Below are positions 1-64,000 of a stretch of DNA of 64,000 bases, in pieces. The DNA is from Clostridia bacterium (lineage in GTDB: Bacteria; Bacillota; Clostridia; Christensenellales; Aristaeellaceae): the NCBI GenBank assembly GCA_045658005.1, contig JAZOUD010000143.1, positions 1,130 through 65,129 of the forward strand. The letters run 5' to 3'. A model generated the notes under the pieces. It worked only from the letters and a program-made list of their open reading frames with translations, ran no database searches and was not told the origin of the DNA. Within the stretch, counting starts at the first letter, position 1. Each line of letters starts with the position of its first letter. A program made the translations under genes and the position numbers.

Positions 1-1424
1 GCGCGGAGGCGCTGGTGCCCGGCGCGGGGCGGGACGCCATCGAGCCGCTGCTGGCGGACGCCGGCTTGTTCGTCAGCGAGGTGGACGTCCAGGCGGACCG
101 GGTGGTGCTGGAGGGCAGCGTCGCCTGCCAGGCCGTCTACCGGCAGGGCGAGGAGAGCGCGCTGCGGGCGCTGACGGCCCAGGCTGCGCTGAACCACGTG
201 CTGGACATGCCGGGCGTCCAGCCGGGCATGCTCTGCCGCGCCAGGGGCGAGGTCAACCACGTGGACGCCCGCTATGAAAACGGGCACATGGTGTTCCAGG
301 TGACCTGTGACCTGAACGTACAGGTGCTCAGCCTGTCGCCGGTAGAGGTCATCAGCGCCGTGGAGGGCGCGCAGGGCCTGCAAACTGTATTCAAACCGAT
401 TCGCTCGGTCAAGCTGGCCGCCGAAGCCAGCGAAATGGCGCTGCTGAAGGACGCGGTGACGCTGCCCACCGCCCTGGACGCCCGCACGGCGCTGATGGAC
501 TGGGCCGCAGTGGAGATCGAGGACGTGTCTGCAGACCTGGGCGGCGTGCGGGTGAAGGGCCGGGCGATGGTGGAGACGCTGGTGGCCAGCGGCGTGGCGG
601 GAAGGCCGGGGGTCGTGGTGCGCTACCCGCTGGCGCTGGACCAGCTGGTGGAGCTGCCGGAGTGGCTGGCGGGGGACGTGTCCGCCGAGGTGGACGTGCG
701 CAGCATCCGCAGCCGTGTGGACGCCGCGGAGGGGGACGGGGACATGCTTTTGACCTGTGAGATCGAGGCGCGGGTGCGGGTGCTGGCCAACGCCACGGAC
801 GAGGTGGAGGCCCTTGCGGACGTCTACGCGACCCAGGGCATGAGCGTCGATGCCGAGGACGAGGACGTGCATTTTTGCCGCGCGGTGGATCGCGCGAGGG
901 TGTGCGAGCTGGTGCGGGGCACGGTGCTGATCGGGGAAAACGCCCCCGGCGTCGGCACGGTCATCGCCACCCAGGTGCATCCCTCCATCGGCGAGTGGCG
1001 CAATGAAAACGGCCAGGGCAGGATCGAGGGCGTGGCCGAGACCCGGGTGCTTTACATGCCGGGCGGGTCGGAGCTCCCGGCCTCCGCCGAGGCGGAGCTG
1101 CCCTTCAGCCTGACCGTGCCCCAGATGCTGAACGACGAATCGATGATCGAGATGCAGGTGCTCTCCGCCGAGGCCAACGCGCTGATGAGCGACCGGCTGG
1201 AGATGAAGCTGCAGCTCTCCGTCACCTGCCAGACCCGTCAGCGCGCCGAGGTTGAGATCGTGACGGCGCTGACCGAAGGCGCGCCCGTGCAGCGCCGTCC
1301 CGGCATCGTGGTCAGCTGGCCGCTGCCCGGAGAGACCGCCTGGGACATCGGCAAGCGCTACGGCATCCCCGCCGGGGGCGTGGGCGAGGTCGAAGCGGGC
1401 AAGGCGGTGGTGCTGAAGGTGTGA
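1..1424 (+). CDS. SPOCS/DUF3794-repeat protein with a short LysM-like C-terminal tail (SafA-like spore-coat assembly family). The 5' end is probably outside the window.
   Basis: ORF 15..1424 has repeated ...VDV..D.V.L.G.. modules and the tail WDIGKRYGIP. The frame stays open back to base 3, so the GTG at 15 may not be the start. Confidence 0.6.
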   Translation, partial: AEALVPGAGRDAIEPLLADAGLFVSEVDVQADRVVLEGSVACQAVYRQGEESALRALTAQAALNHVLDMPGVQPGMLCRARGEVNHVDARYENGHMVFQVTCDLNVQVLSLSPVEVISAVEGAQGLQTVFKPIRSVKLAAEASEMALLKDAVTLPTALDARTALMDWAAVEIEDVSADLGGVRVKGRAMVETLVASGVAGRPGVVVRYPLALDQLVELPEWLAGDVSAEVDVRSIRSRVDAAEGDGDMLLTCEIEARVRVLANATDEVEALADVYATQGMSVDAEDEDVHFCRAVDRARVCELVRGTVLIGENAPGVGTVIATQVHPSIGEWRNENGQGRIEGVAETRVLYMPGGSELPASAEAELPFSLTVPQMLNDESMIEMQVLSAEANALMSDRLEMKLQLSVTCQTRQRAEVEIVTALTEGAPVQRRPGIVVSWPLPGETAWDIGKRYGIPAGGVGEVEAGKAVVLKV

Positions 1425-1507
1425 GGCGACGGGCAAGACGCGGCATAATTATTTCAAATTGCGTTCGATTGCTTTTTTCCGGGATTGGTGTTATAATGTA
1501 CACATAT

Positions 1508-1521
1508 CGAACGTTTGTTCT
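1508..1521. promoter_or_regulatory. Candidate LexA (Cheo/SOS) box, CGAACGTTTGTTCT
   Basis: It matches the Firmicute consensus CGAAC-N4-GTTC(G/T). It lies just downstream of a TATAAT-like hexamer (about 1492) and about 105 nt upstream of the SSB-like CDS. Confidence 0.5.
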
Positions 1522-1626
1522 ATATGAGACATCAGGGGGCCGGAACGGTTTTTTTGCCCCGGCGCGGCATGACGGTCCGTTCACCGGCATATATTATGAG
1601 TAACACACAATAACCGGAGGGATACG

Positions 1627-2313
1627 ATGGAAAATCCAAACAACAGAATCATAGCCGTTGGGCGGCTGGACGGCGAACTGGAACTGAGCCACGAGGTGAT
1701 GAACGAGCCCTTCTATACCGGCACGCTGCTGGTAAAGCGCCTTTCCGGCGCGGTGGACCGCCTGCCGGTCACCATTCCGGGCAAGCTGATGGGGTTGCTG
1801 CCGGAAGAAAACAGCCAGCTGCTGGTAACCGGCCAGGTGCGCTCCTACAACAAGGTCGTCGACGGCGCCGGGCGGCTGATGGTGACGCTGTTCGTGCAGA
1901 GCCTGGCGCTGTCGCCGGACAACGACACGCTGAACCGGGTCGCGCTGACCGGGGCGCTGTGCAAGCCGCCGATCTATCGCTCCACGCCATTTGGCCGGGA
2001 GATCTGCGACATGATGCTGGCGGTGAACCGCGCCTTTGGCAAGAGCGACTACATTCCCTGTATCGCCTGGGGCCGAAACGCCCAGTACGCCTCCCGCTTC
2101 AGCGTGGGCGACCGGGTGCGCCTGACGGGGCGGCTGCAATCCAGGGAGTATCAAAAGCTGCTGGAGAACGGGGAATACCTGCTCAGGAACGCCTATGAGG
2201 TCTCCTGCTTTACGCTGGAGGCCGCCGAGGCCGAAGCCTCCGCACTGCCGGCTTGCGCGCCGCCGGAGGTTCGCTACGCCTTTGACGCCGGGACTCGAAA
2301 GCGCCTGAGTTGA
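1627..2313 (+). CDS. OB-fold single-stranded-DNA-binding-like protein with an Ala/Pro-rich C-terminal tail
   Basis: 228-aa ORF with RBS GGAGGG upstream. The motifs ...RLSG..D.LPV... and ...YRSTPFGREICDMMLAVNR...DYIPCIAWGRNA... are typical of clostridial SSB-like proteins. Confidence 0.6.
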   Translation: MENPNNRIIAVGRLDGELELSHEVMNEPFYTGTLLVKRLSGAVDRLPVTIPGKLMGLLPEENSQLLVTGQVRSYNKVVDGAGRLMVTLFVQSLALSPDNDTLNRVALTGALCKPPIYRSTPFGREICDMMLAVNRAFGKSDYIPCIAWGRNAQYASRFSVGDRVRLTGRLQSREYQKLLENGEYLLRNAYEVSCFTLEAAEAEASALPACAPPEVRYAFDAGTRKRLS

Positions 2314-2430
2314 CGCGACAGCATGACAGGACCCTTCGGGGTCCTGCTTTTTTACATGGCGGCGGTTGCCGCACAACGCGAGAGGCGGTACAATGGGGAA
2401 GAGCATCAATCCAAAGGGGGAAGCCTGAAA

Positions 2431-3891
2431 ATGTCCTGCACTACAATACTTGTCGGCAAAAACGCCTCAAACGACTGCTCCACGATGATCGCCCGGACCG
2501 ACGACGGGCACTTTGACGTGAAGAAGCTGATCGTCGTGAACCCGGAAAAGCAGCCGAGGAAATACAGGAGCGTCATTTCCCACGTGGAGATCGACCTGCC
2601 CGACGATCCCATGCGCTACACCGCCTGCCCCAGCGTCGATAAGAAGGATGGCATCTGGGCCGCCACGGGCATCAACGCCGCCAACGTGGGCATGACCGCC
2701 ACCGAGACAATCACCTCCAATCCCAGGGTGCTGGCCGCGGACCCACTGGTGAAGTACAAAGAAGCGAAGGGCAGGGAAAAGGCGGCGCCCGGCGGCATCG
2801 GCGAGGAGGACATCGTCGTGCTGGTGCTGCCCTATATCCACAGCGCCAGGGAGGGCGTGGAGCGCCTGGGCGCGCTGCTGGAGCGCTACGGCACCTACGA
2901 ATCCAACGGCATCGCCTTCAACGATAAGGATGAGATATGGTGGCTTGAGACCATCGGCGGGCACCACTGGATGGCCCGAAAGGTACCCGACGACGTCTGT
3001 GTGATCAACCCGAACCAGTTCGGCATGGACGCCTTCGACCTGGAGGACGCCTTCGGGCCGCGCAAGGCGCATCTGTGTTCCGCCGATCTGCGGGAATTCA
3101 TCGCGGAAAACCACCTCGACCTGAACCAGGGCGGCGCGTTCAATCCCAGGGACGTGTTCGGTTCCCACAACTACCGGGATCGCATCTACAACACGCCCCG
3201 GGCCTGGTACATGGGCCGGTGCCTGACGCCCTTTTCCCATCGTTGGGACGGGGAAAGCGCCGATTACATGCCGGAGAGCGACAACATCCCCTGGGCGCTG
3301 GTGCCCGACCGGAAGGTGACGGCGGAGGATGTGAAGACGATACTGTCCTCCCATTACCAGGGCACGCCCTACAATCCCTATTCCAGCCAGGATACCGGCA
3401 AGCGGGGCATGTACCGCTCCATCGGCATCAACCGCACCGGCGTCACCGCCATCTGCCAGATCAGAAACGGCGTCCCCGAGGCCGTCCGGGGCATCGAGTG
3501 GATCAGCTTCGGCTCCACCACCTTCGACGCGATGCTGCCGGTCTACGCCAATGTGGCGCGCATGCCCAAGTACCTGAGCGACGTGCGCCTGGACGTCTCC
3601 ACCGAAAACTTCTACTGGGGCAGCTGCCTGATCGGCGCGCTGGCGGACCACGACTACGGCGCCTGCATCCAGCACGTCGAGCGCTACCAGGACGCCGTGG
3701 CCACGGAGGGCCGCCGCCTGATCCTGGAATACGACCGGCGCATGACCCAGACCGGCGACTTCAGCCTTGCAGAAGAGGCCAACGCGGCGCTGGCGGACAT
3801 GGCGAAGGCGCAGACGATCGCCACGCTGAACAAGGTGCTGCTGGAATCGAGCCAGCGCATGAAGAACGGCTACGACCGGGCGGACAACTGA
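2431..3891 (+). CDS. C69-family dipeptidase (N-terminal Cys nucleophile)
   Basis: The internal start gives MSCTTILVGK..., the characteristic M-x-C-T N-terminus. RBS AAGGGGGA lies at 2414-2421. The ORF-track start at 2323 adds 36 unlikely residues. Confidence 0.85.
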   Translation: MSCTTILVGKNASNDCSTMIARTDDGHFDVKKLIVVNPEKQPRKYRSVISHVEIDLPDDPMRYTACPSVDKKDGIWAATGINAANVGMTATETITSNPRVLAADPLVKYKEAKGREKAAPGGIGEEDIVVLVLPYIHSAREGVERLGALLERYGTYESNGIAFNDKDEIWWLETIGGHHWMARKVPDDVCVINPNQFGMDAFDLEDAFGPRKAHLCSADLREFIAENHLDLNQGGAFNPRDVFGSHNYRDRIYNTPRAWYMGRCLTPFSHRWDGESADYMPESDNIPWALVPDRKVTAEDVKTILSSHYQGTPYNPYSSQDTGKRGMYRSIGINRTGVTAICQIRNGVPEAVRGIEWISFGSTTFDAMLPVYANVARMPKYLSDVRLDVSTENFYWGSCLIGALADHDYGACIQHVERYQDAVATEGRRLILEYDRRMTQTGDFSLAEEANAALADMAKAQTIATLNKVLLESSQRMKNGYDRADN

Positions 3892-3901
3892 TTGCGAAGA
3901 A

Positions 3902-3945
3902 GAGGGGACGGCAAGGCCAGCCGTCCCCTCCGGATTTCAATTTGT
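3902..3945 (+). terminator. Rho-independent terminator after the dipeptidase gene
   Basis: A GAGGGGACGG / CCGTCCCCTC stem (3902-3911 / 3921-3930) is followed by a T-rich tract. Confidence 0.65.
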
Positions 3946-3964
3946 AATTCAGAAAAGAATATGC

Positions 3965-3992
3965 TTGAAAAACGACAAAAATGTGATATACT
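3965..3992 (+). promoter_or_regulatory. Sigma-A-type promoter (TTGAAA, 16 nt, extended TGaTATACT)
   Basis: The -35 hexamer is at 3965-3970 and the -10 at 3987-3992, with a TG at 3984-3985. It lies upstream of the small membrane ORF and the pfkB-ktr genes. Confidence 0.5.
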
Positions 3993-4063
3993 GGTAGTGA
4001 GGCGCTCCATAACCGTGCGCGCGCCAATATCCGCACTGTCTTCAGGCGGCACAGGGGGCCCGC

Positions 4064-4267
4064 ATGACGCTGACGCAGAAAATCATATTGATCGCCCTGC
4101 TGGTGATTGGCGGGCTGGCCATGATCGTGGGCTTTACGCTGATGCACTACATCGGCGGCTTCCTGCGCACCGTGGAGGAGGAAAAGGCGCAGGAGGACGA
4201 GACCCCGCGCCAAAGCGATGGCGGTACGCCGCCGCACAGTGACGGCAAGACAAATACCAACATGTGA
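4064..4267 (+). CDS. Small membrane protein (one TM helix, acidic/Pro-rich tail)
   Basis: 67-aa ORF whose sequence IILIALLVIGGLAMIVGFTLM is a clear TM segment. It sits between the promoter and pfkB. No family was recognised. Confidence 0.45.
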   Translation: MTLTQKIILIALLVIGGLAMIVGFTLMHYIGGFLRTVEEEKAQEDETPRQSDGGTPPHSDGKTNTNM

Positions 4268-4281
4268 ATTAGGAGAAAACT

Positions 4282-5211
4282 ATGATTACAGCTGTTTCCC
4301 TGAATCCCAGCATTGATCGCACGCTGACGGTCGACAGGTTTACGCCCGGGGGGCTGAACCGGGTCGTGGACAAGCGGGACGTGGCGGCCGGAAAGGGCAT
4401 CAACGTGGCGCTGACCGTCTCCGAGCTGGGCCTGGATTCCGAGTGCATCGGCTTCATGTACAAGGACGGCGCTTCCCAGTTTGAAAAGCGACTGATGCTC
4501 AATTCCACGCCCTACGACTTCATATGGTGCGAGGGCAGCGTCCGAACGAACATCAAGGTGTTCAACCGCGCCGACAACACCATCACGGAGCTGAACGAAT
4601 CCGGCATGAGCGTGGCGGAGGACGACCTCAACAGGATGGTCGAGATGGTGGTCAGGCACGCCGAAAACAGCGACTACCTGATCCTGTCCGGGTCGCTGCC
4701 TCCGGGATGTCCCCAGGACTATTACCGCACGCTGATCCGCTCGGTGGACGGCCTGGGCTGCCGCTGCGTACTGGACGCCGACAGCGACCGGCTCAAGTAC
4801 GGGCTGGAGGCGAAGCCCTTCATGATCAAGCCCAATCGCTATGAGATGGAGACGATGATCGGCCGTCCCCTGGACGGCATCGCCGATATCCGGGAAGCCG
4901 CGCTGCGCTACATCGACATGGGCGTGCAAATCGTCGCCGTGTCCCTGGGCGCCGGCGGCGCGCTCATCACCGACGGGAGCCAGACCCTCTTCGCGCCGCG
5001 CATGAACATCGAGGTCAAGGGCACCGTGGGCGCCGGCGACGCGATGGTCGCCGGCCTGGTGGCAGGCTTCATGGCGGACTGGGAGCTTGAGCAGTGCTTC
5101 CGCATGGGCGTAGCCTGCGCCAGCACCCGCTGCATCACCGAGGGCTACAAGACCATCGACAAGACCGTCTACAGGGCATTTTTGGATATGGTAAAGGTCG
5201 AAAGGGTGTAA
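4282..5211 (+). CDS. PfkB-family sugar kinase, 1-phosphofructokinase-like
   Basis: The N-terminus is MITAVSLNPSIDRTLTV... and the C-terminal anion-hole motif is GAGDAMVAG. Length is 309 aa. Confidence 0.8.
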   Translation: MITAVSLNPSIDRTLTVDRFTPGGLNRVVDKRDVAAGKGINVALTVSELGLDSECIGFMYKDGASQFEKRLMLNSTPYDFIWCEGSVRTNIKVFNRADNTITELNESGMSVAEDDLNRMVEMVVRHAENSDYLILSGSLPPGCPQDYYRTLIRSVDGLGCRCVLDADSDRLKYGLEAKPFMIKPNRYEMETMIGRPLDGIADIREAALRYIDMGVQIVAVSLGAGGALITDGSQTLFAPRMNIEVKGTVGAGDAMVAGLVAGFMADWELEQCFRMGVACASTRCITEGYKTIDKTVYRAFLDMVKVERV

Positions 5212-5213
5212 CT

Positions 5214-6635
5214 ATGCTTCTGAAGTGGAAGAGCGCCCGGTCGATCGAACACAAAGAAAACCGACGTCGGTATACTACGGCCCTCGTGCGGCTGCTTTAC
5301 AGGCGCTCGGGCTTCAACGCCCTGCCCATGATCGCCATCGGCTTCCTGGGCGTAATACTGCTGGGCAGCCTGCTGTTGACGTTGCCCGTCGCCTCAGCCA
5401 CCGGCCGGAGGATCCCCTGGTTTGACGCGCTGTTCACCTCCACCTCCGCGGTCTGCGTGACCGGGCTGGTGGTGCGGGATACGGGAACGGCCTATTCCAC
5501 GTTCGGCCATGTGGTGCTGATGCTTCTGATCGAGATGGGCGGCCTCGGCTTCATGACCTTTGCCACGCTGCTGTTTCGCCTGATGGGGCGCGGCTTTACC
5601 ATGCGCGACCGCATGATCATGCGCGAATCGCTGAACCAGGACGACCTGGGCGGCGTGGTCAACCTGGTGCTGTGGGTGGCCCGCAGCACCTTCGCGGTAC
5701 AGTTTGTGGGCGCGGCGCTGTTCTCGATCCGGCTGATTCCGATCTATGGCGTCGCCAGGGGCCTGTTTTTTTCCGCCTTTCACGCGATATCCGCCTTCTG
5801 CAACGCCGGCTTCGACCTCTTTGGCGGCGGCAGGAGCCTGACCGGCTTTTCGGCAGACGCGCTGATGAACCTGACGGCGATCGCGCTGGTGGTGGTGGGC
5901 GGCATCGGCTTCGGCACGGTGCACGACATCATAGACAAGAAGTCCTTCAGGCGGCTTCGGCTGAACACAAAGCTGGTGCTGGTGAGCTATGGGGCGCTGC
6001 TGCTGGCGGGGTTTGTCATGGTGCTGGCCTTTGAATGGAGCAATCCCGATACGCTGGGCCCGCTGGACCCGGGCCAGAAGCTGCTCGCGGCGCTTTTCCA
6101 GTCGGTTACCCTGCGCACGGCGGGCTTCAATACCATCGACCAGGCGGCCCTGCGTGACAGCACCAAGCTGGTGGGGGGCCTGCTGATGCTCGTGGGCTGC
6201 GCGCCGGCCTCCACGGGCGGCGGCATCAAGGTGACGACCTTCGCCCTCATCGTGCTGACCGTGCGCATGGTGGCCCGGGGCGAGAACAGCATCGTGGTGT
6301 TCAGGCGCAGGATCGACCGCACGATGATCCAGCGGGCGGTGGCTATAGCGTTCATCGCCATGGCGGTGGCCTTTGTGGACATCTGCGCGCTGTCGCTGCT
6401 CCAGCCGGGGGCGGCCTTCCTGGATCTCTACTATGAATGCGTGTCCGCCGTGGGCACGGTGGGGATTTCCTCCATCGGAACGTCGAACCTGTGTCCGCTG
6501 GCGCGGCTGCTGATCATCGTTACGATGTACATAGGCCGCATTGGCCCATTGACCATGGCGCTGCTGTTTACAAAGCGGCAGACCCACGCCCGCGAGCTGG
6601 TGAAGTACCCGGAGGACCGGGTGATGCTCGGCTGA
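5214..6635 (+). CDS. ktrB: TrkH/KtrB-family K+ uptake membrane subunit
   Basis: The start was moved to the ATG at 5214 (MLLKWK...), 3 nt after the pfkB stop. The protein is polytopic and carries the repeated selectivity motifs TGG/GFN. Confidence 0.85.
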   Translation: MLLKWKSARSIEHKENRRRYTTALVRLLYRRSGFNALPMIAIGFLGVILLGSLLLTLPVASATGRRIPWFDALFTSTSAVCVTGLVVRDTGTAYSTFGHVVLMLLIEMGGLGFMTFATLLFRLMGRGFTMRDRMIMRESLNQDDLGGVVNLVLWVARSTFAVQFVGAALFSIRLIPIYGVARGLFFSAFHAISAFCNAGFDLFGGGRSLTGFSADALMNLTAIALVVVGGIGFGTVHDIIDKKSFRRLRLNTKLVLVSYGALLLAGFVMVLAFEWSNPDTLGPLDPGQKLLAALFQSVTLRTAGFNTIDQAALRDSTKLVGGLLMLVGCAPASTGGGIKVTTFALIVLTVRMVARGENSIVVFRRRIDRTMIQRAVAIAFIAMAVAFVDICALSLLQPGAAFLDLYYECVSAVGTVGISSIGTSNLCPLARLLIIVTMYIGRIGPLTMALLFTKRQTHARELVKYPEDRVMLG

Positions 6636-6672
6636 CGGAGCAAATCACCTTCTACCGGAGGAATGAATATCA

Positions 6673-7332
6673 ATGAGCAGGAATACCAAACAAAAGCAGT
6701 ATATCGTCGTCGGCCTGGGACGCTTTGGCCGGGCGATCGCCGAGACGCTTTGCCAGGACGGGGCAGAGGTGCTGGGCGTGGATTGCAAGATGGACATGGT
6801 GGAGCGCATGCGGGATGAGCTGACCCAGACCATCCAGATGGACGCCATGGACAGGGACGCCCTGGAGACGCTGGGCGTTCGGGACTTTGACATCGTATTT
6901 GTGACGATGGGCTCGGACATCCGCGCCAGCGGCACCATCGTGCTGCTGCTCAAGGAGCTGGGCGCGCGCCGCGTCATCGCCAAGGCTCACGACGAATTTC
7001 ACGGAAGAATGCTGGAAAAGCTGGGCGCGGACCAGGTTTTGTTTCCGGAGCGTGATATGGGGCGGCGCGTGGCGCATAGCCTTATATCGGGCAATGTCAT
7101 CGAGTTCATGGAGCTGTCCACCCAGTATTCCATGGCTGAGATACGCCCGAAGCCGGAGTGGATCGGCAGGACGCTGAAGGAGCTGGCCATGCGCAGCCGT
7201 ATGGATATCAATGTGGTGGCCATACGCAGCGGCGACGCGGTCAACGCCATGCCGCAGCCGGAGACCCGGATCAGCGAGGGCGACGTGATGCTGGTGGTCA
7301 TCAGCGAGAACGCATTGAAGCAGATGCGGTAG
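6673..7332 (+). CDS. ktrA: TrkA/KtrA-family RCK (NAD-binding) K+ uptake subunit
   Basis: Contains the Rossmann motif YIVVGLGRFGRAIA and is 219 aa long. It is adjacent to the TrkH-family gene. Confidence 0.85.
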   Translation: MSRNTKQKQYIVVGLGRFGRAIAETLCQDGAEVLGVDCKMDMVERMRDELTQTIQMDAMDRDALETLGVRDFDIVFVTMGSDIRASGTIVLLLKELGARRVIAKAHDEFHGRMLEKLGADQVLFPERDMGRRVAHSLISGNVIEFMELSTQYSMAEIRPKPEWIGRTLKELAMRSRMDINVVAIRSGDAVNAMPQPETRISEGDVMLVVISENALKQMR

Positions 7333-7398
7333 CGCGTTCGCGCTCGCCCGACGAAGAGGAGGTAAGGTTCCCTGAGCGGTATATGCGAGCGCGAAAGC

Positions 7399-8016
7399 GT
7401 GGGCTGCCTGTATGTCGACGGCAGCCTGTTCGACCGGCACGCGCCTGACGGCAGTGCCCTTGTATCCGACATTCCCGGCGTCGAGGTCTGTCCGTTTCGT
7501 TGCGCGAACCCCCGCGACCTCTGGGACAGGCTTCAGGGCGCGTTGCATGAGTTGCGCGTCGAATGGGGCATGGCCGCGGCGATCGCCGTCGGCACGGGCT
7601 GCGCCCCGGCGCTTGCGCTGGCCTGCCAGCTGCCGGTGGAGAAGCTGGTGCTGATCGACCCTGCCGCGCCTGACCGGCCCTCCCGGCCTTTGCGGGGGAG
7701 GGGGAATGCGGCCCCTGACGACGGGCGGCGCGTCCGGGCGCTGGGACGGCTGGCCGCCTTTGCCCGAAGGAACCTGCCGCTGTGCGTCAGCGATATGCTG
7801 GTCGTCGGCCACGGCGCCGGGGACGCGCTGCGGCGCGCCTATGGAAACCCGGTCAACTGCCGGCTCGATCGACTGGACGTGAAGGGCAAAAGCGATAAAG
7901 ATTTGTATATAATTCGTGAATTTGCGGTGAAAGCGGCCATATCGCGCTTTTTAAATCCCGCAGAATCGTCAAAACCGCTTGCGGAAAAACCGGAAATGTG
8001 TATAATATATGGGTGA
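7399..8016 (+). CDS. Hypothetical protein (weak alpha/beta-hydrolase-like pattern)
   Basis: 205-aa ORF with a GTG start and no convincing RBS. No catalytic motif was recognised. Confidence 0.35.
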   Translation: MGCLYVDGSLFDRHAPDGSALVSDIPGVEVCPFRCANPRDLWDRLQGALHELRVEWGMAAAIAVGTGCAPALALACQLPVEKLVLIDPAAPDRPSRPLRGRGNAAPDDGRRVRALGRLAAFARRNLPLCVSDMLVVGHGAGDALRRAYGNPVNCRLDRLDVKGKSDKDLYIIREFAVKAAISRFLNPAESSKPLAEKPEMCIIYG

Positions 8017-8063
8017 GTTTTTATTTTTGGGTGATACTGCCCTGGATTGAGAGGAAGATTGTT

Positions 8064-9488
8064 ATGAGACACGCGCTTGTGCGACTGACCGGCCTTCTGA
8101 TTGTATTGATGCTTGTGCTTACCGGCTGCAACCTGATCGGCGTGGACCCGATCATGAAGCTGGACGAGGACTTTGCCAAGCTGGCAAAGCGCTATTCCGG
8201 CGTGGTCGCCAGCTACGACGGCGGCGAAGTGACGCAGGCCGACGTGATGGCCAACCTCAGTACCATGTACAACAACTACAGCCAGATGTACAGCATGTTC
8301 GGTTACAGCGTGCCCGCCGACGTGATCACCACTGTGGAGAATTCCGTGGCGGAGCAGGCCGTCCAGAACGCGGCCATCGCCAAACAGATGGAGGCGCGCG
8401 GCCTGAAGCTGGAGGACGACAAGCTGGCGGAGCTCCAGGCGGAGGCCGATGAGCACTACACGACCTATTACGACAGCTTCTATGCCAACGTCACCGAAAA
8501 GAAGGAAGACGTGCACGCGAAGCAGACCGAATACAATATGGCCGTCAACGGCTTCACGAAGGAAGCGCTGTACGCCATCGAGGTGGCCGAGGCCAACCGG
8601 GCGCTGGTGGAGCAGAATGTGCGTGACGAGATCGCCGAGCTCACCGACGAGGAACTGCAGACCGCCTACGAGGCCAAGCTGAAGGAGGACGAGGACAAGT
8701 ATTCCGCTTCCGCAGGCAGCTTTGAGTCCGACATGTCCTCCGAGGACGAGGTCGTTACCTGGATCCCCGAGGGCTATCGCACGGTCAAGCACATCCTGGT
8801 CGTTCCGGAGGATGACGTGCTGAACGCCTACACGGATGCCCGCACGGCCTACGAGGATGCCCAGAGCGACCTCGACGACCTCAACGACGAGCTGGAGGAG
8901 CTGAGCCACGATCACGGCGACGAAGCCGACGAGGAAGCCGACGAGGAAGCCGAGCCCCAGCGCACCGCGGAGGAGATCCAGGCGGATATCGACGCGGCGA
9001 AGGCCAAGCTGGAGACCCTGAAGGCCGACATGGACAAGGCGGCGGAGGATTGCCTGGCCAACGTGAAGTCCAAGACCGATGAGATCTACGCCAAGCTGGA
9101 GTCCGGCGAGGATTTCGCCAAGCTGATCGAGGACTACGGCGAGGATCCCGGCATGCAGAACGAGCCCACCAAGACCACTGGCTACTATGTATCCGCCGAT
9201 TCCACCAACTGGGACAAGAACTTCACCGAAGGCGCGATGGCCCTGGAAAAGGTGGGTGACGTCACCCAGACCCCCGTCGTCGGCAGCAGCGGCGTGCACA
9301 TCATCCGCTACGAGACCGACGTCAAGTCCGGCCCGGTCGCCCTGGAGGAGATCCGCGACGCCCTGTACGAGAAGACCCTCGAAACGGCGAAGGACGAGCA
9401 CTTTACCAGCGAGCTCAACAGTTGGGTCGAGGCTCTGAATCCCCAGTACCACATCGAGGCCTTTAACCTCACCGGAGAGGATCAATAA
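8064..9488 (+). CDS. PrsA/SurA-like peptidyl-prolyl isomerase lipoprotein with an acidic insert
   Basis: The start at 8064 gives MRHALVRLTGLLIVLMLVLTGC, a signal peptide plus lipobox. Parvulin-type segments are GYRTVKHILV and SSGVHIIRYE. Confidence 0.75.
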   Translation: MRHALVRLTGLLIVLMLVLTGCNLIGVDPIMKLDEDFAKLAKRYSGVVASYDGGEVTQADVMANLSTMYNNYSQMYSMFGYSVPADVITTVENSVAEQAVQNAAIAKQMEARGLKLEDDKLAELQAEADEHYTTYYDSFYANVTEKKEDVHAKQTEYNMAVNGFTKEALYAIEVAEANRALVEQNVRDEIAELTDEELQTAYEAKLKEDEDKYSASAGSFESDMSSEDEVVTWIPEGYRTVKHILVVPEDDVLNAYTDARTAYEDAQSDLDDLNDELEELSHDHGDEADEEADEEAEPQRTAEEIQADIDAAKAKLETLKADMDKAAEDCLANVKSKTDEIYAKLESGEDFAKLIEDYGEDPGMQNEPTKTTGYYVSADSTNWDKNFTEGAMALEKVGDVTQTPVVGSSGVHIIRYETDVKSGPVALEEIRDALYEKTLETAKDEHFTSELNSWVEALNPQYHIEAFNLTGEDQ

Positions 9489-9495
9489 TGGAGCC

Positions 9496-9531
9496 CATAA
9501 ATAAAGCAGCCTTCGGGCTGCTTTATTTATG
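9496..9531. terminator. Bidirectional terminator hairpin between convergent genes
   Basis: A perfect 16-bp stem, CATAAATAAAGCAGCC-TTCG-GGCTGCTTTATTTATG, is flanked by A/T runs on both sides. Confidence 0.8.
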
Positions 9532-9539
9532 GAGTCTTC

Positions 9540-9737
9540 CTATTTTTCCTTGTAATACAGCATGCAGTGGCAGTAGCCTTCAAATTCAGAGTCGGCGATC
9601 TGGTTCCTGAACTCAAGGCACATGCACTTGTTTTCCGGCGTTCGCGCCAGGCGGCACGGACAGTATCCGCCGGTTTGCTTCAGGCCTTCCCGGATATGGC
9701 GAACGACCTCCTGGTCCTCGTTGAAACGAACCTTCAT
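9540..9737 (-). CDS. Minimal ferredoxin-thioredoxin-reductase catalytic-subunit-like protein
   Basis: The 65-aa sequence carries CPC...CMC...CHC cysteine pairs, arranged as in the FTR beta-subunit fold. Confidence 0.6.
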   Translation of the reverse strand: MKVRFNEDQEVVRHIREGLKQTGGYCPCRLARTPENKCMCLEFRNQIADSEFEGYCHCMLYYKEK

Positions 9738-9777
9738 GGTGTTTGACCTCCTTCATCATCTTCTATGCGGCGCGGCG

Positions 9778-9806
9778 TTGATTTTTACCGGCCCGGGGTA
9801 TATAAT
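9778..9806 (+). promoter_or_regulatory. Sigma-A-type promoter (TTGATT, 17 nt, TATAAT)
   Basis: The hexamers lie at 9778-9783 and 9801-9806, 58 nt upstream of the amidohydrolase start. Confidence 0.55.
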
Positions 9807-9864
9807 GGAGCCGATGGGCGGGGTGCAGCCGCATTTCGCCCGGAATAAGCGGGGGTGACAAGAC

Positions 9865-10773
9865 ATGTTTGGCGACTGTCACATTCACATGGTCCTGGAC
9901 GGCGTCTATTACAGGGACGCCATCGACGCCCACAGGGGGCACGTGCGCGACGACCTGATCCGCGAGACGCTCGCCGACTATGCCAGAGCCGGTATACGCT
10001 ACCTGCGTGACGGCGGCGACGCCTTTGGCGTCTGCCAGCGGGCCAGGGCGCTGGCGCCGGAGTATGGGATCGAGTACCGGATCCCCTGCTTCCCGATCTG
10101 CCTGAAGGGACGCTACGGCAGCTTTATCGGCCGGACGTTCGAGACGATGGCCGATTATCGCGCCCTTGTGGCCGAGGTGGACAGGGCCGGGGGCGACTTC
10201 ATCAAGATCATGATCTCCGGCCTGATGGACTTTGACCGCTACGGCGTCGTCACCAGCACCCCGCTGTCGGCCCGGCAGATCCGGGAGATGATCGACATCG
10301 CCCACGGCGAGGGCTTTTCGGTGATGGCCCATGCCAACGGCGCAGAGACGATCCGCGCGGCCCTGGAGGCGGGCGTGGACAGCGTCGAGCACGGCGCCTA
10401 TATGGACGCGGACACCGTTAGCGCCATGGCCCACAGCGGCGCGGTGTGGGTGCCCACCCTTTCCACCGTGGGCAACCTGATCGGTAACGGCAGGTATCCC
10501 GACGCGGTGCTCCGGAGCATACTGGACGGGCAGCTTCTCAATATCGCGGAATGCGCCCGGCAGGGGGGCTGCATCGCCCTGGGCAGCGACGCGGGCGCCT
10601 ATTGCGTGTTCCACGCCCGGGCCGTGGAGGACGAATACGCATGGCTCGAGCGCGCGCTGGGCGCTGAGACCGAAGCCGTAATCACCGCGGGCGAAGCCGG
10701 GATTCGCCGCCGGTTCAGGCGCGGCGGTCTGGCATCTTTTACAGAAGGGCGGGAAACGCATGACGCCGACTGA
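9865..10773 (+). CDS. Metal-dependent amidohydrolase-family protein
   Basis: It has an N-terminal DCHIHM (HxH) motif, later HANG and EHG motifs, and a SDAG aspartate. Length is 302 aa. Confidence 0.75.
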   Translation: MFGDCHIHMVLDGVYYRDAIDAHRGHVRDDLIRETLADYARAGIRYLRDGGDAFGVCQRARALAPEYGIEYRIPCFPICLKGRYGSFIGRTFETMADYRALVAEVDRAGGDFIKIMISGLMDFDRYGVVTSTPLSARQIREMIDIAHGEGFSVMAHANGAETIRAALEAGVDSVEHGAYMDADTVSAMAHSGAVWVPTLSTVGNLIGNGRYPDAVLRSILDGQLLNIAECARQGGCIALGSDAGAYCVFHARAVEDEYAWLERALGAETEAVITAGEAGIRRRFRRGGLASFTEGRETHDAD

Positions 10774-11452
10774 AATCCGCGAAGCGCTGTACCAGCTTCG
10801 GGACGAAGAATACCGCGCCTTTCAGGTCAAGCTGATCCCCAATATCGCGCCCGATACGATGATCGGCGTTCGAACGCCCGCATTGCGCAGCCTGGCGAAG
10901 CAGCTGTACAGGGCAGGGGATTACGCCGCCTTTCTGGCCGAGCTTCCCCACCGCTGCTTTGACGAGAACCAGCTGCACGCGTTCATACTCTCCGAGATGC
11001 GGGACTTTGAGACGTGCATTGAAGAAACCTGTCGGTTCCTTCCCTATGTGGACAACTGGGCGACCTGCGACCAGCTTTCGCCGAAGGCCTTCAAAAAGCA
11101 CCGCCAACAGCTGCCGGAATACATAAGCGTCTGGCTCGCTTCCGGGCATACCTACACCGTCCGCTTTGCCATCGGCATGCTGATGGCCCACTTTCTGGAT
11201 GAGGCTTTTGACCCGGAATATCTGCGCACGGTCTCGCAGGTGCGCTCAGAGGAATACTACGTCCGTATGATGGTGGCCTGGTACTTTGCCACGGCCCTTG
11301 CCAAGCAGTACGACGCGGCGCTGCCCTATATCGAGGAACGCAGGCTGCACCCCTGGACCCATAACAAGGCCATCCAGAAGGGCGTCGAGAGCAATCGCAT
11401 CCCCGATGAACGCAAGGCATACCTGAAGACCCTGAGGGCGCGATCCACCTGA
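10760..11452 (+). CDS. DNA alkylation repair protein (AlkD-like HEAT-repeat family)
   Basis: The sequence ...YRAFQVKLIPNI....IGVRTPALRSLAK... and the length (230 aa) are typical of the family. It overlaps the upstream gene by 14 nt. Confidence 0.7.
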   Translation: MTPTEIREALYQLRDEEYRAFQVKLIPNIAPDTMIGVRTPALRSLAKQLYRAGDYAAFLAELPHRCFDENQLHAFILSEMRDFETCIEETCRFLPYVDNWATCDQLSPKAFKKHRQQLPEYISVWLASGHTYTVRFAIGMLMAHFLDEAFDPEYLRTVSQVRSEEYYVRMMVAWYFATALAKQYDAALPYIEERRLHPWTHNKAIQKGVESNRIPDERKAYLKTLRARST

Positions 11453-11456
11453 CAGG

Positions 11457-13160
11457 TTACTGCACCTGCGCGGCGTTGACGGCGGTGTAATACGCCTCCA
11501 GCTTCGGCCGGGCCCGCTGGTAACTGGGCTCGAGCCGGGCGTCGAAATGCTTGCCCATGCCCTCCATGATGATGGCGTTGGCCTGGTCGAAGGGCATGCT
11601 CTCCTTGTAGACGCGCTTGCTGACCAGCGCGTCGTACACGTCGGCGATGGCCATGATCCGCGCTTCGATGGGAATCTCCTCGCCCTTCAGGCCCTCGGGA
11701 TAGCCGGAGCCGTCCCAGCGCTCGTGGTGGTAGTGGGCCACGTTCTCGGCGATGCGCTTGAAATCCGCGTCGTCGGTGCCCTTTAGGATCTCGTGGACAA
11801 TGCGCGCGCCCTCGGCGGCATGGGCCTTCATCTTTTCAAATTCCTCCGGCGTAAAGCGACCGGGCTTGCGCAGCACGGCGTCGTCCACGGCGATCTTGCC
11901 GAGGTCGTGCATCGGCGCGGCCTTGATCAGGTCCTGGCAGAAACCGTCGGACAGCGCGAAGACCCCGTCCGCCTGGATCTGGGCGGTGAGCAGCCGCACG
12001 CCCTCGCTGGTACGCCGGATGTGGCCGCCGGTGGAATTGTCCCGGCTTTCGACCATGGTCGCCATGCTCAGTATCAGGTTGTCGTGCATCGCGACGATGT
12101 GCGCCGTCTTCTCGTCCACCTCACGCTTCAGCTCGTCGTTGAAGTTGGCCAGCAGGTTGATGTACTGCCGGTCCGGGGTATCGTCGATGATGAAGAGCTG
12201 GTAGCCCCGCCGCCGGTGCCCGTCAAACAGGTAGCCGACCTGGATCTGGTAGATGCGATTGTTGCGCTCCAGCAGTCTGGTGTTGTCGGCTTCGTTGCTT
12301 CGAAACGCCTCGAGCCAGGCAAGCAGCGTATCCTTCATCGCGGGGACCCTGGCCAGCGGCCGGTCGACGGTCAGCTCGTTCAGCTCCGGCAGCACGGCCT
12401 TCGCCGTGGCGTTGCTGCCCAGGTAATTGAGTTTGAAGTCCACGGAGACGAAGCCGGTGTCGCCGTTCTGCACCAGTGAGTCGATGGCCGTGTCGGTGAC
12501 GTCGTACAGGCACATCTTGTCCACGATGATCAGGTAGACCACCAAGGCCAGCGTGAAGGAAAGGGGAATCAGCTCGATCCCCTTGAACAGCCTGCGCCCG
12601 CCGAAGAAGCTGACGATCGAGAGTATCACAGGCAGGAAGAGCAGGAAGATCAGCTTTCGCGAGATCTGTTTTTTTCGCGTATAGCTGTAGACCATCGCGC
12701 CGATGCTCGCCAGGAAGCAGGCGAAGATCATGATGTAGTATACGATGTGTACCGGACCGTATACCTTGGTGAAGACCAGGGCATCCTCCGTTCGCTGGAA
12801 ATTTACGGATTGGTAGATCAGGCCGCTTGCGCCGTTGTACAGCTGGCAGATGAAGAGGGCCGTATTGACCGCCAGCAGCCCCACGGATATCCACCGCGGA
12901 AGCCTGATGTGACAAAGGCTGAACACGGTGAACATCATGATCGGAAGCAGGTAACAGCCGCTGATGTAGGTCAGCACGTTGGCCAACAACGCCTCACCGA
13001 GGGTTTGAGACCTGCTGAACAGGCAGTAGCCCAGGTTGACGACGGGCACCAGCACAAAAACCAGCGTGATGTGCACATCGAAGTGCTTGTGCCACATGCC
13101 CACATAGGCGAGCATGAGCGCCAGGGACGCGATCAGCGCAATCTCGTAGTACAGTGTCAA
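11457..13160 (-). CDS. Membrane-anchored HD-GYP domain phosphohydrolase (probable c-di-GMP phosphodiesterase)
   Basis: There are about 6-7 N-terminal TM helices. The C-terminal motifs are HDLGK and HHERWDGSGYPEGL. Confidence 0.85.
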   Translation of the reverse strand: MTLYYEIALIASLALMLAYVGMWHKHFDVHITLVFVLVPVVNLGYCLFSRSQTLGEALLANVLTYISGCYLLPIMMFTVFSLCHIRLPRWISVGLLAVNTALFICQLYNGASGLIYQSVNFQRTEDALVFTKVYGPVHIVYYIMIFACFLASIGAMVYSYTRKKQISRKLIFLLFLPVILSIVSFFGGRRLFKGIELIPLSFTLALVVYLIIVDKMCLYDVTDTAIDSLVQNGDTGFVSVDFKLNYLGSNATAKAVLPELNELTVDRPLARVPAMKDTLLAWLEAFRSNEADNTRLLERNNRIYQIQVGYLFDGHRRRGYQLFIIDDTPDRQYINLLANFNDELKREVDEKTAHIVAMHDNLILSMATMVESRDNSTGGHIRRTSEGVRLLTAQIQADGVFALSDGFCQDLIKAAPMHDLGKIAVDDAVLRKPGRFTPEEFEKMKAHAAEGARIVHEILKGTDDADFKRIAENVAHYHHERWDGSGYPEGLKGEEIPIEARIMAIADVYDALVSKRVYKESMPFDQANAIIMEGMGKHFDARLEPSYQRARPKLEAYYTAVNAAQVQ

Positions 13161-13310
13161 CGTCTTTCCCTCCCTATGGCCCTATTCTACCATATACCGA
13201 CGGCATAGGCAACCGGCTTTTTCGGAAAACCGCAAGCGTCATTTTGATTGTGGACAAGCGGCCCTTCCTGTGATAGAATGCAGAAAAGGGTTATATTGGA
13301 GGGTAGACGG

Positions 13311-14177
13311 ATGATGAGGATTATTGCCGCCGCGCTGGCTGTGCTGTCGGTATGGACCGGCACACTGGCAGCAGCGGAAACGCGCTGGATCAGCAATGAA
13401 AACAAAGCGCACTTTGCCTCGCTTCTGACCGCGTTGGCAGGCGCCTATGAGTCGCCGTCGGAAGGCGACGACGCGCGCATCGACGCCGAGCTCCAGGCGA
13501 TTGGCGATGTGAGCGAATCGGACTACGACATCGCCCAGGCCATCGCCGGGCATTGGCGCGACGTCTTCCTGGACGACGACTATCCGCTATTCATCTACCG
13601 TGAGGGAGAGGAGCGGGCGACGTCCCTTGAGCAGACCAGCCTGCGGGACAGCCCGCACCACGCCTTTGTGGTGCTGGGCTATGAGTTGGAGAACGGGCAG
13701 ATGAAGCCGGAGCTGAAGGGCCGGTGCGACGCCGCTGCCGCCGCGGCCCGGGCCTTTCCCAGCGCGATCCTCGTCTGCTCCGGCGGCCCGACCGGCGACA
13801 ACAATCCCTCGAAGCACACCGAGGCGGGCTTGATGCGGGATTACCTGGTGGAGCGTTGCGGGATAGACGCCTCGCGGATACACATCGACGAGCAGGCGAT
13901 GACGACCCTGGAGAACGCAGCCAATACCATGGATATGCTGCAACAGCAGGGCATAGAGACGATGACCATCGTCACCTCCACCTACCACCAGCGCTGGGGA
14001 CAGGCGGTTTACAACGCCGTGGCCGCGCTGTACCGGCATTATTTCGGCTATTCGGTGGAAATCGTGGGCAACTACTGCTATGACACTGAGCCCGAGCACG
14101 ACATGTACCGAAACGACGATCGCATGGCGATTCGCCAGATCGCCCAGCTGCTGAACGTCCCGATGGAACGGAAATGA
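13311..14177 (+). CDS. YdcF/DUF218 (ElyC/SanA-type) family protein, secreted
   Basis: The start at 13311 (MMRIIAAALAVLSVW...) follows RBS GGAGGG. The DUF218 core is VVLGYEL...GRCDAA...ILVCSGG. Confidence 0.65.
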   Translation: MMRIIAAALAVLSVWTGTLAAAETRWISNENKAHFASLLTALAGAYESPSEGDDARIDAELQAIGDVSESDYDIAQAIAGHWRDVFLDDDYPLFIYREGEERATSLEQTSLRDSPHHAFVVLGYELENGQMKPELKGRCDAAAAAARAFPSAILVCSGGPTGDNNPSKHTEAGLMRDYLVERCGIDASRIHIDEQAMTTLENAANTMDMLQQQGIETMTIVTSTYHQRWGQAVYNAVAALYRHYFGYSVEIVGNYCYDTEPEHDMYRNDDRMAIRQIAQLLNVPMERK

Positions 14178-14201
14178 TCCATTCAGTTGAACGGGATATC
14201 C

Positions 14202-15425
14202 TCATCCGTCGATCAGCCGGACCTGATCGCCCACGACGTCGACGATTTCATGGTAGCTTTCGACCATGCGACTGTAATTCCTGTCGTCCATGCCGGCGGG
14301 ACGGCGCTCCAGATATCGCCCGGAGGGCAGCACCCTGATCCGGCCGTCCTGCTTCCAGGTATAGGTGGGAATGTAGCCCACGCGTTCGCAGGTGAACCGG
14401 CCGTCGGGCTGTTCGCTGACGGGAAAATCCAGGATCACGCCGTTGTCGGTGTACCGAAGCACGTGGTCGCTGATGAAGTTGCCCATGCAGTACGCGGTGA
14501 GCACCTGCTTTTCCAAGCCGTCCACGGTGACGGATTGAAAGTCGACGGGCTGAACCATGTGGGCGTGGCTGCCGAGTATGATGTCCACTCCGGCCCGGGC
14601 CAGCTGTGCCGCGTATCGCCTCTGGCTGTCGTCGGGTTGACGCAGGAACTCCTCGCCCCAGTGGGGAAAGGCGATGACCACCTCCGCGCCGGCATCCCGC
14701 AGCCGCTTCACGTCGCCGTCGAAATCGGCCATGCTGAGGTAGGGCACCAGGTCGACGGCCCTTGGGTGAACGGCGCGGTTTTCCATGGTGTTGGTGCTCA
14801 GGGTGTAGGCCAGGAAGCCGAACCGTATGCCGTTGACCTCGCGTATCACGGGGCACTGCTTCTCCGCCTGATCGCGGTAGGCGCCCACGTGGCCAAGGCC
14901 GTACTTTTCCACGCTGTTCAGCGTGTTTTCCACGCCGCCCTCCCAGCGGTCCAGCATGTGGTTGTTGGCCAGCGTCAAAAAATCGACGCCACAGTCCCTC
15001 AGCGGCGCCAGGGCCGCCTCGGGCGCGTTGAACCGGGGATAGCCGGAACAGGGGATATCCCCATACCTGCCGACGGTGCCCTCCAGATTGCCTGCGGTAA
15101 AGTCGGCGTCCGACAGCAGCTCGGATATCATCTCAAACTGGTCGTGGAAGTCGCCGCCGCTGCGCTCTGCGCAGGCGAGCTGGCCCTGGCAGAACATGAT
15201 GTCGCCGACTGCCCGAATCCGGGCGCGACGCAATGCAGCGCCGGACTGCCGGTCAGTGGCCGGCGCGAGAGGCATGCCCGTACCGACGTTATGCGCTGTC
15301 TTGCTTTTTGGAGTATGAATATTTGCAGGCACGGCCTGGGATTCAAGGGAAATCACCGGACGGGTCTGACCGTCGCGGGGGCGGCTGAGGCCACGGTTCT
15401 CCGAGTCGATTCGCACTGATCTCAC
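14202..15425 (-). CDS. CapA/PGA_cap-family metallophosphatase-fold protein
   Basis: Motifs GDIMFCQG, NLEGT, LANNHMLD and GSHAHMVQP are present. The start codon is uncertain (GTG at 15425). Confidence 0.75.
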   Translation of the reverse strand: MRSVRIDSENRGLSRPRDGQTRPVISLESQAVPANIHTPKSKTAHNVGTGMPLAPATDRQSGAALRRARIRAVGDIMFCQGQLACAERSGGDFHDQFEMISELLSDADFTAGNLEGTVGRYGDIPCSGYPRFNAPEAALAPLRDCGVDFLTLANNHMLDRWEGGVENTLNSVEKYGLGHVGAYRDQAEKQCPVIREVNGIRFGFLAYTLSTNTMENRAVHPRAVDLVPYLSMADFDGDVKRLRDAGAEVVIAFPHWGEEFLRQPDDSQRRYAAQLARAGVDIILGSHAHMVQPVDFQSVTVDGLEKQVLTAYCMGNFISDHVLRYTDNGVILDFPVSEQPDGRFTCERVGYIPTYTWKQDGRIRVLPSGRYLERRPAGMDDRNYSRMVESYHEIVDVVGDQVRLIDG

Positions 15426-15559
15426 CTTCCGGGCAATCGAATATGCGCCAACATTATAACGAATATCGCGCTGCTTTGCAATGCGAATGCGGAAAAGCAG
15501 TACGGCTCACGCATTGCAGTAATAGATACCAATAATGAACGCATGAAAGGAGCATCAGG

Positions 15560-15859
15560 ATGATGAAAAGAATGATTTGCCTGATACTGACGCTTTGCCT
15601 GCTGTTGACCACAGGGGCGCTGGCCGACCAGGAGGCCCAGGCGCAGCTGGAGAAGGAGATCGACCTTTTGAACGACCTGGCCGGCCGAAAGGGCGTGGTG
15701 CTGATGTACGGACCCGGCTTCAGCGCGCCTGACGGGACCGTCCGCATCTCCCTGGCCAACCTGAACACGGAGGATTACGCCCAGATCGCCAGGCGGCTGT
15801 TCGAGCTGCTGGACGAGTATTATGCGGAATCTGGAATCGCCCTAGCGAACGCCGCATAA
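15560..15859 (+). CDS. Small secreted hypothetical protein
   Basis: 99-aa ORF with signal peptide MMKRMICLILTLCLLLTTGALA. No family was recognised. Confidence 0.45.
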   Translation: MMKRMICLILTLCLLLTTGALADQEAQAQLEKEIDLLNDLAGRKGVVLMYGPGFSAPDGTVRISLANLNTEDYAQIARRLFELLDEYYAESGIALANAA

Positions 15860-15950
15860 GGGCCGCTCCAAAAGGCGATTCGCCGCCGGACGGCTGGTTT
15901 TTCCGTATCCTGGAACAGCCGTGAACATACTGGATCAAGGAGGACTGAAC

Positions 15951-17072
15951 ATGCGCTTGCTTCACATTGCGGATCTGCACCTGGGCAAGCAGATGAACGA
16001 CCTTTCCCTGCTGCCGGATCAGGAATTCATCCTTCAGCAGATACTGTCCATTGCCCAAAGCGAACGGGTGGACGCCGTCCTGATTTCAGGAGACGTTTAC
16101 CAGCGCTCCTCTCCCCAGGCGGAGGCCATGGCGCTGTTCGATTCCTTCGTGTCTCGATTGGCGGGCCTGGGCAAGAAGGTATTTGTCATCAGCGGCAACC
16201 ACGATTCCGCGCTTCGTGTCTCCTACTTCGCGTCCCTCGTCAAGTCCTCCGGCGTCTACGTGTCGGAGGCGTTCGACGGCACGCTGCAAAGCGTTTCGCT
16301 CAGCGACCTGTACGGGGAGATCACGGTATGGCTGCTTCCATTTTTGCGCCCCTCCCAGGTGAAGCGCAAGCTGCCGGGGGAAAGGATCGTCTCCTATCAG
16401 GACGCCGTGGAAGCGGTGCTGAGGCAGACGCCCATCGACACCAAGAAGCGAAACGTACTTCTGTGCCATCAGTTCATCACCGGCAGCGAGACCTCGGATT
16501 CCGAGGAGAGGGCGGTGGGCGGACTGGACAACATCGACGCCGCCGTGTTCGACGCCTTCGACTACGTCGCCCTGGGACACATCCACAGGCCCCAGAAGGT
16601 GCTGCGGGACACCCTGCGATATGCGGGCTCGCCCCTGAAGTATTCCTTCTCCGAGGCGGGCCATCAAAAGAGCGTGGCCGTCGTGGACATGCTCGAAAAG
16701 GGGGAGGTCGCGGTGCGCACCCTGCCCCTGTATCCGTTGCACGACGTGCGCCTGATCGAGGGCAGGATGGACGAGCTGATGGAGATGCCCTATTCGGAGG
16801 ATTATCTCTGGGTGACGGTGCACGATGAGCTGCCGCCGCCGGATGCCCGGGTGACGCTGAGCGTCAATTATCCCAATATGATGAAGTTCTCCATCGTCAA
16901 TTCCAGGACAAAGTATGATGTGGACGTACTGGCCACCGAGGGCATGGAGAACAAAACCGTCGCCGAGCTGTTCAGCGATTTTTACCGGCTGCAGAACAAC
17001 GATCAGGCGCCTGGCGAAGCGCATCAGAGGGTGCTTAACAAGGTACTGAAGGAATTGGAGGGAAGCACATGA
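15951..17072 (+). CDS. sbcD: Exonuclease SbcD (Mre11-type nuclease)
   Basis: The start at 15951 (MRLLHIADLHLG) follows RBS AAGGAGGA. GNHD and GHIH phosphoesterase motifs are present. Confidence 0.9.
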   Translation: MRLLHIADLHLGKQMNDLSLLPDQEFILQQILSIAQSERVDAVLISGDVYQRSSPQAEAMALFDSFVSRLAGLGKKVFVISGNHDSALRVSYFASLVKSSGVYVSEAFDGTLQSVSLSDLYGEITVWLLPFLRPSQVKRKLPGERIVSYQDAVEAVLRQTPIDTKKRNVLLCHQFITGSETSDSEERAVGGLDNIDAAVFDAFDYVALGHIHRPQKVLRDTLRYAGSPLKYSFSEAGHQKSVAVVDMLEKGEVAVRTLPLYPLHDVRLIEGRMDELMEMPYSEDYLWVTVHDELPPPDARVTLSVNYPNMMKFSIVNSRTKYDVDVLATEGMENKTVAELFSDFYRLQNNDQAPGEAHQRVLNKVLKELEGST

Positions 17073-19699
17073 AGCCGTTGAACCTGACGCTCTCGGCCTT
17101 TGGCCCGTATGCCCGGGAGTGCTCGGTGGATTTTTCCCGGCTTGGCGAGGATGGCCTGTTCCTGATCGCCGGGGATACCGGCGCGGGAAAGACGACGCTG
17201 TTCGATGCCATCAGCTTTGCGCTCTACGGCGAGGCCTCCGGCGGCAAGGAACGCCGCAGGAGCAAGTCCTTTCGCTCGGACTACGCCGCCGGCAAGACGG
17301 AGACCTGGGCGGAGCTGACCTTCCGCCACAAGGGAGGCGCCTGGCGCATACGCCGCAATCCCGAATACGAGCGCCCGAAGAAATCCGGCGAGGGCACCAC
17401 GACCCAGACCGCCTGGGCCCAATTGACCAATCTCGATACCGGCGAGACCTGGGAAGGGCTGACAGAGGTCAACGGCAAGGTCTATGAATTGCTCGGCCTG
17501 ACCCAGGACCAGTTCACCCAGACGGTGATGATCGCCCAGGGCGATTTCCTGAAGATACTCAACGCCTCCTCCGACGACAGGAAGGCGCTGTTCCAAAAGC
17601 TGTTCAACACCTCTGTGTATGCGGGTCTGCAGCTGAAACTGAAGGATATGAACACCGCGTGCATCCGGGAGAGGGAGGACCTGGAACGGACCATCGCCAT
17701 CGCAGCGGACAAGATCGACCCGGAGCCCGATTTTCCGGAGCGGGACAGCATCGCATTCTACAAATCGGATGCCAAATACGCAGACCTTCTGTCGGAATGT
17801 CTCGCGCATCTGATCGAAGGGGAGAAGGCCGAGCGCGCAAAGGCGACGGACAGAAGGCAGGCAGCCGGCGAGCAGACGGACGCCCTCATCGCCGCGATCG
17901 AGCAGGCCAAGGCGGTCAACGTGGATTATGAAGCGCTGGCAAAGGGAGAAAGGGAACTGGCCGCGCTGCTTGACCGGCAGAGCGCCATGGACGACCTCGA
18001 AGACACGTTGCAGAGGGCGCGAAAGGCGCAGGGCCTGCTGCCCGATGAAACGCTGGTGCGCTCCAACGCCATGGCGATTGAAAACCAGCGCAAGGAGCTG
18101 GCCGAAGCGATCGAAGCCGTGACATCCGCGGAGGGCGCCCTGCCCGCGGCAGAGGCCCGAAGGCTGGAAGCGGAAGCCCATGCGCCGGATGTGGAGAACC
18201 TGCTGGCCTCCGCAAGGCAGCTGTCCGACGGCATCCCGGTGCTGAAGGAACTGGAAGGGCAGAAAAGGCAGCTGGCGCAACGGGAAAAGCAGCTCACACA
18301 GCTGCTCAAGGCCAGCAACGAGGCCGATCAGGCCTATGCCGCCGCCAAGGAAGGCTACTATCGCAGCCAGGCGGGGCTGCTGGCGTCTGAGCTGGAGCCG
18401 GGAAAGCCCTGTCCCGTGTGCGGCGCGCTGTCCCATCCGCAGCCTGCGCAGCTGGCGGCAGAGTCCGTCACCAGGGAGGCCATGGAAGAGGCGGACCGGC
18501 GGCATCGCGGTGCCGCCGACGCGCTGCACAGGACCGACAACAGCCTGACCGCGCTTCGAACGCAGGTGGACAAGGATGCCGCCCGCCTGCGGGACATGGG
18601 TATTGCGGAGGCGGAGACCGAGCGGCACCTGCAACAGCGAATCAGCGACTTGAACACACAGGCCATGCGCTACCGCGAGGCCATCGAGGAAAGCCGGAAG
18701 GCCTGCAACGCGCTCACGGTCGCCCTGGAGAAGAACCGTACCGCCGTCGAGCAGAAGCAGAAGAGCCTTGCAGGCCTTCTGGAGGCGGGCGAACAGCTGA
18801 AAAAGCGATTCATGGCGCGCCTGGCTGCCGCAGGCTTTGAGGACGAACGCGCCTATCAGCTTGCCAGGCTGCCGGACGACGCGGTGAACGATATCGAAGC
18901 AAGGCTGAAAAAATACGGCGAGCAGAGGACCTCCCTGGCGGATCAGACGTCCAGCCTTCGCCGGAAGCTGGCGGGGAAGGAGAAGATCGACCTGTCCGGC
19001 CTGGAGCAGCGGCAGCGGGATTGGAAGGCGAAGCGAATCGCAGCCGAGCAGGCGGAAGCCGCGCTCGCCGGAAAGCTGGCGCTGCATGAGGATGCCCTGA
19101 AGGCGATCCAGCGCGCCTGCAGGCAAAAGAAGCGAAATGAAGAATACTGGGCGGTGGTCAGGGACCTCTACAACTGTTGCGCCGGGATCGCCGGCGGCAA
19201 CCGGCGGGCCAAGCTGACCTTTGAGGCCTATGTCCAGCAGTACTATTTCAAGCAGGTCGTGGCCGCGGCAAACAAGCGGCTCACCGTGTTGACCGACGGG
19301 CTGTTCACCCTGCGCTGCAAGGCGGAGGCCCGGGACCGGGTGCGCCAGAGCGGGCTCGACCTGGATGTGCTGGACCGGGGCACGGGCCAGTGGCGGGACG
19401 TGAGCACGCTTTCCGGGGGCGAATCCTTCCTGGCCAGCCTGGCCCTGGCCCTGGGCCTGTCCGACGTGGTGCAGGCCCAGAGCGGCGCGATTCGCATGGA
19501 CGCCATGTTCATCGACGAGGGGTTCGGCACGCTGGACGACAATGCCCTGCGCAATTCCCTGCGGGTGCTCGCGGACCTGGCCGACGGCAAGCGCCTCATC
19601 GGCATCATCTCCCATGTGCACGACCTTGAGGAGCGCATCGAAAGGCAGATCGTCGTCACCAAGACGCCGAAGGGCTCAAAGATCGACGTCATCGCATGA
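17069..19699 (+). CDS. sbcC: Exonuclease SbcC (Rad50-type SMC ATPase)
   Basis: It overlaps the sbcD stop by 4 nt. It has Walker A GDTGAGKTT, a long coiled coil with a CPVCG zinc hook, the signature LSGGE and Walker B FIDEGFG. Confidence 0.9.
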   Translation: MKPLNLTLSAFGPYARECSVDFSRLGEDGLFLIAGDTGAGKTTLFDAISFALYGEASGGKERRRSKSFRSDYAAGKTETWAELTFRHKGGAWRIRRNPEYERPKKSGEGTTTQTAWAQLTNLDTGETWEGLTEVNGKVYELLGLTQDQFTQTVMIAQGDFLKILNASSDDRKALFQKLFNTSVYAGLQLKLKDMNTACIREREDLERTIAIAADKIDPEPDFPERDSIAFYKSDAKYADLLSECLAHLIEGEKAERAKATDRRQAAGEQTDALIAAIEQAKAVNVDYEALAKGERELAALLDRQSAMDDLEDTLQRARKAQGLLPDETLVRSNAMAIENQRKELAEAIEAVTSAEGALPAAEARRLEAEAHAPDVENLLASARQLSDGIPVLKELEGQKRQLAQREKQLTQLLKASNEADQAYAAAKEGYYRSQAGLLASELEPGKPCPVCGALSHPQPAQLAAESVTREAMEEADRRHRGAADALHRTDNSLTALRTQVDKDAARLRDMGIAEAETERHLQQRISDLNTQAMRYREAIEESRKACNALTVALEKNRTAVEQKQKSLAGLLEAGEQLKKRFMARLAAAGFEDERAYQLARLPDDAVNDIEARLKKYGEQRTSLADQTSSLRRKLAGKEKIDLSGLEQRQRDWKAKRIAAEQAEAALAGKLALHEDALKAIQRACRQKKRNEEYWAVVRDLYNCCAGIAGGNRRAKLTFEAYVQQYYFKQVVAAANKRLTVLTDGLFTLRCKAEARDRVRQSGLDLDVLDRGTGQWRDVSTLSGGESFLASLALALGLSDVVQAQSGAIRMDAMFIDEGFGTLDDNALRNSLRVLADLADGKRLIGIISHVHDLEERIERQIVVTKTPKGSKIDVIA

Positions 19700-19774
19700 C
19701 CACATGCGAATCGGCACAGGCCGAAGTGTTTGTAGAAAACAACAGAAATGGACGCCGGCGTCAGAACGGAGTGA

Positions 19775-20254
19775 ATGAAGATGGATTACATACATGAGCT
19801 GAGGAAGATCACCGGCCCGCGCAAGCTGATACTGAACTGCGCCGGCGCTGTGATCGTCCGGGATGACCGCATATTGCTCCAGCGGCGAACGGACAACGGG
19901 AAGTGGGGCCTGATCGGCGGGCTGCTGGAGATGAACGAGACCTACGAGGAAGCCGCGCTCCGGGAGATTCGGGAGGAGACCGGCCTGGAGGTGGCGCTGG
20001 ACAGCTTTCTCGGCATCTTCCACAATCACGATATGGTCTGGGGCAACGGCGACGCGGCGCATGTGATAGCCGCCATGTACACCGCCCGTATCGTCAGCGG
20101 GGAGCCCAGGATCGACGAGGAATCTTATGAGCTGAGGTTCTTCTCCAGGGAGGAGATGCCGGAGCTGTTCGCGGAGGATCAGATCGCGGCCCTGGACGCC
20201 TATTTCAGAGGCGTGCGCCATCCGCTGTTGCAGGAGAACCGGATGGTGAACTGA
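19775..20254 (+). CDS. NUDIX hydrolase
   Basis: The Nudix box is GGLLEMNETYEEAALREIREETGL. Length is 159 aa. Confidence 0.85.
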   Translation: MKMDYIHELRKITGPRKLILNCAGAVIVRDDRILLQRRTDNGKWGLIGGLLEMNETYEEAALREIREETGLEVALDSFLGIFHNHDMVWGNGDAAHVIAAMYTARIVSGEPRIDEESYELRFFSREEMPELFAEDQIAALDAYFRGVRHPLLQENRMVN

Positions 20255-20282
20255 AATCTGTGGGTCCCCGCGCCTTGTCCAC

Positions 20283-21733
20283 GTGAATACATTCATCCTG
20301 ACGGAGGGCTTTAAAAACGCGCCCTGGTTCTTCCTGGACTCCCACAACATCGTGCCACGCCCGGGATTGGAGGGGACCGCCTTCCGGCTGGAGGCGGGGG
20401 AGGCCTTTTGCGTGGATATCGCGGTTTTCGACTACCCCGCGGCGGATGCCCGGGGGATCAACGGCGCCGTCCGCTGGGTGTACCGTCGCTTCCACGAACC
20501 GCCCCGGGAGGGCCTGCCCATACAGACTGCGGTGGCGGACATCGCGACTGCGGTGTCCCGCGACGCATGGCTCGAGGACAGCGACGCCTATGCCGGGTTC
20601 GTGTTCGACTGGCAGTACGACCACGAGGTGCGCCGCCTGCCCTCCATCACCTGGACCAACGGCCTGGCCGTGGCCGTGCCGATGCTCCAGGCCGCGCACC
20701 GCCTGGGACGGGAGGACATACGCGCCCAGGCGCTGCGCTGCATCGACCATATCGTGGATACCTCGATCAATCCGAGGAACGGCCTGCCCTTCACCGCGGA
20801 GGTCGACGGGACCTGGTGCAACCGGGGCTGGTGGTACGACAGGCAGCCCGTTCCCGGCCACGCCGCCTACCTGGTCGGCCAGGCGCTGTACTACATACTG
20901 AAGGCGTATGCCCTTGAAAGGGGCGCGGCGCAGACCACGGCAAATGGCTGGCCTATGTCGAAGGCGCGCTTGAAAAGGTGGAGCGCACCCTCAACAGCGA
21001 CGGGGAGTATCCCTATGTCTTTTCCGAGGACAGCGGCGCGGGCCTGTGCTACGATTCCATGTCGGGCGCGTGGTGCCTGGCTGCGGCGGCGTACCACGCG
21101 GCGCTGACCGGCGACCGGCTACAGCTTCCCAAGTGGCTGGAAAGCGAAGCCCACTATCACTGCGCGTACATCGTGCCCATGGTCTGCTACGGCGGCCCGC
21201 TGGACATCGACAAGCAGGTGGACTCCGAGGGGGTGCTGGCCTATATACGGGCGGTGCGCTGGCTCCATGAATTGACCGGAGACGAAAAGCTGCTTTTGCA
21301 CATGAGCGACGCGCTGGAATATGAATTCACCTTCAAGTTCTGCTACAACTCGCCCATCAAGGTGCCGCCGCTGAGCCGGGTGGGGTGGAGCAGCTGCGGC
21401 GGCAGCATCACCTCCGTCACCAATCCCCACATCCATCCCATGTCCTCCACCGTCGCGGATGCGCTCGCGTACTTTGTGCAGAAGACCGGCGATGAGTACG
21501 TGAACAGCCGCTTATTGGATACCGTGAACTGGAGCCGCCAGGTGTCCAGCCGCTACGACGGGGAATACGACTACGGCAGGCGGGGCTGGATGAGCGAGCG
21601 CTTCTGCCACTGCGAGGGCCTGCTGACGGAGCGCTACCCCGACGGCACGCCGGCCAGCACCTGGTTTGCGCTGATGCCCTGGGCCTGCGGCAGCATACTG
21701 GAGGCGCTGGCCGGCGAGAATTGGGATGACTGA
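20283..21733 (+). pseudogene. Single about-480-aa gene of unrecognised family, split by a frameshift near 20917-20945
   Basis: ORFs 20283..21107 and 20978..21733 overlap. The second frame is open from 20918 and reads ...KGRGADHGKWLAYVEGALEKVERT..., which continues the first ORF smoothly (...YILKAYALE). Confidence 0.6.
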
Positions 21734-21885
21734 CCGTGACAGCCGCGCGGACATTGGACAGAAATGTTGCGGCGACGCCGGCACGGCCAGGGCTTCCCTT
21801 GACGATTGAAATGCCATGTGGGCGCGTAACTTCGTGCCACCGCAGGCAAGGTTTTTCTCGATGCGCCACCCATACGATGATGGCC

Positions 21886-21914
21886 TTGCCCGCGGGATCG
21901 TAACATGCTAAAAT
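21886..21914 (+). promoter_or_regulatory. Sigma-A-type promoter (TTGCCC, 17 nt, TGcTAAAAT)
   Basis: The hexamers lie at 21886-21891 and 21909-21914, upstream of the prephenate dehydratase gene. Confidence 0.4.
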
Positions 21915-21946
21915 ATCGATAGCTAATGCTGCATTGACAAGAAAGG

Positions 21947-22852
21947 ATGAGTATTATGAAATTTCGCGCCATCGTCCTGATTATGGTCCTCGTCGTCTGC
22001 GGCCAGGCCTCCCTCGCGGAGGTCAGCTACCTCGGCCCGGAGGGCACGTATACGCAGGAGGCAGCCCAATTCTGGTTTGAGGGCGGCGAGGCCCTCGTTC
22101 CCTGCAAGACCGTAAACGACGCCATATCGGATATGCTTTCGGGCCAGGCGGATTACGCCGTCATTCCCCAGGAGAATACCCTTGGCGGCGCGGTGCTCAA
22201 TTACGTGGACGCCCTGATCGCCTCGGAGGACGCCTATGTGGTCGGGGAGGTCATACTGCCCATCAACCAGACCCTGATGGGCGTCCCCGGCGCGAAGCTG
22301 GAGGACATCCGCACCGTCTGCTCCCATGCGCAGGGGCTGGCCCAGAGCGCCCAATGGCGCAAGGACCATCTGCCGAAGGCCGGGGCGCAGGAGATGGACA
22401 GCACCGCCGCCGCGGCCAGCTACGTGGCAGAGCAGGGCGACAGGAGCATCGCCGCCGTGGCCGCGCCCGGGGCCGCGCCGCTGTACGGCCTGGAGGTGCT
22501 GGCGGAAAACGTCCAGATCACCGACGCCAACAAGACGCGGTTCTACGTGCTGTCCAGCCAACCGCTGGAGGGGGAGAGACAGACGCGGGCGGTGTTCGTG
22601 GCCACCTGCGAATGTGGCAGCCTGGACGACATCATGCTGGCCATACACGACGCCGGCCTGGAGCCGGTGGCGCTGCACGATCGGCCGGAGGGCAGCGCGC
22701 TGGGCCGCTACCACTACGTGATCGAGGTGGAGGGCACCGACCCCATCGGGGACGAACAGATCGACAGGGTAAGGGCCATCGAGGGCGTTCGATTTGCGGG
22801 ACGCTTTGAGTCGGCGGAAAAAGCCGTGAATCAGGCGGAAAGGATCCGGTGA
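21947..22852 (+). CDS. pheA: Prephenate dehydratase (PDT plus ACT domains) with a hydrophobic N-terminal extension
   Basis: The PDT start is SYLGPEGTYTQEAA and QENTLGGAV is present. The C-terminal region is ACT-like. The alternative start at 21956 has better RBS spacing. Confidence 0.8.
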   Translation: MSIMKFRAIVLIMVLVVCGQASLAEVSYLGPEGTYTQEAAQFWFEGGEALVPCKTVNDAISDMLSGQADYAVIPQENTLGGAVLNYVDALIASEDAYVVGEVILPINQTLMGVPGAKLEDIRTVCSHAQGLAQSAQWRKDHLPKAGAQEMDSTAAAASYVAEQGDRSIAAVAAPGAAPLYGLEVLAENVQITDANKTRFYVLSSQPLEGERQTRAVFVATCECGSLDDIMLAIHDAGLEPVALHDRPEGSALGRYHYVIEVEGTDPIGDEQIDRVRAIEGVRFAGRFESAEKAVNQAERIR

Positions 22853-22912
22853 GCCTGCCGGCGGTTATGGCAGGTTCGGGAAAAGACATTCTGTGACTGC
22901 GGAGGTGGCGGC

Positions 22913-24439
22913 TTGGATATCATCGCGATCGACCTGAAATCCTTCTATGCCTCCGTGGAATGCCGGGCGCGCAATCTCGATCCGCTGACGACCAATCTCG
23001 TGGTCGCGGACGCCTCGCGCACGGAGAAGACCATCTGCCTGGCGGTATCGCCGTCCCTGAAGCGCCATGGCATTCCCGGACGGCCCAGGCTGTTCGAGGT
23101 CGTGCAGCGCATCCGGGCGGTCAACCGGGAAAGGGCCAAGGCCGCGCCGGGCGGCCGGCTCACCGGGGAATCCTGCGATGCCCGGGCGCTGCAGGCCGAC
23201 CCGAGGCTGGCGGTGGGCTATATCATCGCCACGCCGCAGATGGCGCACTATATGAGGATCAGCACGCAGATCTATGACATCTACACCCGGTATATCGCTC
23301 CCGAGGACATCCACGTCTATTCCATCGACGAGGTGTTCATGGACGTGACCCATTATACGCACCTCTACAGGGCAGAGGCGGAAAGGGCGGGCATGGGCGT
23401 GGCGCGCTACATGGCGCTGATGCTCATACGCAAGGTGCTGGCATCGACGGGCATCACCGCGACCGCGGGCATCGGCGCCAACCTCTACCTCGCGAAGGTG
23501 GCCATGGATGTGCTCGCCAAGCACGTGGAGGCGGATGAGGACGGCGTGCGCATCGCTGAGCTGGACGAGATGTCCTACCGGCGCACGATGTGGGAGCACC
23601 GCCCCCTGACGGATTTCTGGCGGGTGGGCAGGGGCTACGCGAGGCGGCTGGAGGCTGCGGGCCTTTACACGATGGGCGATATCGCCCTCTGCTCGGAGGT
23701 GAACGAGGCGCTGCTGTACAAGCTCTTCGGCGTCAACGCAGAGCTGCTGATCGACCACGCGTGGGGATGGGAGCCCTGCACGATCCGCGACATCAAGGCC
23801 TACAGGCCCCAGAGCAACAGCCTCTCCGCCGGCCAGGTGCTGAAGGCACCCTATCCCGCGGACAGGGCCCGCCTGATCGTCCGCGAGATGATGGACGGCA
23901 TGGCGCTGGACCTTGTGAAGAAGGGCCTGGCCACGGATCAGATCGCATTGACCGTCGTATATGATATCGAAAACCTTGCCTCGACGGAGATACGATCAGG
24001 CTACGACGGCCCCGTTACCGTGGATTACTATGGCCGCGAAGTGCCAAAGCCCGGGCACGGCTCGATCAACCTCGACGGCTATACCTCCTCCGCGAAGCAG
24101 ATCATACGCGCGGCCCTTGCCCTCTATGACCGAATCGTCAATCCCGCGCTGCTCGTGCGCCGGATATACGTCGCCTGCAACCATGTAAGGGATGAGGCGG
24201 CGGTCGAAGCCGGCAGGGCGGCAGCGCCCGTCCAGCTGGATATGTTCACCGATTACGCAGCCCTCGAGCAGCGCGCCCGGGAAGAGAAAAACGCCCGCGA
24301 ACGCGAGCGCAGGCAGCAGGAGGCCATACTGGCCATCAAGGAAAAATGGGGAAAAAACGCCATACTGAAGGGCATGAGCTTTGAAGACGGCGCGACCGCG
24401 CGGGAGCGGAACGAGCAGGTCGGCGGGCACAGGGCGTAG
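22913..24439 (+). CDS. Y-family DNA polymerase (ImpB/MucB/SamB, UvrX-like)
   Basis: The TTG start follows RBS GGAGGTG. The N-terminus is IIAIDLKSFYASVEC, and SIDEVFMDVT carries the catalytic acids. Confidence 0.85.
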   Translation: MDIIAIDLKSFYASVECRARNLDPLTTNLVVADASRTEKTICLAVSPSLKRHGIPGRPRLFEVVQRIRAVNRERAKAAPGGRLTGESCDARALQADPRLAVGYIIATPQMAHYMRISTQIYDIYTRYIAPEDIHVYSIDEVFMDVTHYTHLYRAEAERAGMGVARYMALMLIRKVLASTGITATAGIGANLYLAKVAMDVLAKHVEADEDGVRIAELDEMSYRRTMWEHRPLTDFWRVGRGYARRLEAAGLYTMGDIALCSEVNEALLYKLFGVNAELLIDHAWGWEPCTIRDIKAYRPQSNSLSAGQVLKAPYPADRARLIVREMMDGMALDLVKKGLATDQIALTVVYDIENLASTEIRSGYDGPVTVDYYGREVPKPGHGSINLDGYTSSAKQIIRAALALYDRIVNPALLVRRIYVACNHVRDEAAVEAGRAAAPVQLDMFTDYAALEQRAREEKNARERERRQQEAILAIKEKWGKNAILKGMSFEDGATARERNEQVGGHRA

Positions 24440-24493
24440 TCCTGGCCCGGGTTGCTGCAAGCAGGATCGGAAAAGCCTGAAGAGAGGGATCAA

Positions 24494-24895
24494 ATGGGAA
24501 AATACGACGCAATCATCGATCATCCCCATCACGTATCTGCCGTCCACCCCCGTATGAGCATGCTCAACCGGGCGGCGCAGTTCAGCCCCTTCGCGGCGCT
24601 GACGGGATACGGTGACCAGATCGCCGAGGCGGCGCGCCTGACCGATCGCCGAATCGAGCTGACCGAGGCGGAGGAAGCGGAGATCGGCCGGAAGCTGGGC
24701 GCCATAGAGCGTGGGGACGAGGTCGAATTGACCTGGTTTGTGCCGGATGAGCGGAAGGCCGGCGGTCGCTACGTGACGGAGCGGGTGCGTGTAAAGCAGG
24801 TCTCGTCGCCGGAAGAAAAGGTCCTGCTGGCCGGCGGACGAAGCGTTGATATCGGGCAGATCATCGATGTGGCCGCTGTCGGCAGGGAGCAGTGA
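24494..24895 (+). CDS. YolD-like protein (accessory partner of UvrX-type polymerases)
   Basis: The sequence RMSMLNRAAQFSPFAALTGY is the YolD-like signature. The gene lies directly downstream of the Y-family polymerase. Confidence 0.7.
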   Translation: MGKYDAIIDHPHHVSAVHPRMSMLNRAAQFSPFAALTGYGDQIAEAARLTDRRIELTEAEEAEIGRKLGAIERGDEVELTWFVPDERKAGGRYVTERVRVKQVSSPEEKVLLAGGRSVDIGQIIDVAAVGREQ

Positions 24896-24925
24896 CGGCC
24901 GGCCTCCGATGGCAGGCGCGGGGGA

Positions 24926-25126
24926 TCAATAGCGCCGGAAGCTGCAAACATCCCCGATGTCCACGCGAAGCGCCACGCATAGCCGCTCGATGACGTCCAG
25001 CCGGACGGACTCGTCCTTTACGAGCTTTTGATAGGTGGATTCACTGATTCCAGCAAGGTGTATGATATCGCGCGGCGTTTTCCCGCGACGTTGGAGGAGG
25101 AGCCAGAGCTTTTTATAAGTGATCAT
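24926..25126 (-). CDS. XRE-family helix-turn-helix transcriptional regulator
   Basis: MITYKKLWLLLQRRGKTPRDIIHLAGISESTYQKLVKDE... is a typical short Cro/CI-type HTH. The start was moved to the internal ATG at 25126. Confidence 0.75.
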   Translation of the reverse strand: MITYKKLWLLLQRRGKTPRDIIHLAGISESTYQKLVKDESVRLDVIERLCVALRVDIGDVCSFRRY

Positions 25127-25349
25127 CGATGCGCGCCTCCTGTGATCGTTACTCCAAAAGGTGGGGACTATTATTGTATCACAAGCAGGCGGCGGCGGGG
25201 TAGACAATATTCGGGTTTTACCATTTCAATTTTCTTGCAGATGTGACGGACCCGGAAATTACCTTGACGATTATTGCGGCTTTATCATTGACATTTAACC
25301 CCAAATGTGGGATAGTATAGCCAGCTGATATGAAGAGGAGAAGCTGAAA

Positions 25350-27632
25350 ATGGTGAAATGCTTCATTGCGATTCTGTCCGTGGTGGCGCTTTGGGTTGGG
25401 GGCATGGCCTGTGCGGAATCCACTGATGTGATGGAATACAACGGCAGGCGCATCGGCGTGACGACCGGCTCGATATTCGACGCCATCGTCAAGAAGGATC
25501 TGCCTGACGCCGAAGTTGTTTACCTCGACTCTTCCGGAGATATGATCGCCGCCCTGGAGTCCGGCAAGATCGACGGATTTGTGGTGGATGAACCGGCAGG
25601 GCGGCAAATCAGCGCGGAAAACCATCGCGTTACCCTGGCGGACGGATATCTGGAAACCTTTGAATTTGGCTTTGTACTGCCCAAAACCGACAAGGGAGAC
25701 ACGCTGCTGAAGGAGCTCGACGCATGGCTCGCTTCCATGGAGCAGAGCGGCGCCCTGGACCGGGTATTTGAAAAATGGCAGTCGCCTTCGGAGGCGGGGA
25801 AGACCATGCCCGACTACAGGGCGTTTCCGGCGACGAAGGGAACGCTGACCCTGGCTACCGAGGGCGATTATGTGCCCATGAATTACTATCGCGGCCTGGA
25901 GGTCGTCGGCGCGGAGGTCGACATCGCGGCACAATTCTGCGAAGCCAACGGCTACGGACTCCAGGTGAAGACCATGAGCTTCGACGGCATACTGCCCGCC
26001 GTGCAGTCTGGAAAGGTGGATTTTGCCGCGGGCGGCATCACCATCACCGAAGAGCGCCGGGAGAGCGTCAGCTTCTCGGTGCCCTACTATGCCGGCGGAA
26101 CGGTGATGCTGGTCCTCAAGGACGATGCCCCGTCTGTCGGGCAGCCGACGGATGGAATCCGCTGGCAGGATTACAACGGAAAGACAATCGGCGTCATGGT
26201 CGGCCCGATCATGGAGAACGTCGCGAACCAGTTCTTCCCGGACAGCGAGCACCTGCTCTTCAACGGCTACCCGGACTGCATCGCGGCGCTGCTTTCGAAA
26301 AAGATCGACGGCTATCTGGCGGATGAGCCGGAGATGAAATCCACGCACGCGGAGCAGCCGGAGATCGACTATATCCACGAGCGCCTGACCGAGAACGAAT
26401 ACTGCTTCGCCTTCCGGAAGAACGACCCGCAGAGCGCGGCGCTGTGCCAGGAGCTGAACGACTTCCTCGCCAGAAGCCGGGAAAACGGCACGATGCAGGA
26501 ATTGGACGACATCTGGTTTGGCAACGACGAAGACAGGAAGGTCGTCAATATGGACGACCTGACGGGAACAAACGGGACCGTCAGGGTCGTCACCACGGCG
26601 ACGGACATGCCCTATTCGTACATCAGGGACGGGAAAAACGTCGGCTATGATATCGACCTCGTGGTCCGCTTCTGCCGGGACAGGGGCTATGCCCTGGAGC
26701 TGGGGGACGTGGATTTCGCCGGGCGCATCCCCGCCATAGAGTCGGGCAAATACGACTTCACCACCGACATGAACGTGACGCCGGAGCGCCAGGAGCAGGT
26801 GCTCTTTTCCGATCCCACCAGCTATGGCGGCGTCGTGCTGGCGGTTCGAAGCGAGGACCTGGCCGCCGCTGACAGCGGCCAGGACACCGAGGCGAAGCCG
26901 TCGGCGGCAAAGCCGTTCCTGGACTCGATCCGCGACAGCTTTGTCAAGACGTTTATCCGGGAAAACCGCTATAAGCTCTTTATATCCGGTGTGCTGACGA
27001 CCCTGCAGATCACCCTGCTGTCCATACTCTTCGGCACGCTGCTCGGCTTTGCGCTGTTTATGCTGTGCCGCAACGGAAACCCAATCGCCAACGGCATAAC
27101 CCGCTTTTGCATGTGGCTGGTGCAGGGCATGCCGATGGTGGTGCTGCTGATGGTGCTCTACTACGTCATATTCGGCACGGTGTCCATCAGCAGCATCCTC
27201 GTGGCGGTGATCGGCTTCACATTCACCTTCGGCTCGTCGGTATTCGGTCTTTTGAGGATGGGCGTGGGCGCGGTGGATGTCGGCCAGTATGAAGCAGCCT
27301 GGGCGCTGGGCTATTCCGACCGGCGGACCTTCTTCAAGATCATACTGCCCCAGGCGCTGCCCCACGTACTGCCGGCCTACAGGGGCGGGATCGTGAGCCT
27401 GATCAAGGCCACGGCCATCGTGGGCTACATCGCGGTGCAGGACCTGACCAAGATGGGCGACATCGTGAGGAGCCGCACCTATGAGGCCTTCTTCCCGTTG
27501 ATCGCGGTGACCATCATCTATTTTTTGCTGGAGGAGCTGGTTGGCTTGATCGCCAGCCGAATCACCATAAGCTTTAATCCGAAGCGGCGCAAGGCCGAGC
27601 AAATCCTAAAGGGAGTCAAGATCGATGATTAA
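25350..27632 (+). CDS. Amino-acid ABC transporter with two tandem substrate-binding domains fused to the permease (GlnP-type)
   Basis: A signal peptide is followed by two SBP_bac_3-like domains (about 25.4-26.1 kb and 26.1-26.85 kb) and then a polar-amino-acid permease domain. Confidence 0.85.
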   Translation: MVKCFIAILSVVALWVGGMACAESTDVMEYNGRRIGVTTGSIFDAIVKKDLPDAEVVYLDSSGDMIAALESGKIDGFVVDEPAGRQISAENHRVTLADGYLETFEFGFVLPKTDKGDTLLKELDAWLASMEQSGALDRVFEKWQSPSEAGKTMPDYRAFPATKGTLTLATEGDYVPMNYYRGLEVVGAEVDIAAQFCEANGYGLQVKTMSFDGILPAVQSGKVDFAAGGITITEERRESVSFSVPYYAGGTVMLVLKDDAPSVGQPTDGIRWQDYNGKTIGVMVGPIMENVANQFFPDSEHLLFNGYPDCIAALLSKKIDGYLADEPEMKSTHAEQPEIDYIHERLTENEYCFAFRKNDPQSAALCQELNDFLARSRENGTMQELDDIWFGNDEDRKVVNMDDLTGTNGTVRVVTTATDMPYSYIRDGKNVGYDIDLVVRFCRDRGYALELGDVDFAGRIPAIESGKYDFTTDMNVTPERQEQVLFSDPTSYGGVVLAVRSEDLAAADSGQDTEAKPSAAKPFLDSIRDSFVKTFIRENRYKLFISGVLTTLQITLLSILFGTLLGFALFMLCRNGNPIANGITRFCMWLVQGMPMVVLLMVLYYVIFGTVSISSILVAVIGFTFTFGSSVFGLLRMGVGAVDVGQYEAAWALGYSDRRTFFKIILPQALPHVLPAYRGGIVSLIKATAIVGYIAVQDLTKMGDIVRSRTYEAFFPLIAVTIIYFLLEELVGLIASRITISFNPKRRKAEQILKGVKIDD

Positions 27633-28716
27633 GATTGAACATCTGAGAAAGGAATACCCGAACGTCGTACCGCTGGAGGATGTCAGTGTGGAGATCCGCG
27701 ACGGGGACGTGATCGCCATCATCGGCCCCTCCGGCACGGGCAAGAGCACGCTGCTCAGGTGCATCAACCAGCTGGAAAAGCCCACGTCGGGCAGGATCTG
27801 GGTGGACGATGTGGAAATCACGGACCCGAAGTGCGACATCAACAAGGTCCGGCAGAAGATGGGCATGGTCTTCCAGAGCTTCAACCTGTTCGGGCACAAG
27901 ACCGTGATCGAAAACGTCATGATGGCCCCGATGGACCTGCTGGGCAAGGGCAAGCAGGAGGCCTACGACACCGGCATGCGCCTGCTGCGCACCGTCGGCC
28001 TCGCCGAGAAGGCGCTGAATTATCCCGACGAGCTGTCCGGCGGGCAGAAGCAGCGCATCGCCATCGCCCGCACGCTGGCCATGGACCCGGGCGTGATCCT
28101 GCTGGATGAGCCGACCAGCGCCCTGGACCCGACGATGGTGGGGGAGGTGCAGGCGGTCATCCGCGACCTGGCCAAGACGGGTAAGACCATGATGATCGTC
28201 ACCCACGAAATGCGCTTTGCCCGGGCCATCAGCAACCGGGTGTTCTACATGGACGAGGGCTGCATCTATGAGGATGGCTCGCCGGAGCAGGTCTTTGAAG
28301 CCCCGAAGCGGGAAAAGACGCGCCGGTTTGTGCAGCGCCTCAAGGTGCTGGAGCTGAACATCGAGAGCCGGGATTACGACTTCTTCGGCATGGCCTCCCA
28401 GATCGAGGCCTACTGCAACAAAAACCAGATTCCGCCCCGGCTGGCCAATCACGTACAACTGACCTTCGAGGAGGCGGTGCAGCAGCTGATCGGCGTCGTG
28501 AAGGAGCCGCGCATACAGGCCGTCTGCGAGTACTCCGAGGCGACGGAGGCCGCGGAATGGCGGATTCGCTACGGCGGGGCACAGCTGGACGTGACCCAGG
28601 CGGGCGATGAAGTGTCCCTCAGGGTGCTCAAGGGCATGACCGAGGGCATGCAGTACGACTGGACGGAGGACGAGGCGCTGCCCAACAGGCTGTGCATGCG
28701 CGTAAAGAGCAACTGA
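27625..28716 (+). CDS. Amino-acid ABC transporter ATP-binding protein (GlnQ-like) with a C-terminal extension of about 115 aa
   Basis: It has Walker A GPSGTGKST, signature LSGGQKQR and Walker B ILLDEPTSALD. The extra C-terminal domain runs from about 28340. Confidence 0.85.
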   Translation: MIKIEHLRKEYPNVVPLEDVSVEIRDGDVIAIIGPSGTGKSTLLRCINQLEKPTSGRIWVDDVEITDPKCDINKVRQKMGMVFQSFNLFGHKTVIENVMMAPMDLLGKGKQEAYDTGMRLLRTVGLAEKALNYPDELSGGQKQRIAIARTLAMDPGVILLDEPTSALDPTMVGEVQAVIRDLAKTGKTMMIVTHEMRFARAISNRVFYMDEGCIYEDGSPEQVFEAPKREKTRRFVQRLKVLELNIESRDYDFFGMASQIEAYCNKNQIPPRLANHVQLTFEEAVQQLIGVVKEPRIQAVCEYSEATEAAEWRIRYGGAQLDVTQAGDEVSLRVLKGMTEGMQYDWTEDEALPNRLCMRVKSN

Positions 28717-28737
28717 AGGCATTCAAGAGCGGAATAT

Positions 28738-28785
28738 GGCGAGGCCACCGGCCCGGCGACGGGTCTGGTGGCCTCGCCGTTTCTG
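28738..28785 (+). terminator. Rho-independent terminator after the glnQ-like gene
   Basis: A 12-bp stem, GGCGAGGCCACC / GGTGGCCTCGCC (28738-28749 / 28767-28778), is followed by GTTTCTGG. Confidence 0.7.
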
Positions 28786-29250
28786 GGGCGCCGAGACCGG
28801 CCAAAACGCGGGATTGCGTAACAAAATCGCATAGAACTTTTCCAAAACTCAATGTGACAATCTGGAACCTCCTATTGTAAATGGCGGTGAAATGTGCGTA
28901 GAATGGAATGGATTGTGTATTTTTTTTCGCCGCGAAAACGGGAAACAGTAATCGCGAAATTATCGCCCTGACGATCGGCGCGACGCTGATGTTCATCCTA
29001 TGCGTCAAAGGCCGAATACTATAAAAGAACGGGTTTGACAGGCGGAGCATGAGATGATTTTTCCCCTCCTGTTCAGTTGAATTATAACGAAAATTGTCAC
29101 ATCTATCAATCATATTTTCGGGATTTCTTCACAAGAGTCGCGGGAATATGCTATAAAATAATAGATATATAAGACTTTTTTCTGTTGCACAGTGTCTCAC
29201 CCTGAGTTTGCGGGTGTTCAGTCGGATATGAGTTGCTTTGGAGGACTTTC

Positions 29251-31308
29251 ATGAATCAACCTTATAACGAACAGGACATGCTTTTCTCTTCCATCTTCAG
29301 CGACGGCACCGGGCTGTTCAGGCAGCCCCCGGAGCCTGAGCCGGGCGATTATGTCGCCGTTCGCATGCGCATTCAAAAGGGCGCGGATGTGACCGTCACG
29401 CTGCTCAGGGGCTTTCCCACGGTCATGGGGCATATGTCCAAATACGACAGCGACGATGCCTTTGACTGGTATGAAGCCAAGATCTATTGCCGCGAGGCGC
29501 CGGTGTTCTATTCCTTTCTGATCAAGTGGGGAGACAGGACCATCCATTATGATCGGCTGGGTCCGCGCTGGGTGGACGGCGTGCCCTCATCGGTTCCGAC
29601 GGGGGCCTTCCAGGTGATTCCCGGCTTCCACGTGCCCCAGTGGGCCAGGGGGGCGCTCCAATACCAGATCCTGCCGGACCGCTTCAGGAAGGGCAATCCT
29701 GACAGCGACGTGCTCGACCGGGAATACTGGTATGCGCGCAATTACATACGCCACGCCCGCTCCTGGGACGCCATGCCCGAAGCGGACGACTACCGCTGTC
29801 ACTACGGCGGCGACCTCGTTGGCGTCCTGGAAAAGCTGGATTATCTACAGTCCCTCGGCGTGGAGGTCATATACCTTAACCCCATATTCGTCTCCCCGTC
29901 GCCCCACAAGTACGATACGCAGGATTACGACTATGTCGATCCGCACCTGACCGTCATACCCCAGGATGAGGGGGAGGCGCTGGCCCCGGGTGACGCCGAC
30001 AATGCCCGCGCGACGCGCTACAGGAACCGCACCACCAATCGGGTCAACCTGGAGGCCAGCAACGCCTGGTTCGCGAATTTTTGCCAGGAGGTCCACCGGC
30101 GGGGCATGCGGATCATACTGGACGGCGTGTTCAATCACTGCGGCTCCTTCGCGCGCTGGATGAATCGGGAGGGCGTATATGGCAAATCCGTGGGCGCCTT
30201 CAAGGACTCGAAGAGTCCCTATCGGGGATATTTCAACTTCCGGGACGCCAAGGATTACCACTGCTGGTGGGACATCGAGACGCTGCCCAAGCTCTACTAT
30301 GAGCAATCCAACCAGCTCTGCGAGGAGATCTTCCGCGTGGCTGAGAAGTGGGTCTCGCCGCCCTACAGCGTGGACGGTTGGCGGTTGGACGTCGCCGCCG
30401 ACCTGGGCCAGACGCCGGAGTTCAACCACCTGTTCTGGAAGGCGTTCCGCCGCAGGGTGAAGGCCGTGAACCCCGATGTGCTGATCATCGCGGAGCACTA
30501 TGGCAATCCGGCACCGTGGCTTTGCGGCGACGAGTGGGATACCGTGATGAACTACGACGCCTTCATGGACCCGCTGTCCTACTTCCTGACCGGCGTGGAG
30601 AAGCATTCCGAATCCCGCCGGGACGACCTCTACCAGAACGGCATGGCGTTTTTCGGCACCATCTTCGAGGCCATGTCCCACATGCCAACCGCCTCGGTCT
30701 ACTGCGCCATGGACGAGCTGGACAACCACGACCACAGCCGATTCATGACGCGCACCAACGGCCGCGTCGGACGGCTGCACACCGTGGGCGCCAGGGCCGC
30801 CGACGAGGACATACACCCCGAGGTGTTCCGGGAGGCGGTGGTCATACAGATGACCTGGCCCGGCGCGCCGACGATCTACTATGGCGACGAGACGGGGCTC
30901 ACAGGCTGGACGGACCCGGACAACCGCAGGACCTACCCCTGGGGACATGAGGACGCGTCGCTGATCGCGTTCTTCAGGGCGCTGGCAAAGCTCCGGGAGG
31001 ATCTGCCGGCGCTGCGCGACGGCAGTGTAAAGCCCCTGTGCGCGGGCTACGGCTATATCGCCTATGCCCGGTTTGACGCCGAAAACACGGTGATCGTGGC
31101 CTGCAACAACTCCGAACGGCCCATGCCCCTCGACCTTCCCCTCCGGGATCTGGGCATCGCCGACGATACCCCCCTGCTGGCCCGGCTGTCCACCACCGAA
31201 GACGGCTACGACACGCAGAGTACCTTGGCGGGCACTGTGGCCGGGGGGATACTTCGCTTCGCCTTGCCCGCGCACAGCGCCTCGATACTCACGCCGAAAA
31301 AAGCGTGA
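29251..31308 (+). CDS. GH13 alpha-amylase-family glycosidase (neopullulanase/cyclomaltodextrinase-like)
   Basis: The ATG at 29251 follows RBS GGAGGA. Conserved GH13 regions are DGVFNH, GWRLDVA, IIAEHY and LDNHD. Confidence 0.85.
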   Translation: MNQPYNEQDMLFSSIFSDGTGLFRQPPEPEPGDYVAVRMRIQKGADVTVTLLRGFPTVMGHMSKYDSDDAFDWYEAKIYCREAPVFYSFLIKWGDRTIHYDRLGPRWVDGVPSSVPTGAFQVIPGFHVPQWARGALQYQILPDRFRKGNPDSDVLDREYWYARNYIRHARSWDAMPEADDYRCHYGGDLVGVLEKLDYLQSLGVEVIYLNPIFVSPSPHKYDTQDYDYVDPHLTVIPQDEGEALAPGDADNARATRYRNRTTNRVNLEASNAWFANFCQEVHRRGMRIILDGVFNHCGSFARWMNREGVYGKSVGAFKDSKSPYRGYFNFRDAKDYHCWWDIETLPKLYYEQSNQLCEEIFRVAEKWVSPPYSVDGWRLDVAADLGQTPEFNHLFWKAFRRRVKAVNPDVLIIAEHYGNPAPWLCGDEWDTVMNYDAFMDPLSYFLTGVEKHSESRRDDLYQNGMAFFGTIFEAMSHMPTASVYCAMDELDNHDHSRFMTRTNGRVGRLHTVGARAADEDIHPEVFREAVVIQMTWPGAPTIYYGDETGLTGWTDPDNRRTYPWGHEDASLIAFFRALAKLREDLPALRDGSVKPLCAGYGYIAYARFDAENTVIVACNNSERPMPLDLPLRDLGIADDTPLLARLSTTEDGYDTQSTLAGTVAGGILRFALPAHSASILTPKKA

Positions 31309-31323
31309 CGGGAACAGGGAAGC

Positions 31324-31359
31324 CAATCGCCTTCCGCATGGATTCGCGGAAGGCGATTG
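31324..31359 (+). terminator. Terminator hairpin after the GH13 gene
   Basis: A perfect 14-bp stem, CAATCGCCTTCCGC / GCGGAAGGCGATTG, is present. The T-tract is weak. Confidence 0.55.
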
Positions 31360-31514
31360 TGATTTAAGCCATCCTTCACAGCCTGCACATGCAACGGGCA
31401 ACAGAAATGTTAATTTTGGCGAAAATACTAATTTTCCAGAGATTGTCAACTCAATTGTGATATAAAGAAAAGGGTATTTCATTCCATCATCATCATAGAA
31501 ACGGAGAGATCAAC

Positions 31515-32489
31515 GTGAGAAGAGCATTGACGGTCATATTGGCCCTTCTGCTGGCCTTTTCATTCGGCGCGCATGCGGAGACGGTAGCGCCGGCCGAAAC
31601 GGAAGCGCCGGCTGAAACGGAAGCGCAAGACGAAACGGAAGCGCCGACCTATGACGGCAACCTCATCATCGAGGACGGGTTGCCCCAGCCGATGCTGAAC
31701 ATGGTCGAATTTAACGATCCCTATGTCAACGATAAGGACAACGGCATACTGCGCTTCTGCGTGTACGTTGAAACCGACAACGACACCGACAACGACGGCA
31801 AGGCCGACCTGGTGAAGGCGCTGGTGGAAATTCCCCGTTCGGCGGCGGAGGGCGTCTACAAGGCGGCGGCGATTTATGATCCCACCCCTTATGCTGCAGG
31901 CACCTACTCGGACAAGGATGCTCACAGGTCCTACACCTCGCTCTACGTGGAGGAGCCCTTCAACTACGACGACCTGTACCGGGAATGCGAAAAGCGCACG
32001 CCGGAGGGGGAACTCACCACGCTGGAGCACGCGGAGACCGCCGATCCCGCTGAATGGATCTATACCGTGCCCATCTCCGGCGCACGGAGCTATCCATGGG
32101 CCTCTGGATACGACTACTACCTGGTGCGGGGATACGCCATTGTCATGGCCTGCGGCATCGGCACCTACGGCTCCGAAGGCTTTGAGCTTTGCGGCACCCA
32201 CCTGGAGCGGGACAGCCACAGTGCCGTGGTGGAATGGCTGACCGGCGACCGGGTGGCCTATGTCGACAAGACCAGCAACATCACCATCAAGGCCGACTGG
32301 TGCAACGGCAAGGTGGCCATGACCGGCGTCTCCTACGGCGGCACCCTGCCCTTCTCGGTGGCCACCACCGGCGTCAAGGGCCTGGAGACCATTGTCCCCA
32401 TCGCGGGCATCGCCAGCTGGTACGACTATACCAACAGCTTTACCGTGGACAATGCGGCGATCCGGGTCATGATGCCCGTAAAACCGTAA
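31515..32489 (+). pseudogene. 3'-truncated X-Pro dipeptidyl-peptidase (S15, PepX/CocE-NonD-like) with signal peptide
   Basis: The signal peptide and ETEAPA repeats are followed by PepX-like sequence up to the nucleophile elbow, MTGVSYGG...IAGIASWYDY. The ORF stops about 12 codons later, so the Asp/His half of the triad is absent. Confidence 0.6.
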
Positions 32490-32524
32490 AAAAAGCCGAT
32501 GGCGAATAAAGAAGGAGGGATTAT

Positions 32525-33420
32525 TTGTCCAATCACCGTCAATCGACGAGAATCAGGATACTGGTGCCTCTGTTCATCGGCTTTCTTGTGATGACCCTGG
32601 CCTTCATAACCATCAGCTATGTCGAATTCAGGGCCTATACGATCGATGATTGCGTCAATTACGCCTATGGCCTGAACAGCCTGATCGCGGATGACCTTGA
32701 CATCGACCACATCAACGACTATATCGAAAAGGGCCGCGCCCATCCGGACTATGAAGCCATCGAGCAGCATCTCTACAAGCTGCGCGACGCCTATCCGGAC
32801 ATCGTGTTCCTCTACGTTTACCAGATCCGGGCATACTGTTCTTCCTGTTCGTCATCATCGTCATCGTCGTCGTCAGCGTGCTGGCGACGGACAAGGGCAT
32901 CGTCAAGCCGATGTGTCGGCTGGAGCGCCGGGCCTACCGGGATACGCTCACGGGGCTTCAGAACAGGACCGCCTACTATGAGTACAACCAGACCCTGGAC
33001 AAGCGCATTGCGGATGGTACGGCGGATTTCTCCATCCTCATGGTGGATGTCAATTTCCTCAAACGCATGAACGACACGCACGGCCATGAAAAGGGCAACG
33101 AATACTTGAAGAACGCGGCAGAGCTGATTTCACGGGTCTTTGGGGAAGAAATGACCTATCGAACCGGCGGCGATAAATTCGTGGTGATCGCGGATGGCGA
33201 GGCGCAGCAGAGGACGGGGGAACAGATTCGCCGTTTCAAGGCGGAAATGGCGGCGCTCCAGGACACGGACGGCCTCCAGCCCTGGCAGAAGATCTCCGCG
33301 GCCGTCGGCATTGCGGCCTATGACCGCAGCGTCGACACATGCACGGAGGACGTGCTCAAGCGCGCCGACGCCGCCATGTATCAGGACAAGGTGGCCATGA
33401 AGGCCCAGAGAAGGGACTGA
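32525..33420 (+). pseudogene. Membrane GGDEF-domain protein with a collapsed sensor domain, a frameshift near 32825, and a degenerate GGDKF motif
   Basis: ORF 32525.. carries TM1 and the start of an extracytoplasmic domain (...DIVFLYVYQIR). The GGDEF frame (32878..) is open upstream and reads ILFFLFVIIVIVVVSVLATDKG, which is TM2. The two parts are in different frames. Confidence 0.6.
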
Positions 33421-33423
33421 CGG

Positions 33424-34353
33424 TCAGATGAACATCGAGGTCTGCCCGTCGATCCAGGAGGCCTGGGGCACGTCGTGGATCCGGTCTCCCTCCATGTAGT
33501 TCCCGATCAGGAAGGGCGATTCGGGGTCGTGCAGCCGGCTCTGCGCCAGCACGACCCCGGGCTCGGCGTTGGCGTAGCAGTACCTGCACAGATGCCGGCA
33601 GGTGTTGTAGGCGCCGATATCGCATGCGAGGTAGCACGCGCATTCCGCGCGTGCGCCTTTTCTTTTGGGCGCGTTGAGGCGCTTGTCGATGGCGCGTTCA
33701 TAGTCGCTTATGCGCATGCAGCCGCCGCAGTCCGCGCCGTAGGCGGCGAGGGCGTCGCCTTCGGCGCAGGGCTTTACCGTCATGCCCCGCACGCCCGCCA
33801 TCTCAACGATGGCCTTGCCCAGCGCCAACCGCTGCGCCTTGGGCACCTCCCGCGCTTCGGGAAAGTTGCGCCTCACCTTCGGGTAGAGATCGATGAAGCT
33901 GATCACGACGGTGCGCGTGCAGCCCTCCAGCGCGCGCGCCATCTTCTCAAAGGCGCGAAGGTGATAGTCCACGGTATAGCGCTCCGACAACAGGATCGGG
34001 TCGTAGCGCCAGCCGATGGAATGGATGCCGACCAGGTCTGAAAGCCGCTTGAAATCGTCGAGGAGGCGGTGCTTGTCCGGCACGTTGGGCTCGATATCCC
34101 TGCCGTAGGGCGTCAGCGTGACGAACCAGTACTGGCCGTATGGGCGCAGCAAGGGCATGTGGGGAAACATCGGTGCGGGATTCTTCGTACAAAAGCCGAT
34201 CACGTCCACCACCGAAGGGTCGAGGCGATAGCGGCTGACCTGTTGCGGGTCATAGGGGTTGCGCACGCAGACAAAGCCGGCCCTCAGGCGGTTGGCAAAC
34301 CATTCGGAATAGAAGGCGGGAATGTCTGTGCGCTGTCCCGTATTGATGATCAT
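33424..34353 (-). CDS. DUF1848-family protein (Cys-rich, SplB/radical-SAM-related fold)
   Basis: The start at 34353 gives MIINTGQRTDIPAFYSEWFANRL..., the typical DUF1848 N-terminus. A C-terminal Cys cluster is present. Confidence 0.65.
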   Translation of the reverse strand: MIINTGQRTDIPAFYSEWFANRLRAGFVCVRNPYDPQQVSRYRLDPSVVDVIGFCTKNPAPMFPHMPLLRPYGQYWFVTLTPYGRDIEPNVPDKHRLLDDFKRLSDLVGIHSIGWRYDPILLSERYTVDYHLRAFEKMARALEGCTRTVVISFIDLYPKVRRNFPEAREVPKAQRLALGKAIVEMAGVRGMTVKPCAEGDALAAYGADCGGCMRISDYERAIDKRLNAPKRKGARAECACYLACDIGAYNTCRHLCRYCYANAEPGVVLAQSRLHDPESPFLIGNYMEGDRIHDVPQASWIDGQTSMFI

Positions 34354-34520
34354 GGGATACCTCTTTTGATAAATGGTGATTTGTCGGCAATCTGATTTCG
34401 ACATCGGCTGTTGATATTCCTGCATATTATTCGGGCGCTTCAATAGTTACAGCTCGGGGTGTCGAATCTGAGTGGTAACGTGCAAATAACATCATTGCTT
34501 GTAGTTAACTAACTTATCAC

Positions 34521-34549
34521 TTGACAGAGTTACTAATATGTGTTAACAT
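34521..34549 (+). promoter_or_regulatory. Candidate promoter for the riboswitch leader (TTGACA, 17 nt, TGtTAACAT)
   Basis: The -35 hexamer is at 34521-34526 and the extended -10 at 34541-34549, about 25 nt upstream of the riboswitch P1 helix. Confidence 0.4.
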
Positions 34550-34574
34550 AATATTGTCACAATTGCATAGATGT

Positions 34575-34733
34575 CACAGGTGACCTTTCCCAGGAAGGGC
34601 TGAAAAAGGAAGCGGGTGAGAATCCCGCGCGGGGCCGCCGCTGTATTTGGAGAGCAGAAGCCAACAGGTCACTGGTCGAACGACCGGGAAGACGGCGGAT
34701 GCGATGACCCATGAGCCAGAAGACTTGCCTGTG
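34575..34733 (+). promoter_or_regulatory. Cobalamin (B12) riboswitch aptamer
   Basis: Conserved elements: P1 CACAGG/CCTGTG (34575-80/34728-33), GGGTGAGAATCCC (34614-26) and GCCGCTGTA (34637-45). The B12-box-like GTCACTGG...GGGAAGAC lies at 34668-93 and AGCCAGAAGACTTGCC at 34714-29. Confidence 0.85.
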
Positions 34734-34798
34734 CCTGATTTAACATTCGCTTCACGGATCTCTGAAGCCCGGATGGTTTTATTTTGGCTGCAATAAAA

Positions 34799-34836
34799 CG
34801 GTCTGCTGCCGCATGTCGCGGGGGCGGGCCGTTTTT
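34799..34836 (+). terminator. Riboswitch expression-platform terminator
   Basis: A GC-rich 9-bp stem with G-U wobbles (34799-34807 / 34823-34831) is followed by TTTTT (34832-36), 30 nt before the first CDS. Confidence 0.55.
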
Positions 34837-34866
34837 CATATATCTCAGATAATAAGAAGGTGTCCT

Positions 34867-35880
34867 ATGGAAACCTGGCGGATATTCGGCGAGGCGCTTG
34901 AACCGGGAGAGAAAAAGCGGCTTTCGCTGCGCGTACCGATGGGTGGGCTGTCCAACGTGGGCCGGACATTTCCCGATGCGCGCAAGAGCGAGGACTATGA
35001 AATGCCCGCGATACTCGTCAACGGCGCAAAACCGGGAAAGACCCTGCTGGTCACGGCGGGCATCCACAGCGGCGAATACAATGGCATCCCTGCGACCATC
35101 CGCGTCGCCCGGGAGTTGGACCCTGAGCGCATGTCCGGCCGGGTCATCCTGATCCCCTGCGTCAATTCCAGCGGATTTTGGACGATGCATCCCCGCACGC
35201 TGCCCGAGGACGACTTCAACCTGAACAGCCAGTATCCCGGGCGCCCGGACGGCACCGTCGGCGAACGTCTGGCCGACTTCTTCGTGCGCGAGATCTTTCC
35301 GCAGGTCGATTTCATACTGGACTTCCACGGCGGAAGCCGGGGGGAGCGCATGACGCCGCTGGCGTTTTTTCCAACCCACGCAAAGGTTCGGGAGGCGGCG
35401 CTGGCCGCAGCCATGGCCATGAACATCGGCTTCCTCATAGAATCCCAGGCGACGAAGGGCGAATACAGCTACGCGGCGGCCGGCCTGGGCATACCGGGGC
35501 TGCTGGTCGAGCGGGGAGAGGGCTATTTCTGCGACCCGGAATGGGTCGGGGACGATCGGCGCGACCTGCTGTTGCTGCTGGATCACCTGGGCATCTGCCC
35601 CGCGCCGGCAGGCACGCGGGATGCTGCCCTGAAGCGCAGGGTGTTCCGGGAAGCCGTCTACCTGGAAGCGGTGCGGGAGGGCGTATGGCATCCCGCGGTA
35701 CAGAAGGATCAGCCCATACAGAAGGGACAGTGCCTGGGCACGCTCGAGGACCTGTTCGGCGACGTGCTGGAAACGGTATACGCCGAACACGACGGCCATG
35801 TGCTGTACCTGAACTGCGGGCTGGCCATGCCGAAGGGGGAGCTGCTGGTGGCCTACGCCGTGGCGGCGTCGGAGGCATAG
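34867..35880 (+). CDS. Succinylglutamate desuccinylase/aspartoacylase (AstE/AspA, MpaA-like zinc deacylase) family protein
   Basis: The ATG at 34867 follows RBS AAGAAGGTG. GIHSGEYNG is the zinc-binding His/Glu motif, and FHGG occurs later. Length is 337 aa. Confidence 0.7.
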   Translation: METWRIFGEALEPGEKKRLSLRVPMGGLSNVGRTFPDARKSEDYEMPAILVNGAKPGKTLLVTAGIHSGEYNGIPATIRVARELDPERMSGRVILIPCVNSSGFWTMHPRTLPEDDFNLNSQYPGRPDGTVGERLADFFVREIFPQVDFILDFHGGSRGERMTPLAFFPTHAKVREAALAAAMAMNIGFLIESQATKGEYSYAAAGLGIPGLLVERGEGYFCDPEWVGDDRRDLLLLLDHLGICPAPAGTRDAALKRRVFREAVYLEAVREGVWHPAVQKDQPIQKGQCLGTLEDLFGDVLETVYAEHDGHVLYLNCGLAMPKGELLVAYAVAASEA

Positions 35881-35948
35881 CCGTTTACTGTCGTTTATGC
35901 TGCGCGCAAGCGCCATAATATACATACACACGAGAGGAGAAAAACACC

Positions 35949-37508
35949 ATGAAAAAGAGAATGACGGCCCTGCTCGTCACCCTGATGCTGGTCATGACGA
36001 TGTTCGCGGCCAGCCCCGCCTACGCCGAGGAGAAGGTGCTGACCTTCGGCTGCCAGATGTATTCCGACGGCCTGGTCAATCCCGCGTCCCAGATCAACTG
36101 CGCCTGGAACTGCATGCGCTACGGCATCAGCGAATCGCTGTTCAAGTTCAACGACAACATGGAGATCGAGCCCTGGCTGGCCGAGAGCTACGAGGTCAAC
36201 GAGGATTCCACCGTCTGGACCATCAAGCTGCGCGAGGGCGTCAAGTTCTCCAACGGCACCGATATGACCGCCTCCAAGGTCAAGGAGTCCCTGGATTCCG
36301 TGCGCGAGCAGGGCCCCAACGGCAGCTCGACCCCCGAGAAATACCTGGCCTTCGAGGCCACCGTGGAGGCCGACGACGCGGCCAACACCATCACCATCAC
36401 CCTGCCCAAGCCGGATTACAACCTGCTGGGCAACCTGGCCTATCCCGTGATGGCCATCATCAACGTGGCCGAGACCACCGACTTCGACCACGAGGTCATC
36501 GGCACCGGCCCCTACATGGTGCAGGACCACGCCGACCTGGTGGGCTACACCATGGTCAAGAACCCCAACTACTGGGGCGGCGAGGTGCCCTATGACAAGG
36601 TGGAGATCATCTTCATGGGCGACGCCTCCGCGAAGGCCAACGCGCTGATGGCCGGCCAGGTGGACCTGGTCGAGAACATCACCAACGTCGCCGACCTGCA
36701 GCGCCTGCAGGACGACGCCAACTACACCGTGGACATCGCCTCCGGCGTGCGCTGCGGCTTCAGCTGGATCAACTTCAAGGGCGTCCTGGCCAACGACGCG
36801 CTGCGCAAGGCCATCGTGATGGCCATCGACAACGACACCATCTGCACCTCCAACACCATCGGCGGCCTTTACACCGCAGGCTTCTCCGTGCTGCCCAGCA
36901 CCCTGGCCTACGGCTACGAGAACCTGGAGAATCCCTACGCCTACGATCCCGACGCCGCGGCGGCCATGCTGGACGAAGCCGGCATCGTGGACAGCGACGG
37001 CGACGGCATCCGCGAGCTGGACGGCCAGCCCATCATGCTGCGCTATTCCTCCTATGAGAACCGCCTGCTGAACGACTTCTCCGACGCCCACACCATGTAC
37101 CTGGCCGAGCTGGGCATCGGCATCAACCCCGCCTACGGCTCCTCCGACGACTGCTGGAACGACCTGGTATCCTTCAACTACGACTTCGACAACAACAACT
37201 GGACCACCGTAGGCAACGGCGATCCCACCGAATACATGGCCAACTGGTACGGAAAGAGCAAGAGCAACTATTGCGGCTACCAGAACGACGCGTATGACGC
37301 GCTCTATGAGAAGTTCCTGGAGACCGCCGACGCCGCCGAGCGCGCCAGCCTGCTGCAGCAGATGCAGCAGATCCTGGTCAACGACGCCGTCGTGATCGTG
37401 GACGGCTACTACAACAGCTCCATGGCCTATTCCAAGAACGTGGGCTATGCGCACATCCACACCGCCGACTACTACTGGCTGACCACCGAGATCGTGCCTG
37501 CGGCATGA
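35949..37508 (+). CDS. ABC transporter substrate-binding protein, family 5 (peptide/nickel, Opp/Nik type)
   Basis: A signal peptide is present and the protein is 519 aa. Typical SBP5 segments are WTIKLREGVKFSNG and ITLPKPDYNLL. Confidence 0.8.
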   Translation: MKKRMTALLVTLMLVMTMFAASPAYAEEKVLTFGCQMYSDGLVNPASQINCAWNCMRYGISESLFKFNDNMEIEPWLAESYEVNEDSTVWTIKLREGVKFSNGTDMTASKVKESLDSVREQGPNGSSTPEKYLAFEATVEADDAANTITITLPKPDYNLLGNLAYPVMAIINVAETTDFDHEVIGTGPYMVQDHADLVGYTMVKNPNYWGGEVPYDKVEIIFMGDASAKANALMAGQVDLVENITNVADLQRLQDDANYTVDIASGVRCGFSWINFKGVLANDALRKAIVMAIDNDTICTSNTIGGLYTAGFSVLPSTLAYGYENLENPYAYDPDAAAAMLDEAGIVDSDGDGIRELDGQPIMLRYSSYENRLLNDFSDAHTMYLAELGIGINPAYGSSDDCWNDLVSFNYDFDNNNWTTVGNGDPTEYMANWYGKSKSNYCGYQNDAYDALYEKFLETADAAERASLLQQMQQILVNDAVVIVDGYYNSSMAYSKNVGYAHIHTADYYWLTTEIVPAA

Positions 37509-37525
37509 TTTCGGCCTGAACCGGC

Positions 37526-37559
37526 GGAAAGGACACCGTCTGAGGACAGTGTCCTTTCC
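37526..37559 (+). other. Intercistronic stem-loop after the SBP gene (attenuator or mRNA stabiliser)
   Basis: A perfect 11-bp stem, GGAAAGGACAC / GTGTCCTTTCC, has no T-tract. This is a common arrangement downstream of ABC binding-protein genes. Confidence 0.45.
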
Positions 37560-37570
37560 GCGTACCACTT

Positions 37571-38527
37571 ATGAGAGGGGCGATGGGCTTGGGTAAGAAG
37601 CAGATATTATCCAGGCTGCTGCAGATGCTGATCGTGCTGATCGGCATCAGCATCGTGACGTTTTTGCTGACCTACATTTCCCCGGGCGACCCGGTGCGCC
37701 ACATGTACCTGGCGCAGGGCCTTATGCCCGACGAGGAGCAGGTGGCCATACAGCGCGAGGCGATGGGCCTGAACGATCCCTTCCTGACCCAGTACTTCCG
37801 CTGGCTGGGGAACTGCCTGAAGGGCGATTTCGGCACATCCTTCCTGCTGGGCAAGCCGGTGGTGCAGCTGCTGGCCTCCCGGCTGTGGCCGACGCTGAAG
37901 CTGACACTGATGAGCATGGTGCTGATGGTGATCGTGGCGGTACCTCTCGGCGTGCTGTCTGCCGTCTACCACGACAAGCCCATCGACTATATCGTCCGGG
38001 CGATCACCTTCTTCGGCGTATCCATCCCCAACTTCTGGGTGGGCCTGTTGCTGATCCTGGTGTTCTGCGTACAGATGCGGCTGCTTCCCGTGGTCTCCTC
38101 CGGCGGCAGCTTCAAGGATATGATACTGCCCTCGGTGACGCTGGCCGTCGCGATGTCCGCCAAGTACACCCGGCAGGTGCGCACCGCGGTGCTGGAGGAG
38201 CTGCATTCGGATTACGTCATTGGCGCCCGGGCCCGCGGCGTGGCGGAGTGGAAGATCCTCTGGGGCAATGTGTTCCCCAATTCATTGCTGCCCCTGATTA
38301 CGATGCTGGGCCTGTCCATCGGCTCGCTGCTGGGCGGCACCAGCGTGGTGGAGGTCATCTTCTCCTATCCCGGCATGGGCAACCTGGCCGTCACGGCCAT
38401 CAGCTCCTGTGACTACTACCTGATCCAGGCCTACGTGCTGTGGGTGGCGGTCATCTATATGCTGATCAATCTGCTGGTGGACATCTCCTACAACTACGTG
38501 GACCCGCGCATGCGGTTAAGGCGGTGA
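37571..38527 (+). CDS. Opp/Nik-type ABC permease (OppB/NikB-like)
   Basis: The N-terminus LLQMLIVLIGISIVTFLLTYISPGDP is typical of the family. The alternative start at 37583 has better RBS spacing. Confidence 0.85.
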   Translation: MRGAMGLGKKQILSRLLQMLIVLIGISIVTFLLTYISPGDPVRHMYLAQGLMPDEEQVAIQREAMGLNDPFLTQYFRWLGNCLKGDFGTSFLLGKPVVQLLASRLWPTLKLTLMSMVLMVIVAVPLGVLSAVYHDKPIDYIVRAITFFGVSIPNFWVGLLLILVFCVQMRLLPVVSSGGSFKDMILPSVTLAVAMSAKYTRQVRTAVLEELHSDYVIGARARGVAEWKILWGNVFPNSLLPLITMLGLSIGSLLGGTSVVEVIFSYPGMGNLAVTAISSCDYYLIQAYVLWVAVIYMLINLLVDISYNYVDPRMRLRR

Positions 38528-38531
38528 TGGC

Positions 38532-39368
38532 ATGGAAAAGAAGAGCTTTGCAAGAAGGTATCCTTCCTTCGTCATCTTTGCCGTATTGGCGGTGCTGCTG
38601 GTATTGGTGGCAGTGTTCGCGCCCCAGCTCAGCCGCGGCGTGAACCCGATCAAGGGCAGCCTGAAGGAATCCATCATGCCGCCCAGCGCTGAGCATCCCT
38701 TTGGCACCGACAAGATGGGCCGCGACATCTTTGTGCGCGTGCTCTACGGCGCGCGAACGTCGCTGTCCTCCACGTTCATACTGGTGGCCGTGGTGTTCGT
38801 GATCGGCTCCTTCCTGGGCATACTGGCAGGTTACTTCGGCGGCTGGGTGGACGCGGTGATCATGCGCGTGGCCGACATGATGATCGCCTTCCCGGGCCTG
38901 GTGCTGGCCATCGCAGTGGCGGGCATACTGGGGGCCAGCACGCGAAACGCCATCATCGCCATCGCGGTGGTGACCTGGCCAAAGTACGCGCGCCTCGCCC
39001 GAAGCCTCGTCATGAAGATCCGCAACACCGACTTCGTGGCGGCAGCCACGGTCACGGGCTCGAGCACGCCCTACATGCTGTGGAAGTACATGCTGCCCAA
39101 CACCATCACCACGCTGGTCATCACCGCCGCCACCGACATCGGCGGCATGATGATGGAACTGGCGGCGCTTTCCTTCCTGGGCTTCGGCGCCCAGCCCCCG
39201 ATCCCGGAGTGGGGCTCCATGCTGAACGAAGGGCGCAACTTCATGCAGTCCGCGCCCTGGCTGATGATCTATCCGGGCCTGGCCATATTCGTCACCGTGG
39301 TCGTATTCAACATGCTGGGCGACGGCCTGAGGGATATCCTCGACCCCAGGTCCGGCGAGGGGAGGTGA
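38532..39368 (+). CDS. Opp/Nik-type ABC permease (OppC/NikC-like)
   Basis: HPFGTDKMGRDIF is the typical OppC N-terminal motif, and the BPD transport domain follows. Confidence 0.85.
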   Translation: MEKKSFARRYPSFVIFAVLAVLLVLVAVFAPQLSRGVNPIKGSLKESIMPPSAEHPFGTDKMGRDIFVRVLYGARTSLSSTFILVAVVFVIGSFLGILAGYFGGWVDAVIMRVADMMIAFPGLVLAIAVAGILGASTRNAIIAIAVVTWPKYARLARSLVMKIRNTDFVAAATVTGSSTPYMLWKYMLPNTITTLVITAATDIGGMMMELAALSFLGFGAQPPIPEWGSMLNEGRNFMQSAPWLMIYPGLAIFVTVVVFNMLGDGLRDILDPRSGEGR

Positions 39369-39374
39369 CCGCCC

Positions 39375-40155
<781 letters not shown>

Positions 40156-40163
<8 letters not shown>

Positions 40164-41130
40164 CGAAAAGGACCTTCTGCTGGAGGCGCGGCATGTCACC
40201 CGGCGCTTTCCCACGCCCAGCGGCAGGGAACTGGTGGCCTGCAACGACGTGAACCTGAAGCTGTACCGGGGCAAGACCCTGGGGCTGGTTGGGGAATCCG
40301 GCTGCGGCAAGAGCACCTTCATGCGCTTCCTGGTGTGGTTGGATCGGCCCACCGAGGGGGAGATCCTCTACAGGGGTAAGGACATCACCAAACTGAAGGG
40401 ACGTCAGCTGCACGACATGCGCCAGCACATCCAAATGGTGTTCCAGGATCCGTCCACCTCCTTCAATCCCAAGATGAAGATCAGGGACATCGTCTGCGAA
40501 CCGCTGCTCAACTACGGTCGGATCCGGCATTCCCAGAGGGACGCGAAGGCCCGCGAGCTGCTGGAGATGGTGGAGCTGCCCGGCGACTTCGCCGACCGCT
40601 ATCCCCACAACATGTCCGGCGGCCAGCGACAGCGCGTGGCCATCGCGAGGGCCCTGGCGCTGGAGCCGGAGATCGTCGTGATGGACGAGGCCACCAGCGC
40701 GCTGGACGTGTCCGTGCAGGAGACGGTCATCGAGCTGGTCACGCGGCTGCAGCGGGATAAGAACATCACCATCGGCTTTATCTGCCACAACCTGGGCTTC
40801 ATACAGTCCTTCTCCCACCAGATCGCCGTGATGTACCTGGGCAATATCGTGGAGGTCATGCCGGGAGACCAGCTGTCCTCAATGTGCTGCCACCCCTATT
40901 CAAAGGCGCTTCTGAACGCCGTGTTCGACACGAAGATGGACTTCTCCAGGAAAATCGAGCCCATCAAGGGCGAGCCGCCGAGCCCACTGGACGTGCCCGT
41001 CGGCTGCCCGTTCCAGGACCGATGCGACCAGTGCAGGCAAATCTGCCGCGAGCGCAGGCCTGTGCTGACCGAGATCGGCCCGGGCCACGAGGTGGCCTGC
41101 CACCTCTACGGGGAAGGGGGGAGAGCATGA
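40156..41130 (+). CDS. Opp/Nik-type ABC ATP-binding protein (OppF-like) with C-terminal oligopeptide-type domain
   Basis: Walker A is GESGCGKST and signature MSGGQRQR. The C-terminus carries CHPYS...GCPFQDRC. Confidence 0.85.
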
Positions 41131-42323
41131 AGCGCATAATGGCACTCCTGCTGGCCCTTGCGCTGTGCGTGGGTCTCGCCGGCTGCTCCGGGCAGGACGG
41201 CGAGACCGCTGCCCAAACCGACGGCGAGGTTCACAAGATCGGCGTGATCGTCTACAACACCGCCGACGAGGAGGTCATCGGCTTCCGGGAATATTTGAAG
41301 GGCTACATCGAGGACAACTTCGAGATGGTCGATTTCGTGTATTCCGGTTCCATCGGTTCAGCGGAAGAGGAGCTGGCCTTCATCCAGGCGGCCTGCGACG
41401 ACGGCGTCGAGGGCTTTATGTCCTTCCTGAGCTACGACCTGATGGGCGAGGTGGCGATGTGCGAGAAGAACAACGCCTATTACATGCTCGCCTCCGGTAC
41501 CGTCGCCGCGGAGGACTTCGAGGCGGTGCGGGACAACCCCTGGTTCCTGGGCGCCTTTGGACCCGGCCAGCCCTTCGAATTCCAGGCCGGCGCGGACATG
41601 GCCCGCTTCTTCATCCGAGAAAAGACGGGCGCGAACTACTTTGTGCTCAGCGGCGGCGCGCCTCTGGGCAACGAGATGCACTACCAGCGCACGCTGGGCA
41701 TACTCGACGCCCTGGCCAGCGCCTACGGCGCGGTGTTCGACAAATCCCGCACGGAGCTGGCGCTGTCCGACGTGCCCGTGACCGTTTCCACCGACCGCGT
41801 CAGCGTGACGATCTGCCCCGGCTATATCAGCGGCGACGAACCGCTCCAGACGGCAAAGGCGGCCTTCGAGGCCGGAAATTACGACGCCGTGCTGTCGGTG
41901 CTGCCGCCGATGGAGATGGTCGAGGTCATCGGGAAGACACCGCTGGGCGTGGTGGACAGCTACAATACGCGAAACCTGCAGCTGGTCACCGACGGCGTGC
42001 TGCGCTTCGTCGTCGGCAAGTACAACTCGATGATCGGCCCCGCCTTCGCGCTGATGCTCAACGCGGTGACCGGCTACGCCGCGGATTTCCGGGACGACGG
42101 CAGGGCCGTTCAGGTGACCCAGGGCTTCTGGATCTCCGACAGCGCCGAGGATTACAATGAAAAGTATGCCCTGTCCACCAGCGCGGCCATGAACGCCTAC
42201 AACTTCGACGACCTGTCGAAGGTCATTCGCGTATACAACCCGGAGGCAAACCTGAACGCGCTGGTCGCCCTGGCAGAGGCCTGCTCCTATCACGCCGTTC
42301 AGGCGCGGCGGGGGAAGGCGTGA
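41127..42323 (+). CDS. Lipoprotein with periplasmic-binding-protein type-1 (sugar/BMP-like) fold
   Basis: The start overlaps the upstream stop (ATGA). The signal peptide and lipobox are MKRIMALLLALALCVGLAGC, followed by KIGVIVYNTADEEV... Confidence 0.6.
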   Translation: MKRIMALLLALALCVGLAGCSGQDGETAAQTDGEVHKIGVIVYNTADEEVIGFREYLKGYIEDNFEMVDFVYSGSIGSAEEELAFIQAACDDGVEGFMSFLSYDLMGEVAMCEKNNAYYMLASGTVAAEDFEAVRDNPWFLGAFGPGQPFEFQAGADMARFFIREKTGANYFVLSGGAPLGNEMHYQRTLGILDALASAYGAVFDKSRTELALSDVPVTVSTDRVSVTICPGYISGDEPLQTAKAAFEAGNYDAVLSVLPPMEMVEVIGKTPLGVVDSYNTRNLQLVTDGVLRFVVGKYNSMIGPAFALMLNAVTGYAADFRDDGRAVQVTQGFWISDSAEDYNEKYALSTSAAMNAYNFDDLSKVIRVYNPEANLNALVALAEACSYHAVQARRGKA

Positions 42324-42386
42324 CAACCGCTCGACCATAGTAACCGTTACGATAAATGTTAAATATCCCGGTTGCCTTGTTGGCTA

Positions 42387-42442
42387 TTGACAAATGTCTT
42401 TGGATTGAATATAATATCACATGAACGAATGTTCAAATGATT
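42387..42442 (+). promoter_or_regulatory. Promoter (TTGACA, 17 nt, TATAAT) with an overlapping ArsR/SmtB-type operator
   Basis: The -35 hexamer is at 42387-92 and the -10 at 42410-15. The inverted repeat ATATCAcATGAAC-GAAT-GTTCAaATGAT is centred at 42422-42435. Confidence 0.7.
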
Positions 42443-42812
42443 GAAGGTGATCCAAGTGACAGAGCCGGTGACTGTGCCGGAAACGGGATTTGACAGTGAA
42501 GCGCTGCGCAACCGCGTGCTCAGCGAGATGCCCGACGAAGAGCGCCTGTACGACCTGGCGGAGCTGTTCAAGGTGTTTGGCGACACGACGCGCATTCGCA
42601 TACTTTATGTGCTGTTTGAAGCGGAAATGTGCGTCTGCGACATCGCCGAGATCCTGAACATGACCCAGTCGGCGATTTCGCATCAGCTGCGGGTGCTCAA
42701 GCAGGCCCGCCTGGTGCGCAACCGCAGGGAGGGCAAGCAGATCTATTACTCACTGGCGGACGATCATGTGCGCACGATCATCGGCCAGGGCATGGATCAC
42801 ATCGAGGAATGA
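42441..42812 (+). CDS. ArsR/SmtB-family metalloregulator (CadC-like)
   Basis: ELFKVFGDTTRIRILYVL...CVCDIAEILNMTQSAISHQLRVLK is the wHTH with a CVC metal site. The start is uncertain (TTG at 42441 or GTG at 42456). Confidence 0.85.
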   Translation: MKVIQVTEPVTVPETGFDSEALRNRVLSEMPDEERLYDLAELFKVFGDTTRIRILYVLFEAEMCVCDIAEILNMTQSAISHQLRVLKQARLVRNRREGKQIYYSLADDHVRTIIGQGMDHIEE

Positions 42813-42836
42813 TAATTTTAGAGGAGGAATACCACA

Positions 42837-43055
42837 ATGAAGAAGACCTACAAGATCGACGTGGATTGCGCGAACTGCGCGAACCTGATGGAAGAGGCCG
42901 CCAAGAAGACTGCGGGCGTCAAGGATTGCACCGTGAGCTTCATGACCCTGAAGATGAAGGTGGAGTTCGACGAGGGCGCGGACGTGGATGCCGTGATGAA
43001 GAATGTTCGCGACAACTGCAAGAAGGTCGAGGACGACTGCGAGATCTTCCTGTAA
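42837..43055 (+). CDS. Stand-alone heavy-metal-associated (HMA) domain protein
   Basis: 72-aa ORF with the metal motif DCANCA in a ferredoxin-like HMA pattern. RBS GAGGAGGA precedes it. Confidence 0.75.
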   Translation: MKKTYKIDVDCANCANLMEEAAKKTAGVKDCTVSFMTLKMKVEFDEGADVDAVMKNVRDNCKKVEDDCEIFL

Positions 43056-43143
43056 TCGAAGACATGAACGGGCGGGGGCGGCAACGGGTTCGTTACCCGC
43101 CTGTTTTTACGGCCAAATATAAGAATAGAAAGGGTGTGACGGT

Positions 43144-45057
43144 GTGAACAAGAAGCAGAAGAACCTTTTGATTCGCATCATCATTGCCACTGTGTTTATC
43201 ATCCCGCTGTACCTGATCTCAGAGGACATCGTACATGTGGACATGCCCAAATGGGCGCTGATCCTGCTGTTCCTGATTCCCTATCTGACGGTGGGCTATG
43301 ACATCATCCGCAAGGCGCTGCTGGGCATCAAGAACGGCAAGATGTTCGACGAGTGCTTCCTGATGACGGTGGCTACCATCGGCGCCATCGCCCTGGGCGA
43401 GTACGGCGAGGGCGTGGCGGTCATGCTGCTGTACCAGGTGGGCGAGCTGTTCCAGAGCTACGCCGTGGGCAAGAGCCGCAAGAACATATCGGAGCTCATG
43501 GATATCCGCCCGGACTACGCCAACATCGAAAAGGAGGACGGAACCCTCGAGCGGGTTGACCCGGACGAGGTCGAGGTGGATACCGTCATCGTGGTGCAGC
43601 CCGGCGAGAAGGTGCCCATCGACGGCGTGATCGTCGAGGGATCCTCTGCGCTGAACACGGCCGCGCTGACCGGCGAGAGCAAGCCCCGGGAGGTCGGGGT
43701 GGACGACACCGTGCTCTCCGGCTCCATCAACATATCCGGCGTGCTGAAGATCCGCACCACCGCCCAGTTCGACGAGTCCACGGCCTCCAAGATACTGGAC
43801 CTGGTGGAAAACGCGGCCTCCCGCAAGTCGAAGTCGGAAAACTTCATCTCCAAGTTTGCCCGGGCGTACACGCCCTTCGTCTGCTACGCGGCGCTGGCGC
43901 TGGCGCTCATTCCGCCGCTGTTCGTCATGATCACGAAGATCGGCATGGCGAATTACGCCTCCGTCGGCGCGCTCTGGCGCGACTGGATACTGCGCGCCTG
44001 CACCTTCCTGGTCATCAGCTGCCCCTGCGCGGTGGTCATCTCCATACCGCTGAGCTTCTTCGCGGGCATCGGCGGCGCCAGCAACCAGGGCATACTGATC
44101 AAGGGGTCCAACTACCTTGAAACCCTGTCCGAGGTCACCACCGTGGCCTTCGACAAGACCGGCACCATCACCAAGGGCAACTTCGAGGTGACCGCGGTGC
44201 ACCACAGTCCGCTGGATGAGGCCAAGCTGATGGAATACGCGGCGCTGGCCGAGTGCCATTCCTCCCACCCGATCAGCCTGAGCCTGCAGAAGGCCTACGG
44301 CAAGAAGGTCGACCCCACCCGGGTGACGGACCTGGAGGAGATCAGCGGCCACGGCATCGTCTGCAAGGTGGACGGCACAGACGTGGCGGTTGGCAATGAG
44401 AAGCTGATGAACCGGCTTGGCATTCCCTTCCACCACTGCCATCACATCGGCACCATCATCCACATGGCGGTGGCGGGGGAATACGCCGGTCACATCGTCA
44501 TCTCGGATGAGATGAAGGAGCATTCCAAGGAAGCCATGGTCGAACTCAAGAAGGCCGGCATCGAGCGAACCGTGATGCTCACCGGCGACGCCGAGGCCGT
44601 GGCGAAGCAGGTGGCCTCTGAGGTGGGCCTGACCGAATACCGGGCCGAGCTGCTGCCCCAGGACAAGGTCGCCTGCGTGGAGGCGCTGTTGAAGGAATGC
44701 ACCGGCAACAAGAAGCTGGCCTTCGTGGGCGACGGCATCAACGACGCCCCGGTGCTCTCCCGGGCGGACATCGGCATCGCCATGGGCGCGCTGGGCTCCG
44801 ACGCGGCCATCGAGGCCGCTGACATCGTGCTGATGGACGACGACCCGCTGAAGATCCCCAAGGCCATCAAGATCTCCCGCAAGTGCCTGGGCATCGTGAA
44901 GCAGAACATCGCCTTCGCGCTGATCGTCAAGGCCGTCTGCCTGGTCCTCGGCGCGCTGGGCATGGCGAACATGTGGATCGCCATCGTCGCCGACGTGGGC
45001 GTGATGATCCTGGCCGTGCTGAACGCCATACGCTGCCTGTTCGTGAAGAACCTGTGA
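43144..45057 (+). CDS. Heavy-metal-translocating P1B-type ATPase (Cd/Zn/Co class), lacking a fused N-terminal HMA domain
   Basis: Motifs CPC (SCPCAVV), DKTGTIT, GDGINDAP and HP (SSHP) are present. The N-terminus starts directly with TM helices. Confidence 0.9.
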   Translation: MNKKQKNLLIRIIIATVFIIPLYLISEDIVHVDMPKWALILLFLIPYLTVGYDIIRKALLGIKNGKMFDECFLMTVATIGAIALGEYGEGVAVMLLYQVGELFQSYAVGKSRKNISELMDIRPDYANIEKEDGTLERVDPDEVEVDTVIVVQPGEKVPIDGVIVEGSSALNTAALTGESKPREVGVDDTVLSGSINISGVLKIRTTAQFDESTASKILDLVENAASRKSKSENFISKFARAYTPFVCYAALALALIPPLFVMITKIGMANYASVGALWRDWILRACTFLVISCPCAVVISIPLSFFAGIGGASNQGILIKGSNYLETLSEVTTVAFDKTGTITKGNFEVTAVHHSPLDEAKLMEYAALAECHSSHPISLSLQKAYGKKVDPTRVTDLEEISGHGIVCKVDGTDVAVGNEKLMNRLGIPFHHCHHIGTIIHMAVAGEYAGHIVISDEMKEHSKEAMVELKKAGIERTVMLTGDAEAVAKQVASEVGLTEYRAELLPQDKVACVEALLKECTGNKKLAFVGDGINDAPVLSRADIGIAMGALGSDAAIEAADIVLMDDDPLKIPKAIKISRKCLGIVKQNIAFALIVKAVCLVLGALGMANMWIAIVADVGVMILAVLNAIRCLFVKNL

Positions 45058-45093
45058 TGGGATGAACGAATAGTATACCTTTGCCAAACGCTG

Positions 45094-45120
45094 CAGGGGC
45101 GCCGACGCGGCGCCCCTGTT
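45094..45120 (+). terminator. Terminator hairpin after the P-type ATPase gene
   Basis: The stem CAGGGGCGCC-GACGC-GGCGCCCCTG is followed by only a short T-tract. Confidence 0.5.
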
Positions 45121-45155
45121 GCCGTGCCTGACGACAATGCCACGCATTTAACACC

Positions 45156-46508
45156 ATGAAATACGACAAACACGGCTACCGTGACCTGACCACAGGCAGC
45201 ATCTGGAAAAAGCTGGTGCTGTTCGCCATGCCCCTGCTGCTCTCGAGCCTCGTCCAGCAGCTCTACAATACCGTCGACCTGCTCTTTGCGGGAAACCTGA
45301 TCGACTCCAACGCCTCCGCCGCCATCGGCATGAGCGGCATGCTGATCACATGCCTGGTGGGCTTCTTTGGCGGCATGTCGGTCGGCGCAGGGGTGTTGAT
45401 CGCCCGGAGCTACGGCAATGAGGATTACGACGGCTTGCACAGGGCCATCCACAGCACCGTGGCGCTCTGCGCGATTGGGAGCATTCTGCTGCTCGTGCTC
45501 GGCGAAGCGCTGACGCCGGTATACCTGCGCCTGGTACACACGCCCGAAGGGCTGTGGCCCATGGCGATGGGATATTTGCGCATCTACTTCATTTCCATGC
45601 CTGCGATCCTGTTCTACAACCTCTGTTCGGGTGTGCTGCGCTCGCTGGGCGACAGCCGCAGCACCCTCGTCGCCCAGGTCGCGGGCGGCCTGTTCAACGT
45701 GCTGGCCGACTGGCTCTTCATCGCCAGACTGCACTGTGGGGTGGCTGGCGCGGCCTGGGCGACGCTGATCTCCCAGACCATATCGGCGGCCTATGTCGTG
45801 TATCGACTCAAAAAGCTCGACGGGCCCTACGCGCTGAAGCTCAGGCAGGTGCGCCTGGATCGGGGCGTGCTGCGGGAAACGCTGCGGATCGGCGTCCCCG
45901 CAGGCGTTCAATCGCTGGTGATCACGCTCTCCAACGTCTTCGTGCAATACCACATCAACCGCCTCGGCGGCAGCGCCATCGCCGCCTTCACCGCTTATTT
46001 CAAGATAGAGCTGATCGTCTACTATCCCATCATGGCCCTGGGACAGGCCATGATGACCTACGTGGGCCAGAACATGGGGGCAGGCAAGCCCGAGCGGGTC
46101 CGCCGCGGGCTTTGGGAATGCCTGGGCCTGGGCGTCGGCGTCTCGCTGCTGTTGAGCGCACTGGGCCTTCTGGGCGGAAGACTCTTGTTCAGCGCATTCT
46201 ATGCTGACGGGTCGGCGATTGCGCTGGGCCTCCGCGTCATCGCGACCACGTTTCCCTTTTATTTCATCTATTGCTTTTTGGAGATTCCCGGCGACGCCCT
46301 GCGTGGCATGGGGGAATCCAGGCTGCCGATGCTGATCGTCATCGTCAATCTTTGCCTGTTGCGCACGGCGCTGCTGTTCCTGATCGTGCCCCGGTGGCCC
46401 GACGTGCGCGGCATCGCCGTGTGCTATCCCATCACCTGGGCGGTGACCGGCGCGTGCATGCTGGTCTGCTGGCTGAAGAGAAGCTCCAGGATTAAGCCTG
46501 CCGGCTAA
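45156..46508 (+). CDS. MATE-family efflux transporter
   Basis: 450 aa and 12-TM-like. The N-terminus is ...SIWKKLVLFAMPLLLSSLVQQLYNTVDLLFAG. Confidence 0.85.
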   Translation: MKYDKHGYRDLTTGSIWKKLVLFAMPLLLSSLVQQLYNTVDLLFAGNLIDSNASAAIGMSGMLITCLVGFFGGMSVGAGVLIARSYGNEDYDGLHRAIHSTVALCAIGSILLLVLGEALTPVYLRLVHTPEGLWPMAMGYLRIYFISMPAILFYNLCSGVLRSLGDSRSTLVAQVAGGLFNVLADWLFIARLHCGVAGAAWATLISQTISAAYVVYRLKKLDGPYALKLRQVRLDRGVLRETLRIGVPAGVQSLVITLSNVFVQYHINRLGGSAIAAFTAYFKIELIVYYPIMALGQAMMTYVGQNMGAGKPERVRRGLWECLGLGVGVSLLLSALGLLGGRLLFSAFYADGSAIALGLRVIATTFPFYFIYCFLEIPGDALRGMGESRLPMLIVIVNLCLLRTALLFLIVPRWPDVRGIAVCYPITWAVTGACMLVCWLKRSSRIKPAG

Positions 46509-46548
46509 TTGAAAAGCATCAGTATTTGACCGACTGAACACTAACATT

Positions 46549-46580
46549 GAAAAAACAGGGGCGGTGAATCACCGTCCCTG
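46549..46580 (-). terminator. Rho-independent terminator of the PAP2 gene
   Basis: On the minus strand an 11-bp stem, CAGGGACGGTG-ATT-CACCGCCCCTG, is followed by TTTTTT. Confidence 0.7.
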
Positions 46581-46596
46581 CGCGATTGTAAGTCGC

Positions 46597-47544
46597 TTAT
46601 GCGCTCACCGTCTCGTCCTTCAGCGCCGCCTTCATCACGGCGGGCCAGATGGCGATGATGAACAGTATGCGGATGACGTTGTTGGCGAAGCAGCCCCAGT
46701 GCGTGCCAAGCATCGCCTCCATCGGCCCGCCAAGGATCTGTATGATACCGTAGGTTATCACGCCGCCGACCAGCGCCGCAATGACATTCTGCCGGGAGCA
46801 GGTGGGCCTGAAGCGGACCCAGGTTTTCTCGATGAACCGGCCCGCGCACAGCGCCATGAACGCGCCGATGTCGCCGTAGCCGTCCTTCATCATCTTCTTC
46901 GGGTCCACCAGAAGCTTCCCGTCCACGTAGTCCATCGGATAGGACTTGACGGAGATGTAGAACAGCGCGGCGATTCCCAGAATCACGCCCAGGGCCAGGA
47001 ACAGGTTTTCCTTCTCCGGGTTCTTACGGAGGTAGCCAAACAGCTTCCTCATGCCCCAGATCACCAGCACGCCCTCGGTCATGCCGACGGCCACATCCTG
47101 GGGCGTGTGGACGCCCAGGTAGTTGCGGGAAAAGCCTGTGATGAGCGCCAGCAGTATGCACAGCACCGAAACCCAGCGCATCTTTTTCCAGGCGCTGACC
47201 GCCATGGAGCCGTAGATGGACGTGGCCATGGTGGTGTGGCCGCTGGGGAAGGAGTAGCCTGTCGCGGTGCTTATGGCATCCCCGGCGGGAAGTATACGGC
47301 TGTCCCGGATCCACGGGCGATAGACGCAGGCGGTGAGCTTGACCACGGCGTTTAATGCGATGGTGGCGGTACAGGAGGCCATCGTATAGAGCCCGCTCTC
47401 CTTGTCCACGCACCAGTAGATCATCGCAGGAATGATGACCAGGAAGGTGACCGCGAAAAGGGAGATCATCTCCATGAATGGCGTCAGCGCGTCATTGATG
47501 CTGTTTCTGAAGTTCTGCAAGAAAAGCAGGTATTGTATGTCCAT
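46597..47544 (-). CDS. PAP2-family membrane phosphatase
   Basis: Motifs SFPSGHT and SRNYLGVHTPQDV (PAP2 C2/C3) lie within a polytopic protein. Confidence 0.85.
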   Translation of the reverse strand: MDIQYLLFLQNFRNSINDALTPFMEMISLFAVTFLVIIPAMIYWCVDKESGLYTMASCTATIALNAVVKLTACVYRPWIRDSRILPAGDAISTATGYSFPSGHTTMATSIYGSMAVSAWKKMRWVSVLCILLALITGFSRNYLGVHTPQDVAVGMTEGVLVIWGMRKLFGYLRKNPEKENLFLALGVILGIAALFYISVKSYPMDYVDGKLLVDPKKMMKDGYGDIGAFMALCAGRFIEKTWVRFRPTCSRQNVIAALVGGVITYGIIQILGGPMEAMLGTHWGCFANNVIRILFIIAIWPAVMKAALKDETVSA

Positions 47545-47786
47545 GTGTCTTCTCCTCCTGTCACTGTGGTTGCTATGGGGTTCCCGCAGCCAGATCGCTG
47601 TCCTGACGATATGATTCGCATTTCTGAAATCACGTCAACCAATAATGCCTACACGGAAGCCGCTATAATGGGAAACGAGTCCTGGTATTTCCTGTGTCTG
47701 TCATTATAGTTTGGATTTGCCTGCCTGTCAACAGCTTTTAGCATTGATTATGCTCCATGGTACGCACATTTATTGTTTAAATTGTA

Positions 47787-47815
47787 TTTACATTTAACGA
47801 CTATTATAGTATAAT
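47787..47815 (+). promoter_or_regulatory. Strong sigma-A-type promoter (TTTACA, 17 nt, TATAAT) in an AT-rich island
   Basis: The hexamers lie at 47787-92 and 47810-15, about 100 nt upstream of the GG-leader/SH3 CDS. Confidence 0.55.
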
Positions 47816-47914
47816 AATATGGTATAGCAGAGTCAACAGCAACGCGAAGGCATTGCTTGGTAGAGCGCGATGGCCGAGGCTCAATGTGCACCGCATAACA
47901 AGGAGGAATACACA

Positions 47915-48217
47915 ATGAATGATTTCTTTGAATCGTCTGTCAGGGAACTGAACCTGGACGAGATGGAGCTGGTTAACGGCGGCAAGAAGCGCCCTTTTGT
48001 GCGCTCACTGGCTAAGGATGTCAACGTTCGATCGGGCCCCGGTACGGAATATCCCGTGGTTGCCCAGCTGGGCTACCTGGACGAGGTGGCGGTCATCAGC
48101 AAGAAGATCGTGAAGAACGGTAAATACTATTGGGCGAAGGTCACCGTCGCCGTCAGCCAGTCGAAGCAAGTGGAAGGATGGGTTTGCTCCAAGTATTGTG
48201 AAGGCTGCTGGAACTGA
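47915..48217 (+). CDS. Double-glycine-leader protein with SH3b domain and Cys-rich C-terminus
   Basis: The ATG at 47915 follows RBS AAGGAGGA. The leader is MNDFFESSVRELNLDEMELVNGG. The core contains VNVRSGPGTEYPVVAQLGYLDEV...WAKV...GWV (SH3_3 pattern) and ends CSKYCEGCWN. Confidence 0.7.
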   Translation: MNDFFESSVRELNLDEMELVNGGKKRPFVRSLAKDVNVRSGPGTEYPVVAQLGYLDEVAVISKKIVKNGKYYWAKVTVAVSQSKQVEGWVCSKYCEGCWN

Positions 48218-48326
48218 TACAGAAAGCCCTGTCAGCCATTATGGAAAAGGTCGTCCTGTAACAAGATATAACGAGTATATGCACACCGGCAACAGAGCGA
48301 CACGCATGCGAAAGGAAGGAATATAA

Positions 48327-50255
48327 ATGGCAGAGATCACAGAGCGCAGCGCCGTCTTTACCGACTACGACAGCTACCTTTTCCACCAGGGAACGAACTA
48401 TGAGGTCTACCGAAAGCTGGGCGCCCACCCGGACATGGAGGAGGGCGTGAAGGGCACCCGGTTCAACGTCTGGGCGCCGAACGCCCAGTATGTTTCCGTC
48501 ATCACCGCGAAGACCGGCTGGGAGGACGAGAAGTGGATGCACCGCTGCGCGGGCGACGGCGGCGTGTGGGAATGCTTCCTGCCCGACGTTGGCCCCGGCG
48601 ACGCTTACCGCTACGTCATCACCGGCCAGGACGGCGTGAAGCGCTACAAGTCCGACCCCTACGGCTTCTGGTATGAAAAGCGCCCCCAGAGCGCGTCCAT
48701 CGTCTGCGCGCTGGATACCTTCGTCTGGGACGACGACATCCACCAGGCCCAGCGGGACAACACCAAGGTCGTGGAGCGCCCCATGTCCATCTACGAGGTG
48801 CACCTGGGCAGCTGGAAGAAGGGCTTCCAGGGCGACTGGGATGAAGACGGCTTCTTGAACTATCGACAGCTGGCGGACGACCTGACCCAGTATATGACCT
48901 ACATGGGCTTTACCCACGTGGAGCTGATGGGCATCTGCGAGCATCCCTTTGACCTGTCCTGGGGCTACCAGGTGACGGGCTACTATGCCCCCACGTCCCG
49001 CTACGGCACGCCGGACGATTTCCGCTATTTCGTGAACGCCATGCACAAGGCGGGCATCGGCGTGATCCTGGACTGGGTGCCCGCCCACTTCCCGAAGGAC
49101 GCCTTCGCCATGGGCTGGTTCGACGGCACGCCGCTCTATGAGAACAGCGACCCGCTGCGCCGGGAGTTCCCGGTCTGGGGCACGCTGGCCTTCGACCACG
49201 GCAAGCCGGAGGTGCGGAATTTCCTGATCGCCAACGCCATCTACTGGATCAGGGAGTTCCACATCGACGCCCTGCGGGTGGACGCCGTGGCTTCGATGCT
49301 GTACAACGACTATGATCGCAGCGAGTGGCGGCCCAATGTGTTCGGCGGCCGCATGAACCTGGAGAGCATGGACTTCATGCGCCAGCTGAACTACGAGGTC
49401 TGCGGCCAGACCACCGGCTTTTTGATCGCGGAGGATTCCTCCGCCGAGTGGGGCATCACCGAGGACGTGACCCACGGAGGCCTGGGCTTCACCTTCAAGT
49501 GGAACATGGGCTGGATGAACGACACCATCCGCTACATGAACCTCGATCCGGTCTATCGCAAGTGGCACCACGGCAACCTGACCCACATCGCCGACTACGC
49601 CTTCACGGAGAACTACATACTGGTGCTCAGCCACGACGAGGTGGTGTACGGCAAGGGCTCCATGGTGAACAAGGCGCCGGGCAGCGAGGCCGACAAGATG
49701 GGCGAGGTCAAGACCCTCTACACCTGGCAGTTCACCTTCCCCGGAAAGAAGCTGCTGTTCATGGGCCAGGAGTTCGCGATGAGCCGGGAGTGGAACGTGA
49801 AGGAGAGCATCGACTGGCACCTGGCGGACGACTTCGTCCACCGGGACGTGATGCAGTGCGTCAACAACCTGTTGCACGTCTACAAGAGCCATCCCTGCCT
49901 GTACATGGACAGCAAGAACCCCACCACCTTCGAATGGGTCAACCGGGGCGACGCTGACCGCAACATCGTGGCCTACTACCGCCGCAACCCCTGGAACTAC
50001 GACGGCGCGGTGCTGGTGGTGTGCAACTTCTCCCCGATGTCCTATCACGACTACACCGTGGGCGTGCCGATGGAGGGCTATTACAACCGCATATTTTCCA
50101 CCTACGACAGCCTCCCCGGCCAGGGCAACCCCGCCGAGATCGGCGGCATACCGCCGCTGACCGCCCAGTGGCACGACTGCGACGGTTACAGCCACATGCT
50201 GACCTACAGCCTGCGGCCCTTTGAATCCGTGATCATCGAGTTCCCGACGAAATAA
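48327..50255 (+). CDS. glgB: 1,4-alpha-glucan branching enzyme
   Basis: 642 aa with the motifs GFTHVELMGI, DWVPAHF, GFRVDAV-like IDALRVDAVASM and FLIAEDS. Confidence 0.9.
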   Translation: MAEITERSAVFTDYDSYLFHQGTNYEVYRKLGAHPDMEEGVKGTRFNVWAPNAQYVSVITAKTGWEDEKWMHRCAGDGGVWECFLPDVGPGDAYRYVITGQDGVKRYKSDPYGFWYEKRPQSASIVCALDTFVWDDDIHQAQRDNTKVVERPMSIYEVHLGSWKKGFQGDWDEDGFLNYRQLADDLTQYMTYMGFTHVELMGICEHPFDLSWGYQVTGYYAPTSRYGTPDDFRYFVNAMHKAGIGVILDWVPAHFPKDAFAMGWFDGTPLYENSDPLRREFPVWGTLAFDHGKPEVRNFLIANAIYWIREFHIDALRVDAVASMLYNDYDRSEWRPNVFGGRMNLESMDFMRQLNYEVCGQTTGFLIAEDSSAEWGITEDVTHGGLGFTFKWNMGWMNDTIRYMNLDPVYRKWHHGNLTHIADYAFTENYILVLSHDEVVYGKGSMVNKAPGSEADKMGEVKTLYTWQFTFPGKKLLFMGQEFAMSREWNVKESIDWHLADDFVHRDVMQCVNNLLHVYKSHPCLYMDSKNPTTFEWVNRGDADRNIVAYYRRNPWNYDGAVLVVCNFSPMSYHDYTVGVPMEGYYNRIFSTYDSLPGQGNPAEIGGIPPLTAQWHDCDGYSHMLTYSLRPFESVIIEFPTK

Positions 50256-50267
50256 GCCGGACAAAAT

Positions 50268-50300
50268 GCAGGGGCGGCATTGCGCCGCCCCTGCGTTTTT
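50268..50300 (+). terminator. Rho-independent terminator of glgB
   Basis: An 11-bp stem, GCAGGGGCGGC / GCCGCCCCTGC, is followed by GTTTTT. Confidence 0.8.
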
Positions 50301-50327
50301 CAACCCGTTTATGACTGCTCCGAAGGA

Positions 50328-50672
50328 TCATTTGTCATAGCTCTCGAGCAATTCAACGATGCATTTCAGCTCCGGCACGTCCAGATAGTTGTATTCGCCG
50401 CTGCCGTCGCCATACCGGCCGTGCTGGATCAGCTTCAGGCCCGCGGCCTCGGCATTGGCGACCTGCCGGGCGGAATCACGCACCTGCAAGGCGATGTGAT
50501 GCATGCCTCTCCATGCTCGTTCAGGAAGTTCCTCCAGGTCGACGGCGCCTCGTTGGGCTGGATCAGCTCCAGCTGCAAGCCGGGCCCCACGTCGAAGAAG
50601 GCCATCACCTGTTTTTGAGCATTTCCTATAAATTGGCTGGTATTCTCTAATGGCGACACTCTTCTTTAACAT
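50328..50672 (-). pseudogene. VOC/glyoxalase-family (methylmalonyl-CoA-epimerase-like) gene remnant with at least two frame disruptions
   Basis: One frame reads ...KQVMAFFDVGPGLQLELIQPNEAPSTWRNFLNEHGE. Another reads GMHHIALQVRD...CIVELLESYDK. The junction is near 50505. The N-terminal beta-strand with the first metal ligand is missing. Confidence 0.6.
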
Positions 50673-50739
50673 TCATATGATATAGTTACAAAGATATCTT
50701 GCCATATATCCGATGATTATGAATGGGGAAGATGACACA

Positions 50740-51534
50740 ATGAAGAGATCGACTCATATCATTGCATTGCTGTTGGCGGTTCTTTTGCTCTGCCTTTGCC
50801 CAGCACGGCAAACCATGGCTGAACCCGCGCCCGCCGGAGGCCTGACCGCTTACCCGAACGAGGAAGGCAGTACGCTCCACCTGGCCTATACGGACGCGCG
50901 GTCCGACTATCCGAATCTCAGCGACGCGGCCTTTGCGAATTTCAGGATGGTTGCCACCACCGGCATGGGGGAGGGAACGCTTTACAGGACTGCTTCTCCC
51001 ATCGACCCGACGCACAAACGCAACAGCTATGCAGACGCCGCGTTGAAGATGGCCGGGGTCGCGACTGTCATGAACCTCATGGACAGCCCGAAATTCTTAA
51101 AAGCCCATGGGGGATACAGCGATAGCTATTATGCCACGACAGATATCATTGCGCTGGGCATGGGGACGTCCTTTGATACGGCGGAATTCAGGAACAAGCT
51201 GGCCGAGGGACTGCGGTTCTTCGCGACCCATGAGGGTCCCTACGCCGTGCACTGCCAGGAGGGCAGGGACCGCACGGGCGTGGTGGCGGCGCTCCTCGAA
51301 TGCTTCATGGGGGCCGATTACGATGAAGTCAGGAAGGACTACATGTCGACCTTCTTCAACTATTATGGCATTGAGCCCAGGGACGCGGACTATGATCCCG
51401 CCGAGTACAGCCTTCGCCCGGATGTCTTCCCGGAGGGCGCCTATCACAACTACGACCTGTATTTCTTCTGGAACAACCTAAAGGATAATATCGAAGTGAG
51501 AACAGCGGCCTACCAAAGGGGAAACAAGGGATGA
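50740..51534 (+). CDS. Secreted protein-tyrosine/dual-specificity phosphatase-family protein (CX5R)
   Basis: The start at 50740 gives a signal peptide, MKRSTHIIALLLAVLLLCLC. The active-site loop is HCQEGRDRTG. Confidence 0.75.
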   Translation: MKRSTHIIALLLAVLLLCLCPARQTMAEPAPAGGLTAYPNEEGSTLHLAYTDARSDYPNLSDAAFANFRMVATTGMGEGTLYRTASPIDPTHKRNSYADAALKMAGVATVMNLMDSPKFLKAHGGYSDSYYATTDIIALGMGTSFDTAEFRNKLAEGLRFFATHEGPYAVHCQEGRDRTGVVAALLECFMGADYDEVRKDYMSTFFNYYGIEPRDADYDPAEYSLRPDVFPEGAYHNYDLYFFWNNLKDNIEVRTAAYQRGNKG

Positions 51535-51545
51535 ATGGGATGTGA

Positions 51546-53078
51546 TCTGCGAAGGCCAACAGGCAACAGCTTGGACTGGTTCGAACCAATGAGAATTGCA
51601 CCGGCTGCAACAAGTGTATCCAGGTCTGCGGCGTGATGGGCGCATGCGTTGCCACGGACGTCCTCGAGGACAACCGATCCTATATCAAGGTGGACGGCCG
51701 ATCACCTGCTGGAATACCTGCGCGCCCATGACATATCCGGCGCGCCGTGCACGGACGAGCTGCCCTATGAGCTGGGCACCAGATGGCCCATGCCAGGAGG
51801 CCTGTCCGAATACGCCCGATGGCTCGTGGGGGGACGACGTGTTTATCCGGCAGATCGACGGCGAATTGAAGGTCATCGAGTATCTGCATTCCCATGCGGA
51901 GGAGATCAAAAGCCGGAAGACGCCCTATCTGTTCATCGACGCGCTGAACTGCGAGCGAGGCTGCCTCTGCGGAACCGCGACGGAGCTGAAGCACGTCCGT
52001 TCCGACAATGCCCTGTACCAGCTGATCGGGCTGAAGCGGCAGGCGCGGGCCAGGAGCGCGCTCACGGAGATGACCCCCGAGGCGCGCATGGCGGCGCTGG
52101 ACCTACGCTTTCAGGATCTGGATCTGAAGGACTATGTTCGCACCTACCGCGACCGGTCCGGCCCGCTGGCTATGCGCCAGCCCGGTGAGGAAGAGCTGTC
52201 AGAGGTCTTCCGGCAGATGAATAAGGACACGGAGGAGGCACGAAACATCAACTGCACGGCCTGCGGCTATCACAGCTGCCGGGAGATGGCGAACGCGATC
52301 TACTACGGCTTTACCCGCAAGGAGAACTGCATTCACTACCTGAAGGATTCCGTGGAGAGCCAGCGGCGGAAGCTCCAATATGTCGCGGAGCACGATGATT
52401 ATCTGGACGTCTACAACCGGCGGGCGTTGATCGGCAGGGTCGAGGCACTGCCCGAGGCTTCCGAATACGCCCTCGTCGACATCAACCTGAACGGCTTCAA
52501 GGGGATCAACGATACCTATGGCTACAGTGAAGCCGACAAGCTGCTGGTTCAGGTCGCGGAAAACCTGAAGCGGGCCACAGCGAAATATGGCGGGGTGGCA
52601 CGGCTTAAAAACGATGAGTTCCTGCTGCTGTATCCGGGCAGGAGGATCGACAGGGGCGACCCTGCGCTTCAAACCCTGACGGAGGCGATCGAGCGCCCTG
52701 TAATGGCTGGAAACGACCGCTTTCACATGACCGCAAAAATCGGCGTCGCTCTATGGGGAGAACCTGAAGGCCCTGGCGGAGGAGGAGCGGCAGATCAAGC
52801 AGGCCATTCAGGAGATGCTGGAGAATGATGGCTTCTACATGCTCTACCAGCCCCAGGTCGATGTCAGGACCAGGCAGCTCGTCGGCTTCGAGGCCCTCGC
52901 CCGGACAAAGGGGCGCGACCTGCCGCCGGGGAAATTCATACCGGTCGCCGAGAAAAATGGACTGATTTGGAAGATCGGGCGGGTGACGACGGAGCTCGTC
53001 GTCCGGCAAATCGCCGCCTGGCGGGACGCAGGCAGGAAGCTCTATCCCGTATCCATCAATTTTTCCATGCCGCTGTGA
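51546..53078 (+). pseudogene. Wreck of a 4Fe-4S / Fe-hydrogenase-like sensor-GGDEF-EAL signalling gene
   Basis: No start codon is present. The fragment NENCTGCNKCIQVCG lies at 51588.. in frame 0. DHLLEYL...MPGGLSEYA follows in a second frame. DDVFIRQIDG...NCERGC...GGDEF-like (KNDEF) follows in a third. The start of an EAL domain (YQPQVD...FEALAR) follows in frame 0 again and stops after about 88 aa. Confidence 0.65.
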
Positions 53079-53141
53079 TCACCCGGGCCGGCGTCAACGG
53101 CATGCGGCCGTCTCTGCGGTGCGGATTGAAGTACGGTCTCG

Positions 53142-54233
53142 TCATTCCCTGAGGGCGTACACCCACGGCTCGGAATCCTCCGGCTCCAGGGCATACCGCC
53201 TGGCCGTCAGGTGATCCCACTGCCCATTATCATTCTCATCGGAGAAGGTGAGCACGGTTCCAACGCCGTTGGTGATATACCCGGCGTTCATGTAGACAAA
53301 GCGAAGCGTTTGGGTTTCGGTGACCAGGTCGTCGCCACGCTTTCGCATGGTCTTGCCTTCAGCGGCCACATCCCGGCTTTGAACGGTCAATGCTTCGCCG
53401 GGCATTTTCAGATAATTAGCCCGCTCCACGGCCCTGCCGCTGTCTCGCATTTCCACCGTGTGATTATGGCCCCACAGGAAGACGATGTCATGGCTTTCAG
53501 AAGCTGCGTTCAAAGCCTTCGTCCACGTCCACGCGCCGGCATTATCGCCGCGGTTCGCGTGCAGGGGCACGTGAGACATGACGATGATGGGGCGATGATA
53601 CTCCAATGTGTCGACCCAGTTCAGGAAACGGCGGCTGGCCGTTTGTGCGGATACGCCGTTTGGATCCACGCTGTCTTTTCCTTCATATCCCAGGGCCTGT
53701 TCGTCACTGTCGTGGATCATCTGGGCAAATGTAATGCCGTAGACAAAATACCCGCTGGCAGAGACGGGGCCGGAGAAAAAGGCCGCGTCATAGGGATCTG
53801 TCGCATGGATATCGTGCGACCCATAGGTGTACAGGGTCTGCACGCTCTCACCGAAGACATGCTTCACCTGCGCGTCTACAGCCGTCATGGAAAAATAGGG
53901 CGCGCCGATGGGGTGGCCGCTCGCGTCGATGGATCTATCGCCGCCATCGCCCACGTTGTCGCCGCCCAGCAGGACGATCTCCGGCATGACGCCGTCGTCT
54001 GCCACCAACGCCAGCACTTCCGTCAGGTGGTTGTGCCAGATTAGATTGCCGTCGGAATCCTATACGGGCAGCTTCTTTTTGGGCCTCTTGCCCCCGCTTT
54101 CTTCTGGAGAGGCGGATTCCGTTTCATATTTCGCATGTCGATCCGTCGCAACAAAGATGGAGGTGTCCGCAAGCGCAGTGCCGATGCAGAGAAGCATTGC
54201 GAGGAGGGCAACGCAAACGCACTTTTTATTCAT
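53142..54233 (-). pseudogene. Secreted metallophosphoesterase interrupted by an in-frame TAG (54060-54062)
   Basis: ORFs 54060..54449 and 53142..54017 are in the same frame. The continuous read is MNKKCVCVALLAMLLCIGTALADTSIFVATDRH...KKLPV*DSDGNLIWHNH...LLGGDNVGDGG...GHNH. RBS AAGGAGAAAGGA precedes the ATG at 54233. Confidence 0.7.
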
Positions 54234-54310
54234 GTATCCTTTCTCCTTTGCCATATGTTTATCGCACATTCCCTGAACAATGCCGCCGGGCGGCCCCTTA
54301 AACGCAATAT

Positions 54311-54342
54311 ACAAATAAGGCACTTTGATACTATCAAAGTGC
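54311..54342 (-). terminator. Rho-independent terminator immediately 3' of the tRNA fragment
   Basis: On the minus strand a perfect 10-bp stem, GCACTTTGAT-AGT-ATCAAAGTGC (54320-54342), is followed by CTTATTTGT. Confidence 0.7.
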
Positions 54343-54353
54343 TCATAAATCTG

Positions 54354-54396
54354 AGGTGCCCCATCGGGGATTCGAACCCCGACACCCTGATTAGAA
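54354..54396 (-). pseudogene. Orphan 3' half of a tRNA-Arg(UCU) gene (anticodon loop to acceptor end), probably an att-site scar
   Basis: The minus strand reads CTTCTAA-TCAGG-GTGT-CGGGG-TTCGAAT-CCCCG-ATGGGGC-A-CC. That covers the anticodon loop (TCT at 54392-94), 3' anticodon stem, variable loop, full T-arm, 3' acceptor strand and discriminator. No complementary 5' anticodon stem, D-arm or 5' acceptor strand follows. Confidence 0.7.
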
Positions 54397-54824
54397 GTTA
54401 CAAATATCAGAGCACGAATTCGCTTCTTCCTATAGTAACAATTTACCATAGAAATTCTTGTGCGTCAGCCTGTGTTTCAGCTTAAAGTCGCAGTAATCCC
54501 CATCCTCAAAGCAGGGGTGCTTTCGGTAGAGCGAGGCGCCGAGCAGACCGAAATTCACATAATCCAGGTTGCAGAGGTAGGGCATGTATTCTTATTTCCT
54601 CCATCGTCACGCAATAGCGTCTCAAAATATCGCCCTAAAATCACCTCTCCACACGCACTAAATGCCGGTGGCAGAAGAGAGCCTCGCTTCGCCGATGGCG
54701 GCTCCTGGAAGTAACGACATGGACATAGAGCCGGACGATATCGAGGTTTCGGACACAGTAACGCTGCTGCGGGAGATCGAGTAGCTTTGCATAGTAACGA
54801 CATAAAAGACTATCATGACCGGGG

Positions 54825-57521
54825 ATGAATAGGATGAACAGCTTTTTAAGTGAACTGTGCGCATGGCTGGATCGTGACAGGCTCGGTAAAAAGGTACTGC
54901 TGTGCAGGAGCGTGGAGACAGGCAACCAGTTGCTACGAATGGCCGCTGCCCACGGTACGCCCGCCGTGAACGCGCAAGCTGCGTCTGTCCAGGGATACAT
55001 GATCCAGATGGCAGAGCCTGTGTTGATGGCCAGGCAGCTTCAGCGCATCGATCATATTACAGCATCCATTGCGCTGCAGAAGATCATGGGCACCGTCGGC
55101 GACGCCTTTACCACGCTGGGCAAAGTGGAGCTGACCACCGCTGAATCTGTTCTTCCGCAGTTGAATGAATTGGAGCGCAACCAGGTGACGCCCGATCAGC
55201 TCGAAGCCGTAGGTGAGCCGCTGCTGGCAAGCGTGTGGCGGGAGTACATGGGCTGGATGCAGGACAATAGCTATGCCTCGGATTTACAGACATTGGAGGC
55301 TGCCGGGGTGCCGGAACATGTCTCTCATGCTATGCTTTCCAATCTCCAGCTTTCCCAGGTCGAGCAGCAGTTCATTCGTAAGATTCCCAGTGAACGTCTA
55401 ACGATCATCCATATGCTAACGCCGAAGGGTGATCCGGTACCACGCGATGCTCTCAACCAGTCGCCGGAACCGTGTGCGCATGATGCGCCGATACCGCGCT
55501 GCGTCGATTGTCAGGATATCGGCACGGAGGTTCGCTGGGCCCTCCAGCATCTCGTCGAAGACAACATTCCCGCCGAGGACGCTGTAATCGTGTGTCCGGA
55601 CGACGCCTATGGACTGCGTGTCGAGGAGGAGGGCAAGCTGATCGGAATAACCGTGGATTCTGCCTTCGGCATGCCCGCGACCATGACAAAGACGGCGTTG
55701 CTCATTCGCTGTATCCTCGATTGGGCCGGGAAAAACTATGACGTCGAGGCCTTGAGGCCGGCCTTGATATCCGGTGCAATGGCGCTCTATAATGACAGCC
55801 GTGAACGCGTCATGCTCGGCCAGGAGATGCTGCGCATATTCCGCAGACGAAACGTCGGCTGGGGCGCGGAACGCTGGGCACAGCTGGCCAAATCTGAAAA
55901 GGATCGATACGCCCTTGTTGGCAGGCTGATGGATGCCTGGGTGCAGTTTTTTGAGGCGGAAGACAGGCCGGTCAGGGAAATCGCTCAGCAGCTGACCGAT
56001 CTGCTGAACTGATGCATGCTGCGCGGCATTGAGAACGATTTCTACCTGAATATCGTCGATGAAGTCAGCAGGATATATGGCGGCACCATGGATGCCTATC
56101 AATATCTGAGCATTGTGGAAGTCATCGCGTCTACACACAAAATCGCTTCTCAGACCACTGAGACGCCGGGGCATGTGTACTGCTGCCGTTACGAGGACGC
56201 CCTGTATGTCAACCGCTCACACTTCATCATGCTCGGCATGAGTTGGGATGCTTTTAACAAGCTGAGCCGGGAATTTCCGCTGCTTCACGACGTGGAAAAA
56301 CAAGTTCTCTCACCATCCCTTCGACTGGTCGCGGACGGTGCGCTGGAGCGGCGTTACGCGGTGCGTGAGCTGCTGGCAAACCGGGAGGATGCTTGCGTCG
56401 TATTCAGCCGCGCCCGTATGGATCATGTGGGCGGTGAGGACATCATGGCTGCTTCGATCTACGACGACGCGGCAAAGCGGTATCCGGAGGCAGAGGTGTC
56501 CCAGATCAATATCCTGGATCGAGCGCCTTTGACAGAACTGGACGTCCACATCAGAAGCGGCTTTGATATTGTTGAGGATAAGCTCGTCATGGATGATGGC
56601 CAGGAGGAGAAGTGGAAGCAGGCGTTCGATGAACGTATCTGGTCGGCAACATTGCTTGAAACGGCCTATGACTGCCCTCGAAAGTTTACGCTGTCGGAGC
56701 AGATGGGCGTTACCGAAGAACAGCCCCAGCCGCTCGAGCAATACGCTCAATCCTGGCTTGACGTAGCCGACCGGGGCAGCATCATCCATGAGGTGCTGGA
56801 GCAGTATTTCAGTCAGACCGCGCCGAGGGTGAGCACGGCAGATGAATCGCTGCTGAGAAAGCTCGTACAGGACAGTGTGGCGAAATATAAAGCGAAAATC
56901 CCTATCCCATCCAATCTGAAAGGTATCGACGCAGAGGTGGACAGCATCATCGACGTGGTGATTGAAGAGGCGAACGCCCACGCGAACGACTCCAATCGCA
57001 GGACCATAGGCACGGAGATATCATTCGGAAATGAGGAGCCTCTGGATCTGACGTTTGGCCCGTACACGATTCACATGAAAGGGCGAATTGACCGTGTGGA
57101 TCAGGTAGAGGATGGCTATGAAATCATCGACTACAAGTCAGGCAGGCCGAGAAGATTCCGAAGGGACTTCGATATCAAGCTGCAATATTATCTGTATACA
57201 CTGGCATGGGAGAAGCTGCATCCGGATCAGCCGATTCGCCGGGCGACGTATGATCTGGTTGACGGCATAGGCGGCGTTGAAAAGAAGACGGTTGAAATGA
57301 CGGATGCCGTTCGGGAGGACATGAACCAGAAGGTCACCGAGCTTCTGGATTTGCTGGCCGATCCGGTATCCGCCGTCATCACCCGGCAGGAGATGTGGGG
57401 AGACGATTTCACATGCCCCGATTATTGCCCATTCAACGATATTTGTAACAAGATAAGGTTTCCAAAGCAGGATGAACCCGGTGAGTATGACAGCGCCCCT
57501 GAAGAGACCGATTTTGAATAA
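54825..57521 (+). pseudogene. addB: AddB-type helicase-nuclease subunit (PD-(D/E)XK plus Fe-S) split by an in-frame TGA at 56010-56012
   Basis: ORFs 54825..56012 and 56016..57521 share one frame (...QQLTDLLN*CMLRGIEND...). The C-terminal part has CPRKF, GRIDRVD...IIDYKSG and the cysteine cluster CPDYCPFNDIC. The alternative start at 54834 has better RBS spacing. Confidence 0.7.
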
Positions 57522-57533
57522 GGAGCAGTGCAC

Positions 57534-60500
57534 ATGTCTACGCTTTTGGAACAGGATCGCATCAATCGTGAGAGACTGAGCACGAGCGATTTCAATAAGA
57601 ACTTCCTGGTATCCGCCGGGGCAGGGGCCGGAAAAACCTACCTGACCGTAGAAAGAGCATTCAACATGCTCTGCGACAGGCAACTCGGCCTTCATCCGCA
57701 GGACATCGTGCTGATCACATTTACCCGGAAAGCGGCCACAGAAATGAAGACCAGGCTGAATCGGTGGATCAGAGGCGCACTGGCGAAGGCTGAGACCGAT
57801 GAGAACCGCTTGTTCCTCCAGGGGTTGCTGGACAGCCTGCCTGAGATGCAGATCAGTACGATACACTCCTTCTGCCAGAGGGTGCTCAACGACTATCCGC
57901 TGGAGTCCGGTGTCGGTTTTGCCCCGGTATTTGATTCAGAGGAAGGCGGACCGGACAGCCGGAGCGAGATGTTTTTCAACGAAGCCTGGAACACCGGGAT
58001 GTGTCCAGACTCGGTGAACGCTGGCATACGCCGGGATATGATGCTGGGCGCGTTCAAAATGCTCGACAGTAAAAGCAACGTACAGCCCCAGTATATAGAT
58101 ACACGGACTGAGGCCGGAATGGCGTTTGCCGACGAAACCCTGGACATGTGCAAAAAGCTGATTGCACTGTTCTCGGGTGCGGTGGAAAGCGTCGATCCAT
58201 CGCAATTCCACTATACGCTTGAAAACGCCATCCGAAGTGGCGATGACCCGACGACGGATGTCATCCTGGCCGCAGCACGCACGATTACCCGGAATGGCAA
58301 AGACGCCCGCAACTTGATGGGCAAGAGCAGCAGTAAGACGGCAGTAAAAGCTGTAGCGGATTTGAGCGCGTTCCTCTCCGGCGGTGACGCGGATGCTGCG
58401 CTTGAAGCCATTGAGCAGATGTTCGCGTCCGCAAAGGGCGCGAAGAAGATCAACCGCCATGATTATATGCTGGAGCGCGTTCATATGCTGCCCGCCGAGT
58501 ACCGGATATGCGCGGAGGCAGTTGAGGGACTGCCGGCTGATGAAGCGCTTGAAAAACTGTCCCAGGACATCGACCTTTTGCTCCACGGCATTGTCATGCG
58601 GGAGGCCCTTCAGCTGCGTCAGGCTTATGCTGACTTCCGAAAACAGAATCATATCGTGACCCTGGACGACATGCTCACGCGGACGGCCAGGCTGGTGCGC
58701 GAGCATCCCTCTGTTCGGGAGAAGCTTCATAAGCAGTACAAGGTTTTCTTTGTGGATGAGTTTCAGGACACGGACCCGATTCAAACGGATATCATCTTTG
58801 GCATCGCTGCAGATCGATATGATCCCGATTGGCATAAGTGCGTACCGCATCCTGGCAGCCTGTTCCTGGTCGGCGATGCCAAGCAGGGCATCTATCGTTT
58901 CCGTGGCGCGGACATCTCCATGTGGCAGGAAGCCGAAACTGTGATGCGGGAAACCGGAGGCGAGGTCGTTCCCCTTTACATGAATTACAGAAGCACGAGC
59001 GAGATCTGCGACGCCGTCACGAGTGTATTCGGCGATCTCGGCCCGCTACGCATGCAGAGTGACGCCTATCAGGCGGAGTACCGCGAGATGGTGGCGCATC
59101 GCGGCCATGGCCCGGAGGCCGTATTCCACCATGAACTGACGTGTGAAAGTGAAGGTGAGGGGCATAGACTGGCGGCCCAGCAAATTGCCCAGTATATCCA
59201 GGATCGTGTTCAGAGCGGTCAGAACAGGTATGAGGACTTCCTGCTGCTGAGCTTCTATCGGGAAAAGCACATGGCCTATGCGGACGAGTTTCGGAAGAGA
59301 AAGATCCCCGTCAAGTTCGACGGTAAGCTGCCCATGGACGATTATCAGCCTATCTACCGGCTCAATCTGCGGGTTCAGGCAGTGTGTCACCCCCTGGACG
59401 AGACGATCTCCTTCCGGGTGCTCTGTGAATGCGGGAATGTCCTGCCGGAGGAGTGGGATCTGTTCCGCATGTGCGTTAAGGAACTGCCGGAGGAGACACT
59501 GCTGACGCGCTACAGAGATACGCGCAGCCTGATGGCGCATGTGGATGAACTGACGAAGCTCCTGCCGGATACGGAGATGAACCGGCGTATCCTGAAGGCA
59601 CTGGCGATGCTCAACCGGGACCGCCTGCTGAGCCAGCAGAGGACGCCCTGCGCATTCCTGGAGGAATTGGTCGAAAAGAGCGATGGCCTCTTTGTCGATC
59701 CTTATGACGCGGAGGAATTCCAGAATCAGTATGCCGCGCTGCTGTGGGTGATCGACTCGATCCGCGCAGAGAATCCCCAGCAGTTTGTCGACATGGCCGA
59801 CATCCTGTCCGTATATGCGGAAAGCGAAATGGATCGTATGCCGTCGATACGCGCCGACAGCAACTTCGTGCGGTTGATGAACCTCCACAAGGCAAAGGGC
59901 CTTCAGGGGAAAATTGTGATCTACCTGCCGGGAAAGCCATCGACTATGGGCCCGGATTCCAACGTACAGCGGGATGAAAACATCTCCCGTGGATGGTTTG
60001 TCCTCAAAGAAAAGGACAATGCGAGATCGGTTCAATACGCGCCGCCGGAATGGGAAGAACATAAAAAAGAGGAGACCGAGTACCTCAAGGCAGAGAAGGT
60101 TCGCTTGAAATATGTCGCGCTTACCCGAGCAGAGGATGAAGCGCATGTATTCACCCTTCGTATCGAGACAGACGGTGGCAAGGCAAAGACGCATAAGATA
60201 TGGAGCGGCTTTGATGCGACCGGCGCTGAGGCGGATCCCATCGACGTGGAAGAAGTTGAAGAACAGGCCGCACCCTCTGATGAATTGGAAAGAAACGCTC
60301 GGGCCGAACAGCGCAGCCTTGAGTGCAGGCTTCCGATGATAACACAGGCAGCCGTTAAGCGTGTCACGCCCAGCGAAGTGGATGCCACAAGGCTTAAGCA
60401 GGAGCCTGTGAAGGTCGAAGAACAGGTTGGGCAGGGGCATATTGCAGCGACCCAGACAAGGCCCGGAGGAACTTCTTGGGGCACTGCTGTCCACCGGGCG

Positions 60501-61070
60501 GCAGAGCTGATCGTCTCCGGCGGGCATTTCACGGCAGAAGCCCTCGAAGCTGCCGCAACGCAGGCTGTGATGGAAGCTTTTGAAAGCGAACTCCTGAGTG
60601 AACGGGATCGTGCGGCACTGCTGCTCCCGAAGGATGCGAAGACCCTTGAGCAGATCCGGAAGCACCTGGCTGGTGAAATCATCGACAGCCTGAGCTTTAT
60701 GCTGGATGAGCATTCCAACTTCAGGAAGATGCTGAATGGCGCGGTGTGCTACCCGGAGATGCCGTTCGTCGTCTCAGTAGGGGCAGAAGAGAAGACACTC
60801 TTTGAAAAGCTGGCGCCGATGACCAAAGTCGGCGGTGAACGCAGAATCGACATTTCGGGCAAGATCGACCTCGCGCTCCGTTATCCCGACGGCACATGGC
60901 GCATTGTCGATTACAAGACGGACCGAATGCTTCCGTGCGATCATGGCGATGTTCAGGCATTCCGATGCAGGCTGGACCGGGAGTACGGGAATCAGCTTTC
61001 GACCTATCAGGCGGTGCTGGAAAACCTGACCGGAGAAAAGGTCATCGAAGCAAAGCTGCTGGCGATATGA
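57534..61070 (+). CDS. addA: AddA-type UvrD-family helicase with C-terminal PD-(D/E)XK nuclease
   Basis: RBS AGGAG lies 8 nt upstream. Walker A is SAGAGAGKT, with helicase motifs TFTRKAA, DEFQDT and GDAKQGIYRFRGA. The C-terminal nuclease motif is GKIDLA...RIVDYKTD. Confidence 0.85.
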   Translation: MSTLLEQDRINRERLSTSDFNKNFLVSAGAGAGKTYLTVERAFNMLCDRQLGLHPQDIVLITFTRKAATEMKTRLNRWIRGALAKAETDENRLFLQGLLDSLPEMQISTIHSFCQRVLNDYPLESGVGFAPVFDSEEGGPDSRSEMFFNEAWNTGMCPDSVNAGIRRDMMLGAFKMLDSKSNVQPQYIDTRTEAGMAFADETLDMCKKLIALFSGAVESVDPSQFHYTLENAIRSGDDPTTDVILAAARTITRNGKDARNLMGKSSSKTAVKAVADLSAFLSGGDADAALEAIEQMFASAKGAKKINRHDYMLERVHMLPAEYRICAEAVEGLPADEALEKLSQDIDLLLHGIVMREALQLRQAYADFRKQNHIVTLDDMLTRTARLVREHPSVREKLHKQYKVFFVDEFQDTDPIQTDIIFGIAADRYDPDWHKCVPHPGSLFLVGDAKQGIYRFRGADISMWQEAETVMRETGGEVVPLYMNYRSTSEICDAVTSVFGDLGPLRMQSDAYQAEYREMVAHRGHGPEAVFHHELTCESEGEGHRLAAQQIAQYIQDRVQSGQNRYEDFLLLSFYREKHMAYADEFRKRKIPVKFDGKLPMDDYQPIYRLNLRVQAVCHPLDETISFRVLCECGNVLPEEWDLFRMCVKELPEETLLTRYRDTRSLMAHVDELTKLLPDTEMNRRILKALAMLNRDRLLSQQRTPCAFLEELVEKSDGLFVDPYDAEEFQNQYAALLWVIDSIRAENPQQFVDMADILSVYAESEMDRMPSIRADSNFVRLMNLHKAKGLQGKIVIYLPGKPSTMGPDSNVQRDENISRGWFVLKEKDNARSVQYAPPEWEEHKKEETEYLKAEKVRLKYVALTRAEDEAHVFTLRIETDGGKAKTHKIWSGFDATGAEADPIDVEEVEEQAAPSDELERNARAEQRSLECRLPMITQAAVKRVTPSEVDATRLKQEPVKVEEQVGQGHIAATQTRPGGTSWGTAVHRAAELIVSGGHFTAEALEAAATQAVMEAFESELLSERDRAALLLPKDAKTLEQIRKHLAGEIIDSLSFMLDEHSNFRKMLNGAVCYPEMPFVVSVGAEEKTLFEKLAPMTKVGGERRIDISGKIDLALRYPDGTWRIVDYKTDRMLPCDHGDVQAFRCRLDREYGNQLSTYQAVLENLTGEKVIEAKLLAI

Positions 61071-62137
61071 TTGTGCTGAAGAAGAATAATACCATGCCGG
61101 AGAGGTGTGAAGCGTATCGAAAGGTCGTTCCATTTGATCGGATAAAGGCGCTGACAGCGGACACACTGGTGTTTGTGACGCCCATCTATTACTACGAGAT
61201 GAGCGGTCAGATGAAGACCCTGCTGGACAGGCTCAACCCGCTGTACCCGTCGGACTATAAGTTCCGCAATGTGTACATGATGTCCGTCGCGGCGGAAAAT
61301 GACATCCATGTACCGGACAGGGCGGTCAACAGACATGAGGCCGGCGTGCGCTATGCCGAACGCCTCGCCGCCTACGGATATGCCGCCTTTGTCTTCGATT
61401 TCTGCGGCGGCAGCGCGGGCGGCACGCAGAACCGAAGCGACGGAAGCAATTCGGAGATGTCAGTTCTGACGGAGGCCTCGGACCTGTCGGCGGTGCTCGA
61501 CGCCGCGAAGGCGTGGCCGTTTGTGGACAGCGATAAGATCTTCCTCCTCGGTGGCAGCCAGGGCGGCCTGGTCACCATTATCACGGGCTGCGAGCGCCAG
61601 GACGAGCTCGCGGGCATGATGCTGATGTATCCCGCGCTCTCCGCCAAAGCAGACAGCCAGGCCAACAGCTATGCCTCGCCCGAGGATGTGCCGCTGTTCG
61701 GCGGCTGGATGCACGTGGGCAGGAACTACAACACCGACCTGTGGCAGGTGGATTTTGACCAACTGCTTGCGTCCTGCCGTGGAAAGCTGCTCCTCCTCCA
61801 TGGAGACCGGGACAGCACAGTCGATGTCTCCTGGTCCGAGAAAGCCGTTGAAATCATACCGGACTGCGAATTCCACGTCATTTCCGGCGGTGGACATGAG
61901 TTCTACGGCCAGCCCTTTGAGGACGCGATGGGGTATAATCGATGGACAGCTCAACGATGCGGATTAACGAGAACAGGAACGAAAGACACTGTTGGAGGTG
62001 CAATCCATGGCGCTTATTCAGATGGAATTCAAGTCCGAGACACTGAAGCGAACGGTACCCGTGAATGTCATTCTTCCGATCGAAAAGTTCAAGGGGCCCT
62101 ATCCGACCCTGTACCTGTTGCACGGACTAACCGATAA
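61067..62137 (+). CDS. Chimeric ORF: flavodoxin-fold fragment fused to an N-terminally truncated alpha/beta-hydrolase. The 3' end is probably frameshifted near 61930.
   Basis: The ATG overlaps the addA stop (ATGA). TADTLVFVTPIYYYEMSGQMKTLLDRL is flavodoxin/NADPH-FMN-reductase-like. From about 61330 an alpha/beta hydrolase follows with GGSQGG, HGDRD and GGGHEF. A shift of one base at the GGGG run (61930-33) would give ...AMGIIDGQLNDAD* ending at 61967. Confidence 0.5.
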   Translation: MIVLKKNNTMPERCEAYRKVVPFDRIKALTADTLVFVTPIYYYEMSGQMKTLLDRLNPLYPSDYKFRNVYMMSVAAENDIHVPDRAVNRHEAGVRYAERLAAYGYAAFVFDFCGGSAGGTQNRSDGSNSEMSVLTEASDLSAVLDAAKAWPFVDSDKIFLLGGSQGGLVTIITGCERQDELAGMMLMYPALSAKADSQANSYASPEDVPLFGGWMHVGRNYNTDLWQVDFDQLLASCRGKLLLLHGDRDSTVDVSWSEKAVEIIPDCEFHVISGGGHEFYGQPFEDAMGYNRWTAQRCGLTRTGTKDTVGGAIHGAYSDGIQVRDTEANGTRECHSSDRKVQGALSDPVPVARTNR

Positions 62138-62235
62138 CTGCAACGGCTGGCTCAGCTACAGCAGAATCCGCCTTTGGGCAGAGGACAGCGGGCTCGCGGT
62201 CGTTATGCCGTCCGGGGAAAACTCGTTCTATATAA
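62007..62235 (+). pseudogene. N-terminal fragment (about 76 aa) of an esterase-D/tributyrin-esterase-type alpha/beta hydrolase
   Basis: RBS GGAGGTG precedes the ATG at 62007. The sequence MALIQMEFKSETLKRTVPVNVILP...YPTLYLLHGLTDNCNGWL...AVVMPSGENSFY breaks off at about 62235. Confidence 0.55.
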
Positions 62236-62470
62236 TCCCCCGCTGGATCGTCATCAGCAACTTCCAGGAGTTCCGCATTCACGACATGAACAATCCCCAT
62301 CCGCATCTCGATCAGCCAGTTCCACGGCATCGAGATCAACGACCTCGCCGTCATGGCCGCCTATGGCATTAAAAAGGGCGATCCGGCCTTTGCCAGCGAA
62401 AGCGCCTGCGTCGCGCTGCTGATGAAGCTGTATCAGGCATTGACGGGCGTCAGGAACGGCCGTGATCCAC
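62236..62470 (+). pseudogene. Concatenated remnants of an MmeI/YeeA-like (type IIG/IIL) DNA methyltransferase-restriction gene
   Basis: IVISNFQEFRIHDM resembles the N-terminal YIIVxDFxxFRIYD motif. FHGIEINDLA resembles the methylase core. VMAAYGIKKGDPAFASESACVALLMKLYQALTG resembles the family C-terminus. These were recognised from memory only, and the pieces are in different frames. Confidence 0.35.
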
Positions 62471-62472
62471 AT

Positions 62473-62510
62473 GAAAAGGGCTGTAAGAGTCTCGAACCTG
62501 TTACAGCCCT
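62473..62510 (-). terminator. Rho-independent terminator of eno
   Basis: On the minus strand the stem AGGGCTGTAA / TTACAGCCCT (62477-86 / 62501-10) is followed by TTTT. Confidence 0.7.
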
Positions 62511-62528
62511 TTGTCTCGTGTTTGACCG

Positions 62529-63968
<1,440 letters not shown>

Positions 63969-64000
63969 TTATACCACAGCATAATTAGTTATATCATACT

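Follow-up and report, generated by a model that had tools for sequence, protein, structure and literature searches.

The gene at positions 47915 to 48217 of the window (the whole 64-kb stretch of DNA that was analysed) is most likely an orphaned cargo gene of a PCAT secretion system. Its product is a short precursor with a double-glycine (GG) leader, from which cleavage behind G23 probably sets free a cationic, wall-binding SH3b domain. Some other part of the genome would encode the ABC exporter whose C39 peptidase domain receives the leader; if the relatives of the gene are a guide, this exporter would be an NHLP-type pair composed of TIGR03796 and TIGR03797 proteins. Following the cut after G23, the cationic mature domain (KKRPF...) would cross the membrane unfolded and, once outside, would fold into a peptidoglycan-binding SH3b module. 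Ancestors of the gene would have stood at the head of an exporter operon, whereas in this lineage the gene stands alone between PAP2 and glgB under its own near-consensus sigma-70 promoter. For the source organism we infer cleavage and export as well as wall binding and a biological role, be it in competition, wall decoration or signalling.

Reading frame and expression signals

The coding sequence (47915..48217, forward strand) is 303 nt long and specifies a GG-leader SH3b precursor of 100 aa plus a stop; the ATG lies at 47915-47917 and the stop codon ends at 48217. By direct reading the translated product is MNDFFESSVRELNLDEMELVNGG followed by KKRPFVRSLAKDVNVRSGPGTEYPVVAQLGYLDEVAVISKKIVKNGKYYWAKVTVAVSQSKQVEGWVCSKYCEGCWN. 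The ribosome binding site, AAGGAGG (47900..47906, forward strand), is located 8 nt before the ATG, in agreement with the first-pass annotation, which had reported a strong RBS and a 100-aa ORF. An AAGGAGG or CAGGAGG equivalent was found at every orthologous locus. A 115-aa reading from 47870 was rejected; it lacks an RBS, and the extension is absent from the homologues.

A sigma-70-type promoter, TTTACA-17-TATAAT, with 11 of 12 matches, was identified at 47787..47815 on the forward strand (-35 at 47787-47792, -10 at 47810-47815). Its surroundings are approximately 40% G+C versus approximately 60% for the genome, so that the promoter and the AT-rich island described from the letters alone were both recovered. 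The promoter scan gave 4 promoter-like sites in 900 nt, compared with 1.3 expected. Both the -35 and the -10 element of the window promoter are kept in a syntenic MAG locus (L015). The 5' untranslated leader, of about 85-100 nt, extends between the -10 and the RBS (47816..47899, forward strand). Nothing credible was returned by an Rfam scan of 47500-48400 at E<=1, the sole match being a chance snoRNA located downstream.

The double-glycine leader

Residues 1-23 (MNDFFESSVRELNLDEMELVNGG; 47915..47983, forward strand) form an acidic leader (pI 4.05) which fits the PCAT consensus. This consensus, known from the structure of PCAT1 with CtA, is L(-12)xxxE(-8)L(-7)xxxxG(-2)G(-1), with -4 being the specificity residue (PMC6959990). 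Read directly, G23 and G22 occupy positions -1 and -2, V20 position -4, M17 position -7, E16 position -8, L12 position -12 and V9 position -15. All leader positions claimed in the first-pass annotation were correct and agree with the PCAT1-CtA consensus (PMC6959990). In the AlphaFold2 model the leader has a low pLDDT of 53-61, with the exception of residues 16-19, which form a short helix. The docking helix of PCAT leaders forms at the region which matches these residues. GG-leader precursors typically combine an acidic leader and a basic product, as is the case here. Comparison with NCBIfam gave a weak leader match to a lantibiotic GG-leader family only, and therefore no curated family covers the window protein. 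An NHLP or Nif11 leader domain was not found by NCBIfam scan at E<=10, and the leader is just 23 aa long.

The clean alignment used for conservation consisted of 37 full-length homologues, in which E11, L12, G22 and G23 were invariant while E18, V20, K24, K25, P27 and most of the SH3 core were at least 90% conserved. K24, which is directly after the GG (+1), was also invariant across the three GG-SH3 subfamilies that were compared. Homologues without the GG, or with a downstream start, had been named beforehand as evidence that would speak against a leader; the GG is invariant and every homologue starts 20-28 residues before it, upstream of the leader. A codon comparison of 11 loci (pS ~0.5) gave dN/dS values of about 0.31 for the leader versus 0.17 for the core, and over the codon comparisons made the ranges were 0.27-0.31 and 0.13-0.17. 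Among seven orphan lineages (pS 0.5), dN/dS was 0.20 over leader positions -13 to -1, which shows that translation and upkeep of the leader extend to loci without a neighbouring exporter. The GG-leader SH3b gene is, on this comparative evidence, real and under purifying selection.

The SH3b core and the cysteine tail

Residues 35-94 (48017..48196, forward strand) were matched by the Pfam SH3_3 model with 38.1 bits against a cut-off of 27 (E 1.7e-9), which bears out the SH3_3 pattern that had been noticed earlier. A PDB sequence search with the core returned 2krs and 8b2g, both of which are SH3b. AlphaFold2, based on the family alignment, gave a mean pLDDT of 83, and residues 31-100 were modelled as all-beta at 88-96. 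The best Foldseek matches among PDB and viral structures were SH3b modules, including YrvJ, C. perfringens SH3 domains, Ly7917, lysostaphin/ALE-1 and many endolysins, with probabilities of ~1.0 but modest E-values of 0.003-0.1. The core is thus predicted to have the SH3b fold.

Cleavage after the GG is predicted to yield a mature product comprising residues 24-100 (47984..48214, forward strand), which starts with KKRPF and has 77 aa, a mass of 8.6 kDa, a pI of 9.5 and a net charge of +7. Judged solely by its membership of the SH3b family, the mature domain probably binds peptidoglycan or the cell wall.

The C-terminal tail, CSKYCEGCWN (48185..48214, forward strand), carries C91, C95 and C98, the sole cysteines of the window protein, and in the model adds one more beta-strand behind the final strand of the SH3 domain. 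The tail strands in the AlphaFold2 model cover residues 85-91 and 95-99, the latter with C95 and C98. In the 37-sequence alignment C98 and W99 were at least 90% conserved; position 91 was mostly Cys and in some members Ser, and position 95 alternated between Cys and Ala. Most members keep C98 and at least one of C91 and C95. The CxxxCxxC tail had been presented as holding the only three cysteines, which is correct for this protein, but the triad is not a family-wide feature. The GG-SH3 paralogue subfamilies have neither the Cys tail nor any cysteines.

Distribution of the family

A search of 5.8 billion proteins yielded 51 homologue clusters, almost all of 100-109 aa, from metagenomes or MAGs labelled Clostridia; the sources are uncultured ruminant-gut Clostridia. 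No existing record has exactly the sequence of the window protein. The family with the Cys tail is narrow. In a profile search of 1.84 billion representatives, which was dominated by multi-repeat SH3 proteins, it collapsed to approximately one cluster at 50% identity, and it is outnumbered by tail-less GG-SH3 relatives of 88-96 aa. A scan of GTDB genomes recovered family members only at L015-L017, the other 77 of 80 loci being ordinary long SH3_3 proteins. Among the closest relatives by sequence are tandem SH3_3 proteins which are secreted by Sec and come from the same sample types.

Genomic neighbourhood

The window gene is flanked by a PAP2 phosphatase gene and glgB. When the window was searched by tblastn with a full PCAT, neither a C39 domain nor an exporter membrane domain was detected in its 64 kb, and only generic ABC ATPase-domain similarity was seen, at importer genes located at ~27.6, 39.4 and 40.2 kb. 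No exporter was found over the 47 kb upstream or the 16 kb downstream of the gene, as had been stated at first reading. The companion statement, that immunity genes and modification enzymes are missing, was upheld for the neighbourhood of the gene. No dedicated immunity gene adjoins it, PAP2 and glgB being there instead, and the contexts of its relatives have no small neighbour in common; pairwise comparison of neighbours across the orphan contexts revealed no conserved partner or immunity gene. Modification enzymes were found neither near the window gene nor in about ten genomic contexts of its relatives.

Exporter-linked relatives

In three lineages, represented by JGI contigs L008-L010, the rumen MAG RUG103 (L016) and L096, an orthologue with 70-75% identity to the window protein heads an exporter cluster. 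The family gene is followed by a GG-leader gene of 101-105 aa (the 104-aa type) and a GG-leader SH3_3 gene of 92-94 aa, and then by genes for a 143-aa HlyD-N-like protein, a 728-aa C39-ABC protein, its 729-aa ABC partner, a 164-aa protein and a response regulator. In NCBIfam, the C39-ABC protein scored 898 with TIGR03796 (equivalog cut-off 853.3) and the second ABC protein scored 725 with TIGR03797 (equivalog cut-off 709.4), so that the pair at the loci of the orthologues passed both thresholds set for the NHLP-type bacteriocin exporter. With TIGR03794, an HlyD-like model of 421 positions, the 143-aa accessory protein scored 34 bits (cut-off 156); it is similar to the N-terminal part of the model and is truncated relative to it. 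The response regulator, of 270 aa, has a winged-helix-like C-terminus. No sensor kinase was observed in the exporter clusters examined.

The 104-aa cargo type has no Pfam domain and was aligned to SH3 families by profile-profile comparison with 96.5% probability; all three cargo types therefore appear SH3-like. Cargo paralogues form arrays of three genes in L008 and L016 and of four in L100, with 42-62% identity. At the exporter loci L101 and L105 the cargo is of the 104-aa type only, and the cargo genes are therefore variably dispersed. Close exporter orthologues, with 72-87% identity, are numerous in the same metagenome types.

A promoter repeat shared by relatives

Exporter-linked and several unlinked relatives have in common the sequence TGTGAY-N5-TGTGAY, which stands in the place of the -35 element, with a -10 box lying 10-11 nt downstream of it. 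Exact occurrences numbered 31 in 320 kb of family-related loci versus none in 1.22 Mb of unrelated loci, and all were located 45-99 nt before a start codon. Besides the cargo genes, the repeat precedes genes for PG_binding_1 proteins of ~750 aa, for proteins of 207, 246 and 409-430 aa, and for a 140-aa Cys-rich lipoprotein. This distribution suggests that the genes marked by the repeat may constitute a wall-associated regulon, plausibly driven by the winged-helix response regulator of the cluster. In the window the repeat is absent, even with one mismatch allowed, and co-regulation of the window gene with the exporter is therefore not evident.

Origin of the solitary gene

Locus L103 contains an intact exporter cluster on one strand and, approximately 5 kb away, a family gene whose product is 75% identical to that of the window. 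This family gene is followed by a 31-aa ORF, in which the N-terminal part of the accessory gene survives, and by a 285-aa ORF in which PCAT residues ~55-237 are fused to the C-terminal 50 residues of the second ABC protein. The fusion covers positions 38-131 only of the C39 profile and thus lacks the segment with the catalytic Cys. Read from their sequence, these remnants are the deletion scar of an exporter which once followed the family gene; with such a remnant beside a family gene, the route by which these genes turn orphan is documented. The next genes in L103, coding for DUF3592, a 220-aa protein and DUF819, are the very ones that adjoin the fully orphan gene of L011-L014. A PAP2 gene is present in L011-L014 too, and in the window, in L015 and in L095 a PAP2 gene and the family gene form a divergent pair. 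Compared with the window, L015 has glgB with 97% and PAP2 with 84% identity, while L095 has PAP2 with 47% and the SH3 protein with 74% identity. The genomic contexts of further relatives are different again.

The L103 series, the varied contexts, the cargo of L101 and L105 and the numerous exporter orthologues support, by analogy, the view that one shared exporter may serve cargo genes which are variably adjacent or dispersed. In pneumococcus, unlinked GG peptides share one PCAT (PMC7018657).

Alternative explanations

Several observations stand against the reading of the window gene as orphaned PCAT cargo, namely the lack of a C39 exporter in the 64-kb window, a window promoter without the repeat of the relatives, and the choice of a well-folding domain as cargo of a route for unfolded transport. 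PCAT cargo is thought to travel unfolded (PMC6959990). As to what the exported protein would do, a possible though somewhat doubtful answer is that it acts on its producer, either decorating or modulating the producer's own wall as part of an activator-controlled wall regulon or being sensed by the response regulator of the cluster. The TGTGAY-N5-TGTGAY repeat, which precedes both the GG-SH3 cargo genes and PG_binding_1 and other genes (31 exact matches in 320 kb of family loci, 0 in 1.22 Mb of unrelated ones), the winged-helix-like C-terminus of the response regulator, the strong conservation, the stable synteny and the co-regulated wall-binding proteins are all in line with such a self-directed function. 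It is weakened by the window gene itself, which is without the repeat and whose promoter is of a constitutive type, by the clusters examined, in which a sensor kinase was not seen, and by the co-regulated proteins, to which no function is assigned. A bacteriocin-like antagonist seems a rather unlikely answer. The mature SH3b domain would then be exported by the PCAT, bind the wall of competitors and harm them although it has no catalytic domain, for instance by obstructing the remodelling of their wall. The leader is indeed of the class II bacteriocin type, the product is cationic, the exporter proteins are equivalogs of the NHLP 'bacteriocin' exporter, and the paralogue arrays of three (L008/L016) and four (L100) genes are diversified (42-62% identity); small membrane or lipoprotein genes, coding for a 195-aa protein in L008 and a 140-aa family in L001 and L100, are candidate immunity genes nearby. 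However, no recognisable immunity gene is present beside the window gene and none is consistently present beside its relatives, the core is a globular beta domain rather than an amphipathic or hydrophobic peptide, and the co-regulated genes code for wall-binding proteins, not toxins. The low dN/dS of the core (0.13-0.17) and the stable chromosomal synteny also count against an antagonist. Strong conservation between species together with stable chromosomal synteny is unusual for an arms-race bacteriocin.

That the leader is a relic, the exporter having been lost in this lineage and the protein being cytoplasmic or non-functional, is improbable. In its favour, the 47 kb upstream and the 16 kb downstream contain no exporter, the promoter stands apart from the regulon of the relatives, and decay of an exporter beside a family gene was seen in L103. 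This explanation is disfavoured because selection acts on the leader, specifically in the orphan lineages (dN/dS 0.20 at -13 to -1); in addition, the GG, L-12, V-4 and K+1 have all been retained, both promoter and RBS are strong, exporter orthologues (72-87% identity) are numerous in the same metagenome types, and L103 keeps an intact exporter 5 kb from the decayed one. Even less credence, indeed very little, is given to a RiPP precursor whose C-terminal cysteines would be modified enzymatically (thioethers, sactionine links) before GG cleavage. Such a precursor would accord with the weak leader matches to lantibiotic families, with the Cys-rich tail and with the type of exporter, which Haft et al. 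are said to have first described, in 2010, together with RiPP-like NHLP/Nif11 precursors. It is disfavoured because modification enzymes are missing from all of the approximately ten genomic contexts, the core is a confidently folded domain of 60 residues, and the paralogue subfamilies are free of cysteines; the variable Cys pattern and the short leader without an NHLP or Nif11 domain also argue against it.

The interpretation of the window gene as orphaned PCAT cargo may be extended to a broader proposal, which is put forward tentatively and which we regard as somewhat less likely to be right than wrong. Folded, wall-binding SH3b mini-proteins would be a hitherto unrecognised cargo class of bacteriocin-type PCATs in uncultured gut and rumen Clostridia, with three subfamilies, with and without the Cys tail, and an activator-controlled envelope regulon marked by TGTGAY-N5-TGTGAY. 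They would act on peptidoglycan non-catalytically, as a new kind of non-lytic antagonist or as wall-bound signals, with the window gene as a dispersed representative under a constitutive-type promoter.

Comparison with known systems

The mode of secretion (GG leader and C39-ABC exporter) and the SH3b domain are both well known, and the cargo familiar from PCAT exporters consists of short pheromones, bacteriocins and RiPPs. A description of GG-leader SH3b cargo was found neither in the literature nor in curated family libraries; the suggestion of a new cargo class, made in the first-pass annotation, is therefore reasonable, and a single SH3b domain as the entire cargo of a PCAT appears undescribed. 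If the entire cargo is a wall-binding SH3b domain, the known uses of the PCAT route would be widened. The precursor, the C39 domain, the 8.6-kDa product and the candidate operator would make up a compact testable system, and the family points to unexplored wall-directed interactions among ruminant-gut Clostridia. The origin of an orphan GG-leader gene is clearly exemplified by the succession of a gene linked to its exporter, a gene beside a decayed exporter and a gene without one, which helps to annotate the many unexplained GG-leader ORFs in genomes.

CtA, the cargo of PCAT1 from Clostridium thermocellum, is similar in its leader of ~23 residues with L(-12), E(-8), hydrophobic residues at -7 and -4 and GG at -2/-1, and likewise is a small clostridial protein (66 aa versus 77 aa here) (PMC6959990). 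It differs in that its cargo part is described as flexible and unstructured, with no assigned domain, whereas the window cargo is predicted to have an SH3b fold and its gene is unlinked to any exporter. With the NHLP/Nif11 export system (TIGR03796, TIGR03797, TIGR03794) the family shares the orthologue-linked ABC pair, which passes both equivalog cut-offs, and an accessory protein of 143 aa similar to the N-terminus of TIGR03794. In contrast to that system, the precursors described here have a short classical leader in place of the long NHLP/Nif11 domain, modification enzymes are lacking, and the accessory protein, with 143 aa, falls short of the 421 positions of its model.

MAM of Faecalibacterium prausnitzii is also a small protein of a gut clostridial species, with a conserved Gly-Gly at 20-21, and is PCAT-adjacent in only some strains (PMC8836110). 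No sequence or domain relationship to MAM was seen, and MAM was not returned by the family searches; its export, too, is only inferred. Together with CtA, MAM sets a precedent for cargo as large as that of the window gene. The placement of cargo genes away from the exporter recalls the unlinked GG peptides of S. pneumoniae, which belong to ComAB, BlpAB and RtgAB (PMC7018657), but those are short pheromones and bacteriocins and not folded domains. Compared with class II bacteriocins, the window product is cationic (pI 9.5) but globular, with a predicted SH3b fold, and no immunity gene is adjacent. The SH3b wall-targeting domains of lysostaphin/ALE-1, of phage endolysins and of NlpC/P60 or amidase autolysins belong to the same Pfam SH3_3 family and have the same fold. 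In those proteins the SH3b part is attached to a catalytic domain and export is by Sec or holins, whereas here one SH3b domain would be the whole mature product, would be exported by means of a GG leader and is predicted to end in an additional strand that contains cysteines.

Promoter repeat and candidate regulon

The direct repeat TGTGAY-N5-TGTGAY was located 10-11 nt upstream of the -10 box, where it occupies the place of the -35 element. Family-related loci (320 kb) yielded 31 exact matches; unrelated loci (1.22 Mb) and the window yielded 0. Among the loci of relatives, copies were identified in L001 (640-656 and 1129-1145), L004 (8426-8442), L008 (8965-8981 and 9383-9399), L016 (9877-9893 and 10303-10319), L100 (1127, 2865 and 3580), L101 (9081, and 17497 on the minus strand) and L103 (5039 on the minus strand, and 5547), as well as on the minus strand of L017 and L097. 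The repeat is a candidate mark of a regulon comprising the GG-SH3 cargo genes (double-glycine leader joined to an SH3b domain), the PG_binding_1 genes and genes for other secreted proteins.

Recurrent neighbouring genes

A PG_binding_1 protein of ~730-750 aa, with a weak SH3_3 match at its N-terminus, and a protein of ~410-430 aa recur beside family genes or exporter clusters. Genes for one or both were found at L097 10160-12340 and 12439-13692, L101 16203-19825 (minus strand), L103 5663-9248 and L017 10335-12416. The C-terminal domain of the two proteins (~180 residues) is also present in a 207-aa secreted protein, encoded on the minus strand at L097 9005-9628. In the metagenomic protein P0048 (110 aa), residues 1 to ~57 of the family run into a PG_binding_1 segment. 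A frameshift or an assembly join with a PG_binding_1 gene is the probable cause, because in L097 such a gene starts 15 nt after the family gene.

In two unrelated contexts (L001 702-1124 and L100 4473-4898), GG-SH3 genes adjoin a member of a 140-aa protein family that contains several cysteines, has an N-terminus resembling a signal or lipoprotein sequence and matches nothing in Pfam. Identity between these copies is 32-33% (E 5e-17), and the L001 gene has a promoter with a TGTGAC repeat. This protein could be a partner or a candidate for immunity.

Surroundings of the window gene

The window SH3 gene is divergent to a gene for a PAP2-family membrane phosphatase (46597-47544, minus strand), which has a perfect (12/12) sigma-70 promoter at 47703-47731 on the minus strand and whose product weakly resembles undecaprenyl-diphosphatases. 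The divergent pair was also found in the syntenic locus L015, where the PAP2 proteins are 84% identical, and in L095, where identity is only 47%; in L011, a PAP2 gene is three genes away from an SH3 gene that likewise lacks an adjoining exporter. The pairing may reflect functional linkage, or it may be plain synteny. On the other side, the order SH3-glgB is kept in L015. Because none of the terminator-like structures looked for was found in the 110-nt spacer between the SH3 gene and glgB (48218-48326), read-through into glgB is possible.

Tail cysteines

In the family alignment A2, C98 of the tail (window 48185-48214) is nearly invariant. Members with Ser-91 retain C95, while members with Ala-95 retain C91. 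Residues alternate between Tyr and His at position 94 and between Asn and His at position 100. C98 could possibly take part in a disulfide or a metal site.

Exporter remnant

Two ORFs directly 3' of a family gene in L103 are a deletion remnant of an exporter cluster. The first (9792-9887) encodes 31 aa from the N-terminus of the accessory protein. The second (9961-10818; 285 aa) joins a C39 domain that lacks the catalytic-Cys segment to the last 50 residues of the second ABC subunit. On the opposite strand, at 30-4866, L103 also carries an intact paralogous cluster.

GG-SH3 array and nearest relatives

The single contig L100 carries four GG-leader SH3_3 genes (1214-3516; 88-94 aa) in two adjacent pairs, each preceded by the repeat promoter and separated from one another by two minus-strand genes. 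Their products share 42-62% identity among themselves and are without the Cys tail. At the end of the contig is a gene for an ABC protein without a C39 domain. The nearest non-GG relatives of the 94-aa GG-SH3 subfamily are Sec-signal proteins with two to three tandem SH3_3 repeats (L101 19918-20664, minus strand; P0367, P0395, P0397, P0436 and P0441), which suggests that the GG-leader mini-proteins originated as individual repeats within ordinary secreted proteins that bind the cell wall.
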